Source of the DNA: Candidatus Doudnabacteria bacterium RIFCSPHIGHO2_02_FULL_42_25
GTDB taxonomy: Bacteria; Patescibacteriota; Doudnabacteria; UBA920; O2-02-FULL-48-8
Direction of reading: 5' to 3'
DNA: 64,000 bases
Assembly: GCA_001777665.1 (NCBI GenBank)
Contig: MFEQ01000004.1
Coordinates: 64,679 to 128,678 of the forward strand
The notes beneath the pieces were generated by a model. That model was given only the letters and a program-made list of their open reading frames with translations, made no database searches and was not told where the DNA came from. Position numbers and translations under genes: made by a program. Within the stretch, counting starts at the first letter, position 1. Each line of letters starts with the position of its first letter. This document shows, piece after piece, positions 1-64,000 of the stretch.

Positions 1-384
1 CGGCCCGGACTAAGCCCTCGAAAATTCGGCCATCAGATAAAACGACTCTGACTTGATTACTTTCTCGGATCGAATTGCGTGATGTGAAAATCAAGCCATC
101 AGAACTCATAATCGTTCCCAAACCTTGGAAAATGCTGTCATTATAAATCGAGACTGTGATGCCAGTGAGTTGTTTGCCCAGTTCGACTAAATTTACTCCT
201 TCATTTAACTGAACTTCAGTTGTCCGATTAATTATTATTGGCGAGGACGTAACCAGACGATTTAAAGTCTCCCAACGAGTTACCGAGGCCATCCAAGGAA
301 TAAAAAATCGGCCGAGCAGAATACTACCTAGAGCGCCCACAAAAAATGAGATCAAGATAATATTGAGAGCTTGTTTTTTATTCA
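1..384 (-). CDS. hypothetical membrane-anchored protein (C-terminus beyond window edge)
   Basis: ATG at 384 on minus strand, N-terminal hydrophobic helix (IILISFFVGALGSILLG), ORF runs off the window; no recognised motif. Confidence 0.3.
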
Positions 385-611
385 TAACGATAACCTTCCT
401 GTTTTAGCAGCTTTAGCTTCTGTTTGAGCCCTCCACGCGCGCTATATCCGCCCATACCATTATAGCCTACAACTCTGTGACACGGGATATATGGCGCATC
501 TTCGTTTCGGGCTAATGCATTCCCCACTGCTCTCGCGGCTTTCGGGTTACCAATCTTTCGGGCAACTTCCGAATACCTCATCACTTTACCAGGGGGAATA
601 GTTAGCGCCAC
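378..611 (-). CDS. MGMT-family protein (methylated-DNA-protein-cysteine methyltransferase DNA-binding domain only)
   Basis: 77 aa; IPCHRVV active-site cysteine signature of Ogt/Ada C-terminal domain; stand-alone C-domain. Confidence 0.7.
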   Translation of the reverse strand: MALTIPPGKVMRYSEVARKIGNPKAARAVGNALARNEDAPYIPCHRVVGYNGMGGYSARGGLKQKLKLLKQEGYRYE

Positions 612-658
612 TCGAAAAACTTTTTGCTGGAATGATGTATATTTATCCTAATTGATTG

Positions 659-1366
659 TCATCTTATCGGTCTCCACGGGGCTGTGCTCAAAGTTACGAT
701 AAGAACAATCGCTGCCAATGTTAGCTGCCAATAAACTTTCTGTCTCGTAAGCTTCCCGAAAAATGCTGAAAAAGAGAACAGCCACATGATATAAAAGAAA
801 ACAAATAGTATAACTCCTTGAACGAAAAAGTGCGTCGGCCAAAAACTTAAAGCCCAAGTCACTTCTGCTGTAACTACCGCAATCAAGAGGTGGAAATATT
901 TTTTCGACGGCAAACTAAATCCAGCAAATCCCTGGACTGCTAATAAATAACTAATAAGGAAACTGATCGGGACGATATACCAAACTTTGACATCGAAATA
1001 AAATTCAAAAGCAAACATGGACAGAAAAATCGCGAACACAGAAAGCAAATAAACGTTCTGGAGGAAATGACTTTCTTTGCCAAGCTTTAATTCAAGCAGA
1101 TAAAAAATAACCGAGATGCAGATCAAAAATAGGATTCGGATCGTTAAACTATTGATGATCACAAAAATACTTCCCGTCGCCATTAAATAAATCACCGGCA
1201 GCATCAAATGTGGCCAGGTGAAATTTAGTCTTTTAAAATTGATAGCTAGAGACGCAAAAATCAAAACGACCAGTGAAGCCACAAAAACATATAAATTGGC
1301 AGCGCTTCCTAAGAACACAAAAAACAATAAAATCGCCAATATTAAAGATGAGATTTTCGTGAACAT
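659..1366 (-). CDS. polytopic membrane protein, unknown function
   Basis: 235 aa, about 7 predicted hydrophobic helices, no motif recognised. Confidence 0.45.
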   Translation of the reverse strand: MFTKISSLILAILLFFVFLGSAANLYVFVASLVVLIFASLAINFKRLNFTWPHLMLPVIYLMATGSIFVIINSLTIRILFLICISVIFYLLELKLGKESHFLQNVYLLSVFAIFLSMFAFEFYFDVKVWYIVPISFLISYLLAVQGFAGFSLPSKKYFHLLIAVVTAEVTWALSFWPTHFFVQGVILFVFFYIMWLFSFSAFFGKLTRQKVYWQLTLAAIVLIVTLSTAPWRPIR

Positions 1367-1380
1367 GTACAGGTATTTTA

Positions 1381-2199
1381 TCAGTTTTTAGCTACTTTCC
1401 GCAAGATGAAAAAGCCACTGATAACAACCAAACAAAAAGCGATGATTTGGTCTACGCGAAAGTTGCCGACAAAGAAACTGTCTTCACGAATCCCCTCGAT
1501 GAAGAATCTGCCCAATGAATATAGAAAAAGGTAAGATAATCCGATAATTCCACTTTTAACTTTTCCTAAAAGCTTAAACAAAATCAAAAATATCGCTATG
1601 TCTAAAATGGCTTCGTATAAAAAAGCTGGATGATGGTATTGTCGATCTGCAGCGATGTACATTTTCCAAGGCAAATCTGTGACTAAGCCATAGGCTTCTT
1701 GGTTGACGAAATTCCCAAACCGACCGATTGCTTGTCCTAATGGCAAACTCAAAGCGATCAAATCAAACAAATGGAAAAAAGTATAAGCTTTTCGTCGGGC
1801 GTAAAAATATGTAAAAATTAAACAAGATAAAATCGCACCATAAATGGCCAGACCTCCGTGCCATATTTGATAAATCTCTGAAGGATTTTTCGAATAAAAA
1901 TCCCAGTTAAAAATGACTGTATAGACACGGGCTCCGAGTACTCCAATAATTACTAGCCAAAATGCATATTCATCTAAATTTTCCTTGCTGACTCCAAACT
2001 TCCACGAATTTTTTCTCGCAACTAAGTATGCACTAAAAATCGCTCCAGCCAAAATCAAACCGTACCAACGGATTTCGAGATTGCCCAAACTGATCACCGG
2101 GTTAATTACTATCTCACCGGCAAACGCTGGGATGAAAAAGAAAAAAACTGCGAGAGCAGCTAGGACTATGCCGGTTAAAATTAAAATATATTTTTTCAT
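1381..2199 (-). CDS. lgt: prolipoprotein diacylglyceryl transferase
   Basis: Perfect Lgt signature GRFGNFVNQEAYG, multi-TM topology, 272 aa. Confidence 0.85.
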   Translation of the reverse strand: MKKYILILTGIVLAALAVFFFFIPAFAGEIVINPVISLGNLEIRWYGLILAGAIFSAYLVARKNSWKFGVSKENLDEYAFWLVIIGVLGARVYTVIFNWDFYSKNPSEIYQIWHGGLAIYGAILSCLIFTYFYARRKAYTFFHLFDLIALSLPLGQAIGRFGNFVNQEAYGLVTDLPWKMYIAADRQYHHPAFLYEAILDIAIFLILFKLLGKVKSGIIGLSYLFLYSLGRFFIEGIREDSFFVGNFRVDQIIAFCLVVISGFFILRKVAKN

Positions 2200-2214
2200 G
2201 AATAGACGCGAGCC

Positions 2215-2793
2215 TTAAAATAACGCAGCTTGTCTGGCAATTGGTTTTCGCATCATCGGCTCGCTGAAACGCATCTGTAACTCCCTCATCTCAAAATAAT
2301 CCTTATACATACACTTCTCATATCGTAATATATAATCGTAGAGATCTTTGGTGATTCTGACATCATCTAGGCAATATTTTTTCAACTCTTCTATCTGTCC
2401 CAGTTTGTAAAATTTCAAAGCCTGCAATCCATCCCCGCTTTTCCCAACTCCCAAAGTAGATTGAGCTAAATTATCTAGCTTCAATCGACGCCCAAGTAAT
2501 TTTTCGATTTCCTCAAGGATGTCTAAGTAAGGAATGTCAGATAGTTGATAATTCAAATACGGTTGAAGGACTTGAAAATCGAAATTCTTGATATTAAAAC
2601 CGATCACCTGATCAGCTTCTGCGAGCATCTCACCTAACCGATAAAGTTGGTCTTCAGTAAAACATTGATATTTATTAGAAGGATAAGAGTAGACTCCAAC
2701 TACAGAAACTTTAAGTAAGTGATTTTTACCAAACCCCCCAACTTCTTCAAATGATTTTTGTGTCTCTAAATCGAGAACGATTTTGTTTAACAT
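2215..2793 (-). CDS. putative DEDD-type 3'-5' exonuclease (RNase H-like fold)
   Basis: N-terminal LDLET exo-I-like motif, about 190 aa; family assignment tentative. Confidence 0.4.
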   Translation of the reverse strand: MLNKIVLDLETQKSFEEVGGFGKNHLLKVSVVGVYSYPSNKYQCFTEDQLYRLGEMLAEADQVIGFNIKNFDFQVLQPYLNYQLSDIPYLDILEEIEKLLGRRLKLDNLAQSTLGVGKSGDGLQALKFYKLGQIEELKKYCLDDVRITKDLYDYILRYEKCMYKDYFEMRELQMRFSEPMMRKPIARQAALF

Positions 2794-2860
2794 ACATTAA
2801 GCATTATATCACAACCTGCTGCAATTTGGTCAATGCCAACAATTATGGTAAAATAATCAA

Positions 2861-4298
2861 TATGAATCGCACGCTTATTAAAGATACAATCAACAAAACC
2901 GAGCAGGAAGTTTTAATTAAAGGCTGGGTCAACATCAGAAGAGATCATGGCAAATTGATTTTTTTGGATATCCGGGACCGATCTGGTTTGATTCAAGCCG
3001 TGATCAATCCTAAGGTTTCTGCTGAAGCGCATGCGGTTGCCTCTGAAATCCGCAACGAATATGTAGTCGAGCTGATCGGAAAAATCAATCCACGCGGCGA
3101 AAAACAAATAAATCTAGACCTCGAAACTGGAAAGATCGAAATCGAAGTTACAGGGCTAAAGATAATCAACGGTGCCAAGCCACTCCCCTTTGATATTACT
3201 TCAGACACGAGAACGGTTTCCGAAGAAATACGTCTAAAATACAGGTATTTGGATTTGAGAAATGAGCGAATGAAAAAAAATCTCAAGCTAAGACATAATG
3301 TCATCCAATTCATCAGAAATTATTTGATGGGACTTGATTTCACGGAAATCCAAACACCAATCCTTACTAAATCAACACCTGAAGGAGCAAGAGATTACCT
3401 AGTACCATCGAGGATTTATCCTGGTAATTTTTTTGCATTGCCTCAATCTCCACAACAATACAAACAGTTGTTAATGGTTGGTGGAATAGAACGATACTTT
3501 CAGATAGCTCCGTGTTTTCGTGATGAAGACGCCAGAGCCGATCGAAGTCCGGGAGAATTTTATCAACTCGATCTTGAAATGTCTTTTGTCGAACAGGAAG
3601 ATATTTTAGAGTTGACTGAAAAATTGTTTACCGATTTGGTAAAAACTCTTACTCCAGAAAAACATATAACTTTTTCTCCTTGGCCAAGAATTACCCACAA
3701 AGAAGCAAAAGCGAAATTCGGAAATGACAAACCAGATATGCGTAAAGATAAAAATGATCCGAATGAATTGGCTTTTTGTTGGGTTTTAGATTTTCCTCTT
3801 TTCACTGAACAAACCGAAGAAGATTTCTTTCACGGAGCAGGAGATAAATGGGGGCCTTCGCATCACATGTTTACTGCTCCCAAATCGGAAGATATTCCAT
3901 TACTAGATACAGATCCAGGAAAAGCTAGAGGGTTACAACACGATTTGGCTTTGAATGGTGTGGAAATTGGCGGAGGTAGCATCCGTATTCATGATCCAAA
4001 AATTCAGGAAAAGATTTTTGATTTGATTGGATTTACTAAAAAGCAGAAACAACGATTCAATCACATGCTAGAAGCTTTTGAATATGGCGTTCCCCCTCAT
4101 GGTGGCATAGCTCCAGGAATAGATCGATTAGTTAGAATTTTAGCAGGGGAAGAAAAAATTAGTGAGGTCATCGCTTTTCCTCTCTCTGGATCAGTTCGCG
4201 ACCCTATGATGGGTTCCCCTTCCGACGTGTCAGACAAACAACTCAAAGAATTACACATCAAAGTGGATTTACCAAAGGAGAAAAAAATAGATATTTAA
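2861..4298 (+). CDS. aspS: aspartyl-tRNA synthetase, short archaeal/eukaryal-type (likely non-discriminating)
   Basis: OB-fold N-terminal domain, class II motifs (QSPQQYKQLLMVGGIERYFQIAPCFRDED, GGGSIRIHD), about 479 aa without GAD insertion; start moved to ATG 2861 (track ORF starts at 2751 inside the convergent neighbour). Confidence 0.85.
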
Positions 4299-4300
4299 TT

Positions 4301-4424
4301 CCCCCTCTTAGAATAAGAGGGGGTTAGGGGGGAGTTAGATCTCAAGCGTTAAACAGCAGCTTAATCCTTAAAGGATATAACCCCTCCTAGCCTCCCCTTA
4401 ATATAAGGGGAGGAACAACAGCAT
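4301..4424. mobile_element. MITE-like palindromic element (family 1: CCCCTCTTAGAATAAGAGGGG ... CTCCCCTTAATATAAGGGGAG); miniature of the DUF559 element at 33796-34251
   Basis: Both hairpin ends match the inverted ends flanking the DUF559 ORF; same 120 bp unit present in reverse orientation at 55135-55252. Confidence 0.7.
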
Positions 4425-4442
4425 ACACTCACCACCCTCAAT

Positions 4443-4511
4443 CCCATCTCGAACAGAGTGAGAGATCCCTCTTAAGAGCGATTTCTCGACTCGTTTCACT
4501 CGCTCGAAATG
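4443..4511. repeat. GC-rich hairpin repeat (family 2/3: CCCATCTCGAAC / GAGAGATCCCTC..GAGCGATTTCTC..CGAAATGG)
   Basis: Shares blocks with 56186-56240 and 62170-62193 and (reverse-complemented) 62604-62616. Confidence 0.6.
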
Positions 4512-4716
4512 GTTTACAAATTATATGCAATATCTTAAATCGGTCATAAATATTCTTTGGATCATAACTCTGATTATTGTAATAATTAATGATATCCAAA
4601 CACCAGGCACTGCACCTATACACTATTGGTATTTTTATGCTGCTTCAGTTATGATAATACTTAGGTTTATTGACGATAAATTTTATAAATCAAATAGTAA
4701 AAAATAACCGCTTTCC

Positions 4717-5190
4717 ATGGTTAATAAAATGATATCAAAACCTTTAGAAAAACTACTTAAAGCAAATAAAATCAAATACGAAATTGCGGAACACCGAAAA
4801 GTGTTCACGGCTATTGATGCTGCTGCAACGCAAGATTTAAAAACTGCTGAAGTCGCCAAAGCTGTACTTCTCAAGGGCAAAAACAATCTTTATTTGGCAG
4901 TTTTGCCTGCCGGTAACAACTGCGACTTTAAGGCGTTGAGTAAGCTTACCGCGGATAAAGTTTCCATGGCCAAGGAAAAAGATATTTCCAAAAATATCAA
5001 TGCCAAAATTGGTTTAATTCCCCCATTTGGTTCACTTTTCAAACTTCCCGTTTATCTGGATAAAAAATTACTGAAAAATAAAAAAATAAATTTACCAGCT
5101 GGATCATATACTGAATCTGTGGTTTTGAGTGTGAAAGATTATCAAAAACTGGAAAATCCGATTCTGGGAAACTTTAGTATCAAAAAATAA
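4717..5190 (+). CDS. YbaK/ProX-family aminoacyl-tRNA deacylase
   Basis: 157 aa, YbaK-like trans-editing domain pattern (GKNNLYLAVLPAGN...LIPPFG). Confidence 0.55.
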   Translation: MVNKMISKPLEKLLKANKIKYEIAEHRKVFTAIDAAATQDLKTAEVAKAVLLKGKNNLYLAVLPAGNNCDFKALSKLTADKVSMAKEKDISKNINAKIGLIPPFGSLFKLPVYLDKKLLKNKKINLPAGSYTESVVLSVKDYQKLENPILGNFSIKK

Positions 5191-5912
5191 TGGTCCAAAT
5201 CAAAACCGATCAATTTGAAGGGCCGCTCGATTTGCTTCTGACACTGATCGAAGAGCAAAAGCTCGATATATCCACTGTAGCATTAGCAAAAGTCACAGAA
5301 CAATTTTTGGATTATGTAAAAAATCTTCAGGTAAAAAATCCAATTAACTTAGCCGACTTTTTAGTCATCGCAGCCAAACTTTTAGTGATCAAATCCAAAT
5401 CGCTTTTACCAACTCTGGAATTGGGAGATGAAGAGGAAGAAGCGGCTTTTGATTTAACTGAAGCTTTGCTGCAATACAAAAAATACAAAGAGGTTGCGAG
5501 GCATTTCAGACGCATTGAACTTCGTCACACTCAATCCTGGACTAGAGATGTTGATTTCTCCGATCGAATCACTTTTGTCCCTGACCCGACCATCACTCCG
5601 CAAATCCTCTCCCAGAGCTTGCAAACACTGGCTATGGAACTGAAAGAGATTATCAAATTCCCTCGCCAAATAATGAAAGAGGTGGTGTCCATCTCTGAAA
5701 AAATCGCCCACATCCAGCAACTAATTTCGTCTCAAATTGAAACTTCGCTCGCTTCCCTCCTTAAAGAAAGTAAAAGCAAAACCGAAGTCATTGTAACTTT
5801 TCTAGCCCTGCTCGAACTGACCAAACAACGGATAATCCAGCTCGAACAAACTGAACATTTCGCCGACATCATTATTAAAAAACATCAGCTCCATGGACCC
5901 AGTCAAGCTTAA
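5190..5912 (+). CDS. scpA: segregation and condensation protein A
   Basis: N-terminal QFEGPLDLLLTLIEEQKLDI kleisin motif, followed directly by scpB. Confidence 0.8.
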   Translation: MVQIKTDQFEGPLDLLLTLIEEQKLDISTVALAKVTEQFLDYVKNLQVKNPINLADFLVIAAKLLVIKSKSLLPTLELGDEEEEAAFDLTEALLQYKKYKEVARHFRRIELRHTQSWTRDVDFSDRITFVPDPTITPQILSQSLQTLAMELKEIIKFPRQIMKEVVSISEKIAHIQQLISSQIETSLASLLKESKSKTEVIVTFLALLELTKQRIIQLEQTEHFADIIIKKHQLHGPSQA

Positions 5913-6450
5913 ATCCCAAATTCTCTCTATCCTCTTTGTGGCATCCAATCCAGTTTCCATCAAAGAAATTCAAGAATCTTTAGGGGTTAACGAAGACGAA
6001 ATAAAAATAGTCATTGAAGAACTTGTTGCAGCCAATCACAGTTCTGGCATTATTCTTTTGGCGCATAATAACAAATTACAACTGGCTTCCAATCCAGATA
6101 ATACGCAGGTTGTAAAAAAATTCTTGTCGCTGGAATTAAGAGAAAGATTAACTGATTCAGCTCTGGAAACTTTGGCCATCATTACCTACAAACAACCTGT
6201 CTCTAAAGCAGAGGTTGAAAACATTCGAGGGGTAAATTCCCAGTACATTTTGCGCCAACTGCTCATCCGAGGGTTGATTGAAAAAATCCCGTCCTCCTCT
6301 GACAAAAGGATGCAACTTTATAAAACTACTTTGGAATTCATGCAGCATTTGGGGATCAAGAGTCAGAACGAATTGCCAAACTTCGAAGAATTAACTAAAA
6401 ATATTACTCTTACCCCCCAAGCCCCACCCGAAGCCAAAATCGAGATTTAA
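5893..6450 (+). CDS. scpB: segregation and condensation protein B
   Basis: Two winged-helix ScpB repeats, overlaps scpA stop (operon). Confidence 0.75.
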   Translation: MDPVKLKSQILSILFVASNPVSIKEIQESLGVNEDEIKIVIEELVAANHSSGIILLAHNNKLQLASNPDNTQVVKKFLSLELRERLTDSALETLAIITYKQPVSKAEVENIRGVNSQYILRQLLIRGLIEKIPSSSDKRMQLYKTTLEFMQHLGIKSQNELPNFEELTKNITLTPQAPPEAKIEI

Positions 6451-7915
6451 TCGATTGGCGTTGGGGTTCCAGCATTTCGGTTCCTATCATTTCCAAAAAA
6501 ACTTTTAAAATATCAGGGTCAAAATGTGTTCCGGAAAGTGAAAGCATGTGCTCGATGGCTTCCTTATCATTCAAACTGCTCCTGTACGGTCGATCCGAAC
6601 GCATGGCATCCCAGACATCCGCAATTGCAAATATTCGAGCGCAAATAGGAATATCTTTACCTTTGAGCCCTCGCGGATAGCCTGTGCCGTCAAATTTTTC
6701 ATGATGGCAATAAGGGATGTCTTTAATGGTGTCCGAATATTCAAAACCTTCCAAAAATTGTGTCGCATATAAAGGGTGCTTCCGCATTATAATCCACTCC
6801 TCTTCAGAAAGCGGGCCTGGTTTATACAAAACATTGTCTGGAATTGCCATTTTTCCAATATCATGCAGCAGCGCTCCACGACGAATGTAAGCCTGCTCTC
6901 TTCTACTAACCCCCACTTTCTCTGCTAACTTCACGGTTAATTCTGCTACTCGCAGAGTATGCCCTTCTGTTTCTTTATCCCGAAGGTCCAAAGCTTTTGA
7001 CCATCCCTCCAGCGCATGTTCATACGCCTGCGAGAGTTTAATTTTACTTCGATTTCTTTCAGCAACAGTGGATGCCAGGAATAAAGTAGTTATCGCAATC
7101 ACGATCAAATACCCCAGAAGCATTACATGAGTATCTACAGGATAAGTTTTTACAAATGGACCAAAGCCTTGGTATGTAGCTATAATTGCAATCACGGCAA
7201 TTAAGAGAGTAGAATTTGCAGCTTCACGCTGGGTAAATCGAAGCCCGGCCCAGACTAAAAGCGGGATTAGCAAAAACCCCATGGGATGATTCTCTAGAAC
7301 ATTTCCATATACTAAATAACATACTGTAACAAGGCTGATAATAAATAATAATCTTTCTAAAGCTTGAACACCTCTGTAGATTTTTAATTTGGTATCTGCG
7401 ATCAAGAGCAGCGACGGAGTCAAAATAATTGCTGCCCCTAAATCACCGAGCCACCACCCAAACCACGCTTGCGAAGTCTGCGTCCAGGAATCAAAATCAC
7501 TGGTGGATAAAGCCAAAATTCCCACTGTGGCGCTCACAGCAGTGGCGATAACGCTAAAAAATACGAACATTTTAACGTTGACAGCCCGATCGTAAAAAAA
7601 TCTGCCGCCAGCGAATTTGTTAATTAAAAATGTTGCCAGCAAAGCTTCTGCTGCATTGCCAATTGCAATTATGGCTGATGATGTAATATCACCAGTGGTT
7701 GTAACGTTAACAATAAAAGCACCTATCAAAACGGCCGGCCAGAATTCAATGCCAAAGTATAACAAAGCAGCCAACGCAATTCCGGTCGGTGCCCAAACTG
7801 TGCTTATGCTGGGATTTATTTCAGCAAGCGATAATCCGAACTTACCAGCAGCGATGTAGATTAAAGAAAACAAAACAAAAATGGCACTCTGCTTCCAAGT
7901 AATTCTGTTTATCAT
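6410..7915 (-). CDS. membrane-bound HD-GYP domain protein (putative c-di-GMP phosphodiesterase/signal protein)
   Basis: N-terminal multi-TM sensor region; C-terminal HD domain with HHEKFDGTGYP (HD-GYP) motif. Confidence 0.75.
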   Translation of the reverse strand: MINRITWKQSAIFVLFSLIYIAAGKFGLSLAEINPSISTVWAPTGIALAALLYFGIEFWPAVLIGAFIVNVTTTGDITSSAIIAIGNAAEALLATFLINKFAGGRFFYDRAVNVKMFVFFSVIATAVSATVGILALSTSDFDSWTQTSQAWFGWWLGDLGAAIILTPSLLLIADTKLKIYRGVQALERLLFIISLVTVCYLVYGNVLENHPMGFLLIPLLVWAGLRFTQREAANSTLLIAVIAIIATYQGFGPFVKTYPVDTHVMLLGYLIVIAITTLFLASTVAERNRSKIKLSQAYEHALEGWSKALDLRDKETEGHTLRVAELTVKLAEKVGVSRREQAYIRRGALLHDIGKMAIPDNVLYKPGPLSEEEWIIMRKHPLYATQFLEGFEYSDTIKDIPYCHHEKFDGTGYPRGLKGKDIPICARIFAIADVWDAMRSDRPYRSSLNDKEAIEHMLSLSGTHFDPDILKVFLEMIGTEMLEPQRQSIKSRFWLRVGLGG

Positions 7916-7923
7916 AGACTATT

Positions 7924-8106
7924 TTAGTAGGCGAATTGTTCGCGCAATCGGAATAAATGGATATTGGCTACCTTCTCGATCGCAGTATCTTTGGAATTAA
8001 TAACTATCTGCTTCAGCCATTTTTCAAATTCTTTGAAGGCTTTTTTCGATTTAACCCTGGCGGCTTTATCTGCGATTTCATATAGGACTAGTAAGTTGAC
8101 TGACAT
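7924..8106 (-). CDS. small protein (60 aa), possible toxin-like partner
   Basis: Overlapping two-gene small-ORF module, basic/helical; no firm family. Confidence 0.3.
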   Translation of the reverse strand: MSVNLLVLYEIADKAARVKSKKAFKEFEKWLKQIVINSKDTAIEKVANIHLFRLREQFAY

Positions 8107-8257
8107 GGTGGTGTGTTTTCCTTTTAATTTTAATTTCTTGACCTAATTCCGCCCAATTTCTCCGAATATCCTCACTAAAAGTGCCGAAAAAATTGCGAAC
8201 TGCTTTTTCAGCTTCATTCTCTAGTGAAGCTATTTTGTTGGTTCTTGGTAGTTTCAT
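8078..8257 (-). CDS. small protein (59 aa), possible antitoxin-like partner
   Basis: ATG at 8257 preceded by GGTGAGGAGGAG SD; overlaps next small ORF by about 25 nt; below the 60-aa cut-off of the ORF track. Confidence 0.3.
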   Translation of the reverse strand: MKLPRTNKIASLENEAEKAVRNFFGTFSEDIRRNWAELGQEIKIKRKTHHHVSQLTSPI

Positions 8258-8333
8258 AACTCCTCCTCACCAAGAATGATATACCTAATCGCACCCCGAT
8301 CAAATTATGCAATTCGTACAAAAAAGTCCGAAT

Positions 8334-9566
8334 TTAGATTTGCTTTACCGTTGCTTTCTCCAAATATAGCACTTTGTTTAAAATTAGCGCAACTTTCAAT
8401 TCCATCGCATCATTAAATTTTCGTGGGTCCAGTCCTGTGACTTTTTTAATTTTATCCAGTCGATACAAAAGGGTGTTCCTGTGGATACTCAATTCCTTCG
8501 AAGTTTGAGTTAAGCTCATATTTCTATCAAAAAACTTTTCTAGTGTTTCGAGTAGATACTCTTCAGATAACAATTTCAGAAGTAATCGACGGACAAAATT
8601 ATCCTGCCACTTTCGGTTACCTCCAGCTAGTGTGGCTACCATTCCCAAATCATCTATATGATAGAGAATTTTGTTTTCCCCGATACTCAACCCTAAATTC
8701 AATGCACGTCTGGCTTCTTCGTATGCCAAAATCGCACCATCTTTGCCTCTGTAAAAACTTCCGATACTTATCAATAGACGATTATATCCATCTTTTTCGA
8801 ATTGTGAAGCAATTAGTTGATTTAATTCCTGGGCTCGATTGCGTATATTATCCACCATTTCTCGACCTTCCATGCTGTAAAGTTCGTCGAGCAGTACTAC
8901 AAACGTATCAGATCCAAAATAGGACACAGAACAACCCGATAATCTTCCGAAAAATTGACTGAAAGCTTGAAACAACTTTTTCTTATAATTGCTCAAGGCA
9001 GTTTGTTTTTCTTCCTCAGATGCAGTCGAATTTTCTCCAAATAGTGCTGACCAAAATCCTTCCACGGTTATAATTAAAACAACCTTATCGCGATTCAGGT
9101 TAATATCAAACAAATCAGCCTCTTCACGAACCTTACTATCTTCCACTGATAGTTTTCGGTGGAGCAGTCCAAACACAAAGTTATCTTTGATTTTATCTTT
9201 GTAGGGAAAATTATCAATAACCACATTCTGCTGAATCATGAGTTCGGCAGTGGTGCCGATGATGTTGCGATAGTGTTGGTATTCTTCCGAATTGTCTTCA
9301 ATAAATAAAGCTCCTGCGGTGTCCCCTCCATAATTAATAGGTATAGCTATGCCTTGGGCTAAGGTTGTTTTAGTTGCAGGCCCCGCTGTCTCGATTTCCT
9401 TGCTTGTATCGATAACTTTTTTGAGCTGCTCGTAATTCTTACCCGTTTCAGACAAATCAGTCGAGGCGAGGACATCCCCATTCACATCAGCTACAGTAAC
9501 TTTCTTTTTCAGGATGGAAGAAAGTTTATTCACTATACCTTCAGCTATAATTTCGTTAATTGTCAT
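8334..9566 (-). CDS. PucR/CdaR-family transcriptional regulator
   Basis: C-terminal PucR-type HTH (LTQTSKELSIHRNTLLYRLDKIKKVTGLDPR); start set to MTINEI with AAAGG SD. Confidence 0.7.
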   Translation of the reverse strand: MTINEIIAEGIVNKLSSILKKKVTVADVNGDVLASTDLSETGKNYEQLKKVIDTSKEIETAGPATKTTLAQGIAIPINYGGDTAGALFIEDNSEEYQHYRNIIGTTAELMIQQNVVIDNFPYKDKIKDNFVFGLLHRKLSVEDSKVREEADLFDINLNRDKVVLIITVEGFWSALFGENSTASEEEKQTALSNYKKKLFQAFSQFFGRLSGCSVSYFGSDTFVVLLDELYSMEGREMVDNIRNRAQELNQLIASQFEKDGYNRLLISIGSFYRGKDGAILAYEEARRALNLGLSIGENKILYHIDDLGMVATLAGGNRKWQDNFVRRLLLKLLSEEYLLETLEKFFDRNMSLTQTSKELSIHRNTLLYRLDKIKKVTGLDPRKFNDAMELKVALILNKVLYLEKATVKQI

Positions 9567-9748
9567 ATAGTTAAGCCTTTGTATGTATAAATATACAATC
9601 ATTATATAGAAAAGCAAGCGTCAGCATATAAAAAATGGCTAATTTTTGTGCATTAGTACAAAAATAGGCCCTTTTAACTAGTAGCAATTGTGCAAAAACT
9701 TTTTGCTTTTATACTTATCGACAAATTTAACTGGATAAGTGCATTTCC

Positions 9749-10744
9749 CTAATTGTTAAGTAATTCCTTCGCTTTGGCCCACATACCCCAATCATTATTG
9801 CGTTTGGCCATCCAATACCACCATTCGACCCCCCATAAATAGTTATCCACAAGCCCGACGCTTGAAGCGTAATCTATGTGCTCCTGGAAAATCTTTGGGT
9901 TCATCAGGGTTTTTTGGGTTTCGACATCAGTATTGAGCACACCAGAAAGCAACCAGGGTTCGGCCTGTAATTCAATTCCTACAATTGGAGTCTGGTGAAA
10001 TTTCTGCAAAAAACCAGCTCTGATTTTATAAAACCACGGCCCAATAGGATACTTATAATATCCAAGTTTATCATTATAAACCAACCGATACATGGTTACT
10101 CCTAAAATATCTGCTCCCGAACCCGCAGTATAATTCCAGTTACCTTGTTCACCGCTGTCAGTAAGTATGATCGGTCTGGAATCCAAACTTCTGAGTATCT
10201 CAATCTCTTTCCTCAAACTCTCACGAGTTTGCTTCGGGCAATCAATGCCAAATACAAAATAGGGTTCATTTTCAACTTGCCAGTATTTAATTGCTGAAAA
10301 GTTCCGAAAGTGTTCCACTGTTTTTTGAATCATGTTTAAAAGCGCTTGATCTTTTTTATCTTCATCTAAATTTTTATACCAATCTGGGTAATGGCACTCG
10401 GGCCAGCGCGGCTGTTTCTGCCCGATGACCAAAATCACCTCGACTCCACGATTGGAAGCTTCAGTTAACATCTCATCGATTAGTGCAAAGTCAAACTGTC
10501 CCTGATTTTTTTCAGTTTCGTTCCAATAAGTCATTAATCGGATTTTTTTTGGTTTCAAATCAGTAAGCATATCCAAATAGACCTGTTTCGAATCGAATCC
10601 CAGCGAGGCTGCCACGGTATGCGAAAAAGTTATGCCAAATTCAGGATTAGCAACCGGTTTAAATTGCAAATAAAAATAAAGAACTACACCTATCATTAGC
10701 CCGACAACAATTATTCCTAAACGAAAAGGAGATATAAGCCGCAT
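9749..10744 (-). CDS. membrane-anchored TIM-barrel glycoside hydrolase (GH5/GH42-like)
   Basis: N-terminal TM helix, WQVENEP catalytic-acid-like motif, GH clan-A pattern. Confidence 0.5.
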   Translation of the reverse strand: MRLISPFRLGIIVVGLMIGVVLYFYLQFKPVANPEFGITFSHTVAASLGFDSKQVYLDMLTDLKPKKIRLMTYWNETEKNQGQFDFALIDEMLTEASNRGVEVILVIGQKQPRWPECHYPDWYKNLDEDKKDQALLNMIQKTVEHFRNFSAIKYWQVENEPYFVFGIDCPKQTRESLRKEIEILRSLDSRPIILTDSGEQGNWNYTAGSGADILGVTMYRLVYNDKLGYYKYPIGPWFYKIRAGFLQKFHQTPIVGIELQAEPWLLSGVLNTDVETQKTLMNPKIFQEHIDYASSVGLVDNYLWGVEWWYWMAKRNNDWGMWAKAKELLNN

Positions 10745-11610
10745 GAAATAGTTCCAATTGCTATCAATTTCAAAGTTATTATTTCAGAAGAAATTTTTTC
10801 TTTCAAAACTTTCGGGAAATATAGCGAAAAAAAGCTTGTTAGTATCAACAAAAATACAAATTGTAAACCTTGCAATGCATTCACGACACTTACACTGCCC
10901 AATGATACTGCGTAATTTTGCAAAAAACCGCCAACAGTTCCAGTTGCCCGAGACGAATAATATAAAGCCACGTTTTTTACTCCAGCTTCTTTCGGGGCGC
11001 TAAAAATCGCCGACCGGTTTTTGGCTGACATCAAAATAAATGGGATCGGGAGTAGAAACCCGAGCCTGGTCCAGATCATACCTGAAATAAAGTTACTGTG
11101 ATCAAAAATATACTTAGTCAGTACCGAGGCGGTAGCGAAAAAGAAAGCCGCTGAAATCGCATTGAACAATGCTTTCAATGTCCAAACTCCGTGTTCTTTT
11201 TTTAAAGAGATCATTACTGCCCCCGCAACCAGGAATATAAATCCTATAGTTTGAAAAGTACTTAGACGTTCATTGAGCATAAAAAAGGCCATTCCAAAAG
11301 AAAATAAAGGCACAAATCCTCCTAAAATCGGCACAACCCTGGAAACCGAAGTTAAACTAATCGCCGCATATGTATGATATATAGCCCCGATAAATGCGGC
11401 CCCGGCAATAAGCGCAATAATGAATCCTTGAAGATTTAACATCTGTGCCCCAAACGGGAGAAGTAACAAGGAAAACGGCCCGGTGATGGCAGTGTAGAAT
11501 GCATAGGCAATTGGCGCCTTCACAACTTTTGAAACTAAAAATTTATCGGCGATCCCTGTGAAGGCCAGAAGAAAATACGCACCAGCTGCAATCAGAATCC
11601 AACTAACCAA
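10717..11610 (-). CDS. EamA/DMT-superfamily transporter
   Basis: 10-TM duplicated EamA-like topology, 297 aa. Confidence 0.55.
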   Translation of the reverse strand: MVSWILIAAGAYFLLAFTGIADKFLVSKVVKAPIAYAFYTAITGPFSLLLLPFGAQMLNLQGFIIALIAGAAFIGAIYHTYAAISLTSVSRVVPILGGFVPLFSFGMAFFMLNERLSTFQTIGFIFLVAGAVMISLKKEHGVWTLKALFNAISAAFFFATASVLTKYIFDHSNFISGMIWTRLGFLLPIPFILMSAKNRSAIFSAPKEAGVKNVALYYSSRATGTVGGFLQNYAVSLGSVSVVNALQGLQFVFLLILTSFFSLYFPKVLKEKISSEIITLKLIAIGTISCGLYLLFV

Positions 11611-12847
11611 TTTGCACCTCCTTCAAGACATCCGCGCTTTTTCTAATTTTTCGCGTTTGCGTCGCATAATCAATTTCCACTAATCCAAATCTCGGGCCAT
11701 ATCCCTCGGTCCACTCATAATTATCAGTCAGCGCCCAGTAACAATACCCTCGGACATCGGCTCCATCAGCGATGGCGTTTGCCACAGCTTGTAAACTATC
11801 TCGAATAAATTTTGGCCTTCGACTATCCACAGCATCTGCAATCCCGTTTTCTGTGACGTAAATTGGTTTTTTATACCACTTGAGATCCTTCAATAAGCGA
11901 TGTAATCCTTCCGGATATAAGACCCATCCCATATCCGATCTTTTATTCTGGTCAGTCAGCTTCATCTGTCCTTTATTAAAATTTTTATTCATTTCTTCGT
12001 AGCCCCGGCGCCAGCTCAATCTAACTTTGTTGTGAAAGTAATAATTAACCCCGATAAAATCCAATTGTTTCTGAATTTTCTCCAAGACATAATGATTGCT
12101 AATACTGTCAGCAAAATACGACAAAATTTTATCCAAAATATTATTTTTTCTATATGGTTGGTAGAATGAACTATTTTTAGCAATCCCAATTTTTGCTTTG
12201 GGTATAGTTCGTTTGATAGCTTTATATGCTGACTTATGTGCTGCAATTAAGTTTCTGATCACAATCCAAGTTTGGATTAAATTTTTTTTAAATGGCGGAT
12301 GCGATCCTTTTTGATGCGATAATCCGGCGTAGATTTCAGGTTCATTTAATGTAATCCAAAGATCGATGTCTTTTCCTAGATTCTGCGCCACAAACCAAGA
12401 ATAACGAGCAAAAGCTTCGACTCCAACATTTGTTTCAAACCCGCCTTTCGCAGCCAGCCACTGCGGCAAGGTCCAGTGCCAGAGAGTGACCATCCGAGTT
12501 AATCCATGATCTTTCATGGATTTTAAAACTTTTTTGTAATGCTCGATAGCGGCTGAATCCCACCGACCTTCTTCTGGTTCTATTCTCGCCCATTCAATCG
12601 AGATCCGCATGGCGTTCAAACCAATCTGTTCGGCTATGCCAAAATCTTCATCATATCTGTGGTAATGATCAGTAGCGATACCAGATTTAGGAACCTGTCC
12701 CAGTTGTTCCTCATGCCACCAATCCGAATTGATGTTGTTACCTTCCACCTGGTGTGCCGACAAGGCTGCTCCCAGCAAAAACCCTGTGGGGAAATGAATC
12801 TTTGTCTGCACTTTTTCCTTGGTTTTGATTTCAACTAATAACGCCAT
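11603..12847 (-). CDS. glycoside hydrolase family 1 beta-glucosidase
   Basis: GH1 N-terminal signature FLLGAALSAHQVEGNN, TLNEP acid/base, YVTENG nucleophile motif. Confidence 0.85.
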   Translation of the reverse strand: MALLVEIKTKEKVQTKIHFPTGFLLGAALSAHQVEGNNINSDWWHEEQLGQVPKSGIATDHYHRYDEDFGIAEQIGLNAMRISIEWARIEPEEGRWDSAAIEHYKKVLKSMKDHGLTRMVTLWHWTLPQWLAAKGGFETNVGVEAFARYSWFVAQNLGKDIDLWITLNEPEIYAGLSHQKGSHPPFKKNLIQTWIVIRNLIAAHKSAYKAIKRTIPKAKIGIAKNSSFYQPYRKNNILDKILSYFADSISNHYVLEKIQKQLDFIGVNYYFHNKVRLSWRRGYEEMNKNFNKGQMKLTDQNKRSDMGWVLYPEGLHRLLKDLKWYKKPIYVTENGIADAVDSRRPKFIRDSLQAVANAIADGADVRGYCYWALTDNYEWTEGYGPRFGLVEIDYATQTRKIRKSADVLKEVQIG

Positions 12848-12941
12848 ATTTCTTACATTATAGCAAGTTTTTATCTTATTTGCGTTTTATCAAATATGTA
12901 TTATATTAATGACGTAACCAATAAGTTGAAAGGACTAAGAA

Positions 12942-13919
12942 ATGAGAAGATATCTTGCTATAACCTTGGTTTTACTGGGTGTTTTCGTGTTCGTTCCACA
13001 GGCAGAAGCCCAAGGCTTGGTCTTAAGCCAATATTCTGTAAATGTGAATATGGGGCAGTCGCAAACGATAACAGTGACCACACCAGCTGGCCAAATTCCA
13101 AATTTAATCTCTCTGACCAATGGTACAGTGGCTTATGCTACCGTTAATAGCTATCAAATTACGATTTATGGACTCAACAACGGTAGTACGCAGATGACTT
13201 TTTGTACTTATGATAATTCTTGTGCTTCAGTAAGCGTTACAGTTGGTGGAGGTAATACAAATACTTATGGCCAGATTACATTTAGCCAAAATAATCCAAT
13301 CCTGACGGTGGGTCAATCGACGACTGTGAATATTTTTTCCAACATTAGCAATCCCAGTTACTACATCCAAAATAACACCAACTCGGGAATTGTATCCGCT
13401 TCACTCAATGGCTCTACACTATTCATCACAGCACTCAATACAGGTAGCACAAACGTAGTGATCTGTTCTAATAACATTAGCAGATGTGAAAGTGTATTCG
13501 TCATGGTCAGGACTTCGGGAAGTATTGCAGGGGCTTTAGTTTATAACAACGGCACACTGATCAATGACTACGGGACTATCTACATTACTTACAAGAATTC
13601 TAAAAGCGGCTTTACCTCGGCTCAAGCATTCACAAGCCTTGGCTACAAATGGGCAAATATCATTTCAGGCTCTACTGGCAATATTCCACATTCCGGTTAC
13701 AATATTTCTTCTGCTTCTGTAGCGCATCCTTGGGGATCCTGGATTAATAATGCCGGAACGATCTATTTCGTTCATGATTCTGGATTGATCCCAATCCCGA
13801 GCATGGGTATTTTCACCAGTAACGGTGGCGTGCTCAAAAGTGTCGTCGAAGCAAACAGCTACGACTTCAACAGACCAGTCCTGGCCCAAATGGACAACAA
13901 CGACTGGCGATTGAAATAA
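12942..13919 (+). CDS. secreted protein with tandem Ig-like (Big_2-like) repeats
   Basis: Signal peptide MRRYLAITLVLLGVFVFVPQAEA, three about 85-aa repeats. Confidence 0.5.
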   Translation: MRRYLAITLVLLGVFVFVPQAEAQGLVLSQYSVNVNMGQSQTITVTTPAGQIPNLISLTNGTVAYATVNSYQITIYGLNNGSTQMTFCTYDNSCASVSVTVGGGNTNTYGQITFSQNNPILTVGQSTTVNIFSNISNPSYYIQNNTNSGIVSASLNGSTLFITALNTGSTNVVICSNNISRCESVFVMVRTSGSIAGALVYNNGTLINDYGTIYITYKNSKSGFTSAQAFTSLGYKWANIISGSTGNIPHSGYNISSASVAHPWGSWINNAGTIYFVHDSGLIPIPSMGIFTSNGGVLKSVVEANSYDFNRPVLAQMDNNDWRLK

Positions 13920-14015
13920 ACTAAAATAAAAAGAACCGCTAGTTTTACCCAGCGGCGTGAATGTATGGTCGGCGCATACTGATTGTTTGCGCCGACCATT
14001 TCGTGAGGTCCTGTG

Positions 14016-14570
14016 CTACAGCAGGATATGGCAGGCGTCGACTTTGACCGACGACTCCGTGATCTCCTTCACCAGGAACAGGCCGTACTTGCCGGATTCC
14101 GTTGTCACGGCAAGGATCGTTCCCGGCGTCAGCGTCACGATCTGGTCGTTTCTCGAGATCGCGACACGAGCAACGCGTGCCAGCGCTGACCCATCCTTGA
14201 GCTCGCGGAGCTGTTGGAAGGTTTGCTCGGAAATACCCGCCGACGAAATCCATGTCTGGTTGAGCGCCCCGGCGACGACGCGGTCGTCCAGCAACTGGAG
14301 AGAAAGCAGCGCCTTGGGCGAGCAGACGCGCACGCCGTTGCCGAACACGAACGTCAGGTCAATCTCGTTGGCGTTCTGCTCCGCATCGTTGATCGGCCGG
14401 CTCTTGTTAGCCTTGCATTTCATCAGGTAGCACAAGGGCCTTTCACCGGTGAACTCGGCGCTGTAACGGTAAAACACCCCTCGCTCCGACGGAATCACCG
14501 GCTCTGACACCGGATTGGATAGATCTTGCGTTGACTGGTCTCTTGGCTCGACTTGCACGATACACCCTCC
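14016..14570 (-). CDS. hypothetical protein encoded in a GC-rich island
   Basis: GTG start near 14568 with AAGGAGGGTG SD; local GC about 55-58% against AT-rich surroundings; no family recognised. Confidence 0.4.
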   Translation of the reverse strand, partial: GGCIVQVEPRDQSTQDLSNPVSEPVIPSERGVFYRYSAEFTGERPLCYLMKCKANKSRPINDAEQNANEIDLTFVFGNGVRVCSPKALLSLQLLDDRVVAGALNQTWISSAGISEQTFQQLRELKDGSALARVARVAISRNDQIVTLTPGTILAVTTESGKYGLFLVKEITESSVKVDACHILL

Positions 14571-14691
14571 TTTGGGCTTCGCTGATTTACTGCGGTTAAA
14601 CTGAAAACTAGGGACACACTGAAGTGCCCCTAGTTTACCAAGTATCGGTAGGGCTTGCAACTAGCATATTTTAAACAATTTCGAATCCTAT

Positions 14692-14808
14692 TTAGTCCGC
14701 TGTGTGTTCGATTTTATCCCCAGCTTTTTTAAGGCCGTCTTTTACTTTTTCTTTCGTTTTCTCGTAGCCTTTCTCAATTTTTTCATCAAGATCACTAAAT
14801 GAACCCAT
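14692..14808 (-). CDS. small CsbD-like stress protein (38 aa)
   Basis: MGSFSDLDEKIEKGYEKTKEKVKDGLKKAGDKIEHTAD resembles CsbD/YjbJ-type small proteins; GAAAGGA SD; not in ORF track (<60 aa). Confidence 0.4.
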   Translation of the reverse strand: MGSFSDLDEKIEKGYEKTKEKVKDGLKKAGDKIEHTAD

Positions 14809-14818
14809 GGAATCCTTT

Positions 14819-14838
14819 CCTGCCTGCCGGCAGGCAGG
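14819..14838. repeat. perfect 20-bp palindrome CCTGCCTGCCGGCAGGCAGG (copy 1)
   Basis: Identical palindrome at 29607-29626 and 32015-32034; variant at 35660-35679. Confidence 0.9.
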
Positions 14839-14905
14839 CGTTAATGATGTAAAAGGATTCTATCATTTCAGGCAATTTAGAGAATTGGTATTTAGTCCAA
14901 TGTGA

Positions 14906-16339
14906 TTACCCAACCTCCAAAGAATCCAGAATTGCTTGATTGGTATCAGGAGTATACTTTTTAAGCGGCACTAGATTCTGTCCCCATGCTGTCATGATCG
15001 GATCTATAAATGCCCACATTGCCTTAACTTCAGCGGTTGATACAAACAAAGTTTGATCTCCAACTATACAATCCAGCAATAGTTTTTCGTATTCTTCGAC
15101 ATACTGCACTCGTTGAGCTGAATCACGCAAAATAAAATCAATCGTTCGTGACTCTTTTACCAAAGTAAGCCCGGGTTTCTTTGACCAAAACTCGATTGCA
15201 ATGCCTTCAGTAGGTTCCAGCGAAAAAGTAATCTTATTTTTATAATGTATTCCGCCTGGCGGGCAAAAGCATTCCTTGGGATGTGCGTAAGTGACTATTA
15301 TTTCCTTTCTCTGTTCGTGCATCCGTTTACCGCTTTCGAAAATAACTGGCACGTCTTTCCACCGAGGATCGGTAAGTGTGCCTTTAATCTTAAAATACGT
15401 CTCTGTATTAGAATTCGGGGGAACGAAGGCGATTGTCTGGTATCCCTCATACTGTGCTCGATAAGTTTGTGATTTTATTTCCTCCTGTGTCAAAAGCTTT
15501 AAATTGTTTAAAAGTTGGGCTCTTCTTAAATGGAGAGCGCTAGCTTGAAAGTCTAAAGGGTAATTCATTGTGATAAACGCCAGCATCTGCAACAGATGGT
15601 TTTGTCCCACATCTCTAAGCGCTCCCACACCATCATAAAAACTTCCTCTATGCTCCACTCCCAATGTCTCCCACAGTCTGATCTCGATTTTTTCTATAAA
15701 ATCCTTGTTCCAGGTCTTTTCAAAAATATCATTTGAAAACCGAAAGGTTAAAATATTTTGCACCATTTCTTTAGCCAGATAATGGTCAATCCTATAAATC
15801 TTGTTTTCTGCAAATAGATTTCCTAAAAGACTATCGAGTTTTTCAGCGGTCTCGGAATTTTTGCCAAATGGCTTCTCCACCAAAATTCTGGTTTCTACAT
15901 CTGTATTTTCGGGTCGGTCGCTTAGCCCCGAAAATTTCAACTGTTCGAAGATACTCTGATAAACATCCGGAGGCACGGCCAGATAGAACAGCCTGTTGGT
16001 TTTTGCTTGCCACGGCTCTTGGATTTTATCCAATAATTCTTTCAACGCTTCATACGATTCTTTTGATTCAAACAAACCGTGCTGGTACGAAAACAGTTTT
16101 GAAAATTCTTCAACCCTTTTTAGATCCGCATTTTGGATTTTGGCTCGGATCATTTCTGAGACAAAAGATTGAATGCTTTTGTCATCGAATGGTTTGCGCC
16201 CGAACCCCACGATCCGGAATTTTTCCGGAAGAGCATTTTTTAAATACAAGTTAAAAAGCGCTGGTGCTATTTTCTTTGCAGTTAAATCTCCAGTGATACC
16301 CAGGATTATTAAAATAGTTGGTGTGTGCTTGTCTGTCAT
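14906..16339 (-). CDS. zwf: glucose-6-phosphate 1-dehydrogenase
   Basis: Rossmann GITGDLTAKK, RIDHYLAKE (G6PD signature variant), EKPFG; start set to MTDKHTP (the track's 17 extra N-terminal codons run through the GC-rich hairpin leader). Confidence 0.85.
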   Translation of the reverse strand: MTDKHTPTILIILGITGDLTAKKIAPALFNLYLKNALPEKFRIVGFGRKPFDDKSIQSFVSEMIRAKIQNADLKRVEEFSKLFSYQHGLFESKESYEALKELLDKIQEPWQAKTNRLFYLAVPPDVYQSIFEQLKFSGLSDRPENTDVETRILVEKPFGKNSETAEKLDSLLGNLFAENKIYRIDHYLAKEMVQNILTFRFSNDIFEKTWNKDFIEKIEIRLWETLGVEHRGSFYDGVGALRDVGQNHLLQMLAFITMNYPLDFQASALHLRRAQLLNNLKLLTQEEIKSQTYRAQYEGYQTIAFVPPNSNTETYFKIKGTLTDPRWKDVPVIFESGKRMHEQRKEIIVTYAHPKECFCPPGGIHYKNKITFSLEPTEGIAIEFWSKKPGLTLVKESRTIDFILRDSAQRVQYVEEYEKLLLDCIVGDQTLFVSTAEVKAMWAFIDPIMTAWGQNLVPLKKYTPDTNQAILDSLEVG

Positions 16340-16342
16340 TAT

Positions 16343-16392
16343 TGGCAGCCCCACGGGGAATCGGACCCCGATTTGGTGGATGAGAACCACCT
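16343..16392. repeat. GC-rich triple-hairpin leader (CCCCACGGGG / CGGGGAATCGGACCCCG / GGTGGATGAGAACCACC)
   Basis: Seen directly; resembles the family-3 CCCCGGA..TCCGGGG hairpins. Confidence 0.6.
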
Positions 16393-16608
16393 GTCCTAAC
16401 CATTAGACGATAGGGCCTTGTTTAAACATAATTATAGTTTAATTGTTTTTAAAAATAAAGTCTCAAAGTTGACTCTATGTGTCGTCATCGACTACAGTAT
16501 ATGTAATTACAATGCTTGGTTTTACAGTGTAAAACTGATCCCTTCAGCCGGAAACTGCAGGATTGGGCGGCCGGAAACCGACACTAATCAAGCGTGTAAG
16601 GAGGGTTT

Positions 16609-17193
16609 ATGTTTTTCGGAAACAGCGGTCAGATTATCAGCATGTCTCATCACCTAACGCTTCCAGCGCAGTTCCGCCCTCAAAGACGTGAAGTGTTCTT
16701 CTGGTGGAGAATGCGCGTTCTCCTCCTATGGGGGATCATTGCTTTGAGTCTCGCAGGAATCTGGTGGTTCGGCCTAACAGGGCTGGAACCTGCCTTCGTA
16801 TTCACTGCAGCTTTTATGTATTCGTTGATCGATTGGCGGATATCAAAAGTTGTGGTTCTTCAACAGGCTGATCATCGTCTGGAACGATATAACCGGATGC
16901 TGAAATTGCTGGGTAACTGGAGTCCCGCTGGCTATGTCGACGCGAGGCAGACTGTAGACTATCCGACTGATCCCTGCAAATCAGCTGAATCCCTACTTTA
17001 CGAACTTGCTGCTGTGCGTCGGAATCTGGAAAAGGAGTGGGTCCAAACACCGTACGAAGAAAGAACGGAAGCTCACGACCACAATCTCTGGAGGTCACGA
17101 GAACGACTCAAAGAAGCGTACGACCTATTCCTCGAGTTCGGGCTCATTAAACCGACCGGTTACCAGAAATACTTCGATAAACCAGCGGCTTAG
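16609..17193 (+). CDS. hypothetical membrane protein in a GC-rich island
   Basis: TAAGGAGGG SD, GC about 50%, two TM helices; no family recognised. Confidence 0.4.
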   Translation: MFFGNSGQIISMSHHLTLPAQFRPQRREVFFWWRMRVLLLWGIIALSLAGIWWFGLTGLEPAFVFTAAFMYSLIDWRISKVVVLQQADHRLERYNRMLKLLGNWSPAGYVDARQTVDYPTDPCKSAESLLYELAAVRRNLEKEWVQTPYEERTEAHDHNLWRSRERLKEAYDLFLEFGLIKPTGYQKYFDKPAA

Positions 17194-17240
17194 TCACTAG
17201 CCGCTGTACCCGCCGACCGGTTCTCGGCGATTTTTTTAAA

Positions 17241-17276
17241 CAAAAAACCCGACCTTATGATCGGGCGTTTTTGTAT
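17241..17276. terminator. bidirectional rho-independent terminator (CCCGACC-TTATGA-TCGGG flanked by A/T runs)
   Basis: Hairpin with U-runs on both strands between convergent genes. Confidence 0.65.
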
Positions 17277-17295
17277 AACTTACTTGGAAGCAGAG

Positions 17296-17955
17296 TTATC
17301 TAAATAAATTTACGATTTTCGCGATCAGGACACCTGCTTGGGTTTTGAATTTCACCCATCCAGAATCACCGACTTGGACATCAGCCATAGTTTTCACTTC
17401 ACCATTGATTTTGACTTTCGTGTCGTCATTAACAGTCAAAGTTTGAGTGGTGTTAGTTAAACTATTCTTAATCGTAATGGAGTTATCAGTCTTCGCTGTA
17501 ACTTCGCCAAACGCCTTGGCTTTCCTGCGAGCTTGTTCTTCAGTTTTCTTATCGACATTGATGTGAACACTGGTCGCAGTGAGAGTAGTTCCACTAACTG
17601 TACCGATAGCAATTACTTTGTCTCCCACAGCGATATCAGCGAGTGTGGAAACTTTGTTGTTGCTGGTAAATTTCGTATCAGCATTTACATTAACTGTCGC
17701 CAAACTATTTACTAGATTTGGGACATTGGCTGTAGTTTTGGCTGTAATCACCAAACTTCCTGAAGTCTTCGATGAAACTGTGCCTAAAACTACAAACTTC
17801 GAATTATCAAGATTGGCATCTAAGAAATGGTCCAATCGAACTCCGAGTTTTGCTCCATGTCTGTTTTCGTTTTCGCCTCCATCATGTGCGAATGCTGGCA
17901 GTGCTACAGCAGCAACAACAGCCGCAATCGAAAAAGCAACTATATACTTTTTCAT
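17296..17955 (-). CDS. secreted repeat protein, unknown function
   Basis: Signal peptide, two internal repeats (VGDKVIAIGTVSG / VGDSGWVKFK). Confidence 0.45.
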   Translation of the reverse strand: MKKYIVAFSIAAVVAAVALPAFAHDGGENENRHGAKLGVRLDHFLDANLDNSKFVVLGTVSSKTSGSLVITAKTTANVPNLVNSLATVNVNADTKFTSNNKVSTLADIAVGDKVIAIGTVSGTTLTATSVHINVDKKTEEQARRKAKAFGEVTAKTDNSITIKNSLTNTTQTLTVNDDTKVKINGEVKTMADVQVGDSGWVKFKTQAGVLIAKIVNLFR

Positions 17956-18020
17956 GGGTTTTATTCCTTTCTTCCCTCAAATATATTGAACGAAGAAAGA
18001 AAGGTTGTGTTACCACACAT

Positions 18021-19280
18021 TTAAGCCCATTTTTCGCCTTGTCTTACCAATAATTCAGGGGCATGTTCTGGATCAGCCATGATTTCTTTGACGATCTTTT
18101 CCATGCGGGCTGACTGTGACCCTTTGACTAAAATAGTATCCCCTTCGATCAATGCATTTTGGATCGGCAGCCTCGCCATATCAGAATTTTCAAACATAAT
18201 TATTTTCCCTCCAAAGGATTTTTTCTTAAGCTCATTCGCAGTTAATTTAGTTTTCGGACCAACCAAAAAAACTAGATTAACTCCGGCTTCCACAATTTTC
18301 CCAGCAATTTCTCGGTGTCCCCAATCACTTTTAACTCCAAGTTCAGCCATATCTCCGATAGCTGCTAACTTCCGACCGATCGCAATGTTATTTAGGACAT
18401 CTAATGCTGCCTTTACCGAATCCGGTGCGGCATTATAGGTATCGTCAATAATTTTCGTATGCTTGATTCCATCCAATAAACGCAGTCGCCCTGGAGCTGA
18501 CTGATAGTTTTTTAGGGCTTCTGAAATTTGGACCATATTCATGTCCAGTTGTGAACCAACCCCGACTGCGGCCACTGCTGCATAAATCGCTGGCTTACCT
18601 AGGGCGTTTGGCAAAAAAAACGGAACGACATTGCCTTTATAGTGAACTTTAAAATTAGCGCCAATTGATCCTTCGGAGTTGATAATATGAAAATCAGATA
18701 TTAAAAGACTGGCTTGATAATCAAATCCGTAGCCAAGTATTTTTGCATTCGTTACTGATTTGGCTTCGAGTATTTTGGGATTATCAAAGTTAAGGACAGC
18801 CACCGATTCTTGGGTTAGTTTTTTGATCAAACTTAATTTCTCTTTGGCCAAAGATTCCGGATGGGCAAAAAATTCTAAATGTGAAATGCCGATATCAGTC
18901 AGCACCGCAACATCAATTTTGCCGAGTAACCTGACGAGATACGAAATGTCGCCTGGTCTGTCTGTTCCCAATTCCAAAACTAAAACTTTTGGATAATCAT
19001 TAGCAATTAATTTAAAAATTGCTTTAATAAAAATTATGGCCCACAAAACTATATTTCTACCACCGGTCTGTTCTCCGATAATCGTTAGTGGCACCCCGAT
19101 CTCATTGTTGTAATTATCAAAACTCGCCCTAGTCGAATACTTGGATCCCAGGACCGTGGCAATCGCCTCTTTGGTTGAGGTTTTTCCCACGCTACCCGTA
19201 ATAGCAACAACCCTTGGCTGATACCTAGCCAGGGTTAATTTCGCTAACGCTCTTAGAATAGTTTTTAGTGTATTACTCAT
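18021..19280 (-). CDS. murF: UDP-N-acetylmuramoyl-tripeptide--D-alanyl-D-alanine ligase
   Basis: Mur ligase P-loop VAITGSVGKTSTKE, dcw-cluster position. Confidence 0.85.
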   Translation of the reverse strand: MSNTLKTILRALAKLTLARYQPRVVAITGSVGKTSTKEAIATVLGSKYSTRASFDNYNNEIGVPLTIIGEQTGGRNIVLWAIIFIKAIFKLIANDYPKVLVLELGTDRPGDISYLVRLLGKIDVAVLTDIGISHLEFFAHPESLAKEKLSLIKKLTQESVAVLNFDNPKILEAKSVTNAKILGYGFDYQASLLISDFHIINSEGSIGANFKVHYKGNVVPFFLPNALGKPAIYAAVAAVGVGSQLDMNMVQISEALKNYQSAPGRLRLLDGIKHTKIIDDTYNAAPDSVKAALDVLNNIAIGRKLAAIGDMAELGVKSDWGHREIAGKIVEAGVNLVFLVGPKTKLTANELKKKSFGGKIIMFENSDMARLPIQNALIEGDTILVKGSQSARMEKIVKEIMADPEHAPELLVRQGEKWA

Positions 19281-21019
19281 TGTCTTGAGGGAGGGATCTG
19301 CATGTAGTTTAGGATAAAGCCGGCTATTTCACCAAACGCCGGGGCCGCAGTCGATTCAGCAAATTTCACACTGGTTGGATTATCTATACGGACTAGCATT
19401 AGGAACCGAGGGTCATCCACAGGACCAAATCCGATAAAAGATCCAATATTCGTGTTCGGATCATAGCCTGAACGATCTTTATAAGCAACCTGGGCTGTCC
19501 CTGTTTTCCCAGCAATATAATATCCAGACACCGCGGCTTTTTTGCCATGGCCACTCTCTACCACTTCGACCATCATGCCTGCGACCTGGACTGCGGTTTG
19601 GGTATCCAGGATCTGCTCTTCTGTGTCTGGCCTTGGTTCATCAATACTGCCGTCAGAATGCACTATTTTTCGCACAACGTACGGAGTCATCATTTTGCCA
19701 CCATTGGCGATGGCTGTAAATGCTTGGATCAATTGAATCGGAGTGACTGTAATCCCTTGACCATAAGACGCGGTGGCAAAGAAAATATCTCCTTTGCGCT
19801 TAAGATTGTCGAGATTTCCTTCAACTTGGCCGGATAAACCCAAATCAACTGATTTACCAAACCCAAACCTCTCCACATACTTTTTAAATTTGTCATTGCC
19901 AATTTGCTGTTGGGCGTACACCGCTCCGGTGTTTAACGATTCGGTCAAAACTTCAATCATATTTTGTTCACCACGAGGAGTTGGGTCAGAATTTTTAATT
20001 AACTTATCATCGATCTGTAATTCCCCTGCATCGACATATGTAGTTTGGGGTGTAACTTTTTTCTCATTGATCGCCGCAGCCATAGTAATTGGTTTAAATA
20101 TTGACCCTGGTTCATAGTCTCCGGAGAGCACCCGATTGTTGAACACTGACTGGTCCACGACCTTCCCGTAGTTGTTTAAATCAAAACCGGGTTCCGAAGC
20201 CATGGCTAATATCGCTCCAGTTTTGGGTTCCACTATCACAATCGATCCTGATGGCGCATCGTGTTCGGCTAAAGTTTTTTTAAGCACCTCTTCGGCTTTG
20301 AACTGAATAGTCCGATCTATGGTCAGATAGATATCATCGCCATCGACAGCAGGCACAAAGCTTCTGGAAGCCGTCGTAATCCACCGACCAGAAGGATCAG
20401 TGTCAGCGTCCAAAATACCAATACTTCCAGCTAACTCTTTTTGATATTTACCTTCTACCCCGTATTGTCCAACCCTGATGTCATCTTTGAAACCTAAAAA
20501 TCCGATAACCTGGCTGGCCAAATCTTTTTCTGGATAAAATCGGACATCTTCGGCCTGCAAATAAATACCTGGAAGATCCATAGCTTTCAGGGTTTTAGAA
20601 ACTTCATCATCCACCTGTTTTTTTATGATGGAAAAATTTCCACTGCCTGCCACTTTGTTTGCAACTTCAGTCAGATCCATCTCCAAGAGCTTGGCCAGCT
20701 TCGCTGCGGTATTCGGTTTATCTGTAACTTCTTTCGGCACGGCAAAAACCATATTTTTCGCAACATTCGTCGCCACTAAAACAGGAACACCATTATTGAT
20801 CGGACTAAAATATATTTCCCCGCGATTCGCATTGATTGCTTGCTGAATCCCATGCTGATTCTCAGCTAGCGCTTTGAAGTAATCCCCTCTCAGAATTTGT
20901 AAATTAAACACCCTAAAAATAATCAAGGCTACAAATAAAGTGATAAAGAGCAACAACAAAAAAATTCTTATAGTGTAAGAATTTTTGTTCGGCTTAGGAT
21001 AAGAGGTTATTGTGTTCAT
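19277..21019 (-). CDS. ftsI: penicillin-binding protein 2/3 transpeptidase
   Basis: N-terminal TM, SXXK (GSIFKP), SYGQG region, KTGTA motifs. Confidence 0.85.
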   Translation of the reverse strand: MNTITSYPKPNKNSYTIRIFLLLLFITLFVALIIFRVFNLQILRGDYFKALAENQHGIQQAINANRGEIYFSPINNGVPVLVATNVAKNMVFAVPKEVTDKPNTAAKLAKLLEMDLTEVANKVAGSGNFSIIKKQVDDEVSKTLKAMDLPGIYLQAEDVRFYPEKDLASQVIGFLGFKDDIRVGQYGVEGKYQKELAGSIGILDADTDPSGRWITTASRSFVPAVDGDDIYLTIDRTIQFKAEEVLKKTLAEHDAPSGSIVIVEPKTGAILAMASEPGFDLNNYGKVVDQSVFNNRVLSGDYEPGSIFKPITMAAAINEKKVTPQTTYVDAGELQIDDKLIKNSDPTPRGEQNMIEVLTESLNTGAVYAQQQIGNDKFKKYVERFGFGKSVDLGLSGQVEGNLDNLKRKGDIFFATASYGQGITVTPIQLIQAFTAIANGGKMMTPYVVRKIVHSDGSIDEPRPDTEEQILDTQTAVQVAGMMVEVVESGHGKKAAVSGYYIAGKTGTAQVAYKDRSGYDPNTNIGSFIGFGPVDDPRFLMLVRIDNPTSVKFAESTAAPAFGEIAGFILNYMQIPPSRQ

Positions 21020-21217
21020 CCCGTTAGAGACAGGGTCCGTTAGAAATCTTTATAACGGAGTTCTTGATTAAATTAATTATTATTCTATTAACAATCACTT
21101 GATAGGTCTTCTTAATTTCTAACGGACCCGTAAAATCACTAGTTCATCCAGTATATAATCTTTTATGTTCTAACTTAGTAATATAAACGCAAGATGTTTA
21201 GTTGTCTCTAACGGGAT
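21020..21217. other. structured intergenic element with nested inverted repeats (CCGTTAGAGACA / GGGTCCGTTAGAAAT)
   Basis: 12-mer 21020-21031 is the reverse complement of 21203-21214; 15-mer 21033-21047 is the reverse complement of 21113-21127. Confidence 0.5.
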
Positions 21218-21550
21218 TCATTTCAAAGCCACGTCTGAATCCTTAAGATAAGTGACATTACTTGCCGGAACAAAATTCAGGAGCTGCGCATCAGATTTGA
21301 TGCGATTGATAGATTGTAAATCGGAAACTTGTAATTGCAAGGCTTTTTGCTCTTTTTGTAAGTTGGTCAATTGTTGGTCCAATTTCCGGATCTCATAACC
21401 TTTAGTGCTCAACGCATTCACACTGTACAAATATACGAAACCGATTAAAAAAATAGCCGCGATAGTACTCAAATTTAAAATATAGGTCGAAACAAAAGAT
21501 CTAGATTTCTTTTTGCTAAAAACCGGAATCGCTAACGATAAATCACGCAT
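21218..21550 (-). CDS. ftsL: cell division protein FtsL-like
   Basis: Small bitopic protein with coiled-coil between rsmH and ftsI. Confidence 0.6.
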   Translation of the reverse strand: MRDLSLAIPVFSKKKSRSFVSTYILNLSTIAAIFLIGFVYLYSVNALSTKGYEIRKLDQQLTNLQKEQKALQLQVSDLQSINRIKSDAQLLNFVPASNVTYLKDSDVALK

Positions 21551-21575
21551 TTTTGCCGCCTGCCTTTTTCTTTTT

Positions 21576-21610
21576 ATCCAGCACCACTTTTTTCTAAAGT
21601 GGTGCTGGAT
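21576..21610. repeat. hairpin ATCCAGCACCACTTT / AAAGTGGTGCTGGAT between rsmH and ftsL
   Basis: Perfect 15-bp stem; related copy pair at 54357-54456. Confidence 0.7.
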
Positions 21611-22543
21611 TTAATTTTTTTCTAAAGCTCTTAATTTAGCTGGCTTACTTCTAGGATTCGCTTCAGTTTCCAAATCTGTCGCTTTGATTACTTTTCGAGT
21701 GAGAATTCTTACTGTCGAAGTTTTACCACAGACACAGGTCGGAAATTCAACAGGACAGATACAATCCTTGGCTTCGGAAACGAAGAATTCTTTAACAATT
21801 CGATCTTCAAGAGAATGGAAGGAAATAATTACCAGTCGTCCGCGTGGGGCTAGCGCTGACACCATCTTCGGTAAAGCAGATTTTAAATTCTCTAACTCAC
21901 GATTGACCTCGATCCGTATTGCCTGAAAAACTCGTCGGATATTATCATTGGCTTTAAATCGGATGGATGATGGGACGGCACTTTTGATAATTTCAACTAG
22001 CTGACTGGTGGTGGTAATTCTTTTTTCTTTACGCGCTGCTACTATTGCTGCGGCGATTCTGCCATTCAATCGTTCTTCGCCATAATTTTCAATTATATCT
22101 TCCAAATCTTTTGGCGAATATTGATTGACTACTGATTCCGCACTCGCCGTCTGCGACCGATCATAGCGCATATCCAGTGGTCCATCAGTGGCAAATGAAA
22201 AACCGCGTGACGAGTCTTCTAACTGTAGAGACGAAAAACCCAGATCCAGAAGAATACCGTCAACTTGATCCCAGCCCACTTGCTGTAAGATTTGATCAAT
22301 GTTTGCATAATTTCCCGAAACCAATTTGGTTTTTTGGCTCAACCCTCCTGCCGTAAGCTCTGCTTCGAGTTTACGTAAGGAGGCTTGATCCAAATCAATC
22401 CCCAATACTTCATTGGATTTGTTCCGAGAAAGAATTGCGCGCAGATGTCCGCCGCCGCCGACAGTGCCATCAACGAACTTCCCACCCTTATCCGCATTCA
22501 AATATTCTAATGTTTCATTTAAAAGAACTGGTATGTGCGCCAT
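21611..22543 (-). CDS. rsmH: 16S rRNA (cytosine1402-N4)-methyltransferase
   Basis: MAHIPVLLNETLEYL...DGTVGGGGH signature. Confidence 0.9.
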   Translation of the reverse strand: MAHIPVLLNETLEYLNADKGGKFVDGTVGGGGHLRAILSRNKSNEVLGIDLDQASLRKLEAELTAGGLSQKTKLVSGNYANIDQILQQVGWDQVDGILLDLGFSSLQLEDSSRGFSFATDGPLDMRYDRSQTASAESVVNQYSPKDLEDIIENYGEERLNGRIAAAIVAARKEKRITTTSQLVEIIKSAVPSSIRFKANDNIRRVFQAIRIEVNRELENLKSALPKMVSALAPRGRLVIISFHSLEDRIVKEFFVSEAKDCICPVEFPTCVCGKTSTVRILTRKVIKATDLETEANPRSKPAKLRALEKN

Positions 22544-22975
22544 TTAGACCCCAAGTTCTCCGAGTGCTTCTGCGATACTGGTACTTTCACTTTCAGTGGT
22601 TTTCTTGTATGCTTCCCAGGTTTGTGAATCCCAAATTTCAATTCGGTTATATAAACCTGCGACCACAACTTTTTTTCCGAGACTGGCAAACTTTCTCAAA
22701 TATTCTGGGATCATCATTCGTCCTTGCTTGTCTAATTCGGCATCATAAGCCCCGGCCAACATCAATCTGGCAAAAGCTCTGGAATTGGCTTTCGAAAGCG
22801 GTAAAGCTGCCAACTTCGTGGCAATTGCTTCCCATTCGCTTTTCGTGTAAAGGAACAAACTTCGATCTAGTCCCCTCGTTACTACGGCAGCTGCGGAAAG
22901 CTTGGATCGGAATTTAGCCGGAACCGCGATTCTTCCCTTCGCATCCATACTGATTGTATACTCGCCTATAAACAT
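22544..22975 (-). CDS. mraZ: transcriptional regulator MraZ
   Basis: Duplicated SpoVT/AbrB-like MraZ domains, MFIGEYTISMDAKGRIAVPAKFR. Confidence 0.85.
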   Translation of the reverse strand: MFIGEYTISMDAKGRIAVPAKFRSKLSAAAVVTRGLDRSLFLYTKSEWEAIATKLAALPLSKANSRAFARLMLAGAYDAELDKQGRMMIPEYLRKFASLGKKVVVAGLYNRIEIWDSQTWEAYKKTTESESTSIAEALGELGV

Positions 22976-22995
22976 TCTTGTGATCGCGAGTTTCC

Positions 22996-23070
22996 TACGA
23001 AATACGAATTGGTACGAAACTACGAACTGGGCTTAATTCTTTCGTATTTTCGTAGATTTTCGTAGTTCGG
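22996..23070. promoter_or_regulatory. TACGAA/TTCGTA iteron palindrome (copy 1) in mraZ 5' region
   Basis: 4 direct TACGAA repeats then 3-4 inverted TTCGTA repeats; same architecture at 31445-31524, 35119-35190, 61170-61264, 63134-63245. Confidence 0.7.
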
Positions 23071-23104
23071 AGAGAAAACTCCATTAATAGCTACAGGAAC
23101 CGAG

Positions 23105-23253
23105 TTTTCCACATTTCCCCACTTTTATCCACAATTCACCACTTACAAGTTAGTATAACCCACCCTAAACCACCCGTCAAAGCGGTTAAACATAACAAAA
23201 ATAGGCTTAAATAAGCCTATGAAGTTTCACGTTTCCACACAAAGTTTTCCACT
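23105..23253. promoter_or_regulatory. cluster of DnaA-box-like 9-mers (TTTTCCACA, TTATCCACA, GTTTCCACA, TTTTCCACT)
   Basis: One perfect TTATCCACA at 23125-23133 plus three one-mismatch boxes, all in one orientation. Confidence 0.4.
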
Positions 23254-23259
23254 AAAAAA

Positions 23260-23285
23260 CTGCCCCAAATAGTGGGCAGTTTATT
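23260..23285. terminator. bidirectional terminator hairpin CTGCCCC-AAATAGT-GGGCAG
   Basis: Stem-loop with A-run upstream and T-run downstream. Confidence 0.55.
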
Positions 23286-23574
23286 ATGCTAAGCAGCAGC
23301 TTCGTCTTTTTCTTCAGCCATATCTCCGCCTTCTGTTGGCATAGCTGGTGTTGCTGGTGTTGTGGCTTCATCATCCATGAACATGTGTTTGTAAGCTTTC
23401 TGTCCTTAGGACCATTAATAGCAGAAACATTATAACGTATTGCTGATACCTGGTCAACCCCTTAATGGCTCGGTATTATTTTGCAAAATTACCGGCCATA
23501 AAATTCTGCTGAATTTTTGGCCTACGCGCTCGGATCGTCATCCTGCGCGAGTTAATTTTACAAAAAATACCTCG

Positions 23575-23811
23575 CTAACCTCTTGATAAGAGGAATTTGA
23601 TAATACCGGAGACACTTTCCCAGACATTTTTTAAAATCGGTATCGAGGCTGGTAAAAGCACAACCAGGAGGATTAGATAAATAAATTCTCTCTTAATAAC
23701 CTTAAATACTCCGATCACGATCAGCACCGCCAGCGCTATCGAAACTATGCCGTGAAGGTTGGAAGGAAAATAACTAAGAAATTGGTTGTAGATTGAATAG
23801 ATTTGATCCAT
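23575..23811 (-). CDS. small membrane protein, unknown
   Basis: 78 aa, two TM helices. Confidence 0.4.
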   Translation of the reverse strand: MDQIYSIYNQFLSYFPSNLHGIVSIALAVLIVIGVFKVIKREFIYLILLVVLLPASIPILKNVWESVSGIIKFLLSRG

Positions 23812-24477
23812 TTATTTATAAATTAGCCTGGCTAATGGTTTACGTTGTTTGGTTTTATCTATCACTATTAGCGGATTGTTCTCGAGAATGTTTTTCACAA
23901 ACCGATCATTCAAAATCTTTCGGTATTCAAACTCTTGAATCGAAAAAATAGTGTAACTAATTTCTTGCTCGGCAAACTTCTCAGCGAGAGTGATAAAAGT
24001 ATTCAATCGTTTCGTCCCGATTTTACCGACAATCAAAATATCGGTTTCCAGTCTCGGCTTACCGACAAAGACTCCGGTTAAGGCAATCAGCTTCGCGCTT
24101 GTCAGTTTCGATGCAGCTTTGGCTAGATTGTCAGTCGGGATCTGTCTGACCTTTCGCAGCAGCGTGACTAATTCCGGATAGAGAGTAAAATGCTTGTTCA
24201 TCTGGTAGTATCGAACTTTATTTTTTGCAGTCATGTTTATGAACTCAATTTTATCAAGTTCACGGAGAGTCTGCTTTAGAATTTTAGAAGGAGCATTTGA
24301 ATTGACCCGAAGTTCGGTAAATGAAAAACTTCGCACCGGGTGTGCCAGAAATAAATTAATGACGTTGGTTTTGAGCCTGGATGATAATAGTTGGCTTAAC
24401 ATGAACCAAATATAGCATAAAATGATTATATTTGCTATACTAAACAACGTTATGGCCCGACTAGAAACACAAATCAA
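23812..24477 (-). CDS. hypothetical protein (possible winged-helix N-terminus)
   Basis: About 200 aa, no motif recognised. Confidence 0.35.
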   Translation of the reverse strand: MICVSSRAITLFSIANIIILCYIWFMLSQLLSSRLKTNVINLFLAHPVRSFSFTELRVNSNAPSKILKQTLRELDKIEFINMTAKNKVRYYQMNKHFTLYPELVTLLRKVRQIPTDNLAKAASKLTSAKLIALTGVFVGKPRLETDILIVGKIGTKRLNTFITLAEKFAEQEISYTIFSIQEFEYRKILNDRFVKNILENNPLIVIDKTKQRKPLARLIYK

Positions 24478-26347
24478 TCAAATTTATCTGATCAACCCCG
24501 AGTCGAAAAAGAACTCGTTAGTCCTCTACGAAGAACAACTTAATAATTCTCTACAGCTCTTTATCGTCGCTGAACTCTGGAACATGACACGCAAAACAGA
24601 GAGCAATGATTTAAAAAAAATCCTGGAAATTATTCTTGGTTCGTTTAAAGAAAACAAAAAGTTACCGGCAGAAACTTTATTCGAAACTTCACTCTCGCAA
24701 ATCAATCAGAATTTAGCCGACCTCGCTCACGAAGGGCGTAAATCTTGGGTCGGCAAATTTTCGTGTGTGATTTGCGCTCATGGCGGCGACAATAACATCT
24801 ATCTGGCCAACAACGGCCAAACCGCGGCGTGGTTAAAACGAAAATCGGAAATGATGGAGATCTTACCCGCAGAAAAGCGTGGAACTCACCCACTCAAAAC
24901 TTTCGTGAATTTTACACAGGGCAAACTCACTGACAAAGATAGTTTAATCCTGACCACTTCCAATATTTTCAATTACATTTCGTTTGGACTGTTTACAAAA
25001 ATCTTAGATCAAAAACCTTTAGACGAAGCCGGTCAGGAAATCACAAAAATTTTACAGGATGCCAAAGCTCCTGACATGGCTTTTTGCAGCTTTATGCTGC
25101 ACTTTGCAAAAGCTATGGAGATCTCACCGCTCTCTACGCCTGCGAAAGATATCTATGCCCCTCTGCCTGAAAACGAGGTAATAGAGGATAAAAAACCTAA
25201 ATTTAAATTAAAACTACCAGCTTTTTCTCTTCCGACTTTTTCTATTCGAAAACCAAATTTTGAATGGTTGCAAAAAATTAAAGGTTTTGGATATTTTAAA
25301 AACTTAAGTAAACCTGGAAAGTTTTTTGTTATTTGCTTCGGAATTTTTTTATTGCTGTTTTTGATTAACCTCAGCATCTACGCCAGTAAAATCCAAGACA
25401 AAAAAACCCAAGTCCAAATCACTCAACTTGTTGAAAAAATTAATCAGGATGTTTCCGCAGCTCAATCCGCTTTGATCTATAAAGATGAAAACCAAGCCAT
25501 CACTTATCTCAATCAAGCGATTGAGGATTACAACCAACTCCTGGCTTTAGATCCAATCAAAGCTCAAGAATTAGATCCAAAAATCGAGCAAGTCAAAACC
25601 GTCATCAATAAAATTAACATCATTGAGAACCCGACAGTTTTTTTGGATTTGAAACACAGTCCTCTCTTTATGTCCAAAACGCCGATTGGATTTTTGTTTG
25701 GCAATCAGGATTCCAATTCGCTTTCACGCTTTGATGAGACCCTTACTGACTATTTTCTCCTCAACAGTCTGACTGATCCGATTACTGCTATTGATCACAC
25801 TCAAACCACGGGCGTGATTGTTTTGGCTGGAAGTAAAATTTATCGGATAGATCCGATTCTCAAACAATTTGAACCAATTGTCAGTGTGGAAAATGGCGAT
25901 CTCACTACGATGCTGGTCGGGAACAGTGCTATCTACACCCTGGACAAAGCCAACGACCAGCTACTAAAAATTCTTTATACCAAGAGCTATCGCAAACAAA
26001 TCAGTGTCTCGGGTAACGTCCGCGATGCCCGCGATTTCGGGATTGATAAAGACATATATATTCTCTATGCAGATAAAATTACTAAATACGTTTCAGGTCA
26101 GCTTCAAGCTTTCCCACTTCCAAACATGTCCGATCCTCTAACTAACGGTGATAAAATTCAAGTGGCATCTAGTCTTTATATTTTGGAAGCAAATAAAAAA
26201 CGCGTACTAATTTTAAACAAGAATGGGACTTTAATAAATCAAATCTATTTCCCAACGACAAATGCGCCCACTGATTTCTATGTCGACGAAGCCTCGAGAA
26301 GTCTCTACCTCCTTGATGGAAATAAACTTTTCAAAGTGACAATCTAG
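24422..26347 (+). CDS. large membrane protein: cytoplasmic PP2C-like region, one TM, extracytoplasmic beta-rich domain
   Basis: 641 aa; LANNGQTAAWL resembles the PP2C VANVGDSRA motif (tentative); TM near residue 300. Confidence 0.4.
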   Translation: MIIFAILNNVMARLETQINQIYLINPESKKNSLVLYEEQLNNSLQLFIVAELWNMTRKTESNDLKKILEIILGSFKENKKLPAETLFETSLSQINQNLADLAHEGRKSWVGKFSCVICAHGGDNNIYLANNGQTAAWLKRKSEMMEILPAEKRGTHPLKTFVNFTQGKLTDKDSLILTTSNIFNYISFGLFTKILDQKPLDEAGQEITKILQDAKAPDMAFCSFMLHFAKAMEISPLSTPAKDIYAPLPENEVIEDKKPKFKLKLPAFSLPTFSIRKPNFEWLQKIKGFGYFKNLSKPGKFFVICFGIFLLLFLINLSIYASKIQDKKTQVQITQLVEKINQDVSAAQSALIYKDENQAITYLNQAIEDYNQLLALDPIKAQELDPKIEQVKTVINKINIIENPTVFLDLKHSPLFMSKTPIGFLFGNQDSNSLSRFDETLTDYFLLNSLTDPITAIDHTQTTGVIVLAGSKIYRIDPILKQFEPIVSVENGDLTTMLVGNSAIYTLDKANDQLLKILYTKSYRKQISVSGNVRDARDFGIDKDIYILYADKITKYVSGQLQAFPLPNMSDPLTNGDKIQVASSLYILEANKKRVLILNKNGTLINQIYFPTTNAPTDFYVDEASRSLYLLDGNKLFKVTI

Positions 26348-26421
26348 CAGTTACTCTCAAGCACAGAAATGTAGCGTGCCCATTTATGGGCTCGAGCTGA
26401 TAAATCAGCGCGCTACAAAAT

Positions 26422-26484
26422 CTACCCCGCCTAACCTCCAGCCCCCGGCGGCCGATGAGGGATGGAACATCTGTTCCAGGGGAG
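26422..26484. repeat. family-1-type end (CTACCCCGCCTAACCTCC...GGGGAGG) with expanded loop
   Basis: Shares CTACCCC(A/G)CCTAACCTCC with 34212-34229. Confidence 0.5.
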
Positions 26485-26553
26485 GAATTTTATAACCCAA
26501 ATAAAAAAGGCGGGTCCGGTGCAGAACCTGCCTGAAGCAAACCACAACGGCTA

Positions 26554-26835
26554 TTACGCCGTTTTTAGTTCAGGGTAAGCCCGAAGTCGGTCGCAGAGAG
26601 CCTGGAACTTATCCCGATCTACCGGAAGTTCCGGGTTCGGAGTGCCAACCGGCTCAACGTCGTTAACGACCCGACGGTACCAGGACAGGAAATCTCGAAT
26701 GATTGAGGTTTCCTTTGTATGACGGCTTGCGACGGGATAGGCCGTCATAAGCGCTTCACGGAGCGCGTAGCAATGCTTCAATGTCGGCTCCTCGATGTTG
26801 ACGACAAGCATTTCCTGCAATTCCTGTATGCTCAC
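26554..26835 (-). CDS. hypothetical small protein in a GC-rich island
   Basis: GTG start with GGGAGGAGGA SD; GC-rich; no family. Confidence 0.4.
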   Translation of the reverse strand: MSIQELQEMLVVNIEEPTLKHCYALREALMTAYPVASRHTKETSIIRDFLSWYRRVVNDVEPVGTPNPELPVDRDKFQALCDRLRAYPELKTA

Positions 26836-26890
26836 GAAAATCCTCCTCCCAGAGACGAGTTATTTTAACCTTTTATTAAAAACTGATCAA

Positions 26891-28582
26891 CTATTTAGGC
26901 TTAGTGGATTCCAAAGCCGACCGTCTGGATTCTAATTTTTGAAGATCTGTTCTCATTTTCTGAAGCTCTGTCTGGTTCTTGTTTAGAATGCTACGTTGAA
27001 TTTCCAATCTGTCATCTGCCCGGTAGGAATCACGCATGAGATTACTTCCTAAACCAAGTTTAATTCCTTCCTGTTTTTCTTTTAACGTCGCTAGTACTTG
27101 CTGCTCTTGCGGCAATTCTCGCCCGATGTTTTCAATTTTTTTAGTCAATATCTCTTGTTTTATCTTATCTTTTACCCCGCCGAAAAAACCTTTAGGTAGA
27201 TCCCGCAGTGTTATTTGAGTTTCAGATAATTCTTTTTGAAGTCGGACAATTTTTTCACCTTGCACTGTCACTGCACGACCTGCTTTGTCGTAGTCTAGAT
27301 TCTTTTGCAATATAACAACTTGTTCCTGAGTGCTGACTATCTCCCTTTCTATTTCATCTATTCTTACCACTAAGCCTTCAATTTTCTTCTGGATGTCCTT
27401 CAACTCTCTTTGACGATTAAACTCCCTATCTTCAACCAGAGCATCTTCTTTAATTCTTCCTACGGTTTCTGGATTAAATTTGAACCCTAGCGAGGTTTTC
27501 AACTCTTGCATCGGCATATTGGTATCTTTAATCGCCGCTTCCAATTTTGCTTTTTGTTCATCGGATAACTCCCAAGAATAAGGTAAATGAGGCATTCCCG
27601 CAGCACTAACGTCTTTTGACTCCCATTTCTCAACTCCTCCCCAACCTACTGCACCATTCCAAACTTGAACCTTAACTTGGTCTTTACCTCCTCCAATTAT
27701 AAGATTCAAGCTGCTATTTGCAGCTTTCACAGCTTCTTGTTCATGGTTATCTCCGGGTTGACTGTGGTTGGACGCAAAAGTTTCTTGAATTTTCTTTAAA
27801 ATACCTTCTTTGATTCGCTGTAAAAGTTCGGGATTAGATACGAGTTTCGATGCTGCTTCAGTCGAACCGAACTCTCTAAAATTTAAATCAAGATCATATT
27901 CAAAATCTCTTTTGTCAGACCATTCATTTCGATCTCTTCGACTTCTTTGAGTTCCAGTAATAATTTGAGAATAAATTCTTTCTACGAGTTTATTAATGTC
28001 AAACTGCATCTCAACTTCTTTTGCTTGAGCAGCAATTTCTCTTCGCTTAATCACATACTCTTGAAGAGCCGGAAAAATTTCTTCTTGTCGACGAACTTCA
28101 GGACTCAAGCCCATTATTTTTTCGGCTTCTGCTGTGGTTTGGTCTATCTTTTGTGTTTTTGATGCTACAAGTTCATTCGCTTCTTGGATTGCTTCTCTAG
28201 TTTGTGCAATCTTTTCGTCTATTTGTCTATCATCAACTCCAGCTTGTGTTTGCACTTGACGATACAAAGATTTTACCTCATCAGGAGTCTGCTCATCTGC
28301 TATCGCAGCATCAGCTTCCTTTTTACTTTCGAACACCTGTGTCTTTTGATTATTAAGCGCTCTTATATGTTGCCATTTTAGGTTACTCGCCGTATTGGTA
28401 TTAGATATATCCGAGTTAAGCGCTACCTGTTCTTCACGGTCAGCGTAAAGCTTATCCACTTGTGAAGTAACAGCGGCCTGTTTATCATCCGCGGCTTTTT
28501 GTTCTCGCTCTTGTTGGATAGAAGCCGCTTTATCGCGAGCTTGAGCTAAAAGTTCTTCCATGTTTGGTTGTGATTCGCTCAT
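26891..28582 (-). CDS. large coiled-coil protein, unknown function
   Basis: 563 aa, highly charged E/K/Q-rich heptad-like sequence, no TM. Confidence 0.5.
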   Translation of the reverse strand: MSESQPNMEELLAQARDKAASIQQEREQKAADDKQAAVTSQVDKLYADREEQVALNSDISNTNTASNLKWQHIRALNNQKTQVFESKKEADAAIADEQTPDEVKSLYRQVQTQAGVDDRQIDEKIAQTREAIQEANELVASKTQKIDQTTAEAEKIMGLSPEVRRQEEIFPALQEYVIKRREIAAQAKEVEMQFDINKLVERIYSQIITGTQRSRRDRNEWSDKRDFEYDLDLNFREFGSTEAASKLVSNPELLQRIKEGILKKIQETFASNHSQPGDNHEQEAVKAANSSLNLIIGGGKDQVKVQVWNGAVGWGGVEKWESKDVSAAGMPHLPYSWELSDEQKAKLEAAIKDTNMPMQELKTSLGFKFNPETVGRIKEDALVEDREFNRQRELKDIQKKIEGLVVRIDEIEREIVSTQEQVVILQKNLDYDKAGRAVTVQGEKIVRLQKELSETQITLRDLPKGFFGGVKDKIKQEILTKKIENIGRELPQEQQVLATLKEKQEGIKLGLGSNLMRDSYRADDRLEIQRSILNKNQTELQKMRTDLQKLESRRSALESTKPK

Positions 28583-28591
28583 AGATATTTA

Positions 28592-29173
28592 TTAATAATA
28601 GCCTTGGGAACTGCAAGTTCCCACGTATTGATTAACTTCTCCATTAAAAATCGCCAAACAGTAGGATTGGCCGGTTACGCCGTCTATGATTGTGCGCCAA
28701 GCTCCAGTCGCACTACCAGCTACCACAGGTGTTTCAATGGTTTTCACTACTTCTCTGTAAGGAATGAGGTTATATAGTGGCTCTTCCGTCATGAAATTAG
28801 GCACAGTTTCTGCTGATGGGAGTGGCCCGTGAGCCAAATTCGAATCGGATTGATCAAAAACGTCGGCAAATATCTGGTAAACAGACCCCCAAACAAAATA
28901 GATATCAGCATCCGCTTCCGAGTCCTCTAGAAACGCAATGGTGGCATCAGCTGATTGAGTATAAAAATTTTGGACTGTATCGTATATAAAAAATACTTCT
29001 TCAAACCAGGCTCGATCTCCGATTGTTTGTTGCCAACCGATATCGAGTCGCTGAACCATATCCTGCTGAACTGATGCAACTTCTGGATTTGAAAGTGGCA
29101 CAAACAGAAAAAACGCTGTCGAAACAACGATCGCCGCCAAACCATAATAAATTGGTTTTGCTTGCGCGTACAT
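28592..29173 (-). CDS. membrane-anchored protein, paralog family member 1
   Basis: N-terminal TM; shares D.V...FY.(Q/E)SA motif with next two genes. Confidence 0.45.
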   Translation of the reverse strand: MYAQAKPIYYGLAAIVVSTAFFLFVPLSNPEVASVQQDMVQRLDIGWQQTIGDRAWFEEVFFIYDTVQNFYTQSADATIAFLEDSEADADIYFVWGSVYQIFADVFDQSDSNLAHGPLPSAETVPNFMTEEPLYNLIPYREVVKTIETPVVAGSATGAWRTIIDGVTGQSYCLAIFNGEVNQYVGTCSSQGYY

Positions 29174-29185
29174 TTTTGTTTTTGT

Positions 29186-29593
29186 TTAAAACGTCGAAGC
29201 TCTAGCGAATGAAGACAAATCCAAAAGCGTAGTTAATTCTTCTGCTGCGCTTTCGTAAAAGCTATTCGTGTATTCAGTCAGCTGCAGAATTTGATCGAAA
29301 GGATTTTCTGGGAGTGATAACAGCTCTGTCATCGCCGTGGCTGATTCCTGATAAAAAGTATCGATTGTCTTTATCGCATCAACAACTGGCTGCATGACGA
29401 CGATTGTATCAGTGACTGCTTCAGAAATAGCTGAACTCATGTCCAGCATCGACAGCCCGCTTTGCCAATCTGCAATCTCTGCACTTCCCATCAAAAATCC
29501 TTCGAGCAGCAAAACGACTGCCAAGATGATCAGGAGGTATTGTGGCTCGTATTGTTTTGGTTTTTTTGATTTTGATTTTGATTTTTTTGTCAT
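29186..29593 (-). CDS. membrane-anchored protein, paralog family member 2
   Basis: K/S-rich N-terminus, TM, VVDAIKTIDTFYQESA motif. Confidence 0.45.
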   Translation of the reverse strand: MTKKSKSKSKKPKQYEPQYLLIILAVVLLLEGFLMGSAEIADWQSGLSMLDMSSAISEAVTDTIVVMQPVVDAIKTIDTFYQESATAMTELLSLPENPFDQILQLTEYTNSFYESAAEELTTLLDLSSFARASTF

Positions 29594-29606
29594 ATTTTTT
29601 GTTCTC

Positions 29607-29626
29607 CCTGCCTGCCGGCAGGCAGG
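29607..29626. repeat. perfect 20-bp palindrome CCTGCCTGCCGGCAGGCAGG (copy 2), intercistronic
   Basis: Abuts stop codon of upstream gene, 13 nt before next ATG. Confidence 0.9.
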
Positions 29627-30169
29627 TTAGTACGCCTCGACCTTGGCGAAATTATTCAAAAAATTAATATTTGGAGTTTCAAATTTATAAGGCATCTCCA
29701 ACTCCAATTCATAAGTTGGTTCGGTATCTATAGAACCAATCTCTATTATTGCTCCCAAAACCTTTCCTTGTGTATCGTATGAAATCTGTTGTTGCCCCTC
29801 ATAACCCGATCTCACCTGGTCAGTTAAATGATTAATCGCGAGTGAGTAAGCTTCTATTGTTGGTTCGAAATCCTCGAATGGAATTGTTGCAACTTCAGTG
29901 AAGGCCAGATAGAATTGTTCATAAAAATCATTTTGCGCATCCCAAACGAAGGTAACCGTATCGACAACTCCCTGGGCTTGCTGATTCATATCAAGAATCG
30001 TAACTGCCTGCGCTACATCAGACTGCATTTGAGGAGTGAGGCCGGTGAAAAAAACAATTCCAACCACTACCACACCGACAAATCCCCAGGCAACTAATGA
30101 AGTCTCAAACCAATTTAAATTTTGATAATCTGTTTTCATAATATGCTTTTTGTTTTTGAAGATAATCAA
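29627..30169 (-). CDS. membrane-anchored protein, paralog family member 3
   Basis: TM, VVDTVTFVWDAQNDFYEQF motif. Confidence 0.45.
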   Translation of the reverse strand: MIIFKNKKHIMKTDYQNLNWFETSLVAWGFVGVVVVGIVFFTGLTPQMQSDVAQAVTILDMNQQAQGVVDTVTFVWDAQNDFYEQFYLAFTEVATIPFEDFEPTIEAYSLAINHLTDQVRSGYEGQQQISYDTQGKVLGAIIEIGSIDTEPTYELELEMPYKFETPNINFLNNFAKVEAY

Positions 30170-30326
30170 AAAGATCGGACTTGGTGATTACCCAATCCCG
30201 TCCAATTTTACGCGCTCTGATTTTACCTTTACGCGCTAACAAATTTAAATAGTCCGCGCTGTAAGGACTTAAGCTCGATGCGTCCTTCAAGCTTAAAAGC
30301 TCAAGGTCCGATGCTTGGCTGTTCAT
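30105..30326 (-). CDS. HTH_17/excisionase(Xis)-like DNA-binding protein
   Basis: YSADYLNLLARKGKIRARKIGRDWVITKSDLFDYL matches MerR-like/Xis HTH pattern. Confidence 0.5.
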   Translation of the reverse strand: MNSQASDLELLSLKDASSLSPYSADYLNLLARKGKIRARKIGRDWVITKSDLFDYLQKQKAYYENRLSKFKLV

Positions 30327-30469
30327 TTATTTAATTTTCTTTTTGTTTTAGACCCTTTTTGTTTCGATCAGGATCGGCTAGCCGATACTATATCTACTTG
30401 TATTATAGCAAAAAATCGCTCTCTTGTCAACAATTCAGGCTAGTAATAAGTAAGGAGTAATTAGTAAAT

Positions 30470-30500
30470 AGAAAACTGCGGGGTTGGCCGCAGTTTCTTA
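30470..30500. terminator. rplL terminator hairpin AAAACTGCGG-GGTTGG-CCGCAGTTT
   Basis: Stem-loop with flanking A/T runs; near-identical hairpin at 33151-33168. Confidence 0.65.
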
Positions 30501-30521
30501 TTACTTTTTACTTATTACTAA

Positions 30522-30896
30522 TTACTTGAGCGTGACTTTCGCGCCAGCTTCTTCGAGTTTTTTCTTTAATTCTTCAGCTTCGGCTTTTGCGATATTTTCT
30601 TTAATCGCTTTAGGAGCAGCATCAACTAAGTCTTTCGCTTCTTTCAAACCCTTGCCAGTAGCTTCGCGTACGACTTTGATGACGTTGATCTTGTTGGCCC
30701 CGGCATCGGTAAGCTCAACTGTGAATTCAGTCTTTTCTTCTACAGCAGCAGCTCCACCTGCAGCCGGGCCTGCGGCCATCATCATCGGAGCCGCAGCAGA
30801 AACACCAAACTTTTCTTCCAAAATTTTCACCAATTCAGAAAGCTCGAGGGCCGTTAACTTTTCAATCTCTGAAACGATATTATCAAAATTTGCCAT
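30522..30896 (-). CDS. rplL: 50S ribosomal protein L7/L12
   Basis: Classic L12 N-terminal dimerisation and C-terminal domain sequence. Confidence 0.9.
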
Positions 30897-30910
30897 ATGT
30901 GTAATCCTTT

Positions 30911-31435
30911 CTAATTCGACCTTTTGTCCTTAATTGCGTTAAGTACGTTAAGAAGATTTCGAGTATTCCCGAAAAGTACAGTGACTAATCCCCTAGCCGG
31001 ACCCGCGATAACAGAAACTAATTGGCCTAAGAGTTGTTGTTTGGTTGGAAGTGTTGCAAGTCTGCTGACAACTGTTGCGTCAACTAATTCTGAATTGAAA
31101 ATTCCACCATCGAGAATCAACTGCGGATTTTCTTTTGTCATACCTTTGAGAACTCTTGCTGGAGTTGTTTCCTCTTCTTCTGAAACCGCAATCGCGACTG
31201 GTCCTGTATATTTCATTCCGTCAGTTTTAATTCCAAGTGCTTCCATCGCTTTCTTGAGTAGAGTAACTTTTACAACTTGGTACTGCACATTTTCTTTACG
31301 GAGATTTCTTCGTACGAGGTTCATTTGCTTCACAGTCATGCCACGGTATTCCGTGAATACAACACCTCGAGCTTTTTTCAAAAGCTCTGTGAGTGAAGCA
31401 AGTATTGATTCTTTCTCTTTCCTGGTTATAGCCAT
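30911..31435 (-). CDS. rplJ: 50S ribosomal protein L10
   Basis: L10 N-terminal pattern, precedes rplL. Confidence 0.9.
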
Positions 31436-31444
31436 AGTTATTAT

Positions 31445-31524
31445 CTACGAACTTACGAAATTTTTACGAAAGTACGAAGAGCTAATTTTTTTCGTATTTT
31501 CGTACTTGTTCGTACTTTCGTAGC
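31445..31524. promoter_or_regulatory. TACGAA/TTCGTA iteron palindrome (copy 2), immediate rplJ leader
   Basis: Ends 10 nt upstream of rplJ ATG. Confidence 0.7.
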
Positions 31525-31729
31525 CGTTAATTATATAAAATAAAAACTGTCAGATTCAAAGACAGTGATTGCTTGCCGATTTATCGGCTCTCATCTGCTT
31601 AGCGAATTAAGGCATATAGCCAGCTAAGGTCTTTGAATTAAGTTCTCACATAGTATAAATGATTTTCGGCATCAGGTCAAGAGCGCAACCTCGATAAAAA
31701 ATCGGGTCCCATATAGGAACCCGGCGGGT

Positions 31730-31936
31730 CTAGTACCAAGCAGCTCTTCGCTGAAGTGAACCGTAATTGATACGATCCAGCTCCGCGTCAGAGAGTCGCA
31801 GCGCTGGGCCGTGCTGAGCGTCTTTGAGATCGACTTTCTTGTTTTTGATCTCTTTTCGTCGCGCCCGTTCAAGAAGACGCTTGTGTCTTGCTCGCCCCCG
31901 GACTCGTTTCCTCCGTATTCGCCATTGTATACTCAT
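31730..31936 (-). CDS. small basic protein (68 aa) in a GC-rich patch
   Basis: R/K-rich, GC about 52%, own terminator 31690-31728; no family. Confidence 0.4.
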   Translation of the reverse strand: MSIQWRIRRKRVRGRARHKRLLERARRKEIKNKKVDLKDAQHGPALRLSDAELDRINYGSLQRRAAWY

Positions 31937-32014
31937 CTTCGCACCCCTGTGGATAACAGCTTAACATAAAAACCCCAGCTTTCGCCAGAGTCCCTTTTTA
32001 CTTATTACTTTTTA

Positions 32015-32034
32015 CCTGCCTGCCGGCAGGCAGG
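32015..32034. repeat. perfect 20-bp palindrome CCTGCCTGCCGGCAGGCAGG (copy 3)
   Basis: 7 nt after mltG stop; flanked by TTACTTATTAC motifs. Confidence 0.9.
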
Positions 32035-32041
32035 CTTATTA

Positions 32042-33130
32042 CTATCTCAAGTATTTCGCCCTATTCTCCCCATGCTCTTCCAGAGTCTTGGCAAAATATG
32101 CTGTTCCATCAGGTGAATTCAAGAAAAATAAATAATCAGAGTTCGCGGGATAAATTGCTGCTTTGATCGAATCAATTCCTGGATTGCCTATCGGTCCTGG
32201 TGGTAATCCACGATTAGCATAAGTGTTGTAGGGAGATTTAATTTTCGTATCTTCGATGGTTACAGACCGATCGGATTTCCCTGTCACATAATTTATCGTT
32301 GCATCTGATTCTAACGCCATACCAATTTCTAGTCGATTATAAAACACTGATGCGACCAGTTCTCTTTCGTTCTGCATAATTTCCAAATCTTCATCAGTAA
32401 GATTTTCTTTATTCCTTCCGACTTCCTTCTCTATGATAGAAGCTAAAATCAATATTTGTCCGAAATCATAATTTGTTTTCTCCGCATCTTCCACCATTTG
32501 ATCTGTAACCTTACTTTCAAAATTATTTAACATTTTACTAATCAAATCTTCTAGATGATTTTCTTTACTCAAGGTGTAAGTGTCCGGAAATAAAAATCCT
32601 TCGTAGTTAAATTTGTCACCCAAAATTTTAAATTCAAAATCAAAGTTGCCAGCCAAGGCATTATTAAATTCGGTTTCAGAACTGATGATATTTCTGTTAA
32701 CCAAATATTTTCCAATTTGTTTATTACTCCAGCCTTCGATCATGGTCACGTTCCGATTCTCACTCACAACTTTTCCGTGCGTCAGGATGTCGACAATTTC
32801 TGGAATTGCCATGTTGCTGTTTAACACATATTCGCCTGCCTGAATTTTTCCTCCAGCATTGTGAAGCTTAGTATAAATCAAAAAAATATATTTATTGCCT
32901 ATAACTTTTTCTTCCCATAGCAGCTGCCCGGTTTGTTTGGTCGAAAATCCTTTTTCTACAGTGATGTTTATTTCATGACTTTCGTCAGTAGCAGCGGCAT
33001 TAACTTTAGTTAGATAGTAAGTAACCATCACTAACCCTACTACAACAATCAATGCCAACAGCAGTAAAAGGCTTTTGCGCAGCCCTCGCTTTGGATCAAT
33101 TATTTGATATTCGTTCGGATTCATTTGCAT
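32042..33130 (-). CDS. mltG: endolytic murein transglycosylase MltG (YceG family)
   Basis: N-terminal TM, YceG-like domain, GLPPGPIGNPG motif. Confidence 0.8.
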   Translation of the reverse strand: MQMNPNEYQIIDPKRGLRKSLLLLLALIVVVGLVMVTYYLTKVNAAATDESHEINITVEKGFSTKQTGQLLWEEKVIGNKYIFLIYTKLHNAGGKIQAGEYVLNSNMAIPEIVDILTHGKVVSENRNVTMIEGWSNKQIGKYLVNRNIISSETEFNNALAGNFDFEFKILGDKFNYEGFLFPDTYTLSKENHLEDLISKMLNNFESKVTDQMVEDAEKTNYDFGQILILASIIEKEVGRNKENLTDEDLEIMQNERELVASVFYNRLEIGMALESDATINYVTGKSDRSVTIEDTKIKSPYNTYANRGLPPGPIGNPGIDSIKAAIYPANSDYLFFLNSPDGTAYFAKTLEEHGENRAKYLR

Positions 33131-33197
33131 AAAACTATTATAACATAAAAACTGCGGTTTCCGCCGCAGCTTCTGTTTACTGTTAACTGATTACTGT

Positions 33198-33677
33198 TTA
33201 CTGACTAAGAGTCAGCTTCTGATCCCGACTACCAAACAATTGGACTACCAAATTTGTGTTGTTGCGAGTGACTATGGCTAGGCCAACGTCAGAATAATAC
33301 GGAGACAAAATGTTTGCGCGGTGAGGTTCGGATTCCATCCAAGATTTTTCTAATTCCAAAGGATCAGAATAACCTTCTGCTAAGTTCTCACCGGCGTATG
33401 TGTAGTCATAACCCATGCTCGTGATCCAATGCCAGGGAGTCTCGCCATCAGGCGAAGTATGGGCAAAGTAATTGTCGGAGGACATGTCCTCGGCTTTAGC
33501 GAGTGCGGCCAAATTCAAAGTTGGATTCAGTGTTAGCTTCGAGAGACCGTGTAGAGAGCGGTCAGCATTTACCAAATCCAAAATAGCACGAGAAGTCAAC
33601 GGTTCTGACTTCATGCTCAAAGACATTGTTAGGGTTAAAAACCCCAATAAAAAACCAAACTTCAATTTGGAATTCAT
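33198..33677 (-). CDS. secreted CAP/SCP (PR-1-like) domain protein
   Basis: Signal peptide; HTSPDGETPWHWITSMGYDYTYAGENLAEG CAP motifs. Confidence 0.7.
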   Translation of the reverse strand: MNSKLKFGFLLGFLTLTMSLSMKSEPLTSRAILDLVNADRSLHGLSKLTLNPTLNLAALAKAEDMSSDNYFAHTSPDGETPWHWITSMGYDYTYAGENLAEGYSDPLELEKSWMESEPHRANILSPYYSDVGLAIVTRNNTNLVVQLFGSRDQKLTLSQ

Positions 33678-33795
33678 GTACCTAATATTCTTTTTTATTT
33701 TTGTTTCTTTAGTAAGACTCTCACCTTACATACATAGTATAGCAAATTTTCCGGATTTTGTAAATAGGTATGAGTAATTTCGCCCGCAGTTTTTC

Positions 33796-34251
33796 CCCTC
33801 CTAGAATAGGAGGGGCTAGGGGTGGTAGAACCTAAGGCAACTCACGAGAAATTTTTTCAATTACACCTTCAATACTTTCCCGAACCTCATCATTCGTAAA
33901 ACGAAGAAGTCGAATTTGATTAGATTCTAAAAAAACTTCTCTTCTCTTGTCATATTCGTTTCCTTTTGGATCTAGAAAATGTGAATCACCATCTACTTCA
34001 ATTCCTAACCTTAATTCATTACAATAAAAATCCAAAATATAATTACCAATTCCATATTGTCGTCTAAATTTATAACCTTTAAGGTTCTTACCTCTTAGAT
34101 AATACCAAAGAATCTGCTCTGCTTGAGGCATATTGTTCCTTAGTTGCTGTCTTCTGCTTTTATATTCTTTTTTGTTGTATAAATAATCCATACTTTATTC
34201 TACCTCACATTCTACCCCACCTAACCTCCCCTATTCTAGGGGAGGAACAAC
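33796..34251. mobile_element. small palindrome-ended element carrying a DUF559 nuclease gene (ends CCCCTCCTAGAATAGGAGGGG / CCTCCCCTATTCTAGGGGAGG)
   Basis: Inverted hairpin ends flank the ORF; MITE-like ORF-less derivatives at 4301-4424 and 55135-55252. Confidence 0.65.
33832..34191 (-). CDS. DUF559 (Vsr-like PD-(D/E)XK) endonuclease-domain protein
   Basis: LW..LR...GYKFRRQYGIGNYILDFYCNELRLGIEVDGDSH hallmark of DUF559. Confidence 0.8.
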   Translation of the reverse strand: MDYLYNKKEYKSRRQQLRNNMPQAEQILWYYLRGKNLKGYKFRRQYGIGNYILDFYCNELRLGIEVDGDSHFLDPKGNEYDKRREVFLESNQIRLLRFTNDEVRESIEGVIEKISRELP

Positions 34252-34317
34252 TGCAAGCTTTCGCAAAGGCGATTTCCGGGATGGTTAAAAAACGTTAATT
34301 AATTTTTCTTCAAAAAA

Positions 34318-34349
34318 ATCCACGGCTGAAAAATTGCCGCGGATTTTTA
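34318..34349. terminator. terminator hairpin ATCCACGGC-loop-GCCGCGGAT with T-run
   Basis: Downstream of membrane-protein gene 34378-35061. Confidence 0.6.
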
Positions 34350-34377
34350 TTTTTACGTTGTAGATCTACAACTTAAT

Positions 34378-35061
34378 TTAAGACTTGATGTCTCGTTCAA
34401 TTCGATCGAGCACTTTGCTCGCATGTTCTTTTCCACCCAGACCAAACGCCAGACCACCAGCGATCGCTAACATAGCGATGATACCAGTGAAGAGCGTTGT
34501 CACAAATCCTTCTGCAACTCTAAGTTGATCCAAAGTTGCAAGAACAGTGAAGATCATCACAGCCCAAGTCGTAACTGTTGCCAGAAGATCAGCAGAAACG
34601 AGTCCGGCAGCTTTGACGCTGTGGCGGACCAAGTTTCCCAAAAATCTCGCAAGCATCGTACCAACTAACAGAATCGCAGCGGCAGCGATGACGCTTGGAA
34701 TGTAAAGCAACACTTGATTCAAGAACGCTGAGATTTCTGTAAGATTCAAAATATCAGCTGCAGCGAGGAAGACAGCAATTAACAAAAACCACTTCACGAG
34801 CCAAGCTAGAGTGCCTGACACGCTCATCTTCATTCCAGTGCGGTTTGATATTTCATCCAATCCCAGTTTGTCTCCGATCTCGTCAACTTTTGCAGAATGC
34901 AAAACTTGTCTGATAAGTTTTGCCACAAAGGATGCAACTACCCAGCCAACGACCAGAATAATGACCGCGACTAAGAAGTTTGGCAAAAAATTTATGAAAC
35001 GTGCGTAGAGATTCTGTAACGAATCAGCTACAGTTTGAGAATAAGAATTGTAATCATTCAT
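34378..35061 (-). CDS. membrane protein, unknown (possibly a small mechanosensitive-channel-like protein)
   Basis: 227 aa, 4-5 TM helices; assignment weak. Confidence 0.4.
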   Translation of the reverse strand: MNDYNSYSQTVADSLQNLYARFINFLPNFLVAVIILVVGWVVASFVAKLIRQVLHSAKVDEIGDKLGLDEISNRTGMKMSVSGTLAWLVKWFLLIAVFLAAADILNLTEISAFLNQVLLYIPSVIAAAAILLVGTMLARFLGNLVRHSVKAAGLVSADLLATVTTWAVMIFTVLATLDQLRVAEGFVTTLFTGIIAMLAIAGGLAFGLGGKEHASKVLDRIERDIKS

Positions 35062-35118
35062 TTTACCAATTCACCCCCTCTCATCCCCTCCCACCCCCAT
35101 TCTCGACCTTTAAGATAT

Positions 35119-35190
35119 CTACGAACTACGAATTTTTACGAATATACGAACTGGGGTTAACCCTTTTCGTAAATTCGTGTTTGTTCGTAA
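35119..35190. promoter_or_regulatory. TACGAA/TTCGTA iteron palindrome (copy 3) with GGGTTAACCC core
   Basis: 58 nt upstream of 35061 start. Confidence 0.7.
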
Positions 35191-35346
35191 GTTGCCAGCA
35201 CAAAAAAAGCAAAGCCCGAAATTCAGGTTTTACTCGTTTTTTCGCACTACGGATTGTTGTTGGGTTTCCATCAAAAAATCGTATCTATCCACATTATACA
35301 ATATAAAGCCCCCGCTTGTCAACGGGGGCAATATATTTTTGGTTTT

Positions 35347-35631
35347 TTAGAGGATTGCGTCTTTAGCAGCCTTGGCTACTCTGAACTTTACTACAGTCTT
35401 AGCAGGGATTTTGATTTGTTCCCCGGTAGCTGGGTTGCGGCCCATGCGGGCATCGCGGTGCTTCTTTAGAAGCTTACCCAACCCTGGCAGGGTGAATTCA
35501 CCACTATTCTTAGCTTCTGCATACGCTAGATTAGCGACAGCATCTAAGAATTCTGCCACTTCTTTGCGGGTTTTGCCGGTTTTCTCGGCTAGGGCGTTGA
35601 GCACCTCTGACTTGGTCATTCCTTTGGCCAT
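35347..35631 (-). CDS. hup: DNA-binding protein HU
   Basis: GFGKF-like arm ...RMGRNPATGEQIKIPAK. Confidence 0.85.
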   Translation of the reverse strand: MAKGMTKSEVLNALAEKTGKTRKEVAEFLDAVANLAYAEAKNSGEFTLPGLGKLLKKHRDARMGRNPATGEQIKIPAKTVVKFRVAKAAKDAIL

Positions 35632-35659
35632 GAACGTACCTTTCTTAATAAATTATTAA

Positions 35660-35679
35660 CCTGCCTACCGTCAGGCAGG
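35660..35679. repeat. 20-bp palindrome variant CCTGCCTACCGTCAGGCAGG (copy 4)
   Basis: In hup 5' region, next to a GC-rich island. Confidence 0.8.
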
Positions 35680-35769
35680 CAATCTGAAAACCAGTATAGC
35701 AAATCCTTAACAAATACGCTAGTTGCGGTCAAGGAATAAAAAAAGACCGCGGGTTTTAGTGACCGACGG

Positions 35770-35994
35770 TCAGGTCTGGACAATGTCGCTGGCAGCAGCC
35801 TTGGCCTGTTGTTCGGCGTGCTTCCGAGCGTTCCTGCGTACGCCATTCTGCGCCCAATTGTGCAAAATGCGTTCGGCGAAGGAAAGTTTTCTGTATGGAT
35901 TGTGGCGAAGTTCAAAAAACCACAGCCCAGCGCACGCGAGACTTCCGCCGACGACGATTATCTTCAGCCACTGTTGCCATGTCAAGTCAGCCAT
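35770..35994 (-). CDS. small membrane protein, GC-rich island
   Basis: AGGAGGTAATCCCG-ATG SD; one TM. Confidence 0.4.
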   Translation of the reverse strand: MADLTWQQWLKIIVVGGSLACAGLWFFELRHNPYRKLSFAERILHNWAQNGVRRNARKHAEQQAKAAASDIVQT

Positions 35995-36006
35995 CGGGAT
36001 TACCTC

Positions 36007-36147
36007 CTAGACTGGAAGTTTGAGGTTTTCCAGAATGTTCTCGCCGTCTGGAACCTTGGCGAGTCGTTCATAGCAGTACACGAGGGCAAAAACGCCAAAG
36101 CAGACAGTGCCCACAGCCACAACGACACCTACAACAACAAGTGTGTG
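36007..36147 (-). CDS. small hydrophobic protein, GC-rich island
   Basis: Likely start MHTLVVVGVV at 36147 with GAAGGGGG SD; single TM. Confidence 0.3.
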   Translation of the reverse strand, partial: HTLVVVGVVVAVGTVCFGVFALVYCYERLAKVPDGENILENLKLPV

Positions 36148-36154
36148 CATGCCC

Positions 36155-36454
36155 CTAGCCCCCTTCGTAGTAGACGCAAGGTAAATCGGTAAATGACGCG
36201 CGCCCTGTCCTGAAGTACTGGAATTCACGGTAGGACTCGAGTCGGCATTCGGGAAGCAATCGCGCCGGAGAACGATGAATCGCGCTTATGACCTCGTCTT
36301 CGAGATCCATGAGAAAAACTACAAGCCCCATGCATTCAGCGCCAATCGTATCGATGATCGTGACCTGATCCGCACCTATTTGCGTCAGTTCGTTGAGAAG
36401 TCCCGCTTTCGCCAGCGGGATCGAAATCGCCAGCTTGAAGTGCGTGACTTCCAT
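36155..36454 (-). CDS. small protein with P-II-like/ferredoxin-like fold pattern, GC-rich island
   Basis: AGAGGG SD; beta-alpha-beta pattern MEVTHFKLAISIPLAKAGLLNEL; family uncertain. Confidence 0.35.
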   Translation of the reverse strand: MEVTHFKLAISIPLAKAGLLNELTQIGADQVTIIDTIGAECMGLVVFLMDLEDEVISAIHRSPARLLPECRLESYREFQYFRTGRASFTDLPCVYYEGG

Positions 36455-36569
36455 GTGTATACCCTCTTGAAAGTTGAATTCGATAGTAAATAGTGTAGCT
36501 CAATTCTAAGGTTTCAACAAGGACTCTTGATTATTTTGCTATTTTTTGCTATAGTAATTTGGCTTTTTG

Positions 36570-36645
36570 GCCGTTGTAGCTCAGCTGGTAGAGCAACTCC
36601 ATGGTAAGGAGTAGGTCCGCGGTTCAATTCCGCGCAACGGCTCCA
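36570..36645 (+). tRNA. tRNA-Thr (anticodon GGU)
   Basis: Cloverleaf folded by hand: acceptor GCCGTTG/CAACGGC, anticodon loop ATGGTAA, TTCAATT T-loop, discriminator U, CCA encoded. Confidence 0.8.
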
Positions 36646-36791
36646 CGAGTCAACTAACCCTTAGGCCTCCGCGTATCCGACATCGTCGAATCCGCTCCGG
36701 CCTTCGGGATTACTGCCTCTCTCAAAACAAAATGTTATAACTAAATCTTAAAGTACATTTTGTTTTGTATTAACTCAAAAGAAAGGGATTC

Positions 36792-36947
36792 ATGTCACAA
36801 GATAATTTAATCAATTTGGAATGCACAGTTTGCCATCGGATCAACTACCATTCCAGAAAAAATAAAAAGCTGAATACTAACCGATTGGTTATTATTAAAT
36901 TTTGTAAGTGGGACAAGAAACGCACGGAACACAAAGAAACTAAGTAG
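36792..36947 (+). CDS. rpmG: 50S ribosomal protein L33
   Basis: 51 aa, CTVC...YHSRKNKK...LVIIKFCKWDKKRTEHKE pattern of L33; AAAGGGA SD; missed by 60-aa ORF cut-off. Confidence 0.75.
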   Translation: MSQDNLINLECTVCHRINYHSRKNKKLNTNRLVIIKFCKWDKKRTEHKETK

Positions 36948-36970
36948 CTTTTCCCGCCAGAAGCGGGCAT

Positions 36971-37044
36971 GGGGGCTTAGTACAATGGTAGTATCTTCCT
37001 CTCCAAAAGGAAAGATGTGGGTTCGATTCCTACAGCCCCTGCCA
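36971..37044 (+). tRNA. tRNA-Trp (anticodon CCA)
   Basis: Acceptor GGGGGCT/AGCCCCT, anticodon loop CTCCAAA, GTTCGATTC T-arm, CCA encoded. Confidence 0.8.
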
Positions 37045-37078
37045 AAAAAGGCCTGACATATGTCAGGCCTTTTTTGAT
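37045..37078 (+). terminator. terminator AGGCCTGACA-TA-TGTCAGGCCT + T6
   Basis: Perfect 10-bp stem followed by TTTTTT. Confidence 0.8.
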
Positions 37079-37083
37079 TTAAT

Positions 37084-37815
37084 TTATTTAGTTCTCACTA
37101 TTGGCAGGGTGAAGAAAAAGGTCGTTCCCTTCCCTAGCTGCGATTCAAACCAAATTTTGCCGCCAGAGCCTTCGATAAAAGCTTTGGCTATGTATAGACC
37201 CAAACCAGTACCCACTGACTCAACTTTCGAAACATTACTACCCCGGAAAAACTTTTCAAAGACATCTCCCGCCTGATCTTTTGGTATCCCTATTCCTGAA
37301 TCTGTAACTGAACAGACCAACATTGTTCGGTCTTCATCTTTAAATCTTAAATCAATCTTAACCTTTCCGTTGTCAGGAGTGTAGCTTACCGCATTCGCTA
37401 TAATATTATGGATTGCCTGTTTAATCTTTATCGGTTCAGTGCGAACGACTGGAAATGGTTCTTGTTCGACGGTGAAGCTGACATTTAAATTCTTTTGCTT
37501 GATCTCTTGCGCTTTGTCCATTAGCAACTGACGGATAATCACGACCATGTCGGTTGGTTGGAGATAAAGTTTGGTATCCCCTGACTCAATTCTGGAGACC
37601 TCCAATAGATCATTGACCAGGGCAATCATTCGTTCATTCAATGCATAAATTTTGAAAATAAAATCTTTTTGCTTTTTATTTAAAGTTCCAGTGTTGGGTT
37701 TTTGGAGTAGCTCCAACATCCACTTCATCCCTGACAATGGAGTACGCAATTGGTGCGATGTTAAATTTGCAAAATCAGCATTAATGCTGTTAAAATCTCT
37801 ATTTTTAGGTGGCAT
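37084..37815 (-). CDS. cytoplasmic sensor histidine kinase (HisKA + HATPase_c)
   Basis: H-box SHQLRTPLSGM, N/G1/G2 boxes. Confidence 0.75.
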   Translation of the reverse strand: MPPKNRDFNSINADFANLTSHQLRTPLSGMKWMLELLQKPNTGTLNKKQKDFIFKIYALNERMIALVNDLLEVSRIESGDTKLYLQPTDMVVIIRQLLMDKAQEIKQKNLNVSFTVEQEPFPVVRTEPIKIKQAIHNIIANAVSYTPDNGKVKIDLRFKDEDRTMLVCSVTDSGIGIPKDQAGDVFEKFFRGSNVSKVESVGTGLGLYIAKAFIEGSGGKIWFESQLGKGTTFFFTLPIVRTK

Positions 37816-39553
37816 TAACTTTTTCCTTGGCTATTGGCAATACACAATAAAAAGTTGACCCCTTACTAACTTCCGAAAATACCCCGACGCTCCCCCCGTG
37901 GGCTTCAGCAATTCCTTTGGAAATAACTAGTCCTAAGCCCGTTCCTTTTTTCTCCGAATGCGCTGATTCTTCGAGTTGGGTAAATTTGTTAAATAATTTA
38001 GAGAGTTGCTCCTCTGCAATCCCCACCCCGCTATCTGTAACACCAAGGATTAGAACATCTTCTTCAAACGTTTTGTCTTTTATACCAGGCCAAATCATTC
38101 CGAGACTACTCACTTTATTTAGAAAACTCTCCCCTTTTTTTACTGTCAAAGCCGAGACTATAATTTTCCCTTCTTTCGTAAATTTAATCGCATTTGATAA
38201 GAAATTATTTAACACCTGGGCAATTTTGTTTTCATCCAAAGAAAAAGTGGCTACGCCTGGTTCGACTTTCGATTCGAGTGTTAAATGATTTTCTTCAGCG
38301 AGCGAAACAAATGATTGGATACGAACCTTAATTACTTCTGGAATATTGGTATCCCTTCGTAGTATTTGAAGTTTCCCTGACTCCAATTTTGCGACGTCCA
38401 GTAAGTCATTCACCAAATCCAACATCGATGAGGAATTCGAAACGATTAATTCGATAAATTCTTGATATTTTTTCTGTTCGTTCTTTATTTTATCTTCACG
38501 GAGTAAGTTGGCAATCGATCGGATTCCAGTTAGAGGACTCCGCAATTCGTGAACCATCATCGAGGTAAAATCTTCGCGCATTTTTTCTATAGATTTTTCT
38601 TTAGTGATATCGTGGAATAGTACGACTGCTCCTAGCGGTTCGTTGGCTGCGTCTTTGACTGGACTGACTAAGACACGCAAAACTTTTTCGTCCAATTTCA
38701 ATTGCTCTTCCACTTCTAATTTATCCTTTCGTAAGCTCTCCTCGATTTTTGTCCTTAAATCCATTTTCGACGATAGTTTTCCTAAAATATCAAAAATCGA
38801 TGGTTGAGCTTTATCGATCCCCAACATTTTTTGCGCAGTCGGGTTGATCACCAATAATCTATTCCTAGTATCCACCATCAAAACTCCATCGGCCATGGAT
38901 TCAACCATGGAATTGAGTTTCCCCTTTTCCAAATTCAAAATATTTTCTAACTTCGAAACCGCAGTTGATGCTTGGTGCATGATTGTATAGAGCAGCATCA
39001 TTTCTTCTTCTTTGTACAATCCTGGTTTGTGCGATGAAACATTGAGTAACCCGACTGGTCGATTATTAATCACTACTGGAATATTGAAAAAAGATTGAAT
39101 CGTGGTTTTATTGGTTTCATCAGTAATTGTGCCGGAAATGCTTTCATCGACTTCGCTTTCTTTAACCTCTCTGTTCAGCAGCGCGGTCAGAGCCGCCAAC
39201 ATGCGTGATTCCACATCTTCAATAAATTTTTTGTTCACAGACTCTTCGACAATACAGTGAAAAATAATACGACCTTCATCGCTTAAAATCAAATACGAAA
39301 CCGTGGAATAATCCAGTAATTTGCGAAGTGACCCCGTCACGACATCAACGATTTTTTGGACATTTAACGAATACCCGATTCTCTCCCCTAACTCTTTCAA
39401 AATCGAAACTTCGTACATGCGCCGTTGCATTTCGTGTTCTTTGCCCAGCAAATTTTTGCGCATCCGTTTGTTTTCAATCCAAACAAAAATAAAGACAATC
39501 ACACTATAGATTGCCAACATAATAAACAGCTGACTGTTATTTAGAGTAACCAT
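37805..39553 (-). CDS. membrane sensor histidine kinase with GAF/PAS-like sensor
   Basis: N-terminal TM, H-box HELRSPLTGI, HATPase_c. Confidence 0.8.
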   Translation of the reverse strand: MVTLNNSQLFIMLAIYSVIVFIFVWIENKRMRKNLLGKEHEMQRRMYEVSILKELGERIGYSLNVQKIVDVVTGSLRKLLDYSTVSYLILSDEGRIIFHCIVEESVNKKFIEDVESRMLAALTALLNREVKESEVDESISGTITDETNKTTIQSFFNIPVVINNRPVGLLNVSSHKPGLYKEEEMMLLYTIMHQASTAVSKLENILNLEKGKLNSMVESMADGVLMVDTRNRLLVINPTAQKMLGIDKAQPSIFDILGKLSSKMDLRTKIEESLRKDKLEVEEQLKLDEKVLRVLVSPVKDAANEPLGAVVLFHDITKEKSIEKMREDFTSMMVHELRSPLTGIRSIANLLREDKIKNEQKKYQEFIELIVSNSSSMLDLVNDLLDVAKLESGKLQILRRDTNIPEVIKVRIQSFVSLAEENHLTLESKVEPGVATFSLDENKIAQVLNNFLSNAIKFTKEGKIIVSALTVKKGESFLNKVSSLGMIWPGIKDKTFEEDVLILGVTDSGVGIAEEQLSKLFNKFTQLEESAHSEKKGTGLGLVISKGIAEAHGGSVGVFSEVSKGSTFYCVLPIAKEKVNAT

Positions 39554-39572
39554 TTTGTTTTGCTACTACTAC

Positions 39573-39878
39573 CTACTGTTTGTTAACTGATCCCAGTTTT
39601 GAAAACGCTATCCCGAGTAAAACTAAACTCACTAAAATAAGCAGGTCTTGAAAAACTGAAGCTGTCAGAGAATGCTCGACAATTTTAAATTTCAAAAGCA
39701 CGTTTTCGATAGAAGCCACGGCAACCAACATCGTCGCCACCCCTATCAGACGAACTGCTTTGCCGATAATTCCGCCATAGAGTTTGGTGCTCATCATTAA
39801 ATTATAAAACACACCTATGATAATTATGGCTATCAGTGATTGAATTAAAATATTAGCTGTGGAATTAAATTCGTACAT
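39573..39878 (-). CDS. small membrane protein, unknown
   Basis: 101 aa, 3 TM. Confidence 0.4.
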   Translation of the reverse strand: MYEFNSTANILIQSLIAIIIIGVFYNLMMSTKLYGGIIGKAVRLIGVATMLVAVASIENVLLKFKIVEHSLTASVFQDLLILVSLVLLGIAFSKLGSVNKQ

Positions 39879-40131
39879 TGATTTCAGGATATTTCAGCAG
39901 GACCGGATTAAGAATATTTTTGACGATCTGACCTGACAGAGTTACGTATTCATTAATTAAATTTTGTAAAACCTCTTGAGGATCACCATCAATGCTTTCA
40001 ACTTTTCCACCCGAGCTCAAATTTAAACCCTTCACGTTTCTCGCCTTTAATAAAACAATATCCGGTCCTAAAATAATAGTTTGTTTGGCGATAATTTCGT
40101 CGATTAAATTTTGATAATTTTGTGTTTCCAT
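39865..40131 (-). CDS. hypothetical protein
   Basis: 88 aa, in two-component operon. Confidence 0.35.
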   Translation of the reverse strand: METQNYQNLIDEIIAKQTIILGPDIVLLKARNVKGLNLSSGGKVESIDGDPQEVLQNLINEYVTLSGQIVKNILNPVLLKYPEINVRI

Positions 40132-40140
40132 TTTTTGGGA

Positions 40141-40545
40141 CTAGACTCCCGTAGCTTCAGCTTTATTTCGATCAAGAACAGTTTTGATTTTGCTAACTAA
40201 TTCTTCTAAGCGATAGTTGGCTTTGACTAGATAATCCATGGCTCCGAGGGAGAGTGCGTCCGAAACTTTGTCGTAATCTGATAAATTGGTCAGGATGACT
40301 ACTGGAATATTTTTTGTCTGGTCATTTTCTTTCAATTGCTTAAGTGCTCCGATACCATCCAGTTTCGGCATAACTAAATCCAGTAAAATTAAATCAGGCA
40401 TTTCGGAGGCAGCTTTGGCTACCCCTTCTTCACCATCTTTGGCCCCGACAGCGTCAAATCCCTCTTGTTTTAGCTCTTCTGCTAAAGCAGTAAGCAAAAT
40501 TTCTTCGTCTTCGACTATTAAAATCTTAGTTTTTTTCTCATCCAT
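40141..40545 (-). CDS. single-domain response regulator (CheY-like receiver)
   Basis: KILIVEDEE...LILLDLVMPKLDG receiver motifs. Confidence 0.8.
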   Translation of the reverse strand: MDEKKTKILIVEDEEILLTALAEELKQEGFDAVGAKDGEEGVAKAASEMPDLILLDLVMPKLDGIGALKQLKENDQTKNIPVVILTNLSDYDKVSDALSLGAMDYLVKANYRLEELVSKIKTVLDRNKAEATGV

Positions 40546-40665
40546 ATAGTTTTATTTCACTTCTTTTGTGGTTAAATAACTTGGCATTATTATAGCATAA
40601 ACGGTCAAGAATCACTAATCTTGAGTAATTCAGCTAAATTTGCTAAAATTTCCAGGTACAACTCT

Positions 40666-40740
40666 GCCGAGATAGCTCAGTGGTAGAGCAACGCTTTTGT
40701 AAAGCGAAGGTCGGAGGTTCGAATCCTCTTCTCGGCTCCA
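40666..40740 (+). tRNA. tRNA-Thr (anticodon UGU)
   Basis: Acceptor GCCGAGA/TCTCGGC, anticodon loop TTTGTAA, discriminator U, CCA encoded. Confidence 0.75.
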
Positions 40741-40869
40741 GAGAATTAGTATAGTTACAAACAAAAATAGGGGCGCAGCGAAGCGAGCACGATTTTTGTT
40801 TGAGAGGAGCAACAGAGGACCGTAGCACAATTGCGAGGCAATTTGCGAAGTGTCCGATAGTTGCGACGA

Positions 40870-40956
40870 GGGCAGGTAGCGAAGTGGTCAAACGCGGCTG
40901 ACTGTAAATCAGCTGGCCTTGCGCCTTCACAGGTTCGAATCCTGTCCTGCCCACCA
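40870..40956 (+). tRNA. tRNA-Tyr (anticodon GUA), long variable arm
   Basis: Acceptor GGGCAGG/CCTGCCC, anticodon loop CTGTAAA, 15-nt variable arm, CCA encoded. Confidence 0.8.
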
Positions 40957-40990
40957 GAAAAAAACCGATTAATTGATCGGTTTTTTTCTT
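40957..40990. terminator. bidirectional terminator AACCGATTAATTGATCGGTT flanked by A7/T7
   Basis: Seen directly. Confidence 0.75.
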
Positions 40991-41029
40991 TTTTCCTATA
41001 ACCACTCACAGAAAAACTGCTGTGGAATT

Positions 41030-41878
41030 TCAAATTCTCAACCGCATCAACTTTTCACGGGCGGATTTATTTGTAGGTTCGTGAGACAATATTTGCTCCA
41101 ATACTTCTTCGGCACGGACACTATTCTCTAGTTTGATGTAAGCATCTGCCAGCAGAGTCATGTAATGAATATTGAGCTTATCCAAGTCCAGTGCTTGTGA
41201 AATTGCTTTGACTGCTTTGGTGTAATCATCCAGAGCCTCAAAGCACAAACCCAAATTTATCCATCTCGTCGGAATTTTATTGTTGATGCTTAGCGCTTTC
41301 TCGTACGCAATCTTCGCTTTCTGATATTCCTTGAGTGAATAATGTGACAAGCCGAGGTTGCTATAGTAAATATCTTTTGTCGGATCAAGTTTAATCAGAT
41401 ATTCATAAATCTGGACCGCATCTGCAAAGTTTTTATTCTGCAGATACAATCGGCCGAGTGCCGCGTAAGCTTCTTTGTCATTCGGATTGCGTTTGATCGC
41501 TTCCAGATATAGATCTTCGGGATTTTGTGTAGCCGTAGGCTTAATCGACAGCTCTGCGGCTTCTGGAAGCCACGCTGGTTCTACTTCCGAAGATCGAATT
41601 CGAATTCGAAAAGCACTTTTAACTTTTTCGTATTGGTTATGAATTGATTTGGTTGTCGAAGGCGTTAGATCTTTAGCTTCGAGAATAAAATGCCAAACTT
41701 TTCTAACGATCGCATTGATTTTCTGTTTGACATAAGGCCAAAGCTCGTGGTGATGATGTTCTGTGTTCAGACGCATCCGCACATGTGGGCGAGAGTTGAG
41801 CTGTCCGATTTTTACCAAAAATAAACTTATCGCCACCAGTACTGCGATCGATAAAATTATGATTGCCGCGATGATCAT
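41030..41878 (-). CDS. TPR-repeat protein with N-terminal TM
   Basis: Several TPR units (AYAALGRLYLQNKNFADAVQIYEYLIKLDP...). Confidence 0.65.
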   Translation of the reverse strand: MIIAAIIILSIAVLVAISLFLVKIGQLNSRPHVRMRLNTEHHHHELWPYVKQKINAIVRKVWHFILEAKDLTPSTTKSIHNQYEKVKSAFRIRIRSSEVEPAWLPEAAELSIKPTATQNPEDLYLEAIKRNPNDKEAYAALGRLYLQNKNFADAVQIYEYLIKLDPTKDIYYSNLGLSHYSLKEYQKAKIAYEKALSINNKIPTRWINLGLCFEALDDYTKAVKAISQALDLDKLNIHYMTLLADAYIKLENSVRAEEVLEQILSHEPTNKSAREKLMRLRI

Positions 41879-42466
41879 TTATTCTGATCCAAGCATAAAG
41901 CGAGTAAACCTTCGAACTTGGATGTTCTCGCCTAATTTACTGACTGATTCCGCAATCAAATCCTTGATTTTCTTTTCAGGCTCGCGGACATAGGGTTGAT
42001 CGAGCAAACAAACCATTTCATAGTATTTTTCCAGTTTACCGGCAATTATCTGGTCCTGCATCGCCACTGGTTTATCTTTGATTTGCTCACGATAAATGTT
42101 CTTTTCATTATCAGCAACCGCTTCGGGAACTTGGTCCCGACTGACATAGATCGGGGCGGCTGCAGCGATATGAAGAGCGATTTCTTGGGCCAGAGCCTGG
42201 AAAGCTTCGTTGCGTGCGACAAAATCTGTCTCGCAATTAAGTTCAATCAACACGCCGACTTTACCACCAGCGTGAATATAAGAAGCAACAATTCCTTCTT
42301 TGGTTGTTCGCTCTGATTTTTTAGCCAGAGAAGCATGACCTTTTTTACGAAGCAGCGCGACTGCTTCATCAAAGTTGCCAGCTTCAAGGAGAGCTTTTTT
42401 GGCATCCATCATACCAGCGCCTGTGGCTTCTCTTAACTTTTTTACATCTTCAGTTGAAATTTGCAT
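41879..42466 (-). CDS. tsf: elongation factor Ts (short form)
   Basis: N-terminal UBA-like LREATGAGMMDAKKAL, follows rpsB. Confidence 0.85.
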   Translation of the reverse strand: MQISTEDVKKLREATGAGMMDAKKALLEAGNFDEAVALLRKKGHASLAKKSERTTKEGIVASYIHAGGKVGVLIELNCETDFVARNEAFQALAQEIALHIAAAAPIYVSRDQVPEAVADNEKNIYREQIKDKPVAMQDQIIAGKLEKYYEMVCLLDQPYVREPEKKIKDLIAESVSKLGENIQVRRFTRFMLGSE

Positions 42467-42558
42467 GTTAATTTTTAATTCTGAATTTTGTATTTCGAAT
42501 AAAATTATTAAATTCTAATTTCGAAATTGAATCAAAATTCTTAATTCTTAATTCAAAA

Positions 42559-43290
42559 TTACTTTGCTATTGCAGCGTCTTCGGTTTGAGTCATCACAGC
42601 CTGCTGCATTTTGCTTTTACCTTCATTAATCGCTTCTGCCATGATGTTGGCCATGAAGCTGATAACTTTTATCGCATCGTCATTTGATGGGATTATATAA
42701 TCAACTTTGGTTGGATCCGAATTGGTATCGACGAGTCCGATAACTTTGACTTTGGACAATCGAGCTTCAGTCACTGGAATGTGGTCGTGCTTGGTATCGA
42801 GAACGAAAATAGCTTCCGGTAATTTCTTCATTTCTTTGATTCCAGAGAAGAAGGTTTTCATTTTCTCAATTTCGCGGGCTGTCATCAACTGTTCTTTTTT
42901 CGTATATTTCTTGATCTCACCAGTCTCAATCATTTTTTCCAAACGTTCCATTTTCTTGATTGTTTTCTGGATTGTACGGAAGTTCGTAAATGTACCACCT
43001 AACCAGCGTTCTACGACGTAAGGCATACCGCATGATTCCGCAGCTTTACGCACTTCATCTTTTGCCTGTCGTTTCGTTCCCACAAACAAAACAGTACCGC
43101 CCTTGGATGCAACTTCTGTTGCGAAGTTTACTGCATCCGACAGTTTGTTTTTGGTTTTTTCCAAATCCAAAATGTGGATGTTGTTGCGCTGGGTGTAAAT
43201 GTATTGCGCCATTTTTGGATTCCACAAAGAAGTTTTGTGGCCAAAATGAACCCCAGCTTTAAGCATCTCCATTAGTTCAATGGACTTCAT
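42559..43290 (-). CDS. rpsB: 30S ribosomal protein S2
   Basis: MLKAGVHFGHKTSLWNPKM signature. Confidence 0.9.
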   Translation of the reverse strand: MKSIELMEMLKAGVHFGHKTSLWNPKMAQYIYTQRNNIHILDLEKTKNKLSDAVNFATEVASKGGTVLFVGTKRQAKDEVRKAAESCGMPYVVERWLGGTFTNFRTIQKTIKKMERLEKMIETGEIKKYTKKEQLMTAREIEKMKTFFSGIKEMKKLPEAIFVLDTKHDHIPVTEARLSKVKVIGLVDTNSDPTKVDYIIPSNDDAIKVISFMANIMAEAINEGKSKMQQAVMTQTEDAAIAK

Positions 43291-43332
43291 GTAATATAAT
43301 CCTTTCTTCGGCTACTTTCGTCATTTGAGTTT

Positions 43333-43378
43333 GGGACCCAGCCCCAGTTAGTTCCCGCTAACTTGGGGCTGGGCAGGA
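43333..43378. repeat. long GC-rich hairpin CCCAGCCCCAGTTAG-TTCCCG-CTAACTTGGGGCTGGG
   Basis: 15-bp stem with one bulge, in rpsB upstream region. Confidence 0.6.
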
Positions 43379-43569
43379 CCAAAACCATCAAAAAGTATGA
43401 ATATTAATTGCCCAAAGAGTTTAACATATATAGCTTGTCTTGGCAACCCGTCTGCTTTGGAAAAACCAATATTAAGCATTATATATACACATTAAAATTG
43501 CTACGTATTTTATACAAATGTACAAAATAGAGTACAAAAAAAGAAGCCTTCGAGATTGCCTCGTAGGCG

Positions 43570-43773
43570 TTAACGCTTCGTGTAGGGTACGATACATCCA
43601 ATCGCGCCCAACAACAGTGCTAGAAAGACCAATCCAAGGATTAAGATTGACCCTGCATCGCCCACATACGGAACGAGTTTCGCCTCAAGTGGCGAAACGC
43701 TTTGCGAAGGTCCAGTGAAGTAAAGAAGCACTCCGGCAAGTCCCAGTAAAGTCCAACCAATCGTTTTCCTCAT
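43570..43773 (-). CDS. small membrane protein (2 TM), unknown
   Basis: AGGAAGAGGAGA SD directly upstream. Confidence 0.45.
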   Translation of the reverse strand: MRKTIGWTLLGLAGVLLYFTGPSQSVSPLEAKLVPYVGDAGSILILGLVFLALLLGAIGCIVPYTKR

Positions 43774-43928
43774 GATCTCCTCTTCCTAATTTTCCGTTGA
43801 CTTCTTCTCTTCATCGACATCTGAATCCCGAAGACGAAAGAGAAGACGAATGCCGCTAGCAGTATAAAAATAGTCCAACTGTCCAACTCGTATCCCCCTT
43901 TCGATTTTACACCACATACTACCCTGTC

Positions 43929-43957
43929 TTGACGAACGTGTCAATCTATGCTAATAT
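43929..43957 (+). promoter_or_regulatory. sigma70-type promoter for rpmE (TTGACG -17- TGcTAATAT)
   Basis: Consensus -35, 17-nt spacer, extended -10; ATG 10 nt downstream. Confidence 0.6.
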
Positions 43958-43966
43958 TTCGGAGAT

Positions 43967-44215
43967 ATGAAGAACGAGATTCACCCACAATATTTCACAG
44001 CTGCTAAGGTTGTTTGTGCATGTGGCAACTCCTTTATTACGGGCTCTACCCAACAAGAGCTCCATGTTGAAATTTGTTACAACTGCCATCCTTTCTATAC
44101 TGGTAAACAAAACCTGATCGATACTTCAGGTACCATTGATAGATTCAAAAAACGTTCATCTAAAGCTGCTGAACTCAAGTCCAAACGGATTACGAAAAAA
44201 TTAGCTAAAGCTTAA
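43967..44215 (+). CDS. rpmE: 50S ribosomal protein L31
   Basis: MKNEIHPQY...CxxC...[12 protein letters not shown]. Confidence 0.9.
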
Positions 44216-44226
44216 CCACTCCAAAG

Positions 44227-44263
44227 ACACGCCATCTAAGAAACATCTTTAGGCGTGTTTTTA
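44227..44263 (+). terminator. rpmE terminator ACACGCC-loop-GGCGTGT + T5
   Basis: Seen directly. Confidence 0.6.
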
Positions 44264-44269
44264 AATTAT

Positions 44270-45340
44270 ATGGGACTGAATTACTCTGCAATCAAAAAAG
44301 AATACGAACAGATAAGTGAGAAGCTCTCTCAAACTACTGATTCGCAAGAACTGGCTAAACTTGGCAAACGCCAGCGAGAACTTTTGCCTATGGTTACAGA
44401 TATCGAAAAATTGGAGAACGTAGAGAGAGAAATTCTTGAACACGAAAAAATGATTGCAGATAAATCTGAATTAGCCGAAGTGGCCGCGACTGAACTCCCC
44501 GCGCTCAAATCCGAACAAGAAAAGCTTTTGGAACAGCTCAAAATCGCGATGTTACCGAAAGATCCTTATGATGAGAAAAATATTATTATTGAAATTAGAG
44601 CGGGAGCTGGTGGTGACGAGTCTGGCTTGTTTGCTGCAGAACTATTTCGTATGTACTCCAAATACGCAGAAAAGCTTGGATACAAAGTTCACATTCTTAC
44701 CACGAATCGCACATCCATTGGCGGCTACAAAGAAGTAATTTTTGAAATTGTTGGTCCGCCAACTGGCGGAGGTGCTTATTCCAAATTCAAATACGAGTCA
44801 GGAGTACACCGGGTACAAAGAGTCCCTGAAACTGAAAAATCAGGACGTGTGCATACTTCCACTGTGACCGTCGCGGTCATGCCGGAAATTGAAGAAGTTG
44901 ATTTTAAAATCGATCCAAAAGACTTAAAATTTGAAGCGACCACCTCTTCTGGTCATGGGGGTCAATCCGTAAACACTACCTATTCTGCTGCGAGAATCAC
45001 CCACATCCCCACCGGGATCATGGTCATCATTCAAGACGAACGGTCTTTATCCCAAAACAAAGAAAAAGCCATGAATGTTATGCGCGCGCGGTTGCTGGCC
45101 ATCGAAGAAGAGCGAAAGCGGAAAGAGTTAAGCGATAAACGTAAATCCCAAATCGGTACGGGCGATCGTTCTGAAAAAATCCGAACATATAATTTTCCTC
45201 AAGATCGAATTACAGATCATCGAATCAATACGAATTGGAATCAAATCGGTTTGATTATGGATGGCAACATGGGGCAAATCACAGACGCCATGATCGCCGA
45301 AGATCAAAAAAGACAACTGGAGAAAGCGTCGAGCGTTTAA
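44270..45340 (+). CDS. prfA: peptide chain release factor 1
   Basis: GGQ motif [20 protein letters not shown]; RF1-type RVQRVPET(PxT)-region; start set to ATG 44270 (the track's GTG 44255 lies inside the rpmE terminator). Confidence 0.85.
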
Positions 45341-45408
45341 CGTCAGTGCCGCGCGTATCGGTTAACGTCTGACGATACGCGTTGCGCAGACGAATAACCC
45401 TAACCGTC

Positions 45409-46248
45409 ATGACCATTCACCAACTTATAAATTTAGGAATCAAAAAACTCAACAAAACCTCCCCATCAGCAGCCCTCGATTCGGAGGTTCTTTTGTCTTA
45501 TGTGTTGAAAAAACCGAAAGAGTACCTAGTTGTCCATATGGGCAACTACGTCAGTCCGAAACAGGAAAAAAGATTTTTAACATTTATCAATCGCAGGTTA
45601 CTCGGCTGGCCCGTGGCTTATCTGACGAAGTCTAAAGAATTTTATAAACTCAATCTCTACGTCGACAAGCATGTGCTGATCCCCCGCCCCGAGACTGAAG
45701 GACTTGTAGAATTAGTCCTGAATTACCTAAAAGTACGATCGGACCAAATAGGTAAAATTAACATTTTAGATATTGGGACGGGCTCTGGAAATATTATCAT
45801 CTCCCTCGCTAAAAAACTCGGGACCAAGCACAATTACTTCGCCTCCGACATTTCACCAAAAGCTATCGCTGTGGCTAAGAAAAATGCTAAGCGCCAGAAA
45901 GTCAAAATCAAATTTGTGGATGGCAATTTACTCGAACCGTGGGGCAAACAGCATTTTGATTTAATCGTGGCCAATCTTCCCTACCTAGCAAAGCTCGTGG
46001 ATCCATCGACAAAGTTTGAACCGAGAGGCGCTTTGGTCGCTGCGAAAAAAGGGCTAAAACTCTATGAGGAATTATTCAAGCAAATCTACAACCTACAACC
46101 TAAATCCTACAACCTCTTTTTGGAAATCGGCCACGACCAGGCACCAGCAATAAAAAAACTGGCCAAAAAATTCTGGCCAGTTTCGAAAACGAAAATATAT
46201 AAGGATTTATTTGGACGACAGCGCTACGCGGTGATTACTCTTCTTTAG
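45409..46248 (+). CDS. prmC: release factor glutamine methyltransferase PrmC/HemK
   Basis: SAM motif LDIGTGSGNI, (N)LPY substrate motif, follows prfA. Confidence 0.75.
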   Translation: MTIHQLINLGIKKLNKTSPSAALDSEVLLSYVLKKPKEYLVVHMGNYVSPKQEKRFLTFINRRLLGWPVAYLTKSKEFYKLNLYVDKHVLIPRPETEGLVELVLNYLKVRSDQIGKINILDIGTGSGNIIISLAKKLGTKHNYFASDISPKAIAVAKKNAKRQKVKIKFVDGNLLEPWGKQHFDLIVANLPYLAKLVDPSTKFEPRGALVAAKKGLKLYEELFKQIYNLQPKSYNLFLEIGHDQAPAIKKLAKKFWPVSKTKIYKDLFGRQRYAVITLL

Positions 46249-46927
46249 TTTTCTTATCCTCTGTGGCAGGTACCGCGGCATCATCAGTAACTCCAGGTTC
46301 GGGTTTAATCACACCTTCCACAGCTGTGACGTCTTCCACAACTTTTTCTTCCAAAGACTTCATTTCTTCTTCAGTTCGAGGTTTAGCGACATTGGCTATC
46401 ACTTCTTCTGGAGATGCTGAGATTGTAACTTTATCACCGACATTCAAACTGGAGACGCGAATCGCATCTTCAAATGTATTCAGTGAAGAAATATCAATTT
46501 CAAAGGCTTGAGGGATATCCCCTGGCAAACATTCCACCTCGACTTCAGAAAGATTTTTCACCAGAGTTCCACCCAAATTCTTTACTGCTGGAGATTCACC
46601 ACTAAAGTGAATAGGAACGTGAACTTTAACTTTTTCCGCCATGTTTACGGCATAGAAATCAACGTGAATTGGTTTACCTTTCAAATAATGGTTCTGAACT
46701 TCATGAATTAACACGGGTCGGGTCTGGCCATCTACCACTAAATTGACGATTGTAGATTCACCGGCTTTTCGAAAAGCCATGGCAAACTCACGTTCAGAGA
46801 TTTCAATTTGTGTCGTATCTACTTTGTGACCATACAAAACAGCTGGCAGTTTTCCTGCATTGCGTAGATTCTTTACTCGTTTGCCAGAAACTTCACGCTT
46901 CGTGGCGATAATTGAAATATTTTGCAT
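46235..46927 (-). CDS. rplY: 50S ribosomal protein L25/general stress protein Ctc
   Basis: L25 N-domain plus acidic C-terminal extension. Confidence 0.8.
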   Translation of the reverse strand: MQNISIIATKREVSGKRVKNLRNAGKLPAVLYGHKVDTTQIEISEREFAMAFRKAGESTIVNLVVDGQTRPVLIHEVQNHYLKGKPIHVDFYAVNMAEKVKVHVPIHFSGESPAVKNLGGTLVKNLSEVEVECLPGDIPQAFEIDISSLNTFEDAIRVSSLNVGDKVTISASPEEVIANVAKPRTEEEMKSLEEKVVEDVTAVEGVIKPEPGVTDDAAVPATEDKKTKEE

Positions 46928-46978
46928 AAATTAAAATAGCTGTCATATCCTAACACTTTTGTGTGCCTAAGTCAACAG

Positions 46979-47338
46979 CTATTTTCGTAAGGCTGATTTG
47001 AAGTCACCATCAAAAGTTCGAAGGAACTCATGAGTAGCCAAGACTTCATCAGATGTAATGGGTTCACGATTTTTGAATTTGCTGGTATCTTGGCTGGTTA
47101 GATCAGTGACCATACCGATAGAAAAAATTTCTGGACCATCGATGGCGATTGAAAACACAACGGAACTTTTACATCGCTCGCAATCCGTATGCACTAGTAA
47201 ACTTCGGCTATTAACCGGTTTATCCTCACCCGAATCAATAACCTTGGTCTGGTCAGCGTTATATTTTTGTCCACATACAGGACACTTTAGTATATATGCC
47301 AACCACTGGAGAATTTTGTTGTAATCAAACTTGGCCAT
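46979..47338 (-). CDS. zinc-ribbon protein, unknown
   Basis: CPVCGQ...CERCKS motifs. Confidence 0.4.
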   Translation of the reverse strand: MAKFDYNKILQWLAYILKCPVCGQKYNADQTKVIDSGEDKPVNSRSLLVHTDCERCKSSVVFSIAIDGPEIFSIGMVTDLTSQDTSKFKNREPITSDEVLATHEFLRTFDGDFKSALRK

Positions 47339-47396
47339 ATCTTCTTTGTCTAACTATATTTTAAAACTCTAGAATGCAGTCGTCAATCAACAGTCA

Positions 47397-48521
47397 TTAC
47401 TGGCTGAATCTAAGGGCTTTTTGGCGAGCGATTATGCTCTGTACTAATCCTAAAGCAAAAAGACTAGTCAAAAGCGAACTGCCGCCATAACTCACAAACG
47501 GTAGTGGAATTCCTGTTACAGGCGCAAGTTTAATATTCATGCCGATGTTAATCACCATTTGGGATAAAAACATTATCAACACACCGAGTGACAAATACAT
47601 GCCGAAGTTATCCCGGGCATGTTTCGTCGCTTGAACCAATCGATAAAAAATAACACCAAACATTCCCAAGACAAACATACTGCCCAAAAATCCCAGTTCT
47701 TCAGCTATCGCGGCAAAAATAAAATCAGTTTGCCGAGCTGGTAAAAAATTTAGTTGCGATTGATATCCTCTGCCTACGCCCCGTCCCGTTATTTCTCCAG
47801 AACCGACGGCAATTTCTGACTGAATAACATTGTAACCCGTCCCCAGCGGATCGCTTTCTGGATTGAAGAAAGTATGAATTCGATCCTTCTGATAATCTTG
47901 AAGGACAAAAAACCAGCTTAATGAGGCTGCGACCAAAAATGCTGCAAATAAAATCATCAGGTGACGTTTGTTAACATTACTGGCGAGGAGCATTCCCAGC
48001 CAAATGAGAAAGATAACAATCGAAGAGCCCAAGTCTGGTTCTATAAAAATTAGCACTGCTGGAATACCTGCGTAAATCGCAAACATTGCGACATAACGGA
48101 AATCTTTTATTCGCTCAAGGTTTCGATCCAAAAACTTCGCCATGACGATGACCATCCCTAGTTTCGCGAATTCGCTCGGTTGGATCAAAAAAAATCCAAC
48201 GTCAAACCAACGAGTCGAGCCCTGAATGGTTTCCCCAAATAGCCAAACTGATATCAAACTTAGCACAACTCCTAAGTAAACAACCCAGCTGGCGTTTTTC
48301 AGTTTACGATAATCAAAAAACGCCAGAGCAAAAAGACCGACATAACCAGCAATTGCAAATGCTAATTGTCTCCACATGAGATTAGAGGCATCTTCCAGAG
48401 TTGTCGAATAAATCATAAGCAAACCCAAAACAAGCAGCAAAGTGCTGCTTGTGGCGATATATACATCGAAGTAACGAAAATTATTTAACCAATTACGCAT
48501 GAGTTTACTCATCTCGTCCAT
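47397..48521 (-). CDS. SEDS-family peptidoglycan glycosyltransferase (RodA/FtsW)
   Basis: 10-TM, FDVGFFLIQPSEFAKLGMVI motif. Confidence 0.8.
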   Translation of the reverse strand: MDEMSKLMRNWLNNFRYFDVYIATSSTLLLVLGLLMIYSTTLEDASNLMWRQLAFAIAGYVGLFALAFFDYRKLKNASWVVYLGVVLSLISVWLFGETIQGSTRWFDVGFFLIQPSEFAKLGMVIVMAKFLDRNLERIKDFRYVAMFAIYAGIPAVLIFIEPDLGSSIVIFLIWLGMLLASNVNKRHLMILFAAFLVAASLSWFFVLQDYQKDRIHTFFNPESDPLGTGYNVIQSEIAVGSGEITGRGVGRGYQSQLNFLPARQTDFIFAAIAEELGFLGSMFVLGMFGVIFYRLVQATKHARDNFGMYLSLGVLIMFLSQMVINIGMNIKLAPVTGIPLPFVSYGGSSLLTSLFALGLVQSIIARQKALRFSQ

Positions 48522-49329
48522 CTATGGGCGACGATTCCGGCGGCAAGCCAAAAATTTCTCGATCAAAAACATTAACTTCATAGGAAATTTCTGCTCTGAC
48601 TACACCCTGCAGCCTGGATGGCCAAGAATATTGAAAAGTTCTGGTCTCGTTCGATACAAGGTCGTTAATAATGGTCGAACCCACACCCAGCACCTGATTA
48701 TTATTACCGTAGAGAATAACAGGTAGGTCTACTCGCTTTAACGTATAAGGACTATTGTTTTTTACTCCAGCGTAGACAATCGTCCCACTTGCGGGATGCG
48801 TAATTTCAGTTCGTTGGATATCTAGGTCGACATTAATTTCAGGGGCATGAGAAAACTTCGTTTCACCTAGTCGAAATACAATTTCTTGCGGTGTTTGTTC
48901 ATGCGTGAAGCGAGAGAACACAATTATTTTATCCGAGCTGGGAAGAATAAAAGTCGACCCGTCAACTCTGGTCAAAACAGTGCCTCCGACAGTTTTAAAT
49001 TCTGCCGTGTATTCTTGGCGCCTGACCCCCCATTCGTATTCTATATTCCTTATCTTAACATACCCTGCATAAGTATTCGGCGCAAGTGTAAAAATTTTTG
49101 ATTCTAAAACTTCCAGCGGCTGCTTATCCTCATCGCTGTAAATTACCTGTGGCTCACGATGGGTCTGCATCATGATCGATATAAACCCAAATTTCAATAA
49201 ATAGTAAGCGGGAACCATGGCAACTATTGTTATCCCCAAGGCATACCAAACTTTCGTACCAACTGCTTGGGTTTTCTCTTGAGCCATGAGAACTACTTCC
49301 TGAATTCGTTCGTTATCATTTAAAGCCAT
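48505..49329 (-). CDS. membrane-anchored protein, unknown (upstream of rodA)
   Basis: N-terminal TM, beta-rich extracytoplasmic region. Confidence 0.4.
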   Translation of the reverse strand: MALNDNERIQEVVLMAQEKTQAVGTKVWYALGITIVAMVPAYYLLKFGFISIMMQTHREPQVIYSDEDKQPLEVLESKIFTLAPNTYAGYVKIRNIEYEWGVRRQEYTAEFKTVGGTVLTRVDGSTFILPSSDKIIVFSRFTHEQTPQEIVFRLGETKFSHAPEINVDLDIQRTEITHPASGTIVYAGVKNNSPYTLKRVDLPVILYGNNNQVLGVGSTIINDLVSNETRTFQYSWPSRLQGVVRAEISYEVNVFDREIFGLPPESSPIDGRDE

Positions 49330-49383
49330 TTGATTTGAGTTTTTCTATTAAGCAAATTATATCATTTTTCATACCCATAGTCA

Positions 49384-49452
49384 CCCATCCCAGACGCCAC
49401 GAAGGGCGATCCGGGATCCACTTTATTGGACCCCGGATCAAGTCCGGGGTGG
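49384..49452. repeat. GC-rich hairpin repeat family 3 (ATCCCAGA..TCCGGGAT / ACCCCGGATCAAGTCCGGGGT)
   Basis: Two hairpins; the second is identical at 56330-56353. Confidence 0.7.
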
Positions 49453-49484
49453 TTTTTGCTCTCTGGCTTGGCTATAATGCAAAC

Positions 49485-52400
49485 ATGGCTAAAAAGTTTA
49501 CGCATTTACATGTTCATTCGCATTATTCCCTACTCGATGGCCTTTCAAAAATCGATGCGCTAGTTAATCGCGCGAAAGAACTGGGTATGGAAGCCCTGTC
49601 TCTGACTGATCATGGTGTCATGTATGGCATAATTGAATTTTATAATGCCTGCCTGGATGCTGGAATTAAACCGATAGTCGGAATCGAAGCCTATATCGCC
49701 CCTAGAACGCTCCAGGACAAAGAAGGTAAAATCGATTCTGATTATTTTCATTTAACTCTGCTGGCCAAAAATGATGCGGGCTATAAAAATTTGCTGAAAC
49801 TGACAACTATCGCTCACATTGACGGTTTTTACTACAAACCGCGGATTGATTTGGAAACTTTAAAGCAGCATTCGGAAGGTTTGATTTGTCTTTCCGGTTG
49901 TATGCGGGGAGAACTTTCCCGAGCTGTCATGAACAAATCCGAGACAGAAATTCAATCTGTTTTAAAAAAACATTTAGATATTTTTGGCCCGGATAATTAT
50001 TACATCGAGATTCAGCGAAATGGTAAAGGCTCAAACACCCAAGACGAGCGAGACAAAGAAAAACAAACGCAGAAACTGATCACTCTTGCGAAAAAAGAAA
50101 ATTTAAAACTAGTGGCGACAGCGGATTGTCATTATTTATACCCGGAAGATAGTGAAGCCCAGGATGTCTTGATTTGTATTGGAACCGGCAAAACCATCAA
50201 TGATCCAGATCGGCTGGACATGCGGGGCTGGGATCTGTCATTAAAATCTGAAGAAGAAATGCTAGAGCATTTCCAGGATATTCCCGAAGCTGTTTTGAAT
50301 ACTGTGGAAGTCGCTGAAAAATGTGATTTAAAACTCCTTCTCAATCAGCGATACTTTCCACAAGTCGAACTTCCGGCTGGCAAAACCTCTGCCGAACATT
50401 TACGAGACCTGACTTATGCGAAAGCAATTCCTTTCTATAGTAAAGATGGAGTCATTCCTGAAGAAATTCAAAAACGCATCGACTACGAACTCGATATTAT
50501 TATCAAAAAAGGTTTTGATACTTATTTTTTGATGGTAGCTGATGTCGTCGAAGGCGCTCATAAAATTGGGGCGATTACAAATACCAGGGGGAGTGCTGCT
50601 GGTAGTATTGTCGGTCGTATTTTAGGAATTACTAATGTCGACCCTTTATATTATGAACTGCCTTTTGAGCGATTTTTAACGGAACACAGACCGACTCCTC
50701 CTGATATTGATTTGGATATTGCTGACAATCATCGCGATGAGGCTATTGAATACATCACGAAAAGATACGGCCAAGATAAAGTTGCCCAAATCATTACGTT
50801 TGGAACGATGATGGCCAGGGCTGCTATCCGCGATGTCGGTCGTGCTCTAGGTGTTCCATACAGTAAATGTGATCAGATCGCCAAAATGATTCCTTTCGGG
50901 AAACAAGGATTCCACATGACGCTAGACAAAGCCGTGGATATTAACCCTGATTTGAAAGCAGCCTACGATAAAGACCCAGAAACGAAAAGAATTTTAGACA
51001 TTGCCAAAAGATTAGAAGGATGCGCCAGACACGCATCAGTCCATGCTGCGGGAATTGTTATCACACCTACGGCTTTGACTGACTATATTCCTCTACAATT
51101 TGAACCCGATGGCAATCGTACTATTACTCAATACGACATGTACGCTTTGGATTTGAATGCCAATGCCAAAGCAATTGGTGTGGTCAAATTGGATCTTTTG
51201 GGAATTCGCAACCTTTCTATTTTGGAAGCTGCGGTGCGGATAGCGCAGAAGCGCCATGATGTCACGATAGATATTTATAATCTCCCCCACCCGGATAAAA
51301 AAACTTTTAAACTACTTTCTGAAGGTCATACTTTTGGCGTGTTCCAAATGGGATCATCAGGCATGACTCGTTATCTGATGGAACTCCGGCCGAACAGTAT
51401 TTTCGATATCATGGCCATGATTGCCCTTTATCGACCAGGGCCGATGCAATTTATCCCCGACTATATCAAACGCAAACATAATCCACGACTGGTCAGTTAC
51501 ATGGATCCAGCACTCGAGAAAATTTTACATCGAACTTACGGAATTTTGGTTTATCAGGACGATCTCCTGACGATTGCTCATGATTTGGCCGGCTATTCGT
51601 GGGAAGAAGTTGATAAATTCCGTAAAGCTGTCGGTAAAAAAATTCCCGCCGAAATGGCCAAGCAAAAAGAAAAATTTATCAACGGTTGTATGCAAACTGT
51701 GAATTGGAGCAAAGATAAAGCTGCTGAAATTTGGGCTTGGATTGAGCCCTTCGCTGCATATGGTTTCAATAAATCACACTCCGCTTCCTACTGTGTCGTC
51801 AGTTATCAAACCGCTTACATGAAAGCCAACTATACTGTGGAATTTATGGCTGCTCTCATGACCGCTGAATCCGGCGATCTTCCCACAATATCCGAAGCTG
51901 TGGAAGAATGTAAAAAATTAAATATTGAAGTACTTCCTCCTGATGTCAATGAAAGTTTGGCCAATTTTACTGTAGTAGATGAGAGTCACATTCGGTTCGG
52001 ATTGTCTGCAATTAAAAATTTGGGTTCTGATGTGGTTGGGATTATTATTGAACAACGGAAACAATCTGGAAAATTCACCTCGATTGAAGACTTCGTCAAA
52101 AGAATTCAGACCCGCAATTTCAACAAAAAATCCTGGGAAGCCTTGGCCAAATCAGGAGCCTTGGATTCATTGGGCGAACGCAATCAATTATTAGCCAATA
52201 CTGAAGTTCTCCTAGAATTTGCCCGAAGCTTTGGGAAAACCGAAAACCAAGCATCTTTGTTCGGGGCTGAACTCATGCCTGCATCTGCACTCAAGCTTCG
52301 CGAAGTGGAAGCCGCGACCAAAAAAGAAATGCTTGGCTGGGAAAAAGAATTACTCGGCCTCTATGTCAGCGCTCACCCGATGGAAGAATATGTAGAACAA

Positions 52401-52916
52401 CTGAAAAAAATCGCCAAACCGATCAAAGAAGTGATAGAAAATAAAATCGCGAATACTACTATCGGTGGCATCGTAACTAGAGTTCAGAAAATCTTGACCA
52501 GAAAAGGCGAACAGATGGCATTCATCGATTTGGAAGATTTGGGAGGCCTCATCGAACTCGTTGTCTTCCCCGGGATCTATAACAAACACAATGACCTTTT
52601 AGTCGAAGGTAAAATTGTGCTGGCCACTGGAAAACTTTCTGACAAAGATGGAGAGCCTAAATTCCTAGTGGATGATATGCGAGAATTTGGACAGCAATCA
52701 ATTCCACAAGAACCACAGTCTGTGACTATCAAAATCCCAGAAGCTGCGACTGATGAATTATTTGCCCAACTAAAAACACTTTTTGAATCTGCTCCAGGTG
52801 ACATGAGCGTAAATCTCATGATCCGAGAGCAAAAAGTCAAAACACCTTTTCGAATCAACCTTGACGATGAGCTTAAGGTTAAAATCAAGGCACTGCTCGG
52901 GAACAATTTGCAATAA
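49485..52916 (+). CDS. dnaE: DNA polymerase III alpha subunit
   Basis: PHP HLHVHSHYSLLDG, polymerase core, OB-fold; TATAAT at 49473-49478; start MAKKF (the track's N-terminal extension translates the hairpin repeat). Confidence 0.9.
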   Translation: MAKKFTHLHVHSHYSLLDGLSKIDALVNRAKELGMEALSLTDHGVMYGIIEFYNACLDAGIKPIVGIEAYIAPRTLQDKEGKIDSDYFHLTLLAKNDAGYKNLLKLTTIAHIDGFYYKPRIDLETLKQHSEGLICLSGCMRGELSRAVMNKSETEIQSVLKKHLDIFGPDNYYIEIQRNGKGSNTQDERDKEKQTQKLITLAKKENLKLVATADCHYLYPEDSEAQDVLICIGTGKTINDPDRLDMRGWDLSLKSEEEMLEHFQDIPEAVLNTVEVAEKCDLKLLLNQRYFPQVELPAGKTSAEHLRDLTYAKAIPFYSKDGVIPEEIQKRIDYELDIIIKKGFDTYFLMVADVVEGAHKIGAITNTRGSAAGSIVGRILGITNVDPLYYELPFERFLTEHRPTPPDIDLDIADNHRDEAIEYITKRYGQDKVAQIITFGTMMARAAIRDVGRALGVPYSKCDQIAKMIPFGKQGFHMTLDKAVDINPDLKAAYDKDPETKRILDIAKRLEGCARHASVHAAGIVITPTALTDYIPLQFEPDGNRTITQYDMYALDLNANAKAIGVVKLDLLGIRNLSILEAAVRIAQKRHDVTIDIYNLPHPDKKTFKLLSEGHTFGVFQMGSSGMTRYLMELRPNSIFDIMAMIALYRPGPMQFIPDYIKRKHNPRLVSYMDPALEKILHRTYGILVYQDDLLTIAHDLAGYSWEEVDKFRKAVGKKIPAEMAKQKEKFINGCMQTVNWSKDKAAEIWAWIEPFAAYGFNKSHSASYCVVSYQTAYMKANYTVEFMAALMTAESGDLPTISEAVEECKKLNIEVLPPDVNESLANFTVVDESHIRFGLSAIKNLGSDVVGIIIEQRKQSGKFTSIEDFVKRIQTRNFNKKSWEALAKSGALDSLGERNQLLANTEVLLEFARSFGKTENQASLFGAELMPASALKLREVEAATKKEMLGWEKELLGLYVSAHPMEEYVEQLKKIAKPIKEVIENKIANTTIGGIVTRVQKILTRKGEQMAFIDLEDLGGLIELVVFPGIYNKHNDLLVEGKIVLATGKLSDKDGEPKFLVDDMREFGQQSIPQEPQSVTIKIPEAATDELFAQLKTLFESAPGDMSVNLMIREQKVKTPFRINLDDELKVKIKALLGNNLQ

Positions 52917-52944
52917 CCAATCTGAAGTCCTATAATAATCTTAA

Positions 52945-53110
52945 GTTTTTGAAAGCGATGCTTGTCCGCCGTAGCCTTGGCGGAGGCGGAAAACGGCTAC
53001 CAACCGTGGAGCTTTCTCGAGAACTTGCCTCGTTATGCAAGAAATGAAGATAAAGTTTTGGGTGGAAACGTCCTCCTGGACCCCAAGCATCAGTGCTTGG
53101 ATTTTTTATT
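52945..53110 (+). promoter_or_regulatory. candidate T-box (Thr) leader upstream of thrS
   Basis: TATAAT at 52931-52936, T-box-like GGGTGGAAACG at 53060-53070, terminator CCAAGCA-TCAGT-GCTTGG + ATTTTTTATT, ACC in CTACCAACC upstream. Confidence 0.35.
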
Positions 53111-53123
53111 AACCTATATAACT

Positions 53124-54356
53124 ATGAGCGAACAAGAACACGATCACAAAATTTTAGGACCGAAACTCGACCTGTTTACCTTTTCAGATGCAGTAGGCAA
53201 AGGGTTGCCGCTGTTTACAGCCAAAGGTGCCACAGTTCGACGGGAATTGGAACGCTTTATAGTCGATGAAGAAATCAAACGCGGCTACCAACACGTTATA
53301 ACTCCCGACATCGCAAAGCTGGATCTCTACCGTAAATCCGGACATTATCCGCATTACAAAGATTCCATGTACGCCCCGATCAAAGTCGAAGATGAAGAGT
53401 TTATGCTACGCCCTATGACCTGTCCTCACCACTTTGAACTTTATCTTCGCAAACCGGTAAGCTACCGAGAGCTTCCTATGAGGATCGCGGAGGTGGCAAA
53501 ACTTTATCGCTTTGAGCAATCTGGTGAGCTTATGGGTTTGCAGCGCGTTCGTAGTTTTTGTTTGTCTGATGCACATATTATTTGCGCGAGCGAAGAACAA
53601 GCTACTGATGAAGCTTCTCAAGCTCTAGATTTGATTGAATACGTAACGGGAGTGCTTGGTTTAACTCATGGGAAAGACTATTGGTACAGACTTTCTCTGG
53701 GTGATCGAAGTAACAAAGAAAAATATTATAAAAATGACGCGGCTTGGGAAAAGGGTGAGGAGTTGCTTCGACAAATGCTTCAAAAACGAGGTCAAAAATT
53801 TGATGAAGCTAAAGACGAGGCGGCTTTCTACGGTCCGAAAATCGATGTCCAGATGAGAAACGCAAATGGTAAAGAAGATACCGCTTTTACAGTCCAGTAC
53901 GACTTCTGCATGCCTGATCGATTTGATCTAACTTACGTAGGTCCAGACGGCGAATCGAAACGAGCATTTGTAGTTCACCGCTCCTCCATTGGCGCGATTG
54001 AACGAATCATGGCATTTTTGATTGAACGGTATGCCGGCGCTTTTCCGGTTTGGCTGTCCCCTATACAAGCCAAAATCCTGCCGATCTCGGATAAGCTAAA
54101 TAAATATGCTCAAGAGTTAACTCTAGAGTTAAAAAAACATGATATCCGGGTAGAACTTGATGATCGATCAGAATCAGTGGGCAAAAAAATCCGTGACGCG
54201 GAAATGGAAAAAGTTCCTTATATGCTAATCATCGGTGAAAAAGAAGCTAAAGCAAAAACTGTTTCTATCCGTGGCCGCAATCAAAGGGATCTGGGAACTA
54301 TGAAACTCGAGAACTTTATCAAAAAGATTTCAGACGAGATCGCAAACCGAGCATAA
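53124..54356 (+). CDS. thrS: threonyl-tRNA synthetase (catalytic + anticodon-binding core only)
   Basis: Class II motifs (CPHHFELYL, HRSSIGAIERI), about 410 aa without N-terminal TGS/editing domains. Confidence 0.85.
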   Translation: MSEQEHDHKILGPKLDLFTFSDAVGKGLPLFTAKGATVRRELERFIVDEEIKRGYQHVITPDIAKLDLYRKSGHYPHYKDSMYAPIKVEDEEFMLRPMTCPHHFELYLRKPVSYRELPMRIAEVAKLYRFEQSGELMGLQRVRSFCLSDAHIICASEEQATDEASQALDLIEYVTGVLGLTHGKDYWYRLSLGDRSNKEKYYKNDAAWEKGEELLRQMLQKRGQKFDEAKDEAAFYGPKIDVQMRNANGKEDTAFTVQYDFCMPDRFDLTYVGPDGESKRAFVVHRSSIGAIERIMAFLIERYAGAFPVWLSPIQAKILPISDKLNKYAQELTLELKKHDIRVELDDRSESVGKKIRDAEMEKVPYMLIIGEKEAKAKTVSIRGRNQRDLGTMKLENFIKKISDEIANRA

Positions 54357-54456
54357 ATCCAGCACCAGTTTTGACTGGTGTAGGTATGTGGAAAATTTTT
54401 AATAATTAAAAAGACGAAGTATTATCTCTATCCTAACAAAAAAACTGGTGCTGGAT
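54357..54456. repeat. inverted 16-bp pair ATCCAGCACCAGTTTT ... AAAACTGGTGCTGGAT enclosing about 70 bp
   Basis: Related to hairpin 21576-21610. Confidence 0.7.
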
Positions 54457-54480
54457 AAAAAAAGCGCCTTCCCTAAGGGG

Positions 54481-54936
54481 TCAGCGCGGCTTGGTCGCGA
54501 TCAACTTCGCAGGATCATGCATGCGAGTGAACGTTCCAACGAACAGTTCAGAAAGCGGTTTCCCTCTATCTACTCGTTGCATTTCTTCTTCTAGTCTTTC
54601 GTAGCCCTCCTTCATGATTGCCTCGTGAGCTGCACTGTCCTCACCATTGTGACTCTGGGCTTTCTCGATCTCTCGTTTGATCTCAAAAACAAGCTCTTGT
54701 CTCCGCACATCCATTGTCTGAATAACACGACCACCGCCCAGCTTAACTTTCGCTAACGCTAGGTAGACGGCACGAATATGCTGACCCATTGGATCAGTAG
54801 ATCTCGGGTCAAAGCGCGGTACCTGGATCAGGCCCGATAACCCGTCACTCATTTCCTGCGACGCCAAGTACCAGCCGTTGCCCTCCGCTTGTTCATACGT
54901 TAACTTGATGATCTTACGGTCACTGCTGTTAACCAA
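54481..54936 (-). CDS. hypothetical protein in a GC-rich island
   Basis: TTG start with GAGGTGA SD; GC about 52%; no family. Confidence 0.4.
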   Translation of the reverse strand: MVNSSDRKIIKLTYEQAEGNGWYLASQEMSDGLSGLIQVPRFDPRSTDPMGQHIRAVYLALAKVKLGGGRVIQTMDVRRQELVFEIKREIEKAQSHNGEDSAAHEAIMKEGYERLEEEMQRVDRGKPLSELFVGTFTRMHDPAKLIATKPR

Positions 54937-55134
54937 GGGTTCACCTCAATTCAATCATAACAAATTAAATCCTGTGGATAACACAACGATGCCAAAAATT
55001 GAAAATAACCTCAAAGCAGAGCGCCGAGAAGTCAAAAAACGCCCCCGAATGAAAGTCCACGGAGCCTCTTTGAAACGGCCATCTAAATTTGCGGGTCTAA
55101 AAATTGTAAAGAAGAAAAGTTAACTTGATGTTGC

Positions 55135-55252
55135 CAGCAGTTGTTCCTCCCCTTAATATAAGGGGAGCTAGGAGGGGTTATCCTTAAGCGTTAAGCTGCT
55201 GTTTAACTCTTGGAATCAACTCCCCCTAACCCCCTCTTATTCTAAGAGGGGG
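55135..55252. mobile_element. MITE-like palindromic element (family 1), reverse-orientation copy of 4301-4424
   Basis: Near-identical block order in reverse complement. Confidence 0.7.
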
Positions 55253-55268
55253 AATTTACAGCAAACTT

Positions 55269-56201
55269 ATGTCTAACAAACTAATAGTAATTTTAGGCCC
55301 TACCACCTCGGGGAAATCATCACTCGCTATCAATCTCGCCCAAAAATTCAATGGCGAGATTATTTCTGCTGACTCCAGGCAAGTCTACAAAGGCATGGAT
55401 ATCGGCACTGGTAAAGTTACTAAAGCAGAACAAAAACTAATCAAACATTATCTTCTCGACGTCTCCTCCCCAAAAAAGCAATTCACTGTTTCGGATTTTA
55501 AGCGTCTTCTAATTTCAGCGATCGCTCAAATTAGAGGAAAAGACAAATTGCCTTTCTTAGTTGGTGGCTCGCCTTTTTATATTTATGCGGCCATAGATAA
55601 TCTACAAATTCCAGAAGTCACACCCAATCAAAAACTACGTAATCAACTACGTAGAAAAACTACTACCCAACTTTTTGCCATGCTTAAAAAACTTGACCCA
55701 GTTCGAGCAAAAAATATTGATAAAAATAATCCTCGGAGATTGATAAGAGCTATTGAAATAGTAAAAGCGACGGGAAAGCCGGTACCACCCCCACCTAACC
55801 TCCCCCTGGCAGGGGGAGGTGCCTTGATCATTGGGATCAAGAAGTCTCGTAAACAGCTCTACAAGCTTATCGATCAACGACTTGAGCAAAGACTCAATCA
55901 AGGAATGGTTAATGAAGTCAAAAAACTTCTGAAACAAAAAATCAGCCACAAACGGCTGCAAGAAATGGGATTAGAGTATCGCTTTATTTCTCTTTATCTG
56001 CAAGATCATCTCACCTATGAGCAAATGGTTGAACAATTGAAAAGCGCTATTCACAAATTCAGCAAACGCCAAATGACTTGGTTCCAAACCGACAAACGTA
56101 TCAAATGGATCTCTTCAGAAAAACAAGCAGAACGACTAATTAAGGACTATATAAAACCATCTCGACCCCGGACTACGATCCGGGGGAGAGATCCCTCCTG
56201 A
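55269..56201 (+). CDS. miaA: tRNA dimethylallyltransferase
   Basis: P-loop GPTTSGKSSLAINLA, DSRQVYKGMDIGT; carries two in-frame palindromic insertions (55789-55819 and 56166-56201). Confidence 0.85.
   Translation: MSNKLIVILGPTTSGKSSLAINLAQKFNGEIISADSRQVYKGMDIGTGKVTKAEQKLIKHYLLDVSSPKKQFTVSDFKRLLISAIAQIRGKDKLPFLVGGSPFYIYAAIDNLQIPEVTPNQKLRNQLRRKTTTQLFAMLKKLDPVRAKNIDKNNPRRLIRAIEIVKATGKPVPPPPNLPLAGGGALIIGIKKSRKQLYKLIDQRLEQRLNQGMVNEVKKLLKQKISHKRLQEMGLEYRFISLYLQDHLTYEQMVEQLKSAIHKFSKRQMTWFQTDKRIKWISSEKQAERLIKDYIKPSRPRTTIRGRDPS
55789..55819. repeat. family-1 hairpin CCCCACCTAACCTCCCCC-TGGCA-GGGGGAGG inserted in-frame in miaA
   Basis: Shares 17-mer CCCCACCTAACCTCCCC with element end 34215-34231; translated as PPPNLPLAGGGA. 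Confidence 0.7.
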
Positions 56202-56366
56202 GAGCGATTTCTCACTAATCGTTCGAAATGGGTAATCCCATCCCGGACGCTACAAGCGAAGCGCGGGCGATCCGGGATCCACTACACTAATTAATATCAA
56301 ATGATTCTTATTTGAAATGGACCCCGGATCGGCTTGATCGCCGGAGAGACGATCAAGTCCGGGGTG
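56166..56366. repeat. composite GC-rich hairpin repeat (family 2/3) overlapping the miaA 3' end
   Basis: CCCCGGA-CTACGA-TCCGGGG encodes the last miaA codons; GAGAGATCCCTC block; ATCCCGGA..TCCGGGAT; ACCCCGGATC..GATCAAGTCCGGGGT. Confidence 0.7.
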
Positions 56367-56706
56367 GATTATTTACAAAAATTCTTTCTACTGCTTTTGC
56401 TGAAATGAATCCAAGTATAATAAATAGCACTAAATCTAACCCTAGCGCTAAATAATTTTTTCTAATTATAGTGTCTTCACAATATGTTTTTTTAGTCACG
56501 TAAGATCCATTGGAAAACTCGAACGGCCAACCTATGGGACGTTGTAATCCAACGCCTACAGGATTACAGAGGGTGTACAGGTCACTCTTTCTTATCTGTC
56601 TTTCATTTTGCCCTAACGCTATCTGATAAGATTTGTCTCCGAATCGCATAGATAGAAATCCGAACAATAAAAGAGATAAAATTATACAAATAATCTTTAT
56701 TATCAT
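56353..56706 (-). CDS. small membrane protein, unknown
   Basis: 117 aa, 2 TM. Confidence 0.35.
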   Translation of the reverse strand: MIIKIICIILSLLLFGFLSMRFGDKSYQIALGQNERQIRKSDLYTLCNPVGVGLQRPIGWPFEFSNGSYVTKKTYCEDTIIRKNYLALGLDLVLFIILGFISAKAVERIFVNNPPRT

Positions 56707-56996
56707 TAAGTTCTTTTTATAGCTAACTTCCCAATAATTAATGCCGACACAAGAAAAACAGCTATATTAATTCCAAAGGAAATTATATTAATATAATCCA
56801 CTCCGCACATCGAATTATAGTAAAAATCAAAAGGCCAACCGTAGTAAACCCCACCAATCGCAGCACACGTAGGACCATAGAGCTCCTCTAAATAAAGAGT
56901 TCCAAATTGGAGATGGAATCTTATCGGAATTAACTGAATAAACGTAAAGGCTAAGATTAGTATTACTATAACAAATAATACTCGTAAACTCTTCAT
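56706..56996 (-). CDS. small membrane protein, unknown
   Basis: 96 aa, 2 TM. Confidence 0.35.
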   Translation of the reverse strand: MKSLRVLFVIVILILAFTFIQLIPIRFHLQFGTLYLEELYGPTCAAIGGVYYGWPFDFYYNSMCGVDYINIISFGINIAVFLVSALIIGKLAIKRT

Positions 56997-58441
56997 AATC
57001 CCAACTCTTTCTTTACCAAATCATTCAAGATTTGAGGGTTGCCTTTACCTTTGAGTTCTTTCATGGCTTGACCGACTAAGAAGCCAAGTGCTCTCTCGTT
57101 TTTCTTGGCATCTTCAACACCCTTAGGATTTGCAGCAACTACTTTCTTCACTACTTCTAGCAGTTCGCCTTGATCTGATACTTGATGTAATCCTAACTGA
57201 TCCAAAATATTCGATGGGTCCTCACCAGACTCAAACATATTTGCAAACACATCTTTAGCCGCCAGATTGGAAACTTTTCCGTCCAAAATAAGCTTCATCA
57301 ATTCTGCAAAATTTTCTTCAGTAACTTTTGATTCTTCTGGAAAGATTTTCTTTTCGTTGATTGCCGCAAGAAAGGGACCTAGGATCCAACTCGCTACCAT
57401 GGATCCTTTCTTGTCAGTTGAGCCAGTCCATTCTGCTAATTCTGACATGACATGCTCAAAGTACTCTGATAATTCTTTATACGAAACCAAGGTTTGGGCA
57501 TCCTTATCGACTAAAGCATATTCTTTCATCAATCTTTCTTTACGGACTTTCGGTAGCTCTGGTAATTCTTTTTGTAAATCTGCTAACCAAGTTTTAGTGA
57601 AATGTAGAACAGGTAAATCCGGTTCAGGGAAATACCGATAATCTTGTGATTCTTCTTTTGATCTCTGCGAAACAGTAATTCCTTTGTCATCTATCCAGCC
57701 ACGGGTTTCTGAAGGAAGTTTTTCGCCAGTTTCCAGAGCTTGTGTCTGACGCTTGATTTCAAATTCAATCGCGTTGGCTACAGCGCGAAACGAATTCATG
57801 TTTTTGACTTCGACTTTGTACGGCGGCAGTCCACTCTCGCCTACTTTACGCAAACTAATATTCGCATCACAACGGAGATGGCCTTTTTCCATATCAGCAT
57901 CAGATACACCTAGATAGCGCATGATATTTTGCAATTCCTGCAAATACTGCTTGGCTTCTTCTGATGATCGAATATCTGGCTCTGAAACTATCTCTAATAA
58001 AGGCGTTCCGGCTCGGTTATAGTCAACGAGGCTAAAACCTTTGCCATGCATAAGTTTGCCAGCATCCTCTTCCAAATGCGCTCGAGTGATTCCGATTGTC
58101 CGCGTCTGTCCGTTTACTGTCAGTTCCATTTGTCCGCGTCCGTTTATCGGCATATCAAATTGGGAGATCTGATAACCTTTGGGTAAATCAGGATAAAAAT
58201 AGTTCTTTCGGTCAAATTTTGAATATTCAGCAACTTGACAATTCAAAGCCAGCCCGACCAAAACGGACTTTCTCACAGCTTCTTTGTTGATGACCGGTAG
58301 AGTTCCTGGCTGGCCAGTACAAACTTCGCAGATGTGAACGTTCGGTTTGGAACTTTCAGCATTCCTACTGGAACAGAACATCTTGCTATTCGTCTTTAAC
58401 TGGACATGGACTTCCAGACCAATGATCGGTTCGTATTTCAT
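56993..58441 (-). CDS. gatB: Asp/Glu-tRNA amidotransferase subunit B
   Basis: MKYEPIIGLEVHVQL N-terminus. Confidence 0.9.
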   Translation of the reverse strand: MKYEPIIGLEVHVQLKTNSKMFCSSRNAESSKPNVHICEVCTGQPGTLPVINKEAVRKSVLVGLALNCQVAEYSKFDRKNYFYPDLPKGYQISQFDMPINGRGQMELTVNGQTRTIGITRAHLEEDAGKLMHGKGFSLVDYNRAGTPLLEIVSEPDIRSSEEAKQYLQELQNIMRYLGVSDADMEKGHLRCDANISLRKVGESGLPPYKVEVKNMNSFRAVANAIEFEIKRQTQALETGEKLPSETRGWIDDKGITVSQRSKEESQDYRYFPEPDLPVLHFTKTWLADLQKELPELPKVRKERLMKEYALVDKDAQTLVSYKELSEYFEHVMSELAEWTGSTDKKGSMVASWILGPFLAAINEKKIFPEESKVTEENFAELMKLILDGKVSNLAAKDVFANMFESGEDPSNILDQLGLHQVSDQGELLEVVKKVVAANPKGVEDAKKNERALGFLVGQAMKELKGKGNPQILNDLVKKELGL

Positions 58442-58836
58442 TTCTTGTTCAAACCGTTCAGTGAATCAAGATTAAAGTTCACTAAATCAGGATTAATTTG
58501 GTTCAAAAGGATATAAGCTGTAAACAAAATAACTATCCCGATCAAAGCTCCGGTAATGTATTCTTTTCCTTTTGCTGCCTGTTCGGCGTTACCAGAAGAA
58601 GTCATATAATAATACCCGCCAACCACGATCATCAATAATGCCAAAAGTACGGCAACTCCCAATGACCAGACATAAATTTGGTTAACACATCGAGGCAATG
58701 TCGATGCCGCACCGCCAGTTTGGGTTTTAATTCCTGCTAACGAACAAGGATTTCCCGGGGCAGTTGTCTGGGCTAAAGCAACAGTTGGTAAAAGCACTAA
58801 CACTAAAAGCAAAATAGCTAAATATTTTTTTATCAT
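58438..58836 (-). CDS. small secreted two-TM protein with VirB2/TrbC-pilin-like topology
   Basis: Signal peptide, then two hydrophobic segments; 132 aa; inserted between gatA and gatB. Confidence 0.35.
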   Translation of the reverse strand: MIKKYLAILLLVLVLLPTVALAQTTAPGNPCSLAGIKTQTGGAASTLPRCVNQIYVWSLGVAVLLALLMIVVGGYYYMTSSGNAEQAAKGKEYITGALIGIVILFTAYILLNQINPDLVNFNLDSLNGLNKK

Positions 58837-60284
58837 AGGTTTGGTTTTAATTTTAAATTTAATGATTTTTCCAAAGCATGACCGGCTTGGAATAATTTTT
58901 CCTCTGCAAAATGGTTGGCAATTAGCTGTACTCCGACTGGTAATCCGCTCTTTGTTAAACCACCTGGGACGGACATCGCAGGCACTCCAGCAAGATTAAT
59001 AGGGCCCGTAAACACATCTTCCAAATACATAGATACCGGATCTTTTTTCTCATCTATTTTAAATGCTGGTTTTGGTGAAACTGGCGTTAACAGTAAATCA
59101 AATTTATCGAATGCCGATTTAAAATCTTGTTGGACCAATGATTCAATTTGTTTGGCTTTTTTGTAATATGCATCATAATATCCGGCAGACGAAGCATAAG
59201 TCCCGATCATAATTCTTCTTTTGACCTCGGCTCCCAATCCTTGGGACCTGGAATTATAATAAACTTCTTCCAAAGTTTTTCCAGGCACTGATAACCCATA
59301 ACGGATTCCGTCATACCTGGAAAGATTGGCAGAAATTTCTACTGGTGCAATGATATAATACGCCGGAACTGAATATGGAACATTCGGCAAACTGACTTCT
59401 GATACTTCAGCTCCCAGTGCTTCTACTTGTTTGATTGCATTCTCAACTATCGCTCTAACCTCTGGATCAATACCTTCTACAAAAAATTCTTTTGGGATAC
59501 CGATTTTCATGCCCTTTAAATCTTCGGATAGTGCTGCTGAATAATCCGGAACAAGTTTAGGTAAACTCGTACTGTCTTTGACGTCTTGTCCGACAATCAT
59601 TTGCAGAGCCAACGCTGCGTCTTCTACTGTTCTCGTAAATACTCCGATCTGGTCCATCGATGAACACATGGCTATCAAACCAAATCTGGATACTCGGCCA
59701 TAGGTCGGTTTCATACCTACGACACCACAAAACGATGCTGGCTGTCGGATCGAACCAAATGTATCGGATCCAATACTAAAAATTACTTCGCCAGAGGCAA
59801 CCGATGCAGCAGAACCTCCAGAAGATCCACCTGGCACCCTAGACAAATCGTATGGATTTTTGGTCGGGCCATAAGCAGAATATAGAGTCGATGCTCCCAT
59901 GGCGAATTCATCCAAATTCGTTTTCCCCATCATCACAGGAGAAACTTTTTTTAATTTTTCAATAACTGTCGCGTCATATGGTGCGACATAATTTTCCAAA
60001 ATTTTTGAAGCTGCTGTAGCTTTCATGCCTTTGACTAAAATACAATCTTTCACCGAATAAGGAATCCCAGTTAACGCAAAATTTTCATTGTCAGCAATGA
60101 TCATTCGGTCGACTTCATCCGCTTGCTCCATCGCCTCTTTTTCCGCTACATACAAAAAAGCATGAACTTTATCATCCACTTCTTTGATTCGTTCCAAAGA
60201 CATCTCTGCCAGTTCTTTCGCAGAAACTTCTTTTTTCGCAATCAACTCTGATGCAGATTTAATTGTAAGGTCTGTAAAATTCAT
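58833..60284 (-). CDS. gatA: Asp/Glu-tRNA amidotransferase subunit A
   Basis: Amidase signature GGSSGGSAASVASG. Confidence 0.9.
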   Translation of the reverse strand: MNFTDLTIKSASELIAKKEVSAKELAEMSLERIKEVDDKVHAFLYVAEKEAMEQADEVDRMIIADNENFALTGIPYSVKDCILVKGMKATAASKILENYVAPYDATVIEKLKKVSPVMMGKTNLDEFAMGASTLYSAYGPTKNPYDLSRVPGGSSGGSAASVASGEVIFSIGSDTFGSIRQPASFCGVVGMKPTYGRVSRFGLIAMCSSMDQIGVFTRTVEDAALALQMIVGQDVKDSTSLPKLVPDYSAALSEDLKGMKIGIPKEFFVEGIDPEVRAIVENAIKQVEALGAEVSEVSLPNVPYSVPAYYIIAPVEISANLSRYDGIRYGLSVPGKTLEEVYYNSRSQGLGAEVKRRIMIGTYASSAGYYDAYYKKAKQIESLVQQDFKSAFDKFDLLLTPVSPKPAFKIDEKKDPVSMYLEDVFTGPINLAGVPAMSVPGGLTKSGLPVGVQLIANHFAEEKLFQAGHALEKSLNLKLKPNL

Positions 60285-60565
60285 TCCAGTATACTTTTAA
60301 CTTTAATATAATCATCATGACGTGAAGGCACTTGATCTAAAAATAATTTCGGATCAGCGCTCTCGATTGCGACATCGTCTCGCATTAAATTCAATGCATC
60401 TTTATCATACTCTTCCCCTAGCACTTTACTTTGAATTGCTTTGAGCTGATCCACGTAATCCAAAATGGCTGACAATTCAGTTTGTAGTTTTTGTTTCTCT
60501 TCTTCTTCGAAGGAAAGTCTGGCTAATTTGGCGATACGATTGACTTCGTCGAGGGAAATAGACAT
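60281..60565 (-). CDS. gatC: Asp/Glu-tRNA amidotransferase subunit C
   Basis: 94 aa, first gene of gatCAB. Confidence 0.8.
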   Translation of the reverse strand: MSISLDEVNRIAKLARLSFEEEEKQKLQTELSAILDYVDQLKAIQSKVLGEEYDKDALNLMRDDVAIESADPKLFLDQVPSRHDDYIKVKSILE

Positions 60566-60591
60566 AATATTAGTAATTAATTATAACATAT

Positions 60592-61167
60592 ATGCTCATT
60601 TTTTGGATAGTTCTCGGTTTACTGGTACTTGGGTTTATAGGTATTTACAACAGTTTAATCCATTCCCGCAACAGAGTGGATGAAGCTTGGTCAGATATTG
60701 AAGTTCAGCTCAAACGTAGATATGACTTGATCCCGAACTTAGTCAATACGGTCAAAGGTTACGCACAGCATGAACAAGGGACTCTGACGAAAGTCACTGA
60801 AGCGAGAGCCAAAGCTACGGCTATTACCATGGATCCGACCAAGCTCAACGTGGAACAGATGGCCAAATTCCAAGCTGCGCAGGGTGAATTGTCTCAAGCG
60901 ATCGGCCGACTCTTTGCACTGTCCGAACAGTATCCAGATTTGAAAGCCAATCAAAATTTCATGCAGTTACAGTCTGATCTAACTGACACGGAAGATAAAA
61001 TTCAGGCATCCAGACGTTTCTACAATGGTAATGTCCGCGACTTCAATACTAAACTGCAAACATTCCCAACCAACTTGTTTGCTAGTATGCTTGGGTTTAC
61101 TGCCAGAGCCTTCTTCGATATCGATGAAAAAGGTGTGATCGGCCAAACTCCAAACGTTCAGTTCTAA
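60592..61167 (+). CDS. lemA: LemA-family protein
   Basis: N-terminal TM, LemA pattern. Confidence 0.8.
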   Translation: MLIFWIVLGLLVLGFIGIYNSLIHSRNRVDEAWSDIEVQLKRRYDLIPNLVNTVKGYAQHEQGTLTKVTEARAKATAITMDPTKLNVEQMAKFQAAQGELSQAIGRLFALSEQYPDLKANQNFMQLQSDLTDTEDKIQASRRFYNGNVRDFNTKLQTFPTNLFASMLGFTARAFFDIDEKGVIGQTPNVQF

Positions 61168-61169
61168 GC

Positions 61170-61264
61170 CTACGAAAGTACGAATTCTCGAATTACGAAC
61201 TGTTCGCCCGCCTGCCATGACGGCATGTCGGGCAGGTAGTTTCGCAATTTCGTATTTCGTAGAA
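61170..61264. promoter_or_regulatory. TACGAA/TTCGTA iteron palindrome (copy 4) with core CGCCCGCCTGCC..GGGCAGG, abutting htpX ATG
   Basis: Core is the reverse complement of the core in copy 5 (63151-63192). Confidence 0.7.
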
Positions 61265-61269
61265 ATACC

Positions 61270-62154
61270 ATGATCTACACCGAGATCTCGAAAAACAAAC
61301 GTAATACAGCATTGCTAATAACTTTTTTCCTAGTCCTCATAGTCGGGCTTGGATATGTCTTTTCGCTTTATGTGGATGAACCCCTACTGCTGCCAATTGC
61401 TGTCGGGTTCTCCATCCTTATGAGTTTCTTTAGCTATTATTTTTCTGACACAATAGTGCTCAAAATGTCGCATGCGAAAGAAATAAAACGAATTGATGAT
61501 CAAGAGCTTTATCGATCAGTTGAAAACTTAGCGATTACCGCAGGATTGCCCACGCCGAAAATTTACTTAATCGAAGATACCGCACCCAACGCATTTGCGA
61601 CAGGCCGAGACCCGAAACATGCAGTGGTCGCCATTACTACTGGGCTTCGCCAAAAGTTAACCAAGCAGGAACTGGATGGGGTCATGGCTCATGAGCTATC
61701 CCACATTGGCAACTATGACATCCGCCTCACCACAATTATTGTCGTCTTAGTTGGAGTCGTGACATTGCTGGCTGATTGGATGCTCCGGATATCATTTCAT
61801 GGTCGAAGACGAGAAGGTGGCGGTTTGATTATGCTCATCGGATTGGTCTTAGCACTTCTCTCACCTATTGCTGCCACGATTATCCAATTGGCTATTTCCA
61901 GAAAACGAGAATACCTGGCTGATGCTTCAGGAGCTCTACTCACTCGATATCCCAAAGGATTAGCGGATGCGCTTCGAAAAATATCCCATGATCATGAGCC
62001 TCTGGAAGTGGCCAACAAAGCGACAGCGCATCTCTACATCGTCAATCCACTCAAAGAACATTTAGACCAAAAAGATCGGATCGGTCGGTTTGCTTCACTC
62101 TTCCAGACCCATCCCCCACTCCAGGACCGCATCGAGCGTCTAGAAAAGATGTAA
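61270..62154 (+). CDS. htpX: M48 zinc metalloprotease HtpX
   Basis: HELSHIGNYD zinc-binding motif, 4 TM. Confidence 0.85.
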   Translation: MIYTEISKNKRNTALLITFFLVLIVGLGYVFSLYVDEPLLLPIAVGFSILMSFFSYYFSDTIVLKMSHAKEIKRIDDQELYRSVENLAITAGLPTPKIYLIEDTAPNAFATGRDPKHAVVAITTGLRQKLTKQELDGVMAHELSHIGNYDIRLTTIIVVLVGVVTLLADWMLRISFHGRRREGGGLIMLIGLVLALLSPIAATIIQLAISRKREYLADASGALLTRYPKGLADALRKISHDHEPLEVANKATAHLYIVNPLKEHLDQKDRIGRFASLFQTHPPLQDRIERLEKM

Positions 62155-62169
62155 CCATATTGACCTAAC

Positions 62170-62193
62170 CCATCCCGAACTTGATCCGGGATC
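62170..62193. repeat. family-3 hairpin CCCATCCCGAACTTGATCCGGGAT
   Basis: Left flank of GC-rich ppnP-like gene. Confidence 0.6.
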
Positions 62194-62233
62194 TTTTTCA
62201 TGCTAAAATCCTCCTACTGAATCAGGAGGAAAC

Positions 62234-62512
62234 GTGCTTACACATCGCATTCACGAAAACCGCAGAGGCTTAGGTAACGCCCAGAGTCTGTACTTCCAAG
62301 ACTCCTCGGATCGGTTCAGCGTCGGAATCGTTGCCCCAGGACGATACCCTTTCAAGAAGCAACCTGCTCAGAGCATAAAGGTCGTCCGCGGCGCGCTTGA
62401 AATCAACGGCATCAACTTCACACCTGAATCTGGTCCCTGCATTATTGAAGGGGGTCAGAACGCAACTGTAGTTGCGACTCAACCGTCGGCCTACATCTGC
62501 GAAGGCGACTAA
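62234..62512 (+). CDS. PpnP/YaiE-like (DUF1255) pyrimidine/purine nucleoside phosphorylase, GC-rich
   Basis: Alignable by eye to E. coli YaiE (YF..SVG..G.Y.F...GAL....EAG..F.VP...T.YLC); GTG start; SD AGGAGGA sits inside hairpin TCCTCCT-loop-AGGAGGA. Confidence 0.5.
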   Translation: MLTHRIHENRRGLGNAQSLYFQDSSDRFSVGIVAPGRYPFKKQPAQSIKVVRGALEINGINFTPESGPCIIEGGQNATVVATQPSAYICEGD

Positions 62513-62603
62513 TAATCGCCTGAACTTCAATTTACAGAGCCTGACTCGTTCGGCTCTTTCTTTTTTTAAAACATTAGCGAAAAATCACTTCTTAAGGCTC
62601 TGA

Positions 62604-62678
62604 AGAGGGATCTCTCCCCCGGATCGGAGTCCGGGGTCGAGATGGTTACCTATTTGGTCCGATCGTACAAATAGGTAA
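62604..62678. repeat. family-2/3 repeat (GAGGGATCTCTCCCCCGGATCGGAGTCCGGGG) plus hairpin TTACCTATTTG/CAAATAGGTAA
   Basis: Right flank of ppnP-like gene, abuts recX stop. Confidence 0.6.
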
Positions 62679-62679
62679 T

Positions 62680-63105
62680 TCAGCAAAAATCCTGAAGAAT
62701 TGTTCTGATCACATCATTTCGAAAACCCTTACTCGACAGTCGTTGGGCAATTTTTGGTTTCGGTAAATTTCCTGATTTGTTTAAAACCTTTTTGGCGAGT
62801 TCTAACTCGAGTTCAAAAGTTAAATTTGCTTTCAGTGCTGCTTCCGCTTCATTGCTTGCAATCCCCCGCTGCATTAACTTACTCTTAAGGCCATAGAAGC
62901 CATAAGTTTTATTTCTAAGTAATTCGTCCAAATAGAGTTGGACAAACCGATCATTGTCGATAAGGTTTTCTTCCTGTAATTTCTGAATTACACCCTCAAC
63001 TTCCTCACGACTAAAACCTCTCATCAACAGCTTTTTGGTTAATTCGCCTGAATGATGAGGCCTGATTTTCAACAGTTTTATGGCTTTATCGTAAACGCTT
63101 GACAT
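62680..63105 (-). CDS. recX: RecA regulator RecX
   Basis: Three-helix-repeat RecX pattern. Confidence 0.65.
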   Translation of the reverse strand: MSSVYDKAIKLLKIRPHHSGELTKKLLMRGFSREEVEGVIQKLQEENLIDNDRFVQLYLDELLRNKTYGFYGLKSKLMQRGIASNEAEAALKANLTFELELELAKKVLNKSGNLPKPKIAQRLSSKGFRNDVIRTILQDFC

Positions 63106-63133
63106 ATCTGCTATAATATTAGTATAGTACTGC

Positions 63134-63245
63134 CTACGAAAGTACGAAAGGATTACCTGCCCGACATGCCAGTCATGGCAGGCGGGCGAAAATACGAAAG
63201 GTTTTCACACATGTTCGTATTTCGAACAAATTCGTAGTTCGTAGA
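63134..63245. promoter_or_regulatory. TACGAA/TTCGTA iteron palindrome (copy 5) in the recX/clpC divergent region
   Basis: Inverted copy of 61170-61264 including the GC-rich core. Confidence 0.7.
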
Positions 63246-63284
63246 AGAATTTTAACCATTTGCTTTAGGCATCAAAATTCAAAT

Positions 63285-64000
63285 ATGAACCACTTTTCAT
63301 TCATTTTAGAACGATTATCGTCCAGAGCCAAGAACGCTTTGATCACTTCACAGCGAATTTCTGAAGATTTGCATCATGACCACATCGGCACGGAGCATTT
63401 ACTTTATGGAATCGTCGAAGAAAAAGCGTCTTTCGCTGCGGAAATTTTACTTAAAAACAAAGTCACTCCAGAAACCGTAAAGAATGAGATAATCCACATG
63501 AATCAAACTCATGTTTCTGATAAATGGCAGCCAAAATTGTCCAACAATCTTCGTGAAGTCATAGAGAAAGCTGCCATTATCGCTAGCCGCTATCAATACC
63601 AATTTATCGGCACGGAACATTTTCTCTACGGCATTACAGATATGGACAGCGATGAAGCCAAAGGTATGCTTCTAGGAATGAAAGTTTCTGTCACTGAACT
63701 TCGAAAAAATCTGCTCTCTATTTTTGAAAATGTTTCTCGCTTCCCTGACTTACTCAATGTCGATGAGCAGCCAGAACTCGCTATGCCTACAGAAAAAAAT
63801 TCCAAAACGCCGGCGCTCGATTATTTCACTACTGATCTTTCTAAAAAAGCACATAAAGGAAAAATCGATCCTGTGATCGGACGCAAAAGCGAAATCGAAC
63901 GGTTGATTTCCATTCTGAATCGACGCACAAAAAATAATCCGGTTTTGATTGGCGAACCAGGAGTCGGTAAAACTGCAATTGTAGAAGGTCTAGCCCTCGC
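63285..64000 (+). CDS. Clp ATPase (ClpC/ClpB-like), 5' partial
   Basis: Double Clp_N repeat then Walker [16 protein letters not shown]; continues beyond window. Confidence 0.85.

What the first reader, a model, noticed from the sequence alone, without database searches (positions are those of the whole stretch)
62160..62680. PpnP/YaiE-like nucleoside phosphorylase gene flanked by GC hairpin repeats, its SD locked in a hairpin
The 92-aa ORF aligns by eye to E. coli YaiE/PpnP (DUF1255). Its ribosome-binding site AGGAGGA is the 3' arm of a perfect hairpin TCCTCCT-ACTGAATC-AGGAGGA immediately before the GTG start, which could gate translation. The gene is GC-rich and is bracketed by family-3 hairpins (62170-62193 and 62604-62645) and a perfect 11-bp-stem hairpin abutting recX. 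Together this looks like a repeat-delimited cassette.
Basis: partly seen in the sequence, partly recalled or inferred. Interest (0 to 1): 0.55.

Follow-up and report, generated by a model that had tools for sequence, protein, structure and literature searches.

The report
Patchy PpnP-like accessory gene in Doudnabacteria
A real but very rare small gene of the PpnP (nucleoside phosphorylase) family sits, with its own promoter, ribosome-binding site and terminator, in a 525-bp slot between two convergent housekeeping genes of a Candidatus Doudnabacteria genome; the hairpin repeats around it are ordinary intergenic repeats of this genome, not the edges of a mobile cassette.

Summary
The 92-aa ORF (62234-62512) belongs to the PpnP/DUF1255 cupin family. 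It scores 26.9 bits against Pfam PF06865 (cut-off 25), and the AF2 model (pLDDT 92.6) has PpnP crystal structures as its best matches. It is under purifying selection (dN/dS about 0.18).

The gene is an accessory gene. Fourteen related Doudnabacteria lineages lack it, and in nine of them htpX and recX abut or overlap. One non-sister lineage (L025) carries a 60%-identical copy at the same site. Only three members of this subclade exist among 5.8 billion protein clusters.

The part conserved between the two loci is extended -10, SD, ORF and intrinsic terminator. The anti-SD arm and the flanking hairpins are not conserved. GC-rich hairpins occur in 18 of 39 intergenic regions of the window. The 'repeat-delimited cassette' is therefore not supported.

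The 'SD gate' is lineage-specific. The predicted start site (A62216) would leave the anti-SD arm out of the gene's own transcript.

Verdict: a new, divergent member of a known family at a variable gene junction. Interest is modest.

The parts
61270..62154 (+). htpX (M48 zinc metalloprotease), the upstream conserved neighbour; its stop codon is the left edge of the insert
   Evidence: Pfam PF01435 E 1e-33. 100% match to Ca. Doudnabacteria HtpX.
62155..62679 (.). 525-bp stretch between the htpX and recX stop codons. It is absent from the closest relatives, where the stop-to-stop gap is 0-2 bp.
   Evidence: Junction comparison with L029 and L030. No target-site duplication was seen.
62167..62193 (-). 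Short, degenerate copy of the CCCGGATC..GTCCGGG hairpin repeat family, in reverse orientation. On the + strand it forms a 6-bp stem followed by CTTTTTC, a weak terminator-like site after htpX.
   Evidence: 85% complementary to 49429-49455. Aligned by eye. Fold -7.7 kcal/mol.
62181..62209 (+). Promoter-like site TTGATC-17 nt-TAAAAT with TG (extended -10 TGCTAAAAT). The predicted start is A62216.
   Evidence: TGNTAWAAT occurs 19 times against 8.75 expected. An identical TTGATC-N17-TAAAAT lies upstream of another SD-led ORF at 26862-26890 (2 found, 0.17 expected). TTTTYATGCTAA is conserved in L025 although dS is about 1.9.
62209..62230 (+). Perfect 7-bp hairpin pairing TCCTCCT with the SD AGGAGGA (8-nt loop)
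   Evidence: -10.7 kcal/mol. The left arm is absent in L025 and L027.
62224..62230 (+). Shine-Dalgarno AGGAGGA, 3 nt before the GTG start
   Evidence: Conserved in all three subclade loci. Strong SDs are rare in this window.
62234..62512 (+). 92-aa PpnP/DUF1255-family single-domain cupin (P0001)
   Evidence: dN/dS 0.18 against L025.
62536..62567 (+). Intrinsic terminator of the ORF: stem AGAGCC..GGCTCT followed by TTCTTTTTTT
   Evidence: Fold -8.9 kcal/mol, z -2.5. The stem plus T-run is conserved in L025.
62597..62647 (+). 51-nt long-form copy of the same hairpin repeat family (outer stem ATCTC/GAGAT, inner stem CCCCGGA/TCCGGGG)
   Evidence: 94% complementary to 56155-56205 and related to 4450-4487. 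-21.5 kcal/mol.
62646..62693 (+). Second repeat: perfect 11-bp-stem hairpin (62646-62678) abutting and slightly overlapping the 3' end of recX
   Evidence: 85% complementary over 48 nt to 45708-45755, which lies inside prmC. z -4.4.
62680..63105 (-). recX, the convergent downstream conserved neighbour
   Evidence: Pfam RecX_HTH1/2/3. The C-terminus is identical in L029 and L030.

Best explanation
The 525 bp between convergent htpX and recX hold a self-contained accessory expression unit. It consists of an extended -10 promoter, a short leader with a strong SD, a GTG start, a 92-aa ORF and an intrinsic terminator. The ORF encodes a highly divergent member of the PpnP/DUF1255 cupin family. By homology only, this is a broad-specificity nucleoside phosphorylase that makes base plus ribose-1-phosphate, a plausible salvage function in a CPR bacterium. 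The unit occupies a variable junction of Doudnabacteria genomes and is patchily distributed. It is present in two non-sister lineages and absent from 14 others. This pattern arose either by lateral gain (within-clade recombination or repeated capture) or by ancient gain with at least 7 losses. The surrounding GC hairpins are members of small palindromic repeat families that have colonised most intergenic spacers of this genome. They are not part of the unit. The anti-SD arm is a lineage-specific addition. It lies at or just upstream of the predicted transcription start, so it could mask the SD only in read-through transcripts coming from htpX (inferred, not shown).
For: Family membership:
- Pfam PF06865 scores 26.9 bits against a cut-off of 25.
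- phmmer finds 2oyz at 6.8e-7 and V. cholerae PpnP 7eym at 7.9e-6.
- The AF2 model has pLDDT 92.6. The top seven Foldseek PDB hits are all PpnP/DUF1255 structures, with TM up to 0.86.

Real gene:
- dN/dS is 0.18 against the 60%-identical L025 copy.

Accessory status:
- The gene is absent from L011, L012, L014, L015, L016, L017, L029, L030, L031, L032, L033, L034, L035 and the P0055 contig. Synteny lemA-htpX-recX-clpC is kept in all of them.
- The window groups with L029 and L030 in 299 of 300 bootstraps. L025 groups with L031 and L032 in 300 of 300. The window and L025 are never sisters.
- A single-origin vertical model needs at least 7 losses.
- L033 has an unrelated 134-aa ORF at the same junction.

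Foreign-like character:
- GC is 53.4% against 41.5%, and GC3 z is +2.0.
- The gene has a strong SD in an SD-poor genome rich in leaderless-type starts.

Conserved unit:
- The -10 region, SD, start position and terminator are conserved with L025, although dS is saturated. The anti-SD arm and flanking hairpins are not conserved.

Repeats are generic:
- 18 of 39 intergenic regions hold a perfect GC-rich hairpin.
- The neighbouring spacers carry other repeat families.

Promoter:
- Searches support it. RNA starting at 62216 is unstructured (-2.5 kcal/mol, z +0.9).
Against: The Pfam score is only just above threshold, and the two closest relatives (P0002, P0003) fail Pfam at E<0.01. No enzymatic or active-site evidence exists. 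Two copies of one low-copy repeat family (about 5 copies in 64 kb) flank the gene in opposite orientation, which is not expected often by chance. A perfect 7-nt anti-SD within 8 nt of the SD has a chance probability of roughly 4e-4 per gene (own estimate), so it may be selected. The transcription start is predicted, not measured. The same site, conserved flanks and host-like divergence (60% against HtpX 77%) fit vertical descent. Parsimony (2 gains against at least 7 losses) and GC fit lateral gain. The origin is therefore unresolved.
Confidence: 0.7

Rival explanations
1. Repeat-delimited mobile cassette. The family hairpins at 62167-62193 and 62597-62647 act as terminal inverted repeats or recombination sites that moved the gene into this site.
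For: The two hairpins belong to one family, lie in opposite orientation and bracket the ORF. The family has a low copy number in the window. The whole 525 bp, repeats included, is absent from the closest relatives.
Against: L025/L026 carry the homologous gene at the same site with unrelated hairpins. No target-site duplication is visible. The other family copies (4450, 49429, 56155) are solitary and do not flank genes. Hairpin repeats occupy about half of all spacers and also sit in htpX|recX spacers that lack any gene, in L011, L014 and L032. No transposase, integrase, phage or plasmid link was found.
Confidence: 0.1
2. The TCCTCCT/AGGAGGA hairpin is a functional translational gate. It could be a constitutive damper, a sensor, or an insulator that blocks translation of htpX read-through transcripts while the gene's own promoter yields an open RBS.
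For: The stem is perfect, -10.7 kcal/mol, and 1 of 200 shuffles does as well. The gene also has a weak GTG start. The htpX terminator-like hairpin is weak (-7.7 kcal/mol), so read-through is plausible. RNA starting at the predicted start site is unstructured.
Against: The left arm is absent in L025 and L027, although the SD is conserved there. No Rfam family matches. CCTCC..GGAGG palindromes are a repeat theme of this genome, 5 found against 0.19 expected, and the others are not at start codons. The hairpin could therefore be repeat-derived. All 11 same-strain contigs are identical, so there is no population evidence.
Confidence: 0.2
3. The gene is ancestral to this Doudnabacteria group at this site and was lost independently many times. 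It is not a lateral acquisition.
For: The insertion site is the same and the promoter, SD and terminator are homologous in two deeply separated lineages. The 60% identity lies between HtpX (77%) and the RecX C-terminus (roughly 45%, by eye) for the same pair. dS is saturated. CPR genomes are streamlined and prone to gene loss (general knowledge).
Against: At least 7 independent clean losses are needed on the HtpX tree. The GC3 excess persists in both hosts (57% against 45%, and 62% against 48%). The translation signals are atypical for the host. The same junction has captured an unrelated gene in L033.
Confidence: 0.35
4. The ORF is spurious, or it is an unrelated cupin that only resembles PpnP.
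For: The Pfam score is marginal. The subclade relatives fail Pfam. Several family-consensus residues differ: E to Q at residue 46, and the C-terminal CxY to CEGD.
Against: dN/dS is 0.18. The model is confident and the best seven structural hits are all PpnP/DUF1255, ahead of other cupins. Full-length matches were found to about 25 proteins of about 90 aa, several of which score 42-48 bits on PF06865.
Confidence: 0.05

Closest known systems
PpnP / YaiE (Pfam PF06865, DUF1255/UPF0345), pyrimidine/purine nucleoside phosphorylase of E. coli and relatives (PDB 7eyj, 7eyl, 7eym, 7eyp, 2oyz)
   Same: It is a single-domain cupin of about 92-95 aa. Its profile hit is above the Pfam cut-off. The predicted fold superposes on PpnP structures at TM 0.76-0.86. 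The motifs SVG(I/V), PG.Y.F, VV.GAL and AY(I/L)C are shared.
   Different: Identity to solved PpnPs is only 22-28%. It belongs to a short-loop '..L.ING..' group and, within that, to a three-member subclade. The subclade has Q in place of the common E at position 46 and a CEGD C-terminus. Activity is untested. The host is a CPR bacterium and the gene is accessory.
REP/BIME/MITE-like small palindromic intergenic repeats of bacteria
   Same: These are short GC-rich hairpin-forming repeats in several families. They are dispersed mainly in intergenic DNA, often after convergent genes, and are absent from orthologous spacers of close relatives.
   Different: The families are specific to this genome or clade. 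No associated transposase was identified here. Some copies reach into coding sequence.
SD-sequestering 5'-UTR hairpins (translational attenuators, RNA thermometers such as ROSE/fourU)
   Same: The SD is fully base-paired in a local stem-loop directly before the start codon.
   Different: The stem is perfect, with no mismatches or U-rich pairing of the thermometer type. It is not conserved in homologous loci and is predicted to lie partly outside the gene's own transcript. No Rfam match was found.
Integron gene cassettes (ORF + attC)
   Same: A small ORF is followed by an imperfect palindrome.
   Different: The ORF has its own promoter and terminator. The palindrome has no R'/R'' core sites of the GTTRRRY type, read directly from the sequence at 62597-62647. 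The same palindrome occurs elsewhere without cassettes. No integrase is nearby.

Membership tests
PpnP / DUF1255 (PF06865) | Profile match above Pfam's gathering score over nearly the whole domain | tested here: met
   26.9 bits against a cut-off of 25; residues 14-89 aligned to profile 9-90/92. The margin is small. P0002 and P0003 do not reach E 0.01.
PpnP / DUF1255 (PF06865) | Single-domain cupin beta-barrel of about 94 aa, superposable on solved PpnP structures | tested here: met
   AF2 pLDDT 92.6, pTM 0.82, 10 strands. Foldseek ranks 1-7 are 7eyl, 2oyz, 7eym (two chains), 7eyj, 7eyp and 3hqx, with TMq 0.76-0.86.
PpnP / DUF1255 (PF06865) | Phosphorolysis of purine and pyrimidine nucleosides to base plus ribose-1-phosphate (activity described for E. 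coli PpnP, PMC8376909) | not testable with these tools
   There is only homology. Catalytic residues were not available to me, and some family-consensus residues differ.
Mobile cassette bounded by terminal repeats (MITE/composite element) | The same terminal repeats accompany the cargo in other genomes or sites | tested here: not met
   L025/L026 have unrelated hairpins on both sides.
Mobile cassette bounded by terminal repeats (MITE/composite element) | Target-site duplication or a defined empty site at the repeat ends | tested here: not met
   The empty sites L029 and L030 join the two stop codons directly. No duplication exists at 62155 or 62679.
Mobile cassette bounded by terminal repeats (MITE/composite element) | Related inverted repeats at both ends | tested here: met
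   62167-62193 (reverse) and 62597-62647 (forward) share the CCCGGATC..GT(C/T)CGGG..TGG(G)TT core. Both lie 13-33 nt inside the insert, not at its ends.
Regulatory SD-sequestering RNA element | SD paired in a stable local structure | tested here: met
   7/7 bp, -10.7 kcal/mol, z -2.9.
Regulatory SD-sequestering RNA element | Structure conserved (ideally with covariation) in homologous loci | tested here: not met
   The left arm is absent in L025 (5' region z -0.5) and in L027. Same-strain contigs are identical, so no covariation can be tested.
Regulatory SD-sequestering RNA element | Both arms present in the mRNA | tested here: inconclusive
   The predicted extended -10 ends at 62209, which places the start at about 62216, 3' of the left arm. 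There are no transcript data. Read-through from htpX would include the arm.
Integron cassette | attC site with R''/L''-L'/R' architecture and a nearby intI | tested here: not met
   No GTTRRRY core was seen on direct reading of 62597-62647. The repeat recurs at 56155 and 4450 without cassettes.

The most novel reading that the evidence does not exclude
The htpX|recX convergent junction is a dedicated capture site in Doudnabacteria. Self-contained, GC-rich, SD-led foreign gene units are inserted there, and possibly exchanged between lineages, with the help of the palindromic repeat families. The PpnP-like unit would have been captured twice and an unrelated ORF once. This would be a repeat-guided gene-capture mechanism not yet described for CPR bacteria. 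In this lineage the anti-SD arm would additionally make translation depend on the unit's own promoter.
Probability: 0.08. Interest if true: 0.6.

Novelty: new member of a known kind. Interest (0 to 1): 0.25.

Why it matters
The finding adds an extremely rare, divergent branch to the little-studied PpnP cupin family. Only three sequences of this branch exist among billions of protein clusters. It places that branch in a CPR bacterium, where nucleoside salvage is thought to be central (PMC5113843). It gives a clean example of a variable slot between conserved convergent genes in streamlined genomes. It also warns against reading flanking hairpins as cassette borders in repeat-rich genomes. The contrast between SD-led, GC-rich orphan genes and an otherwise SD-poor genome rich in leaderless-type starts may be a usable marker of recent acquisitions in such genomes.

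Tried and rejected
- **Rfam scan.** A permissive scan of 61000-63400 gave only chance snoRNA-type hits and no riboswitch or leader.
- **Carriers.** No homologue was found in 50,697 phage genomes or IMG/VR. The plasmid hits are Vibrio chromids with ordinary PpnP at about 32% identity.
- **Metagenome scan.** A scan for subclade relatives found only a near-identical contig. A profile search of 5.8e9 clusters returned only the three known members.
- **Giant protein hits.** The representative search also hit P0004, P0012, P0024 and P0029. These are Ig/fn3/WD40 repeat proteins whose weak beta-strand matches add up, so I rejected them as relatives.
- **Recombination tract.** The window's HtpX C-terminus (…RLEKM) first looked L025-like. 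The same ending occurs in its own sisters L029 and L030, so I rejected the idea.
- **L027 context.** The neighbours of P0003 (an AAA_28 protein and unannotated ORFs) gave no functional clue.
- **uORF.** A six-codon uORF (ATG 62200 to TGA 62220) spans the left arm and could unzip the hairpin. It is not conserved in L025 and has no start signals, so I did not pursue it.
- **D4 repeat similarity.** The SD hairpin resembles the D4 repeat copy at 33797 (CCTCCTAGAATAGGAGG). I noted this but could not show it to be homology.

Full report
**Source and setting.** The 92-aa product is identical to a hypothetical protein of Candidatus Doudnabacteria bacterium RIFCSPLOWO2_01_41_7, a CPR/Patescibacteria MAG. 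It was seen on 21 contigs. Local gene order is gatC(-), lemA, htpX, the ORF, recX(-), clpC. Eleven same-strain contigs are 100% identical over 62100-62720, so there is no population variation to exploit.

**Observation check.**
- The ORF is 62234-62512 with a GTG start.
- The SD hairpin pairs TCCTCCT (62209-62215) with AGGAGGA (62224-62230), 7/7 bp with an 8-nt loop. It folds at -10.7 kcal/mol, z -2.9.
- The left hairpin is at 62172-62192.
- The right hairpin is at 62610-62643, and a perfect 11-bp stem at 62646-62678 touches the recX stop codon.
- The two GC hairpins are members of one dispersed family. 62597-62647 is 94% complementary to 56155-56205 and related to 4450-4487. 62167-62193 is a short, degenerate, reverse-oriented copy resembling 49429-49455. 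The core occurs 3 times against 0.03 expected.
- The ORF has 53.4% GC against a 41.5% mean, z +2.4.

**What the protein is.**
- Pfam PF06865 (Ppnp) matches at 26.9 bits. This is just above the curated cut-off of 25, over almost the whole profile.
- phmmer against PDB sequences finds 2oyz (6.8e-7), V. cholerae PpnP 7eym (7.9e-6) and E. coli PpnP 7eyj (1.7e-3).
- An AF2 model built on 26 homologues is confident, with pLDDT 92.6 and pTM 0.82. Its seven best Foldseek matches in the PDB are all PpnP/DUF1255 structures (TM 0.76-0.86), ahead of other cupins.
- E. coli PpnP is described as a broad-specificity nucleoside phosphorylase yielding base plus ribose-1-phosphate (PMC8376909). CPR bacteria are thought to rely on nucleoside pathways (PMC5113843).
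- Activity of this protein is inferred only from homology.

**How rare the protein is.**
- An exhaustive HMMER search of 1.84 billion representatives gave only 33 hits at E<=1e-3.
- A few of those are spurious repeat proteins.
- The best hits are P0002 (60% identity) and P0003 (41%). The rest are about 90-aa proteins at 30-40% identity from scattered taxa.
- A profile search of 5.8 billion clusters returned only these three subclade members.
- Against P0002 the gene shows dN/dS 0.18 with dS about 1.9, so it is a real gene under selection.

**Is it a cassette?** As a presence/absence unit, yes.
- Fourteen other Doudnabacteria lineages keep lemA-htpX-recX-clpC but lack the gene.
- In nine of them htpX and recX overlap or abut, with stop-to-stop gaps of -29 to +2 bp. 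Two more (L031 and the P0055 contig) have spacers of only 28-29 bp. In three (L011, L014, L032) a spacer of 96-162 bp is filled with other hairpins. In L033 the slot holds an unrelated AT-rich 134-aa ORF.
- Compared with its closest relatives L029 and L030 (HtpX 85-86% identical), the window's insert is exactly 62155-62679. No target duplication is present.
- The only other carrier is L025/L026, which encodes P0002. It has the gene at the same junction.
- On an HtpX tree the window groups with L029 and L030 in 299 of 300 bootstraps. L025 groups with L031 and L032 in 300 of 300. The window and L025 are never sisters.
- A single vertical origin therefore requires at least 7 independent losses, against 2 gains.
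- For lateral gain: the GC3 excess holds in both hosts, and the translation signals are atypical for the host (below).
- For common descent: the site is the same, the regulatory flanks are homologous, and divergence is host-like at 60%, between HtpX (77%) and RecX.
- I leave the origin open and give the ancestral-with-recurrent-loss model about 35%. Lateral gain, by within-clade recombination or repeated capture, is the parsimony-favoured alternative.

**What travels with the gene.** The window was aligned with L025. The conserved parts are TTTTYATGCTAA (the extended -10 region), the SD AGGAGGAA, the start-codon position, the ORF, and the terminator stem AGCC..GGCT plus its T-run. This holds despite saturated synonymous divergence, which argues that the promoter and terminator are functional. 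The anti-SD arm is not conserved, and the L025 5' region is unstructured (z -0.5). Neither flanking hairpin is conserved either. L025 has an unrelated 19-bp-stem hairpin after htpX and other palindromes before recX. P0003 in L027 sits in a different context with TTGACA-17-TATAAT and AAGGAGGA, and it also has no anti-SD arm.

**The repeats.**
- Perfect GC-rich hairpins (stem of at least 7 bp) occur in 18 of 39 intergenic regions and almost nowhere else in the window.
- The adjoining spacers lemA|htpX and recX|clpC each carry a member of a different 'TACGAA' palindromic family, with the same embedded GC hairpin in opposite orientation.
- The closest relatives have none of these spacers.
- Hairpin repeats also sit in htpX|recX spacers that contain no gene.
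- Being bracketed by hairpins is thus the normal state of a gene in this genome.
The two flanking copies belong to the same low-copy family and are inverted. I cannot exclude that they played a role in this lineage, and I give that 10%.

**The SD hairpin.**
- A perfect anti-SD 8 nt upstream of the SD is unlikely by chance, about 4e-4 per gene by my estimate.
- This genome is enriched in CCTCC..GGAGG palindromes that are not at start codons, 5 found against 0.19 expected.
- The sequence TTGATC-17-TGCTAAAAT (62181-62209) is a good extended -10 promoter.
- TGNTAWAAT is enriched in the window, 19 found against 8.75 expected, and 0 of 100 shuffles reach that.
- The identical hexamer pair and spacing precede another SD-led, GTG-start ORF at 26862-26890, 2 found against 0.17 expected.
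- The usual 7-nt distance from the -10 puts the transcription start at A62216, immediately 3' of the left arm. RNA from 62216 is unstructured (-2.5 kcal/mol, z +0.9).
- The hairpin would then form only in transcripts reading through the weak htpX hairpin-plus-T-run. This is inference, and it needs 5' end mapping.

**Host context of translation signals.** Most genes in the window have no SD. Extended -10 boxes often lie 15-18 nt before start codons, which is the leaderless type. Strong AGGAGG-type SDs at true gene starts are limited to about five or six genes. Four of these are among the GC-richest ORFs of the window: the PpnP-like gene and three ORFs with no Pfam family. This is consistent with a class of acquired genes, but I did not test it further.

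**Verdict.** This is a genuine, rare and divergent PpnP-family accessory gene. It has its own expression signals and sits in a variable junction between convergent genes. The flanking repeats are generic and the SD hairpin is lineage-specific. It is a new member of a known kind, of modest interest.

Noticed in passing
window-wide; e.g. 1375-1383(-), 2803-2811(-), 12857-12865(-), 33137-33145(-), 60580-60588(-): Most genes lack a Shine-Dalgarno sequence. Extended -10 boxes (TGnTAWAAT, 19 found against 8.75 expected) often lie only 15-18 nt before start codons, which suggests widespread leaderless mRNAs in this Doudnabacteria genome.
   Followed up: partly
window 14016-14660(-), 16609-17193(+), 26554-26835(-), 54481-54936(-): These are the other GC-richest ORFs of the window (50-57% GC against 41.5%). 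None has a Pfam family. Three carry strong AGGAGG-type SDs, and two of those start with GTG. The ORF at 26554-26835 has exactly the same TTGATC-17-TAAAAT promoter hexamers as the PpnP-like gene. They may form a class of acquired genes.
   Followed up: partly
window 61169-61268 and 63131-63247: The lemA|htpX and recX|clpC spacers each hold a 'CTACGAAnTACGAA ... TTCGTAnTTCGTAG' palindromic element. Both contain the same embedded GC hairpin (CGCCCGCCTGCCATGAC(T)GGCATGTCGGGCAGGTA) in opposite orientation, so they bracket the htpX-ORF-recX block. Other family members lie at 22995-23073 and 35118-35166. The spacers are absent from the closest relatives.
   Followed up: partly
window 55789-55819, 56155-56205 (miaA) and 45708-45755 (prmC): Copies of intergenic hairpin repeats lie inside coding sequence. 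One encodes PPPNLPLAGGG within MiaA. One supplies the last 15 or so codons and the stop codon of MiaA. A 48-nt palindrome in PrmC, between its N-terminal and methyltransferase domains, is 85% complementary to the repeat abutting recX.
   Followed up: partly
window 4297-4422 and 55137-55256: A composite element of about 125 bp, made of several CCCCTC/GGGGAG-type hairpins, is present as an inverted pair 50 kb apart. Related copies lie at 33786-33837 and 34203-34254.
   Followed up: no
L033 2385-2789: A Doudnabacteria relative (HtpX 84% identical) has an unrelated AT-rich 134-aa ORF exactly between htpX and recX. The ORF has a hydrophobic N-terminus. Its start overlaps the htpX stop and its stop abuts the recX stop. 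The junction is therefore a recurrent site of gene gain.
   Followed up: partly
contig of P0123 (ENA ERZ27297570), gene table only: A truncated + strand ORF (47 aa, cut by the contig end) begins 101 nt after htpX, the same spacing as the PpnP-like gene in L025. It may be a third carrier. No DNA was retrievable.
   Followed up: no
L001 and L006 (same-strain assemblies): In two assemblies htpX is called as two ORFs (101 + 156 aa) and lemA as 211 aa, although the 62100-62720 region is identical. This points to assembly or strain frameshift differences upstream.
   Followed up: no
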